A DNA stretch of 17,194 nucleotides from Thermotogota bacterium (GTDB taxonomy: Bacteria; Thermotogota; Thermotogae; Petrotogales; Petrotogaceae), in contig JBNJGY010000019.1 in NCBI GenBank assembly GCA_051748045.1, positions 1 to 17,194 of the forward strand, in the 5' to 3' direction. The position numbers and the translations under genes were made by a program. How positions within the stretch are numbered: the stretch's first letter is position 1; each line of letters starts with the position of its first letter. The notes below the pieces were generated by a model. The model saw only the letters and a list, made by a program, of their open reading frames with translations. It was not told the DNA's origin and searched no databases. Below, piece after piece: positions 1-17,194 of this stretch.

Positions 1-122
1 ATGTATTGTAAATATGTAAGGTCTATATCTTTTAAATATGGTTGATAAAGTCTTGTTATTAGTCTTGATGCTGTGTACATTGAAAAACATAGTTGATTGT
101 CTATTTTTAATTGTTCATCCAT
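1..122 (-). CDS. ohrR: OhrR-like MarR-family peroxide-sensing regulator (N-terminal part, truncated by window edge)
   Basis: My translation from ATG at 122 (minus strand) gives MDEQLKIDNQLCFSMYTASRLITRLYQPYLKDIDLTYLQY, which has the OhrR/OspR-type 'NQLCFxxY' peroxidatic Cys motif and an 'LTYxQY' motif. Starts 5 nt after the gpx stop. Absent from the supplied ORF track. Confidence 0.88.
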   Translation of the reverse strand, partial: MDEQLKIDNQLCFSMYTASRLITRLYQPYLKDIDLTYLQY

Positions 123-127
123 CTATA

Positions 128-610
128 TCACGCCTTTAGTAATTCTTCTACATCTTTTTTCATTTTCAAAGGTTTTTTTATTGGAGCAAATCTTTTTACT
201 ACATCACCATTTTTATCCACCAAAAATTTTGTGAAATTCCATTTTATATCTTTGCTGTTAAGAAGTCCTTTTACATTTTCTTTTAAATATTTATATATAG
301 GGTGTGTGTTTTCACCATTCACATCTATTTTATCGAAAATAGGGAATGTCACATCATAATTCAGTTTACAGAAACTTCTGATTTCCTCATTATCCCCAGG
401 TTCTTGGCTACCAAATTGATTACAAGGGAAAGCGAGAATTTCAAATCCTTGGTCTTTATATTCTTCATATAACTTTTGTAAATCTTCATATTGAGGAGTA
501 AATCCACATTTACTGGCTGTGTTGACTACTAAAACTACTTTCCCTTTGTAATCTTTCATATTTTTTTCAATTCCCATATTTGTCTTTGCTGAAAAATCAT
601 AAAAATTCAT
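128..610 (-). CDS. gpx: Glutathione peroxidase family protein (Cys type, probably thioredoxin-dependent)
   Basis: Motifs [21 protein letters not shown] and [11 protein letters not shown]. Catalytic codon is TGT (Cys), and there is a further Cys in FCKLNY. GAGGTGA RBS upstream. Confidence 0.95.
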
Positions 611-640
611 ATTATCACCTCTTAATTAATTTTATAAAAT

Positions 641-658
641 TTAATTGCATACAATTAA
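641..658. promoter_or_regulatory. Putative OhrR operator, palindrome TTAATTG-CATA-CAATTAA
   Basis: 7-bp inverted repeat whose core AATTGCATACAATT resembles the B. subtilis OhrR box (AATTGTATACAATT). Overlaps the -10/+1 region of the gpx promoter. Confidence 0.72.
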
Positions 659-686
659 TTATATAATGATAACATTATAAAGTCAA
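658..686 (-). promoter_or_regulatory. sigma70-type promoter of gpx-ohrR
   Basis: Minus strand TTGACT (686-681), 17-nt spacer, TATAAT (663-658). Confidence 0.75.
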
Positions 687-694
687 GCTACTAA

Positions 695-703
695 TGATAT
701 AAT
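695..703 (+). promoter_or_regulatory. Extended -10 promoter element of the methyltransferase gene
   Basis: TGATATAAT (TGn-TATAAT) just upstream of the GGAGGT RBS and the ATG at 723. Confidence 0.5.
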
Positions 704-722
704 ATTTTTCGGAGGTGGGAAA

Positions 723-1334
723 ATGTATAAAGAAAATTTATTTAATGGTTGGGCAGAAAAATACGATAAGGATGTTTATAATACAGAAAAATTCCCCTTT
801 AAAAATTATAAAGATGTACTTTTTAAAATTTATAATCAAATTCCAGAAGAAAGATCAAAAGTTCTTGATTTAGGCTGTGGAACTGGGGAGTTGTCTAATT
901 TATTATCTAATAATGTAAAATTAGCAATTAACGCATGTGATTTTTCCGAAAAGATGTTGGAATTAGCTAAGAGAAAAAATAATGGTGTCGATTTTTTTAA
1001 ATTTGATATTAATGATGGATTTGAGTCCATCAACTATGATTTTGATTATATAGTCACTAGCTATGTTATTCATCATTTTGATTTAGACAAAAAAGCTTCT
1101 ATAATAAAAGAAGCATTTGATAATAACGAAAATCTTAAAAAATTTATTATTGGTGACATAATGTTTGAAAATAAAGAAGTTCATGAAAAACAAAAAGAAT
1201 TATGGAAAGGTCTTTACGATGAACAAGAACTGTATATAGAAGTTGAAGAACTTAAGAGTAAATTAGACGATTTTGAAGTTGATTATAAAAAAATCAACGA
1301 TTTCGCAGGGGTTTTAGTTATATCAAAAGAATAA
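723..1334 (+). CDS. Class I SAM-dependent methyltransferase, substrate unknown
   Basis: VLDLGCGTG motif I, DFSEKML motif, FDYIVTSYVIHH. GGAGGT RBS. Confidence 0.9.
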   Translation: MYKENLFNGWAEKYDKDVYNTEKFPFKNYKDVLFKIYNQIPEERSKVLDLGCGTGELSNLLSNNVKLAINACDFSEKMLELAKRKNNGVDFFKFDINDGFESINYDFDYIVTSYVIHHFDLDKKASIIKEAFDNNENLKKFIIGDIMFENKEVHEKQKELWKGLYDEQELYIEVEELKSKLDDFEVDYKKINDFAGVLVISKE

Positions 1335-1378
1335 AAGTGTCTACTGTAGTAGACACTTTTTGTATAAAAATGACTAGT
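1333..1378. repeat. 46-bp direct repeat, copy 1, containing a 13-2-13 palindrome; may double as a bidirectional terminator
   Basis: AAAAGTGTCTACT-GT-AGTAGACACTTTT-TGTATAAAAATGACTAGT. Matches 2648-2693 at 44 of 46 positions. Lies between convergent stop codons. Confidence 0.95.
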
Positions 1379-1389
1379 CCGATATACGT

Positions 1390-2619
1390 TCATTTAATAA
1401 AACCAATTAAATATAAAGGTATAATGTTCCCAAACCCGTTTATTTGATCATCTCTGAAGATATAGCCATTATCTATATTTTTAATTTGTTTTCTTGATTT
1501 ATTCTTTCCCCCGATTTCACATTCGATAACTTTGTCATCATAATTTACAGTGAAATCTACAATTTTTGAAGCTTGAATTTTTTCAACATTTTTTATTTGA
1601 GAAACAAAAAAAGATTCTCTAATATTTCCCAGCTCCGCAGAGCTATTCCACATTTCTTCAGCTAAAGAGTAATAAAGATTTGGATTATAAAAAAGGATTT
1701 TTGAGTTTTTTATGGATCTTAATTTACTATTATCTTCTCTTATTATATGAATCAAATCAGCTCTTTCCAATAAATCAAAAAAATCATAAAGAGTTTCTTT
1801 TGATACGCCTATTTCTTTGCAGGTTGAACTTACATTAATTGTTGGTACTTTTGAAGTTGTTAAAAAGGCTATAAGTTTCTTGATGGCATTAATTGAAGAA
1901 TATTTGATATTTTTAATTGAACTCAAATCTTCGTATATAATTTTATCTATTACATTGTTCAAAATACTCTTATATTCAGAATATGAATAGTTATAAAAAA
2001 ATGGATAAGCACCTTGTTTTAAATACTCTTTGAATTCTCCTAGTATATTAGGTATTTTATTTTTTAATTCAAGTGATATTGTTTCATGATTTTCTATAAT
2101 ATTTTCTAAAGATATTTTTTCAATTTTTTTGTTATGTTTTAAATTTAAAAATTCTCTAAAAGAAAGTGATTTTAAGTTATAAATCAAGGTTCTTCTAGAT
2201 AAGTCACCTTTTGCGTTGAGAATATCTATTTTGGAACTTCCCAAAATAATGAATTTTTTATCAGGATAAGAATCATATAATGCTTTAATTTCCTCAGACC
2301 AATTATTTTGCTTGTGGATTTCATCTATTATGACACATTCTCCATAGTATTTAAAATATTCTTTTACAGTATTATATATTCCATTTTTCAATATTAAAGG
2401 GTTATCAGCTGAAAAATATAAAGATTTTTTTATATTATTATATTTCTCTATGTAATGCTGTAGAACCAGAGTAGTTTTACCAGTGCCTCTAGCTCCGGTA
2501 ATTGTTATCATTCTAGTATTCCAGTTTATTTCATTATATAAAGATCTTTTGAAATCTAAACTTATATTTTTTATTATATTATTTTGAATGTTGAATAATT
2601 CAGATAGAATATTTTCCAT
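1390..2619 (-). CDS. AAA+ ATPase of AAA_14/DUF4143 type (P-loop, HTH-like segment, degenerate PD-(D/E)xK-like C-terminus)
   Basis: Walker A GARGTGKTT, Walker B VIIDEIHK, LGSS, DLSRR, GAYP, HTH-like STCKEIGVSKETLYDFFDLL, C-terminal VDF...ECEIGGK. Start moved from 2649 to ATG 2619 because a GAGGTGA RBS lies at 2631-2625. Confidence 0.88.
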   Translation of the reverse strand: MENILSELFNIQNNIIKNISLDFKRSLYNEINWNTRMITITGARGTGKTTLVLQHYIEKYNNIKKSLYFSADNPLILKNGIYNTVKEYFKYYGECVIIDEIHKQNNWSEEIKALYDSYPDKKFIILGSSKIDILNAKGDLSRRTLIYNLKSLSFREFLNLKHNKKIEKISLENIIENHETISLELKNKIPNILGEFKEYLKQGAYPFFYNYSYSEYKSILNNVIDKIIYEDLSSIKNIKYSSINAIKKLIAFLTTSKVPTINVSSTCKEIGVSKETLYDFFDLLERADLIHIIREDNSKLRSIKNSKILFYNPNLYYSLAEEMWNSSAELGNIRESFFVSQIKNVEKIQASKIVDFTVNYDDKVIECEIGGKNKSRKQIKNIDNGYIFRDDQINGFGNIIPLYLIGFIK

Positions 2620-2637
2620 TAATATCACCTCATATAG

Positions 2638-2646
2638 ATTATAACA
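2638..2646 (-). promoter_or_regulatory. Extended -10 element of the ATPase gene
   Basis: TGTTATAAT on the minus strand, between repeat copy 2 and the RBS. The -35 position falls inside the palindrome. Confidence 0.55.
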
Positions 2647-2647
2647 C

Positions 2648-2693
2648 AAAAGTGTCTGCTGCAGTAGACACTTTTTGTATAAAAATGACTAGT
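2648..2693. repeat. 46-bp direct repeat, copy 2, covering the ATPase promoter region
   Basis: AAAAGTGTCTGCT-GC-AGTAGACACTTTT-TGTATAAAAATGACTAGT. Two substitutions relative to copy 1. Confidence 0.95.
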
Positions 2694-2773
2694 AGGGCAG
2701 ACGAAATAGTTAATTTTGTTTTTTATTTATTTTGTACTAAAATAGTATCATATCTAAATTGGAGGAAAAATTT

Positions 2774-3358
2774 ATGAAAGATTTTTTAGTTTTTGATACA
2801 GAGACAACTGGCCTACATCCAGGAAATATTTGCCAATTATCTTACATTATAAACAACGAAAAAGAAGAGACAGCAAAAAATTTCTTTTTTACAGTTGATT
2901 ATATAGAACCAGGCGCTAAAAGAGTTCATGGTTTTACAGAAGAAAAACTTATAGAACTTTCTGAGGGTAAGAAATTTGTTGATTTTTTACCAGAGATAGA
3001 AAGAGATTTTAAAAGAGTGGATACAATCATTGCTCACAACATAAATTTCGATTTGAGATTTATGAAAGCTGAATTTGAAAATGCTGGAAAAGAATTTTCT
3101 TATAATGATTCTTTATGTAGTATGAGAAGGTTTACAGATATTTGTAAAATTCCGAATTATAATGGACGTGGATTAGGAAGATTCAAATGGCCTAGCCTTT
3201 TTGAACTTACAAAATATATGGAGATAAAAAAGCGAGATCTTGTTACAGAAACAACAAGACTTTTCGAAGATCCCAGATCTAAATTTCATGATGCGAGATA
3301 TGATACTGTGGCTGTTTATTTAAGTATAATAAAAGCTTTAGACCAAAAGTTGATATAG
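2774..3358 (+). CDS. Stand-alone DEDDh 3'-5' exonuclease (DnaQ/epsilon-like)
   Basis: ExoI VFDTETTG, ExoII AHNINFD, ExoIII HDARYD. ATG 2774 preferred over TTG 2759 because GGAGG lies at 2761-2765. Confidence 0.9.
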   Translation: MKDFLVFDTETTGLHPGNICQLSYIINNEKEETAKNFFFTVDYIEPGAKRVHGFTEEKLIELSEGKKFVDFLPEIERDFKRVDTIIAHNINFDLRFMKAEFENAGKEFSYNDSLCSMRRFTDICKIPNYNGRGLGRFKWPSLFELTKYMEIKKRDLVTETTRLFEDPRSKFHDARYDTVAVYLSIIKALDQKLI

Positions 3359-3363
3359 TCATT

Positions 3364-3400
3364 AAAAAAGCTCTCTGATTATTTCAGAGAGCTTTTTTTT
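3364..3400 (+). terminator. Intrinsic terminator after the exonuclease gene
   Basis: AAAAAAGCTCTCTGA-TTATT-TCAGAGAGC followed by a T8 run. Confidence 0.9.
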
Positions 3401-3494
3401 AGTGTTAACCATAAACTTGATATAATATAAAATTAATTAAATATTAAGCATTTTTAACATAAAAGGAGATAATTCTACATAATCATTCATATAA

Positions 3495-3519
3495 TTAGTT
3501 GATTCAATCAATTAACGTT
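3495..3519. promoter_or_regulatory. Putative XylR (ROK) operator, upstream copy
   Basis: TTAGTTGATTCAATCAATTAACGTT with a GTT-N13-AAC core. Shares ATAATTAGTTGATT with the downstream copy. Confidence 0.6.
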
Positions 3520-3547
3520 TTGATTAAAAAAATAAAAAGAATATAAT
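3520..3547 (+). promoter_or_regulatory. sigma70-type promoter of the sugar operon
   Basis: TTGATT (3520-3525), 16-nt spacer, TATAAT (3542-3547), between the two operator boxes. Confidence 0.6.
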
Positions 3548-3558
3548 TTTATAAATAA

Positions 3559-3583
3559 TTAGTTGATTGAAGAAACAAACTAA
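3559..3583. promoter_or_regulatory. XylR (ROK) operator, downstream copy
   Basis: 25-bp TTAGTTGATTGAAGAAACAAACTAA, close to the Firmicute xylO palindrome TTAGTTTGTTT-N3-AAACAAACTAA. A ROK repressor is encoded in the operon. Confidence 0.8.
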
Positions 3584-3603
3584 TAAAGATAGGGGGAGTT
3601 TTC

Positions 3604-4752
3604 ATGATTGAAAGTAGTAAATCTTCATCAGGAGATGTACTTAGATACGGAATGGTTGGAGGAGGACCTGGGTCTTTTATTGGAGATGTACATAGAAGAG
3701 CAATAGGTTTACAAGGGAATATGGAGCTTGTAGCGGGAAGTTTTTCTTCTGAATATCAAGAAACTCTTGAAACTGCTGAAAGTTTACATATAGATAAAAA
3801 AAGAGCTTATAAAGATTACAAAGAAATGGCAGAAAAAGAATCAGAGAGAGAAGATTGTATTGATTTTGTTAGTATAGTAACCCCTAATTTTTTACATTAT
3901 GATGTAGCAAAAACATTTTTAGAGAATGGAATTAATGTTGTTTGTGAAAAACCTATGGTTTTTAAAATAGAAGAAGCAGAAGAATTAGAGAAAATTGCAA
4001 CAGAGAAAGGATTGATTTTCGCTGTTTCATATACTTATTCCGGTAATGTAATGGTTAAACAAGCTAAAGAAATGGTAGATAATGGGGAAATAGGAGAAGT
4101 AAGAATGGTTATGGGAGAGTATCCTCAAGACTGGTTGGCTACAAAATTAGAAAATGAGGGTAATAGACAAGCTTCTTGGAGAACAGACCCTTCTAAAGCT
4201 GGAATAAGTAATGTTGTTGGGGATATAGGAAGTCATATAGAAAATACAGTCGCATTTATTACAGGATTGAAAATAAAAAAACTTTGTGCGGTTTTAGATA
4301 CTTTTGTTGAAGGAAGACCTTTAGATGATAATGCACAAATTTTGGTTAAGTATGATAACGGAGCAAGTGGAGTTTATTGGTGTTCTCAAATTGCAATAGG
4401 AAATGATAATGGATTAAAAGTGAGAATTTATGGAACAAAAGGTTCTTTAGAATGGGAACAAGAAGATCCAAATCATTTGAAATTCACTAAGTTAGGAAAG
4501 AATCCAATAATTATGTCAAGAGGTCGTGCTGATATGGAAGATTTGGCAGAAAAATATTCAAGATTACCAGCAGGTCATCCAGAAGGATATTTTGAAGCTT
4601 ATGCGAATCTATATTCTGCTATTTATGAAAAATTGACTAAAAAGACTAAAAATATTGAATTTACAACTGTTTCTGATGGATTGAATGGAGTAAAATTTAT
4701 TAATAAAGTAGTTGAAAGCCATAAAAGAGGCAATGTTTGGGTTGAATTATAA
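3604..4752 (+). CDS. Gfo/Idh/MocA family NAD(P)-dependent oxidoreductase
   Basis: Rossmann YGMVGGGPGSFIG, IVTPNFLH, VCEKP, WR, GDIGSH and C-terminal PAGHPEGY. GGGGGAG RBS. Confidence 0.92.
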   Translation: MIESSKSSSGDVLRYGMVGGGPGSFIGDVHRRAIGLQGNMELVAGSFSSEYQETLETAESLHIDKKRAYKDYKEMAEKESEREDCIDFVSIVTPNFLHYDVAKTFLENGINVVCEKPMVFKIEEAEELEKIATEKGLIFAVSYTYSGNVMVKQAKEMVDNGEIGEVRMVMGEYPQDWLATKLENEGNRQASWRTDPSKAGISNVVGDIGSHIENTVAFITGLKIKKLCAVLDTFVEGRPLDDNAQILVKYDNGASGVYWCSQIAIGNDNGLKVRIYGTKGSLEWEQEDPNHLKFTKLGKNPIIMSRGRADMEDLAEKYSRLPAGHPEGYFEAYANLYSAIYEKLTKKTKNIEFTTVSDGLNGVKFINKVVESHKRGNVWVEL

Positions 4753-4765
4753 GGGAGGATTTTGA

Positions 4766-5755
4766 ATGAGTAGACCAATAACAATTTTTACAGGACAGTG
4801 GACAGATTTATCTTTTGAAGAAATATGTAAAAAAGCATCAGAATGGGGCTATGATGGTCTTGAAATAGCTTGTTGGGGAGATCATTTTGACGTCACAAAA
4901 GCTTTAAGCCAAGAAGATTATGTAGATTATATAAAGGAAACTTTAGAAAAATATGATTTAAAGTGTTGGGCTTTAGGAGCACATTTAGCTGGTCAATGTG
5001 TTGGAGATGTGTATGATAAAAGACTAGATACTTTTGCACCAGAAGAATTAGCAGGTGATCCAGAAGCTATAAGAGAATGGGGAATAAAAGAGATGAAAGA
5101 TATAGCTAAAGCTGCGAAGAAATTAGGTGTGAAGGTTGTTACAGGATTTATGGGCTCTCCTATTTGGAAATATTGGTATTCATTTCCACCTACTCCTCAA
5201 GAAATGGTTGATGAGGGATTTAATATGATTAAAGAGTTATGGGGTCCTATTTTTGATGTTTTTGATGAAAATGGAATAAAATTTGCTTTAGAAGTACACC
5301 CGACAGAAATTGCGTTTGATTATTATTCAACTGAAAAATTGTTAAATACATTTGATAATAGAGAAGCTTTAGGAATTAATTTTGATCCAAGTCATTTAAT
5401 ATGGCAAGGGGTTAATCCAGCTATATTTTTAAGAGATTTTGCTTCTAAAATATATCATGTACACATGAAAGATGCGAAAGTTCTTTTAGATGGCAAATCT
5501 GGAATATTAGGTTCACATATTTCTTTTGGAGATCAAAGAAGAGGTTGGAACTTTAGATCGTTAGGTCATGGAAGTGTAAATTTTGAAGAAATCACTCGAG
5601 AGTTAAACGCTATGAACTATTTAGGCCCTTTATCTGTTGAATGGGAAGATAACGGAATGGATAGAGACTGGGGAGCGAAAGAATCTTTAGAGTTTACAAG
5701 AAAATATAATTTTGGTGCTTCTACTAAAGCTTTTGATAAAGATATGAAAAAATAA
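4766..5755 (+). CDS. Xylose-isomerase-like TIM-barrel protein (sugar phosphate isomerase/epimerase, IolE/AP-endonuclease-2 superfamily)
   Basis: GYDGLEI, ALEVHP, NFDPSH, HVHMKD and SVEWED supply the E/D/H/E metal ligands typical of the fold. Confidence 0.88.
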   Translation: MSRPITIFTGQWTDLSFEEICKKASEWGYDGLEIACWGDHFDVTKALSQEDYVDYIKETLEKYDLKCWALGAHLAGQCVGDVYDKRLDTFAPEELAGDPEAIREWGIKEMKDIAKAAKKLGVKVVTGFMGSPIWKYWYSFPPTPQEMVDEGFNMIKELWGPIFDVFDENGIKFALEVHPTEIAFDYYSTEKLLNTFDNREALGINFDPSHLIWQGVNPAIFLRDFASKIYHVHMKDAKVLLDGKSGILGSHISFGDQRRGWNFRSLGHGSVNFEEITRELNAMNYLGPLSVEWEDNGMDRDWGAKESLEFTRKYNFGASTKAFDKDMKK

Positions 5756-5767
5756 GGGGTTTTAAAA

Positions 5768-7273
5768 ATGGATAACATAATTCTTGAAACTAAAGGTATA
5801 TCAAAAGAATTTTCAGGGGTTAGAGTATTAAACGATATATCGATTGGTATAAAAAAAGGAGAGATTTTCGGTATTATAGGCGAAAATGGTGCTGGTAAAT
5901 CCACACTTATGAAAATTTTAAGCGGTATATATCATCCCACAGAAGGAGAAATATATTTTAATGGTCAAAAAGTTGATATTAAAAATAGAATAATATCTAA
6001 AGAATTAGGAATAACTATGATTCCACAAGAATTTAATCTGATTAATACACTAAATGTTTATGAAAATATTTTTTTAGGAAATGAGTATAAAAAGTCTATT
6101 CTTTTAGATAAGAATCATATGAAACAAAAAACAAATAAATTACTTGAAGATTTAAATACAAAAATATCTCCTGAATCAAAAATCCAAGATTTGAGTGTTG
6201 CACAAAAACAAATGGTTGAAATTGCTAAAGCTATGGCTTATGATTCAAAAATATTGATAATGGATGAGCCTACTACAGTGTTAACCAGGAATGAAATCGA
6301 CATTCTTTATGATCTAATGAAATCATTAAAAGAAAGAGGAGTTTCTATCTTATTCATTTCTCACAAATTAAATGAAGTAAAAAAAATATGTGACAGAGTA
6401 ATGGTTTTGAGAGATGGAGATATGATAGGCATTAGTGAAAATAAAGATATTGATGAAGAAGAAATGGCGAAAAAGATGGTTGGGAGAGAGTTAAGTGAAA
6501 TTTTCCCTGAAAAAAGCGATGTTGATGGAGATGTAAAACTTAAAATTGTTGATTTATTTTTAGATGATATTTTGAAAAATATTAATTTTTATCTTAAAAA
6601 AGGAGAAATTTTAGGTTTTTCAGGATTGGTTGGGTCTGGAAGAACAGAGTTGATGGAAACAATTTTTGGAATAAGGAAGAAAACCAGTGGAAAGATTTTT
6701 AAAGACAATGAAGAAATAACTATTAAAAATCCATCTGACGCATTCAAAAATAAAATAGCTTATCTTTCAGAAGATAGACAGGATAAAGGTTTAATTATGA
6801 ATTTTGATATACCACAAAATATTAGTTTAATATCCTTAAAAAAATATTCTAAAATACTTATAAACAAAAGAAAAGAGAAAAAGAAATCAGAAGAATATAT
6901 TAAAGAATTTGAGATAAGAGCAGCGTCTTTAAAAAATTTATTGATAAAACTAAGTGGTGGTAATCAACAAAAAGTTTATTTGTCTAAGCTAATGGATACA
7001 GACCCAGAAATTTTGATTTTAGACGAACCCACAAGGGGAATAGATGTAAACGCCAAAAGAGAATTTTATAAATTTATTAAACAGTTATCCGAAAAAGGTA
7101 TTTCTGTGATTATTGTATCTTCAGAATTAGAAGAGTTAATAGGGATGTGTAATAGGGTATATGTTATGAAAGAAGGAGAAATAAAAGGAGCGGTTGAAGA
7201 AGAAAAGATAACTGAAGAAAATATCATGTTTTATGCAACAGGTATAAAGGAAAGGAGAGAAACCAATGGCTGA
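5768..7273 (+). CDS. CUT2 monosaccharide ABC transporter, tandem ATP-binding protein (RbsA/XylG/MglA-like)
   Basis: GENGAGKST, ILIMDEPT, second domain GLVGSGRTE, EDR, LSGGNQQK, LDEPTRGID. Confidence 0.95.
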   Translation: MDNIILETKGISKEFSGVRVLNDISIGIKKGEIFGIIGENGAGKSTLMKILSGIYHPTEGEIYFNGQKVDIKNRIISKELGITMIPQEFNLINTLNVYENIFLGNEYKKSILLDKNHMKQKTNKLLEDLNTKISPESKIQDLSVAQKQMVEIAKAMAYDSKILIMDEPTTVLTRNEIDILYDLMKSLKERGVSILFISHKLNEVKKICDRVMVLRDGDMIGISENKDIDEEEMAKKMVGRELSEIFPEKSDVDGDVKLKIVDLFLDDILKNINFYLKKGEILGFSGLVGSGRTELMETIFGIRKKTSGKIFKDNEEITIKNPSDAFKNKIAYLSEDRQDKGLIMNFDIPQNISLISLKKYSKILINKRKEKKKSEEYIKEFEIRAASLKNLLIKLSGGNQQKVYLSKLMDTDPEILILDEPTRGIDVNAKREFYKFIKQLSEKGISVIIVSSELEELIGMCNRVYVMKEGEIKGAVEEEKITEENIMFYATGIKERRETNG

Positions 7274-8219
7274 AAAACAAAAAAGAAGATTTGATTATAG
7301 TAAATACGCTCCTCTAATAGCATTAGTTGTTTTATTTGTTATATCTGCTGTTTCGAGTCCATATTTCTTGCATACAAGAAATATATTGAATATATTAAGG
7401 CAAATTTCTTATACAGGATATATAGCTTTGGGTATGACTTTTGTAATTATATCAGGAGGAATTGATCTTTCTGTAGGTTCAATGGTAGCTTTAGCAGGTG
7501 GAATTGGAATTATCACTTTGAATGCAGCTGGTGGTGGAGTATGGGCTATTGTTTTAACTATTTTAGTTACTCTTGCAGTTGGAGCGGGTTTTGGCGCTTT
7601 GAATGGAATTGTTATTACAAAAGGTAAAATAGCACCTTTCATTGCAACTTTGGGTACTATGTCTATATATAGAAGTTTGACTCTTTATATTAGTTCTGCG
7701 GGAGAGTATAGGTCTCAGAGTATGATGTATCCAAATATTGGTTCTGGTAGTTTTCTTGGTATTCCTATACCGATTTGGTTGTTTTTTCTAATGGCTGTTA
7801 TTTATCACATATTATTAAATAATACAAGATTTGGTAGATATGTTTGTGCTGTTGGTTCTAATGATAAAGTGGCGAAGTATTCAGCTATCAAAGTAAATTG
7901 GATTAAATTTTTAACATACGCAATAACTGGTTTTTCAGTTGGACTTAGTGCAATTATGCTTTCTTCAAGGCTCAATTCAGTAAGTTCATCAAATACTGGG
8001 CTTGGGTACGAATTAGATGCTATAGCAGCTGTAATAATAGGTGGTACAGCGTTGACAGGAGGAAGTGGAAGTATTATAGGTACTGTTATTGGTGCTATGA
8101 TACTTGGAATAATAAACAACATGTTGAATATGCTGGGAGTATCACCATATTTACAAGGTACTGTTAAAGGTATAGTTATTATTTCAGCAGTTCTCATGCA
8201 ATATAAAAAAGAAAGATAA
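7266..8219 (+). CDS. CUT2 ABC transporter permease (RbsC-like)
   Basis: GMTFVIISGGIDLSVGS, PFIATLG, TRFGR, YELDAIAAVIIGG; multiple hydrophobic segments. Overlaps the ATPase gene by 8 nt. Confidence 0.95.
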   Translation: MAEKQKRRFDYSKYAPLIALVVLFVISAVSSPYFLHTRNILNILRQISYTGYIALGMTFVIISGGIDLSVGSMVALAGGIGIITLNAAGGGVWAIVLTILVTLAVGAGFGALNGIVITKGKIAPFIATLGTMSIYRSLTLYISSAGEYRSQSMMYPNIGSGSFLGIPIPIWLFFLMAVIYHILLNNTRFGRYVCAVGSNDKVAKYSAIKVNWIKFLTYAITGFSVGLSAIMLSSRLNSVSSSNTGLGYELDAIAAVIIGGTALTGGSGSIIGTVIGAMILGIINNMLNMLGVSPYLQGTVKGIVIISAVLMQYKKER

Positions 8220-8245
8220 TATCTTTCAGGAGGTGTCAGGGGATT

Positions 8246-9202
8246 ATGAAAAAACTTATTGTGGTATCGTTGGTATTCGTTTTATTGTTGACTATGGGTT
8301 TTGCAGCTAAGTATAGAATAGGAGTTTCTATTCCAAGTGCAGATCATGGTTGGACAGGAGGTATTGTGTTCTGGGCGGAAAGAGCGATAAAAGATTGGGA
8401 AGAAAAAAATCCAGATTTAGATTTTTTCTTAGTTACAGCTGATAATTCAGCGAAACAAGTTGGAGATGTTGAGGATTTAATGGTTAAACAAATCGATGCA
8501 TTGGTTATATTACCTCATGATTCAGCTTCTTTGACTCCAATTGTTTCAGAAGTGTATGAAGAAGGTATTTTCACTGTTGTTGTAGATAGAGGTTTAACAG
8601 AAAATGCTCAAGATGTTTATATTGCTGGAAATAACCCAGGACTAGGAAGAGTATCTGGAGAATGGTTAGCAAAAGAAATGAATGGTGAAGGAAAAGTTGT
8701 AGTATTAGAGGGTATTCCTACAGTTATAAATACAGAAAGAGTAGAAGCTTTTAACGAAGTTATTTCTCAATATCCTGATATTGAAATTTTAGATTCTCAA
8801 CCAGCTTATTGGTCAACTCAAAGAGGATTAGAAATAATGGAAAACTATTTACAAAAATATCCAGAAATAGATGCAGTTTGGGCTCAAGATGACGACGTTT
8901 TAAAAGGTGTTTTGCAAGCTTATAAAGAATCAGGAAGAGATGATATCAATATAATGCTTGGTGGCGCTGGTTCAAAAGATATTATTAAAATGATTATGGA
9001 GGGCGATCCTTTAGTAAGAGCTGATGTAACTTATCCACCTTCAATGATAGCATCAGGAATTTCTTTGGCTGTCAACGGAGTTCAAGGTAAAGGATTAGAA
9101 GGATTTTATCAACAAAAGATTCCTTCAAGAATTATACTTGCTGCTGAATTAATAACTAGAGAAAATGCTGAAGAATATTACGTACCAGAATCAATTTATT
9201 AA
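8246..9202 (+). CDS. Sugar ABC transporter periplasmic solute-binding protein (type I PBP)
   Basis: Sec signal peptide MKK-hydrophobic-GFA with no lipobox Cys; VVVDR, ERVEAF, YPEIDAVWAQDD. Confidence 0.92.
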   Translation: MKKLIVVSLVFVLLLTMGFAAKYRIGVSIPSADHGWTGGIVFWAERAIKDWEEKNPDLDFFLVTADNSAKQVGDVEDLMVKQIDALVILPHDSASLTPIVSEVYEEGIFTVVVDRGLTENAQDVYIAGNNPGLGRVSGEWLAKEMNGEGKVVVLEGIPTVINTERVEAFNEVISQYPDIEILDSQPAYWSTQRGLEIMENYLQKYPEIDAVWAQDDDVLKGVLQAYKESGRDDINIMLGGAGSKDIIKMIMEGDPLVRADVTYPPSMIASGISLAVNGVQGKGLEGFYQQKIPSRIILAAELITRENAEEYYVPESIY

Positions 9203-9211
9203 TGAAGTGTT

Positions 9212-9234
9212 GGAGGGGTAACCCCCTCCTTTTT
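9212..9234 (+). terminator. Intra-operon GC-rich hairpin with T tract (partial terminator or mRNA stabiliser)
   Basis: GGAGGGG-TAAC-CCCCTCC-TTTTT between the binding-protein gene and xylA. Confidence 0.65.
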
Positions 9235-9251
9235 CAAAGGAGTGAAAATAG

Positions 9252-10568
9252 ATGAATCAATTTTTTAAAGATGTTTCAAAAATTAAATATGAAGGTCCAA
9301 ATTCTAAAAATCCTTTAGCTTTTCATCATTATGATCCAGAAGAAATGATTAATAATAAAAAAATGTCTGACCATTTAAGATTTTCAGTAGCTTATTGGCA
9401 TACGCTTACTTCTGATAATTCTGATATGTTTGGAGTAGGAACAGCTGAGAAAAAATGGAATGATATAAATGATCCCATAGATAAATCTTATGCAAGATTT
9501 GATGCTATGTTAGAGTTTTTAGATAAAACGGGTATTGAATATTTTTGTTTTCATGATAGAGATCTGATTGATGAAGCTGAAACTTTGAGAGGAACTAATA
9601 AAAGATTAGATAAAATTGTTAAGTATATAAAAGATAATATAAAAGGAACTGATAAAAAAATACTTTGGGGAACGCAAAACATGTTCACTAACCCTAGGTT
9701 TATGCATGGTGCTGCAACATCGCCAATAAGTGATATTTTTGCTTATGCTTCTGCACAAACAAAAAAAGCTCTTGAAATTAGTAAAGAATTAAATGCACAA
9801 GGCCATGTTTTTTGGGGTGGAAGAGAAGGATATGAAACTTTACTAAATACAGATATGAAAAAAGAATTAGATAATTTAGCTTATTTTTTACATATGGCAG
9901 TTGATTACGCGAAAGAAATAGATTTTGATGGACAGTTTTTAATAGAACCAAAACCAAAAGAGCCAACAAAACATCAGTATGATTTTGATGTGGCAAATTC
10001 TTATGCATTTTTACAGAGATATAATTTAGATAAATTCTTTAAATTTAACGTAGAAGCTAATCACGCCCAACTTGCAACACACTCTTTTCAGCATGAATTA
10101 AATTATGCTAGAATAAATGGGATTTTAGGAAGTGTGGATGCTAACATTGGTGATTTTTTCTTAGGTTGGGATACTGATCAATTTGCTACTAATGTTTATG
10201 AAAATACATTTGCAATGTATGAAATATTGAAAAATGGAGGTATTTCTCCAGGTGGTCTAAATTTTGATGCTAAAGTAAGAAGAAGCTCTTATGAAGACAT
10301 AGATCTATTTTATGCCCATATAGCTTCAATGGATGCGTATGCAATTGCCCTTAAAAAAGCTAAGAAAATAATTGAATCAAAAACTCTTGAAAAATTTGTT
10401 GAAGAAAGATATGATAGTTATAATAAAGGTATAGGAGAAAAAATTAAAAATAAACAAACATCTTTTAAAGATTTAGAAAGCTATATTCTTGATAAATCTG
10501 ATATAAAAATTCCTTCTGGAAGACAAGAACTTTTAGAAAGAATGGTAAATGATATATTGTTTAATTAA
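9252..10568 (+). CDS. xylA: Xylose isomerase, class II
   Basis: [58 protein letters not shown]; 438 aa. Confidence 0.97.
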
Positions 10569-10582
10569 GAGGGGGAAGAGCC

Positions 10583-11755
10583 TTGAAGATCAATACAATA
10601 AATTCAGAACACATGGGATACTCCAATAAATTGTTAATATTAAATCTTATAAGAAGAAATCCAGGGATTTCTAGAAAAGAATTAGCTAAAGTCACTAATT
10701 TAGATAAGAGTACTATAACAAAAATAACTAATAATTTAATTGATAGAAATATAGTGGCTGAAGAAGGAACAAAAGTTAGAAAAACTCCTGGAAGAAAATC
10801 AATAAGGTTAATACCAGTAAAGAAATCAGCTGAGGCTCTTGTAGTAAAAGTGGGTGTTGAAGAAACTCATTTTGGAAAAGGTTATTTGAATAATGAATAT
10901 GAAGTGATTGAAAAATTTAAAACACCTAAAGATTTTAATAGTTTTATAAAATTATTAGTCGAAAAAATAAAAAATATTGATTATACTAATGAAAAACTAG
11001 TAGGAATTTCTTTTTCTATTCCAGGTATGGTTGATAGAGACAATAGATTTATTGAATCAGCTCCTCATTTGAATTGGACAAATGTAAGTTTAGAAGAAGA
11101 ATTAAAAAAAGAAATGAAAGAATGGGTTAAACCTGTGATGGTTGCTAACGAAGCGAAGTTATCTTTATTATCTGAAAAATATTCTAATAAAAATATAAAA
11201 AGGATTCATAACGGTGTATATATTTTTATTTCTCAAGGTATTGGAGGAGCTATTTTATTAGATGGAAAAATTATTTTAGGGCCTTCAAACACAGCTGGTG
11301 AATTTGGACATATGAGTTTAGAACCAGATGGAGAAAAATGTTCTTGCAATAATTTAGGTTGTTGGGAAAATTACGTTTCAATTGATACAACTGTTAATGA
11401 GTTCGGTGATATAAAAGGTGAAAACTCTGAAGAAAAGTTTATTGAATTATTGAAATTATATAATAAGGATGAAAAGGCTAAAGAAGTTATAGACAGACAA
11501 ATTTATTACATAGGTTTTGGTGTGTCTAATTTGGTAAATATATTAAATCCTGAATTTATTATTTTGGGAGGAAATGGATTCCATTTTTCTGATGAAATTT
11601 TAGATGGGATTAAAAAAGAGATTAAGAATAGAAGTTTATCTCATGCATCTGAAAAATTAAATATTGTTAAACCTTATCATAATATTGTTGAAGCATGTAT
11701 GTTAGGCTCTAACTTAATGATTATGGATGAATTTTCAAAACTAATAATATCTTGA
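10583..11755 (+). CDS. xylR: ROK-family transcriptional repressor (XylR)
   Basis: N-terminal wHTH (ISRKELAKVTNLDKSTIT, GRK), ROK motifs PG.VD, NEA, GIGG and GEFGH...CSCNNLGCWE. TTG start with GAGGGG RBS. Located between xylA and xylB. Confidence 0.88.
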   Translation: MKINTINSEHMGYSNKLLILNLIRRNPGISRKELAKVTNLDKSTITKITNNLIDRNIVAEEGTKVRKTPGRKSIRLIPVKKSAEALVVKVGVEETHFGKGYLNNEYEVIEKFKTPKDFNSFIKLLVEKIKNIDYTNEKLVGISFSIPGMVDRDNRFIESAPHLNWTNVSLEEELKKEMKEWVKPVMVANEAKLSLLSEKYSNKNIKRIHNGVYIFISQGIGGAILLDGKIILGPSNTAGEFGHMSLEPDGEKCSCNNLGCWENYVSIDTTVNEFGDIKGENSEEKFIELLKLYNKDEKAKEVIDRQIYYIGFGVSNLVNILNPEFIILGGNGFHFSDEILDGIKKEIKNRSLSHASEKLNIVKPYHNIVEACMLGSNLMIMDEFSKLIIS

Positions 11756-11771
11756 AAAAGAAGGGCTAATT

Positions 11772-13223
11772 ATGAATTATTTGGGGATTGATATAGGGAC
11801 TAGTTCTATCAAAAGTATAGTGTTAAATGAAAAGAATGAAATAGTTGAACAATACAGTTATCCTTTAGAAGTGATAAACAAAAAAAATAATTATTCTGAA
11901 CAATCACCAGAAAAATGGTTGGTAGGAGTTAAATCATGTATTAAAAACATAAAATCAAAAATAAAATCTGTATCGTTCTCAGGCCAAATGCACACTTTAG
12001 TTCCATTAGATAAAAATGGAGATGTTATAAGAGATGCGATTTTATGGAATGATGGTAGATCTACAAATGAATGTAAGGAAGCGACAGAACTATTGGGTGG
12101 AGAAGAAAGTGTTCTTTCTATAACAGGTAATTCTTTGTTAGAGGGCTTTACTTTGCCTAAGTTATTATGGATAAAAAATAATGAACCTGAAAATTATAAT
12201 AAAATTTATAAAGTTTTATTACCTAAGGATTATATAATTTACAAACTAACTGGTAACATTGGTATTGATTATTCGGATGCTTCAGGAACAAGTTTTTTAG
12301 ATATAAAAAATAATAAATGGTCAGATGATTTGTTAGATAAATTGAAAATTCCAAAAGAAATATTACCAGATATTTATAATTCAAATGATTTTAGAGGTTA
12401 TTTGAATTATAGTAAGCAAAAGAATGTTATGGTTTATTCTGGTGGTGCAGATAATGCTATTTCTGCGTTTGGAAATGGAGTTTTGGAGACTGGAGATACT
12501 ATTATAAGTTTAGGCACTTCTGGAACAGTCTTAGCTATCACAGAAAAAAAAGAATCAGACAAAAAAGGACAAATTCATTTTTTTAATCATGTAATTAAAG
12601 ATAAAAAATATTATATGGGGGTTATGTTATCAGCAACCAGTTCTTTAGATTGGTTTTTGAAAAACATCGGAAACGATATTAGTTTAGATGATGTAGAAGA
12701 CATTATAAAAGATATTAAACCTGGAAACGATAAAGTAATTTTTTTGCCTTATTTAAATGGTGAAAGAACCCCTTTAAAAGACCCAACTGCAAGAGGTGTT
12801 TTTTTTGGTATTAAAAATACTACAACAAAAAATGATTTATTAAGAAGTGTAATTGAAGGTATATCATTTGGTATTGCACAGAGTTATGATCTTGTGAAAC
12901 AGAAAACGGATATAAAAGAAATAAGAATAACTGGTGGTGGAAGTAAAAATAAAGAATGGGTAAAAATAATAGCATCTATAATCAAAGAACCTATCGGAAT
13001 TCCAAAGGCTGAAAATGGAGGGGCTTTTGGAGCAGCGTTAATGGCGAAATATTCACAGAAAGATATTACATTACCAAATATTAAGGATATAACAGGTATT
13101 AAAGAATATATATATCCAGATGAATATTATTCTAAAGTATATAATACCTTATTCCCTGAATATATAAAGGTTACAAAAAACGTTATGGAGAATTTTCACT
13201 CGTTAAACTCTCTTAATTTTTAG
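11772..13223 (+). CDS. xylB: Xylulokinase (FGGY family)
   Basis: GIDIGTSS, SGQMH, ILWNDGR, LLPKDY, SDASGT, GGADN, SLGTSG, FLPYLNGERTP, GGGS; context with xylA. Confidence 0.95.
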   Translation: MNYLGIDIGTSSIKSIVLNEKNEIVEQYSYPLEVINKKNNYSEQSPEKWLVGVKSCIKNIKSKIKSVSFSGQMHTLVPLDKNGDVIRDAILWNDGRSTNECKEATELLGGEESVLSITGNSLLEGFTLPKLLWIKNNEPENYNKIYKVLLPKDYIIYKLTGNIGIDYSDASGTSFLDIKNNKWSDDLLDKLKIPKEILPDIYNSNDFRGYLNYSKQKNVMVYSGGADNAISAFGNGVLETGDTIISLGTSGTVLAITEKKESDKKGQIHFFNHVIKDKKYYMGVMLSATSSLDWFLKNIGNDISLDDVEDIIKDIKPGNDKVIFLPYLNGERTPLKDPTARGVFFGIKNTTTKNDLLRSVIEGISFGIAQSYDLVKQKTDIKEIRITGGGSKNKEWVKIIASIIKEPIGIPKAENGGAFGAALMAKYSQKDITLPNIKDITGIKEYIYPDEYYSKVYNTLFPEYIKVTKNVMENFHSLNSLNF

Positions 13224-13248
13224 CAGCTATTTAATAGCTGCTTTTTTT
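13222..13248 (+). terminator. Intrinsic terminator of the xyl operon, between convergent xylB and guaD
   Basis: AGCAGCTAT-TTA-ATAGCTGCT followed by a T run. Confidence 0.82.
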
Positions 13249-14488
13249 ATATATGAATTAATTTTGAGTCGAGATATCTTGCATATATGTTTCTATCATC
13301 GCCATTGTAGATGAATTTACTTAATCGTTCTTTTAAATTTAAATCATAATATTCATCGTCAATAACTAAAGCGTTGAAAGGTTTGCCTTTTTCAAATGAT
13401 TGTTTGTTTCCAAAAAACTCTGCAGGTGCTTTTGTGGCTAAATAAAAAGCTTCTTCTATGTCTAATGGTTTATGGGCATTATTCCTAAAAACTATTTTCG
13501 ACATTTGTATTGTTAATTTAATTATTTCTCTCATACTTAAAGTGTCGCCTGCTCCTATATCAGATCCTAAATAAATATCAATTCCATAATCCAAAAACTC
13601 TCTTACTTTCATTATTCCACTGGATAGATTTAGGTTAGATGATGGACAATGTACAGCAACTACTCTATTATCTTTCATCAATTTTTTGCCCTCCTCACTA
13701 ACGTATATACAATGGGCCATTAGAGTTTTTGTTTGTCCAAATAGATTGTTGTTGTAATATACTTGAGAATAATTTTGTGCTTCTGGATATAGATTTTTAA
13801 CCCACTCAACTTCTCCTGGGTTTTCTGACAAATGGGATTGAACTGGAATATTATATTTTACAGCTAAATGGCCTAAGCCTTCTAATAATTTAGGAGTACT
13901 TGTTGGTGCAAATCTTGGAGTAATTATAGGTTTTACTTTTTTATTATCTTTGAATTTTTGTATTAATTCTTCTGTTTCCTTAATAGATTTATCTGTATCT
14001 TCTTTTAGAAAATCAGGGCAATTTCTATCCATGTTGACTTTACCAATATAAGCATTAATTCCATATTCTTCTAGTTTTTTAAATAATATATCTGTTGTTT
14101 CTTTGTGAATAGTAGAATAAACAACTATGTTAAAAGTGCCTTGTTTAATAAGCTCTTTACAGAATTGATCGTAAACATTTTTTGCATGTTTTTCATCACT
14201 GAATGTTTTTTCTTCTTTAAAAGTGTAATCATTCAACCAATCAATTAGTTCTTTATCCATCCCTAGTCCTTTCATATTGAATTGGGATGCATGGAGATGC
14301 ATATCGTAAAAAGAAGGGATGATCATTTTTCTTCCATAATCGTATAAATCATAAGGTTCTTTTATGTTATCTAAATTATTTTTAAAACCTACAATCAAGT
14401 TATCTTTTATAACTAGATAATTGCTTTCTTTTATTTTTAAAGAATTTTTATTTTCACTGAAAACAAAATTTCCTTTTATTATTTTCAT
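13247..14488 (-). CDS. guaD: Guanine deaminase (amidohydrolase superfamily)
   Basis: DMHLHASQF (HxH), LIDWLNDYTF, GKVNMDRN, ITPRFAP, SHLSEN, AHC, HCPSSN, GSDIGAG. GAGGTGA RBS. Confidence 0.88.
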   Translation of the reverse strand: MKIIKGNFVFSENKNSLKIKESNYLVIKDNLIVGFKNNLDNIKEPYDLYDYGRKMIIPSFYDMHLHASQFNMKGLGMDKELIDWLNDYTFKEEKTFSDEKHAKNVYDQFCKELIKQGTFNIVVYSTIHKETTDILFKKLEEYGINAYIGKVNMDRNCPDFLKEDTDKSIKETEELIQKFKDNKKVKPIITPRFAPTSTPKLLEGLGHLAVKYNIPVQSHLSENPGEVEWVKNLYPEAQNYSQVYYNNNLFGQTKTLMAHCIYVSEEGKKLMKDNRVVAVHCPSSNLNLSSGIMKVREFLDYGIDIYLGSDIGAGDTLSMREIIKLTIQMSKIVFRNNAHKPLDIEEAFYLATKAPAEFFGNKQSFEKGKPFNALVIDDEYYDLNLKERLSKFIYNGDDRNIYARYLDSKLIHI

Positions 14489-14544
14489 GTGTTCACCTCA
14501 TTTTAAAGAATATACATATTATATCATATAGATAAGTTTATAAT

Positions 14545-14571
14545 AAAAAAACCAGGCTTATAGCCTGGTTT
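14545..14571 (-). terminator. Intrinsic terminator after efp
   Basis: Plus strand AAACCAGGCT-TAT-AGCCTGGTTT preceded by an A run, giving a U tract on the minus strand. Lies 8 nt past the efp stop. Confidence 0.85.
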
Positions 14572-14579
14572 GATTGTAT

Positions 14580-15137
14580 TTATGCTCTTGAAGAATATTG
14601 ACCTGTTGTGGTGTCTATTACTATTTTTTCACCAATATTAACAAAAAGTGGGACGTTTACTTCATATCCTGTAGACAATTTTGCTGGTTTTAGTGGATTC
14701 CCTGTTGAGTCTCCTTTTTCACCTGGTTCTGTATATTCTACTTCCAATACAACATTTTTTGGAAGTGAGAATGATACAGGTCTACTTTCGTGGAAGGAAA
14801 CATTTACTATTCCTTGTTCAGCTAGGAAGTTTATAACATCTCCAAGGTCGTCTTCATGTACTTCTATTTGTTCATAGGTTTCGTTATCCATTAAGGCATA
14901 AAAGTCTCCACTTTTATAAATGTATTGCATTTCTTTTTGGTCTAACATGACATCATCTACTTTTTCAGAACCTTTCATTGTTGTATCTAAAGTAGATCCG
15001 TTTTCAAGGTTTTTCATTTTTAGAGTAACTGTGGCAGCGTTTCTGCCCGACCAGTTATATTTGGATTTTAAAACAGAATATAGGTCTCCATTCATTTGAA
15101 TTACATACCCTGGCTTTAAATCTGCAGCTGTGATCAT
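14580..15137 (-). CDS. efp: Elongation factor P, Arg32 (EarP-associated) type
   Basis: KNL.NG, YEQIE, TEPG.KGD, KPAKLSTG and VPLFVNIGEKIVIDT motifs. The loop is NWSG-R32-NAA rather than PGKG. AGGAGG RBS at 15152-15147. Confidence 0.97.
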   Translation of the reverse strand: MITAADLKPGYVIQMNGDLYSVLKSKYNWSGRNAATVTLKMKNLENGSTLDTTMKGSEKVDDVMLDQKEMQYIYKSGDFYALMDNETYEQIEVHEDDLGDVINFLAEQGIVNVSFHESRPVSFSLPKNVVLEVEYTEPGEKGDSTGNPLKPAKLSTGYEVNVPLFVNIGEKIVIDTTTGQYSSRA

Positions 15138-15179
15138 ATTCTAATTCCTCCTGTATTTATTATTTTCAATTGTAATATA

Positions 15180-16133
15180 CTATAAAAAGGTTACTTTTTT
15201 TATTAAAAAACTTTGAAGATTTGTTTTATTTTGAAGATGTGTTTTAATATTTTCAAATACATACATAAATATACCATAATTTTCTTCAAAATAGATTAAA
15301 ATTTTGTGTAAATCATTTTCTGATAATTCTTCAATATCATTTAAGTAGTTTATAATTTTTTGATAATTTATCTTTATCTTTGAATATTTTTCAAAGAATG
15401 GATTTATATAATCTAAGAAAGCATTTACTTTCAAATGGTGTATGTTATTTTTTTGTTTATAGGCTTCCCAAAAAAATGGTATACCTGAGTTCAAGGCCAA
15501 TTGAAATGAATCTTCACCTCTTATCCAGTTATATTTTGCACCATATACATATGAATCGAATTCTTTTTGAGGTAAGAAAGGCATTTTTTCTAGATTTGTG
15601 TCTTCCTTATAACCCCAAATTGTACCTGTTTTTAAAGTTTTTAATACTTTTTCTGGTGTGTATAAATACACATTATTTTTTGTTTTGTTTATTGATTTAT
15701 TAATTGGGTAGTTTAAAACTCCTGCACTTTTTTGAGTTAAGCCAGGAACTATGAATTCAACAGGTATTTTTAATCCATTTATAAAACTAATTCTATTGTT
15801 AGCTTCACTAGCCCAATCTTCAGTAGTAAAATAATCTATGATAAAAGCTTTTGTAGCTGATTTATTTATTTTTTTTAAAATATTTTGATCTGGTATATAT
15901 TGAAACATAAAAAATATAATATCATTTTTTTCATCATATTCATTTATGTTTTTTATTTTCAGCTTTGTATTTGGAATGAGTTTATAAAACAAATCTTTAT
16001 AATCTGTATAGATTGTTATTTTTTCTGGAGTAGTAAATTCTGACATAGCTGATGCCAGCCTAATTGTGAAACCAGCATCTCCAAAATTGTCTATTATTTT
16101 AGAAAAAAAAGCCAATTTCAATTTTTTAACCAC
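15180..16133 (-). CDS. earP: EarP-like EF-P arginine glycosyltransferase (rhamnosyltransferase family), short and divergent; true start may be TTG at 16121
   Basis: IIDNFGDAG..RLA, DYFTTEDW, PGLTQKSAG, PFLPQKEFD and NWIRGEDSF...PFFWEAYKQ...HHLKVNAFL correspond to EarP motifs DN(F/Y)GDIG, EYLSAExW, PGF, PFxxQxxxD and RGEDS...WxxYxQ. Directly upstream of an R32 efp. Confidence 0.9.
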   Translation of the reverse strand: MVKKLKLAFFSKIIDNFGDAGFTIRLASAMSEFTTPEKITIYTDYKDLFYKLIPNTKLKIKNINEYDEKNDIIFFMFQYIPDQNILKKINKSATKAFIIDYFTTEDWASEANNRISFINGLKIPVEFIVPGLTQKSAGVLNYPINKSINKTKNNVYLYTPEKVLKTLKTGTIWGYKEDTNLEKMPFLPQKEFDSYVYGAKYNWIRGEDSFQLALNSGIPFFWEAYKQKNNIHHLKVNAFLDYINPFFEKYSKIKINYQKIINYLNDIEELSENDLHKILIYFEENYGIFMYVFENIKTHLQNKTNLQSFLIKKVTFL

Positions 16134-17065
16134 TTTTCAAGATAAAAATCAACAGTCTCTTCTAATTCTTCTGTAAAATTTCTTCTGTTATAGTCAAAGA
16201 TTTTTCTTAATTTTTCATCTGCCATATGATATTTAAAGTCATGATAAATTCTTTCATTTTTATAATCAAAATATTCCAGAAAATTATTTTTCAATTCTAT
16301 TTTTTTTGATACCATTTCATAGATTAGTTTTAATAAATCTAAGTTTTTAATAGTGTTTTTGGAAGATAGATTGTATATACCGAGATTAATATTTTTTTCA
16401 ATCATTTTATTTATGAAAAAGCTAGTTTCTTTTGTATGTACCCATGTTCTGAAATTTTCTCCTTTGTTATATAAAGAAAGCTTTTCGTTGTTAATCAACG
16501 ATTTTATATATTTTGGTATTAGTTTTTCTTCATTCTGATACGGTCCAAAGTTGTTTGTTAATCTTAATATATAAGTTCTTAAATTATGAGTTTTTCTATA
16601 CGATTCTACATATAAATCAGCAGATGCTTTGCTTACAGCATAAGGATTACTTGGGGATAATTTATCTGTTTCGCTTTTTGGATATGAGCTTTCTCCATAT
16701 ACTTCGTCTGTTGATATTTGGATAAATTTAATTTTTGAATGGATAGAATTAAGTAGATTTAAAACTCCTTGAATGTTGTTAATTAAAAATTCATTAGGCT
16801 TTCTAAAAGCATTATCCACATGTGATTCTGCTGCAAAGTTGATTATATAATCAGGTTTGAAATCATCTATAACATTTTTAATTTTTGGATTGTTTATATC
16901 GAGTTGTAAAAAGTTAAAATTTCTGTTATCAATGTCTTTTATATTTGAGTTTGCAGCGTAAGTCATTTTGTCTATTCCAAAAATTCTATGATTAGTATTT
17001 TTGAGTGTGTATTTTATATAATTAAAACCTATAAAACCAGCACAACCTGTTACCATTAATTTCAT
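16118..17065 (-). CDS. rmlB: dTDP-glucose 4,6-dehydratase-like extended SDR (RmlB/RfbB), divergent
   Basis: TGCAGFIG, DKMTYA, FAAESHVD, ISTDEVYG, PYAVSK (YxxxK), NNFGPYQ..EKLIP. AGGAGGG RBS at 17078-17072. Confidence 0.85.
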   Translation of the reverse strand: MKLMVTGCAGFIGFNYIKYTLKNTNHRIFGIDKMTYAANSNIKDIDNRNFNFLQLDINNPKIKNVIDDFKPDYIINFAAESHVDNAFRKPNEFLINNIQGVLNLLNSIHSKIKFIQISTDEVYGESSYPKSETDKLSPSNPYAVSKASADLYVESYRKTHNLRTYILRLTNNFGPYQNEEKLIPKYIKSLINNEKLSLYNKGENFRTWVHTKETSFFINKMIEKNINLGIYNLSSKNTIKNLDLLKLIYEMVSKKIELKNNFLEYFDYKNERIYHDFKYHMADEKLRKIFDYNRRNFTEELEETVDFYLEKWLKN

Positions 17066-17194
17066 CAGAATCCCTCCTAAAAATGTTTCAATATATTATA
17101 TAATATTGTATATCAAAAATAAAATTAATGGTATAATTTTAATATAAAAATGATTAATGAATTTTTTATTTATATTTAAAGTAGGGGTGCCCCT

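What the first reader, a model, noticed from the sequence alone, without database searches (positions are those of the whole stretch)
14580..17065. Three-gene rmlB-like - earP - efp(R32) module: an EF-P glycosylation system with its own sugar-nucleotide dehydratase
Seen: three co-oriented genes, rmlB overlapping earP, 42 nt between earP and efp, and a terminator after efp. No rmlA, rmlC or rmlD is present in the window. Established: EarP transfers rhamnose from dTDP-beta-L-rhamnose (made by RmlABCD) to EF-P Arg32 in Pseudomonas, Shewanella and Neisseria. earP-efp adjacency is usual there, while rml genes normally sit in polysaccharide loci. Inference: a lone dehydratase coupled to earP either boosts donor supply, or, if the genome lacks rmlC/D, points to a different 6-deoxy or keto sugar and therefore a new EF-P modification.
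Basis: partly seen in the sequence, partly recalled or inferred. Interest (0 to 1): 0.82.

Follow-up and report, generated by a model that had tools for sequence, protein, structure and literature searches.

The report
EF-P rhamnosylation operon with rml genes
This is an ordinary, already described gene cluster in which a bacterium of the Petrotogaceae family keeps its translation factor EF-P next to the enzyme that attaches rhamnose to it and next to some of the genes that make the rhamnose donor.

Summary
The three genes exist on the minus strand: a divergent rmlB-like dehydratase (17065..16118), earP (16133..15180) and efp with Arg32 (15137..14580).

The "lone dehydratase" is an effect of the window edge. 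The window ends at a 100-N scaffold gap. rmlC lies on the same strand 448 nt upstream of rmlB, beyond that gap. The genome also holds rmlD and a long-form rmlA, each above its curated cut-off.

A complete dTDP-L-rhamnose route is therefore present, and ordinary Arg32 rhamnosylation is the best reading. The new-sugar alternative has no support.

Related genomes show rmlC-rmlB'-earP-efp (same genus) or rmlC-rmlD-earP-efp (two other genera). None of 76 EarP loci outside Thermotogota had an rml gene in its flanks.

This arrangement is already in print. Brewer & Wagner 2024 note that the horizontally acquired earP-efp of Geotoga and Oceanotoga co-occurs with rfbB, rfbC and rfbD.

Small residual points:
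- The earP-linked RmlB is a long-branch paralogue, 35-37% identical to canonical family RmlBs and below the NCBIfam cut-off.
- It is the only RmlB candidate in this assembly.
- The EarP is about 60 residues shorter than the solved ones.

The parts
14549..14571 (-). intrinsic-terminator-like hairpin (10-bp stem, 5 G-C pairs, 3-nt loop) followed by TTTTATTATA, 9 nt after the efp stop
   Evidence: L015 571..549, equal to window 14571..14549. 3 terminator-like sites were found against 0.9 expected in shuffles.
14580..15137 (-). efp, 185 aa, EarP-type EF-P with Arg32 in the loop W29-S30-G31-R32-N33-A34-A35. It is the only efp in the genome. AGGAGG lies upstream of the ATG.
   Evidence: TIGR00038 221.8 bits, cut-off 185.8; single efp in G000; 70-92% identical to the efp of the six EarP-carrying relatives in which an efp was found, 34-42% to the efp of 16 relatives where EarP was not found; loop residues of P. 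putida EF-P.
15180..16133 (-). earP, 317 aa from GTG 16133 (313 aa if from TTG 16121). Short-form EF-P arginine rhamnosyltransferase.
   Evidence: PF10093 118 bits, cut-off 25; TIGR03837 111.8, below cut-off 347.05; motif alignment to solved EarPs; model matches EarP structures.
16118..17065 (-). rmlB' (divergent dTDP-glucose 4,6-dehydratase-like SDR), 315 aa. AGGAGGG ribosome-binding site lies upstream of the ATG. The stop overlaps the earP start.
   Evidence: TIGR01181 268.8 bits, below cut-off 365.1; next best galE 90; full-length matches to solved RmlBs, with TDE, YxxxK and NNxGP conserved; only RmlB-like gene in G000; long-branch clade.
17066..17194 (-). A+T-rich leader upstream of rmlB', ending in the G+C-rich palindrome AGGGGCACCCCT (17183-17194) at the edge of a 100-N scaffold gap. 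Beyond the window lie the mirror copy of the palindrome, a C-terminal fragment of a REP-associated tyrosine transposase gene on the opposite strand, and then rmlC (contig C19:17514-18026, minus strand).
   Evidence: palindrome: 1 match, 0 expected; NF047646 33 bits, E 4.9e-8, fragment only, below cut-off 80; rmlC. The promoter scan is not informative (32 sites against 30.2 expected).

Best explanation
This is a horizontally acquired EarP-type EF-P activation operon in a Petrotogaceae bacterium. The genus is probably Geotoga, judged from the names that public records give to the closest RmlB' relatives.

Proposed pathway:
1. A family-wide long-form RmlA makes dTDP-glucose.
2. The operon-encoded RmlB' dehydrates it to dTDP-4-keto-6-deoxyglucose.
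3. RmlC, encoded directly upstream, epimerises it.
4. An unlinked RmlD reduces it to dTDP-beta-L-rhamnose.
5. EarP transfers the rhamnose, with inversion, to Arg32 of the cell's only EF-P. The modified EF-P then relieves ribosome stalling at polyproline.

Coupling of rmlB' to earP (overlapping stop and start) and to efp (42-nt spacer, one terminator after efp) ties donor supply to enzyme and target.

Shown here: gene content, order and overlaps, conserved catalytic residues, completeness of the pathway in the genome, and conservation of rml-earP-efp linkage in related genera.

Inferred: the enzymatic activities, the identity of the sugar, and co-transcription.
For: Families and residues:
- EarP: PF10093 scores 118 bits. 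D15 and D19 sit in the DNFGD motif. R205-G-E207-D208-S209, F186, Q189, F192 and Y225 align with the residues that Krafczyk 2017 lists as invariant or TDP-Rha-binding: D13, D17, R271, E273, D274, S275, F252, Q255, F258, Y291.
- The 13 best Foldseek PDB hits of the model are all EarP (E 7.6e-12 to 9.1e-9, TM 0.52-0.60).
- EF-P has S30-G31-R32-N33 and no Pro at position -2, as in rhamnosylated P. putida EF-P. It is the only efp in the genome.
- RmlB' matches solved dTDP-glucose 4,6-dehydratases end to end (E 1e-55 to 2e-41). GxxGxxG, T-D-E, YxxxK, NNxGP, the Arg of the xRxW motif and the R..HD..Y motif are kept.

Pathway in the same genome:
- RmlC scores 172.6 (cut-off 155.75), RmlD 263.6 (cut-off 224.05) and long RmlA 496 (cut-off 320.25).

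Conservation in relatives:
- rmlC-rmlB'-earP-efp is contiguous in the same-genus genome G001. rmlC-rmlD-earP-efp occurs in G009 and G003.
- All 8 of 8 EarP-positive family genomes have RmlC and RmlD over cut-off. Among the 18 genomes where EarP was not found, 6 have RmlC and 4 have RmlD.

Literature:
- PMC11388002 (passages) reports earP-efp of Geotoga petraea and Oceanotoga teriensis co-occurring with rfbB, rfbC and rfbD.
- PMC4471567 (passages) shows that EF-P from a P. aeruginosa mutant deficient in dTDP-L-rhamnose synthesis (rmlC disrupted) is unmodified, and that EarP uses dTDP-L-rhamnose in vitro.

RNA libraries (weak support):
- Contigs from four metatranscriptome runs (two studies) carry pieces of efp of 151-326 nt, identical or with one differing base. 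One run carries an identical 151-nt piece of earP. DNA carry-over in these libraries is not excluded.
Against: - RmlB' is below the NCBIfam equivalog cut-off (268.8 against 365.1). It is only 35-37% identical to canonical RmlBs of the same family and sits on a long stem branch (0.99 changes per column). Public records name its Geotoga orthologues inconsistently: epimerase/dehydratase family, GDP-mannose 4,6-dehydratase, or dTDP-glucose 4,6-dehydratase.
- EarP is far below the TIGR03837 cut-off (111.8 against 347.05) and about 60 residues shorter than the solved EarPs. The model is weak in residues 131-199 (pLDDT below 50). Leu212 stands where P. putida has R278, one of the residues mutated in that study.
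- In this genome a gap plus a transposase fragment separates rmlC from rmlB'.
- No contig bridges two genes, so co-transcription is not shown.
- No mass-spectrometry or enzymatic data exist for any Petrotogaceae EF-P in the papers I read.
Confidence: 0.85

Rival explanations
1. The divergent RmlB' no longer makes the ordinary dTDP-4-keto-6-deoxyglucose intermediate, or acts on another nucleotide sugar. EarP would then attach a sugar other than L-rhamnose, giving a new EF-P modification.
For: - RmlB' lies below the TIGR01181 cut-off, on a long branch, and is 35-37% identical to canonical family RmlBs.
- The EarP here is short and has Leu where P. putida has R278.
- G001 keeps a canonical RmlB (474 bits) as well as RmlB', which would fit a separate role for RmlB'.
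Against: - All catalytic and most nucleotide-binding motifs of RmlB are kept. All 8 solved-structure matches with E up to 1e-40 are dTDP-glucose 4,6-dehydratases. The Gmd, CDP-glucose and UDP-GlcNAc dehydratase models score 25-78 bits against 268.8.
- rmlC is its conserved upstream neighbour, and rmlD and rmlA are present.
- In sister genera the same operon slot is held by rmlD, the last step of the rhamnose route.
- The TDP-Rha pocket residues of EarP are conserved.
- In this genome RmlB' is the only candidate for a step that RmlC and RmlD need.
Confidence: 0.04
2. RmlB' is a redundant, drifting paralogue. The real dehydratase step is supplied by a canonical rmlB that the 158-contig assembly missed, or by another SDR. 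The linkage to earP would then be a historical leftover without functional coupling.
For: - The same-genus genome G001 has a canonical RmlB (474 bits) next to a short-form RmlA on another contig.
- The assembly is fragmented and has a gap right at this locus.
- RmlB' has a long branch.
Against: - The genome is 99.65% complete by marker genes, and no other RmlB-like hit exceeds 64 bits. That best other hit is a TviC-like epimerase fragment.
- RmlB' is intact, full length and 74-82% identical across eight other sequence clusters and G001, with catalytic residues kept, which argues for purifying selection.
- The stop/start overlap with earP is conserved in G001.
Confidence: 0.08
3. The system is not active as a unit. 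Either EF-P works unmodified and EarP is inactive, or the three genes are transcribed separately.
For: - Co-transcription is not shown.
- The promoter scan is uninformative.
- Some Arg-type EF-Ps work without modification in E. coli tests (PMC12931083 abstract).
Against: - EarP's three catalytic acidic residues are invariant in all 7 Petrotogaceae EarPs aligned.
- earP-efp adjacency is kept in all 7 family genomes whose locus is not cut by a contig end, and in 72 of 76 loci elsewhere.
- Spacers are short or overlapping, with one terminator after efp.
- Every EarP-positive genome keeps RmlC and RmlD.
Confidence: 0.03

Closest known systems
efp-earP-rfb cluster of Geotoga petraea and Oceanotoga teriensis (Brewer & Wagner, Mol Biol Evol 2024, PMC11388002; follow-up PMC12931083)
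   Same: - Same bacterial family, and by protein names the same genus as one of the two species.
- Horizontally acquired Arg-EarP-type efp that replaced the native efp.
- earP adjacent, and rfbB, rfbC, rfbD genes beside it (Fig. 3 legend, read as a passage).
- My synteny matches: rmlC-rmlB'-earP-efp in one genus and rmlC-rmlD-earP-efp in two others.
   Different: - This window comes from a different genome: EF-P is 92%, RmlB' 79% and EarP 69% identical to the same-genus genome.
- An insert and scaffold gap lie between rmlC and rmlB'.
- No canonical second RmlB was found.
- In the passages I read, the paper does not discuss the divergence of the linked rml paralogues. Its supplements were not seen.
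EarP / EF-P(Arg32) rhamnosylation of Pseudomonas, Shewanella and Neisseria (PMC4471567, PMC5615199, PMC6544042; solved structures 5NV8, 5WXI, 6J7M)
   Same: - GT-B EarP with the DNxGD and RGEDS motifs and the aromatic TDP pocket.
- EF-P loop S-G-R-N with no proline at -2.
- earP next to efp.
- Donor dTDP-beta-L-rhamnose from RmlABCD.
   Different: - EarP here has 317 residues against about 375-385, and is 13-19% identical in structural alignment.
- It is below the NCBIfam equivalog cut-off.
- Trp29 stands where P. putida has Lys29, and Leu212 where it has R278.
- rml genes lie in the same cluster. They were absent from the flanks of all 76 non-Thermotogota loci examined.
rmlBDAC / rfbBDAC dTDP-L-rhamnose operons of polysaccharide loci (for example P. 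putida PP_1785-1782, PMC8184846)
   Same: The same four enzyme families are present in the genome. RmlB' keeps the catalytic T-D-E and YxxxK residues.
   Different: - The genes are dispersed: rmlA(long) on contig C2, rmlD on C34, and rmlC-rmlB' with earP-efp on C19.
- RmlB' and the linked RmlC score well below the canonical copies of the family: 268 against 395-511 bits, and 173 against 198-267 bits.
- No glycan-assembly genes are adjacent.
efp-epmA/epmB clusters of Lys34-type EF-P (beta-lysylation)
   Same: The logic is the same: the gene that makes the donor (EpmB makes beta-lysine; here RmlB' and RmlC make the dTDP-sugar) is linked to the modifying enzyme and the target. PMC11388002 notes that the lysine-EpmAB-type efp of Planctomycetota is flanked by epmB in most species.
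   Different: The enzymes and chemistry are unrelated, and the residue is Lys rather than Arg. The lysine 2,3-aminomutase gene about 4 kb away on this contig sits among lysine-fermentation genes and is not linked to efp (the function is assigned from recall of the sequence motifs, not tested).

Membership tests
EarP (PF10093 / TIGR03837, GT104 EF-P arginine rhamnosyltransferase) | Score above the curated Pfam gathering threshold | tested here: met
   PF10093 118 bits against 25, matched in two stretches.
EarP (PF10093 / TIGR03837, GT104 EF-P arginine rhamnosyltransferase) | Score above the NCBIfam equivalog cut-off | tested here: not met
   TIGR03837 111.8 bits against 347.05. The model is built mostly on ~370-residue proteobacterial EarPs, and this protein has 317 residues.
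EarP (PF10093 / TIGR03837, GT104 EF-P arginine rhamnosyltransferase) | Three invariant catalytic acidic residues (P. putida D13, D17, E273; PMC5615199) | tested here: met
   D15, D19 and E207 align in the DNFGD and IRGEDSF motifs. They are invariant in the 7 Petrotogaceae EarPs.
EarP (PF10093 / TIGR03837, GT104 EF-P arginine rhamnosyltransferase) | TDP-rhamnose pocket residues (F191, Y193, F252, Q255, F258, R271, D274, S275, R278, Y291) | tested here: inconclusive
   - F186, Q189, F192, R205, D208, S209 and Y225 align by register with F252, Q255, F258, R271, D274, S275 and Y291.
- Leu212 stands at the R278 position.
- The equivalents of F191 and Y193 (possibly Y156 and Y158) lie in a stretch that no alignment covered and where the model has pLDDT below 50.
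EarP (PF10093 / TIGR03837, GT104 EF-P arginine rhamnosyltransferase) | Fold like solved EarP structures | tested here: met
   Foldseek ranks 1-13 are all EarP chains (E 7.6e-12 to 9.1e-9, TM 0.52-0.60). The next hit is at E 6.7e-4. The model is only moderate (mean pLDDT 66.7).
EarP (PF10093 / TIGR03837, GT104 EF-P arginine rhamnosyltransferase) | Encoded next to an efp with Arg at the loop tip | tested here: met
   42-nt spacer to efp with R32.
EarP (PF10093 / TIGR03837, GT104 EF-P arginine rhamnosyltransferase) | Transfers L-rhamnose from dTDP-beta-L-rhamnose to EF-P Arg32 | not testable with these tools
   Needs MS, an antibody or an enzyme assay.
EarP-type EF-P | EF-P family score over cut-off, with three domains | tested here: met
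   TIGR00038 221.8 against 185.8. EFP_N, EFP and Elong-fact-P_C are all over their thresholds.
EarP-type EF-P | Loop S30-G31-R32-N33 and no proline two residues before the modified site (PMC6544042) | tested here: met
   W29-S30-G31-R32-N33-A34-A35. The P. putida loop residues K29, S30, G31, R32, N33, S34, A35 were read.
RmlB, dTDP-glucose 4,6-dehydratase (TIGR01181) | Score above the equivalog cut-off | tested here: not met
   268.8 bits against 365.1. Canonical family copies score 395-511.
RmlB, dTDP-glucose 4,6-dehydratase (TIGR01181) | Extended-SDR NAD motif GxxGxxG, catalytic Thr-Asp-Glu and YxxxK (the residue roles are recalled from the RmlB structural literature) | tested here: met
   GCAGFIG, STDEVYG and YAVSKAS align with the same motifs of 6BI4, 2HUN and 1G1A.
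RmlB, dTDP-glucose 4,6-dehydratase (TIGR01181) | Closest characterised relatives are dTDP-glucose 4,6-dehydratases over the full length | tested here: met
   The 8 PDB sequences with E up to 1e-40 are all dTDP-glucose 4,6-dehydratases and cover residues 1-315. Other sugar-nucleotide SDR models score 90 bits or less.
RmlB, dTDP-glucose 4,6-dehydratase (TIGR01181) | Converts dTDP-glucose to dTDP-4-keto-6-deoxyglucose | not testable with these tools
   Needs an enzyme assay or complementation.
Complete RmlABCD pathway in the genome | RmlA, RmlC and RmlD over their curated cut-offs | tested here: met
   TIGR01208 496.1 against 320.25, TIGR01221 172.6 against 155.75, and TIGR01214 263.6 against 224.05.

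The most novel reading that the evidence does not exclude
The long-branch, operon-bound RmlB' (with the linked divergent RmlC) has changed specificity, so that EarP in this genus puts a 6-deoxy or keto sugar other than L-rhamnose on Arg32. A milder version is more likely, at roughly one in three: in this genome the whole four-step dTDP-rhamnose pathway survives only to modify one arginine of one protein, and RmlB', RmlC and (in sister genera) RmlD have become dedicated, fast-evolving 'EF-P-only' paralogues.
Probability: 0.04. Interest if true: 0.7.

Novelty: already known. Interest (0 to 1): 0.18.

Why it matters
The finding matters little beyond correct annotation.

What it shows:
- The modification cassette of a core translation factor can travel between phyla and pick up parts of its donor-sugar pathway. 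This point was already made for Geotoga and Oceanotoga in 2024.
- The proposed 'new EF-P modification' rests on a window-edge effect and should not be pursued on this evidence.

Small practical gains:
- Public records name the linked dehydratase inconsistently. Context argues for dTDP-glucose 4,6-dehydratase.
- The short (~317-residue) Petrotogaceae EarP could serve as a minimal scaffold for studying arginine rhamnosylation.

Tried and rejected
- Promoter scan: 32 sigma-70-like sites against 30.2 expected in this A+T-rich DNA. It gives no information on where transcription starts.
- RNA evidence for co-transcription. Only short contigs from four metatranscriptome runs could be laid. None bridges rmlB'-earP or earP-efp. 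rmlB' had only 18-39-nt chance-like pieces. Parts without cover say nothing.
- A first Pfam scan of the ORF fragment beyond the gap found nothing meaningful. NCBIfam then gave a weak REP-associated tyrosine transposase match, below its cut-off.
- Idea that the 321-339-aa Pfam-less gene overlapping earP in G006, G004 and G012 is a new partner. Rejected: it follows a cell-division cluster (MraW, PBP), and this genome has a 38%-identical copy at an unrelated locus.
- Idea that the 710-aa gene downstream of rmlD is a second rhamnose user. It has no family hit and a lipoprotein-like N-terminus, and only fragments are conserved next to rmlD in G001. Not informative.
- Naming the nearest non-Geotoga relatives of RmlB'. 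They are mostly unnamed metagenome proteins, so no donor lineage could be named.
- The search of earlier findings returned nothing.
- Supplements of PMC11388002 (synteny figures and tables) could not be read. They may already show the exact gene order reported here.
Full report
**Observation**

The window is contig C19:1-17194 of a 2.41-Mb, 158-contig genome that is 99.65% complete by marker genes. Three ORFs lie head to tail on the minus strand:
- 17065..16118, 315 aa.
- 16133..15180, 317 aa.
- 15137..14580, 185 aa.

Family scans name them as follows:
- An extended SDR whose best model is dTDP-glucose 4,6-dehydratase. TIGR01181 scores 268.8 bits, below the 365.1 cut-off. The next best model is galE at 90.
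- EarP. PF10093 scores 118 bits against a cut-off of 25. TIGR03837 scores 111.8, below its 347.05 cut-off.
- EF-P. TIGR00038 scores 221.8 against 185.8.

EF-P carries Arg32 in W29-S30-G31-R32-N33-A34-A35.

The first two genes overlap by 16 nt if earP starts at GTG 16133. They overlap by 4 nt (TTGA) if it starts at TTG 16121, the position where the same-genus orthologue has ATG. The earP-efp spacer is 42 nt. A 10-bp hairpin with a T-run follows efp at 14571..14549.

**The window edge**

The window stops at 17194 because a run of 100 N follows (C19:17195-17294). Reading the contig onward shows, in order:
- A mirror copy of the palindrome AGGGGCACCCCT that ends the window.
- On the opposite strand, the C-terminal part of a REP-associated tyrosine transposase gene. 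NF047646 scores 33 bits at E 4.9e-8. Only a fragment is present and it is below the cut-off.
- rmlC on the same strand as the operon, at C19:17514-18026. TIGR01221 scores 172.6 against 155.75.

The rmlC stop lies 448 nt from the rmlB' start. In the same-genus genome G001 the two genes are 19-31 nt apart and the order rmlC-rmlB'-earP-efp is unbroken. The 'lone dehydratase' is therefore an effect of where the window was cut. In this genome it is compounded by an insertion and a scaffold gap.

**The rest of the pathway**

- rmlD lies on contig C34. TIGR01214 scores 263.6 against 224.05.
- A long-form rmlA lies on contig C2. TIGR01208 scores 496.1 against 320.25.
- The only RmlB-like gene in the assembly is the one in the window. 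The next hit, at 64 bits, is a TviC-like epimerase fragment.
- There is a single efp in the genome.

The dTDP-L-rhamnose route is thus complete, with RmlB' as its only visible dehydratase.

**Is RmlB' a real RmlB?**

- It aligns end to end with solved dTDP-glucose 4,6-dehydratases (6BI4, 2HUN, 1G1A and others, E 1e-55 to 2e-41). It keeps GxxGxxG, S-T-D-E, YxxxK, NNxGPYQxxEKLIP, the Arg of the xRxW motif and R..HD..Y. The functional roles of these motifs are recalled from the RmlB literature and were not tested here.
- It is nevertheless odd. It is 35-37% identical to the canonical RmlBs of its own family, including the second RmlB of G001.
- Close relatives (74-82% identity) form a small group that includes Geotoga petraea records. 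Identity then drops to 44% or less.
- In a 52-row tree it sits on a stem of 0.99 changes per column. It stands apart from a well-supported group holding the canonical Petrotogaceae RmlBs and the RmlBs of five EarP-carrying genomes (four named as Proteobacteria, one Fibrobacter MAG). Long-branch caveats apply.
- Public names for its orthologues disagree.

**Is EarP a real EarP?**

- D15 and D19 (in DNFGD) and E207 (in IRGEDSF) align with the three invariant catalytic residues of P. putida EarP.
- F186, Q189, F192, R205, D208, S209 and Y225 align with TDP-rhamnose pocket residues.
- Leu212 replaces R278.
- The protein is about 60 residues shorter than solved EarPs, mostly between the two domains.
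- A shallow-alignment AlphaFold model (pLDDT 66.7, poor in residues 131-199) still finds EarP structures as its 13 best PDB matches.

**Relatives**

- EarP was found in 8 of 61 related genomes, counting the window's own. That is 7 of 25 other genomes of the family and 0 of 35 outside it.
- Gene orders are rmlC-rmlB'-earP-efp (G000, G001), rmlC-rmlD-earP-efp (G009, G003) and earP-efp alone (G006, G004, G012). G016 is cut by a contig end.
- All 8 EarP-positive genomes have RmlC and RmlD over cut-off. Of the 18 where EarP was not found, 6 have RmlC and 4 have RmlD. Two of those six are only 62-68% complete.
- Long RmlA is nearly universal in the family (24 of 26). Canonical RmlB is in 16 of 26, but not in G000, G003 or G012.
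- An efp was found in six of the seven other EarP-positive genomes, and each is 70-92% identical to the window's. None was found in G016 with this query. The 16 genomes where EarP was not found but an efp was have an efp 34-42% identical. No genome had more than one efp.
- The earP-linked RmlCs group together with moderate support (85/79). The earP-linked RmlD of G009 and G003 is only 43-45% identical to the unlinked RmlD of G000.
- Among the 80 best of 480 EarP loci in the species-representative genome collection, 76 lie outside Thermotogota. Of these, 72 have efp beside earP and none has an Rml hit of 100 bits or more in the fetched flanks. 59 of the 76 have at least 3 kb upstream of earP. 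No Fusobacteria or Treponema loci were in this sample.

**Literature**

- Rajkovic 2015 (PMC4471567, passages) and Krafczyk 2017 (PMC5615199, passages) establish the EarP mechanism.
- Brewer & Wagner 2024 (PMC11388002, passages) report that Geotoga petraea and Oceanotoga teriensis carry a horizontally transferred Arg-EarP efp. Their Fig. 3 legend states that these efp genes co-occur with earP and with rfbB, rfbC and rfbD.
- A 2026 follow-up (PMC12931083, passages) repeats that Geotoga and Oceanotoga replaced their ancestral EF-P.
- The gene arrangement is therefore in print for this genus. I did not see the supplements.

**Expression**

Contigs from four metatranscriptome runs of two studies hold pieces of efp of 151-326 nt, identical or with one differing base. 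One run holds an identical 151-nt piece of earP. This is weak evidence, because DNA carry-over is possible, and no contig bridges two genes.

**Verdict**

This is an ordinary EarP/EF-P rhamnosylation operon that has picked up rmlC and a divergent rmlB. The new-sugar idea loses its premise. What remains mildly interesting is the set of fast-evolving, operon-bound rml paralogues, and the possibility that in this genome the pathway serves EF-P alone.

Noticed in passing
window 17183-17194 and contig C19:17195-17520 (L015 3183-3520): A G+C-rich palindrome (AGGGGCACCCCT) flanks both sides of a 100-N scaffold gap. Beyond it lies the C-terminal fragment of a REP-associated tyrosine transposase-like gene on the plus strand (NF047646 33 bits, below cut-off). 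The whole insert sits between rmlC and rmlB' and is absent from the same-genus genome G001.
   Followed up: partly
contig C19:18284-23240 (L015 4284-9240), just beyond the window: A run of genes that look like a lysine-fermentation cluster. The reading rests on translations only and the names are recalled, not tested: two CoA-transferase-like subunits, a thioesterase-like protein, a 3-keto-5-aminohexanoate cleavage-like enzyme, a diaminohexanoate dehydrogenase-like protein and a lysine 2,3-aminomutase-like radical SAM enzyme. The aminomutase is close to efp but is not in an EpmB-type context.
   Followed up: no
window 3604-13223: A sugar-utilisation block on the plus strand: a GFO/IDH/MocA oxidoreductase, a xylose-isomerase-like TIM barrel, an ABC ATPase, a permease, a periplasmic binding protein, a 438-aa protein with no Pfam family (9252-10568), a ROK regulator and an FGGY kinase.
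   Followed up: no
G003 (whole genome; earP locus on L030): This relative has rmlC-rmlD-earP-efp and a long rmlA, but no RmlB-like hit at E of 1e-40 or better in a 94%-complete, 230-contig assembly. Either the gene is unassembled or another enzyme does the dehydratase step.
   Followed up: no
L038 and L039 (two Rhodocyclales/Rhodocyclaceae MAG contigs): These hold the closest EarP relatives outside Thermotogota (32% identity, 107-117 bits). No efp appears in the 6-kb flanks, unlike 72 of the 76 other loci.
   Followed up: no
L029 7454-8419, L031 7367-8386, and G000:C4:51020-51982: In three relatives earP-efp follows a cell-division cluster (MraW, a small ORF, a PBP transpeptidase) and a conserved 321-339-aa protein with no Pfam family that overlaps the earP start. 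The window's genome has a 38%-identical copy at an unrelated locus, so it is not specific to earP.
   Followed up: partly
G000:C34:9385-11517 (L016 5386-7518, minus strand): A 710-aa protein with a lipoprotein-like signal sequence and no Pfam or NCBIfam family lies directly downstream of the unlinked rmlD. Only C-terminal fragments are conserved at that place in G001.
   Followed up: partly
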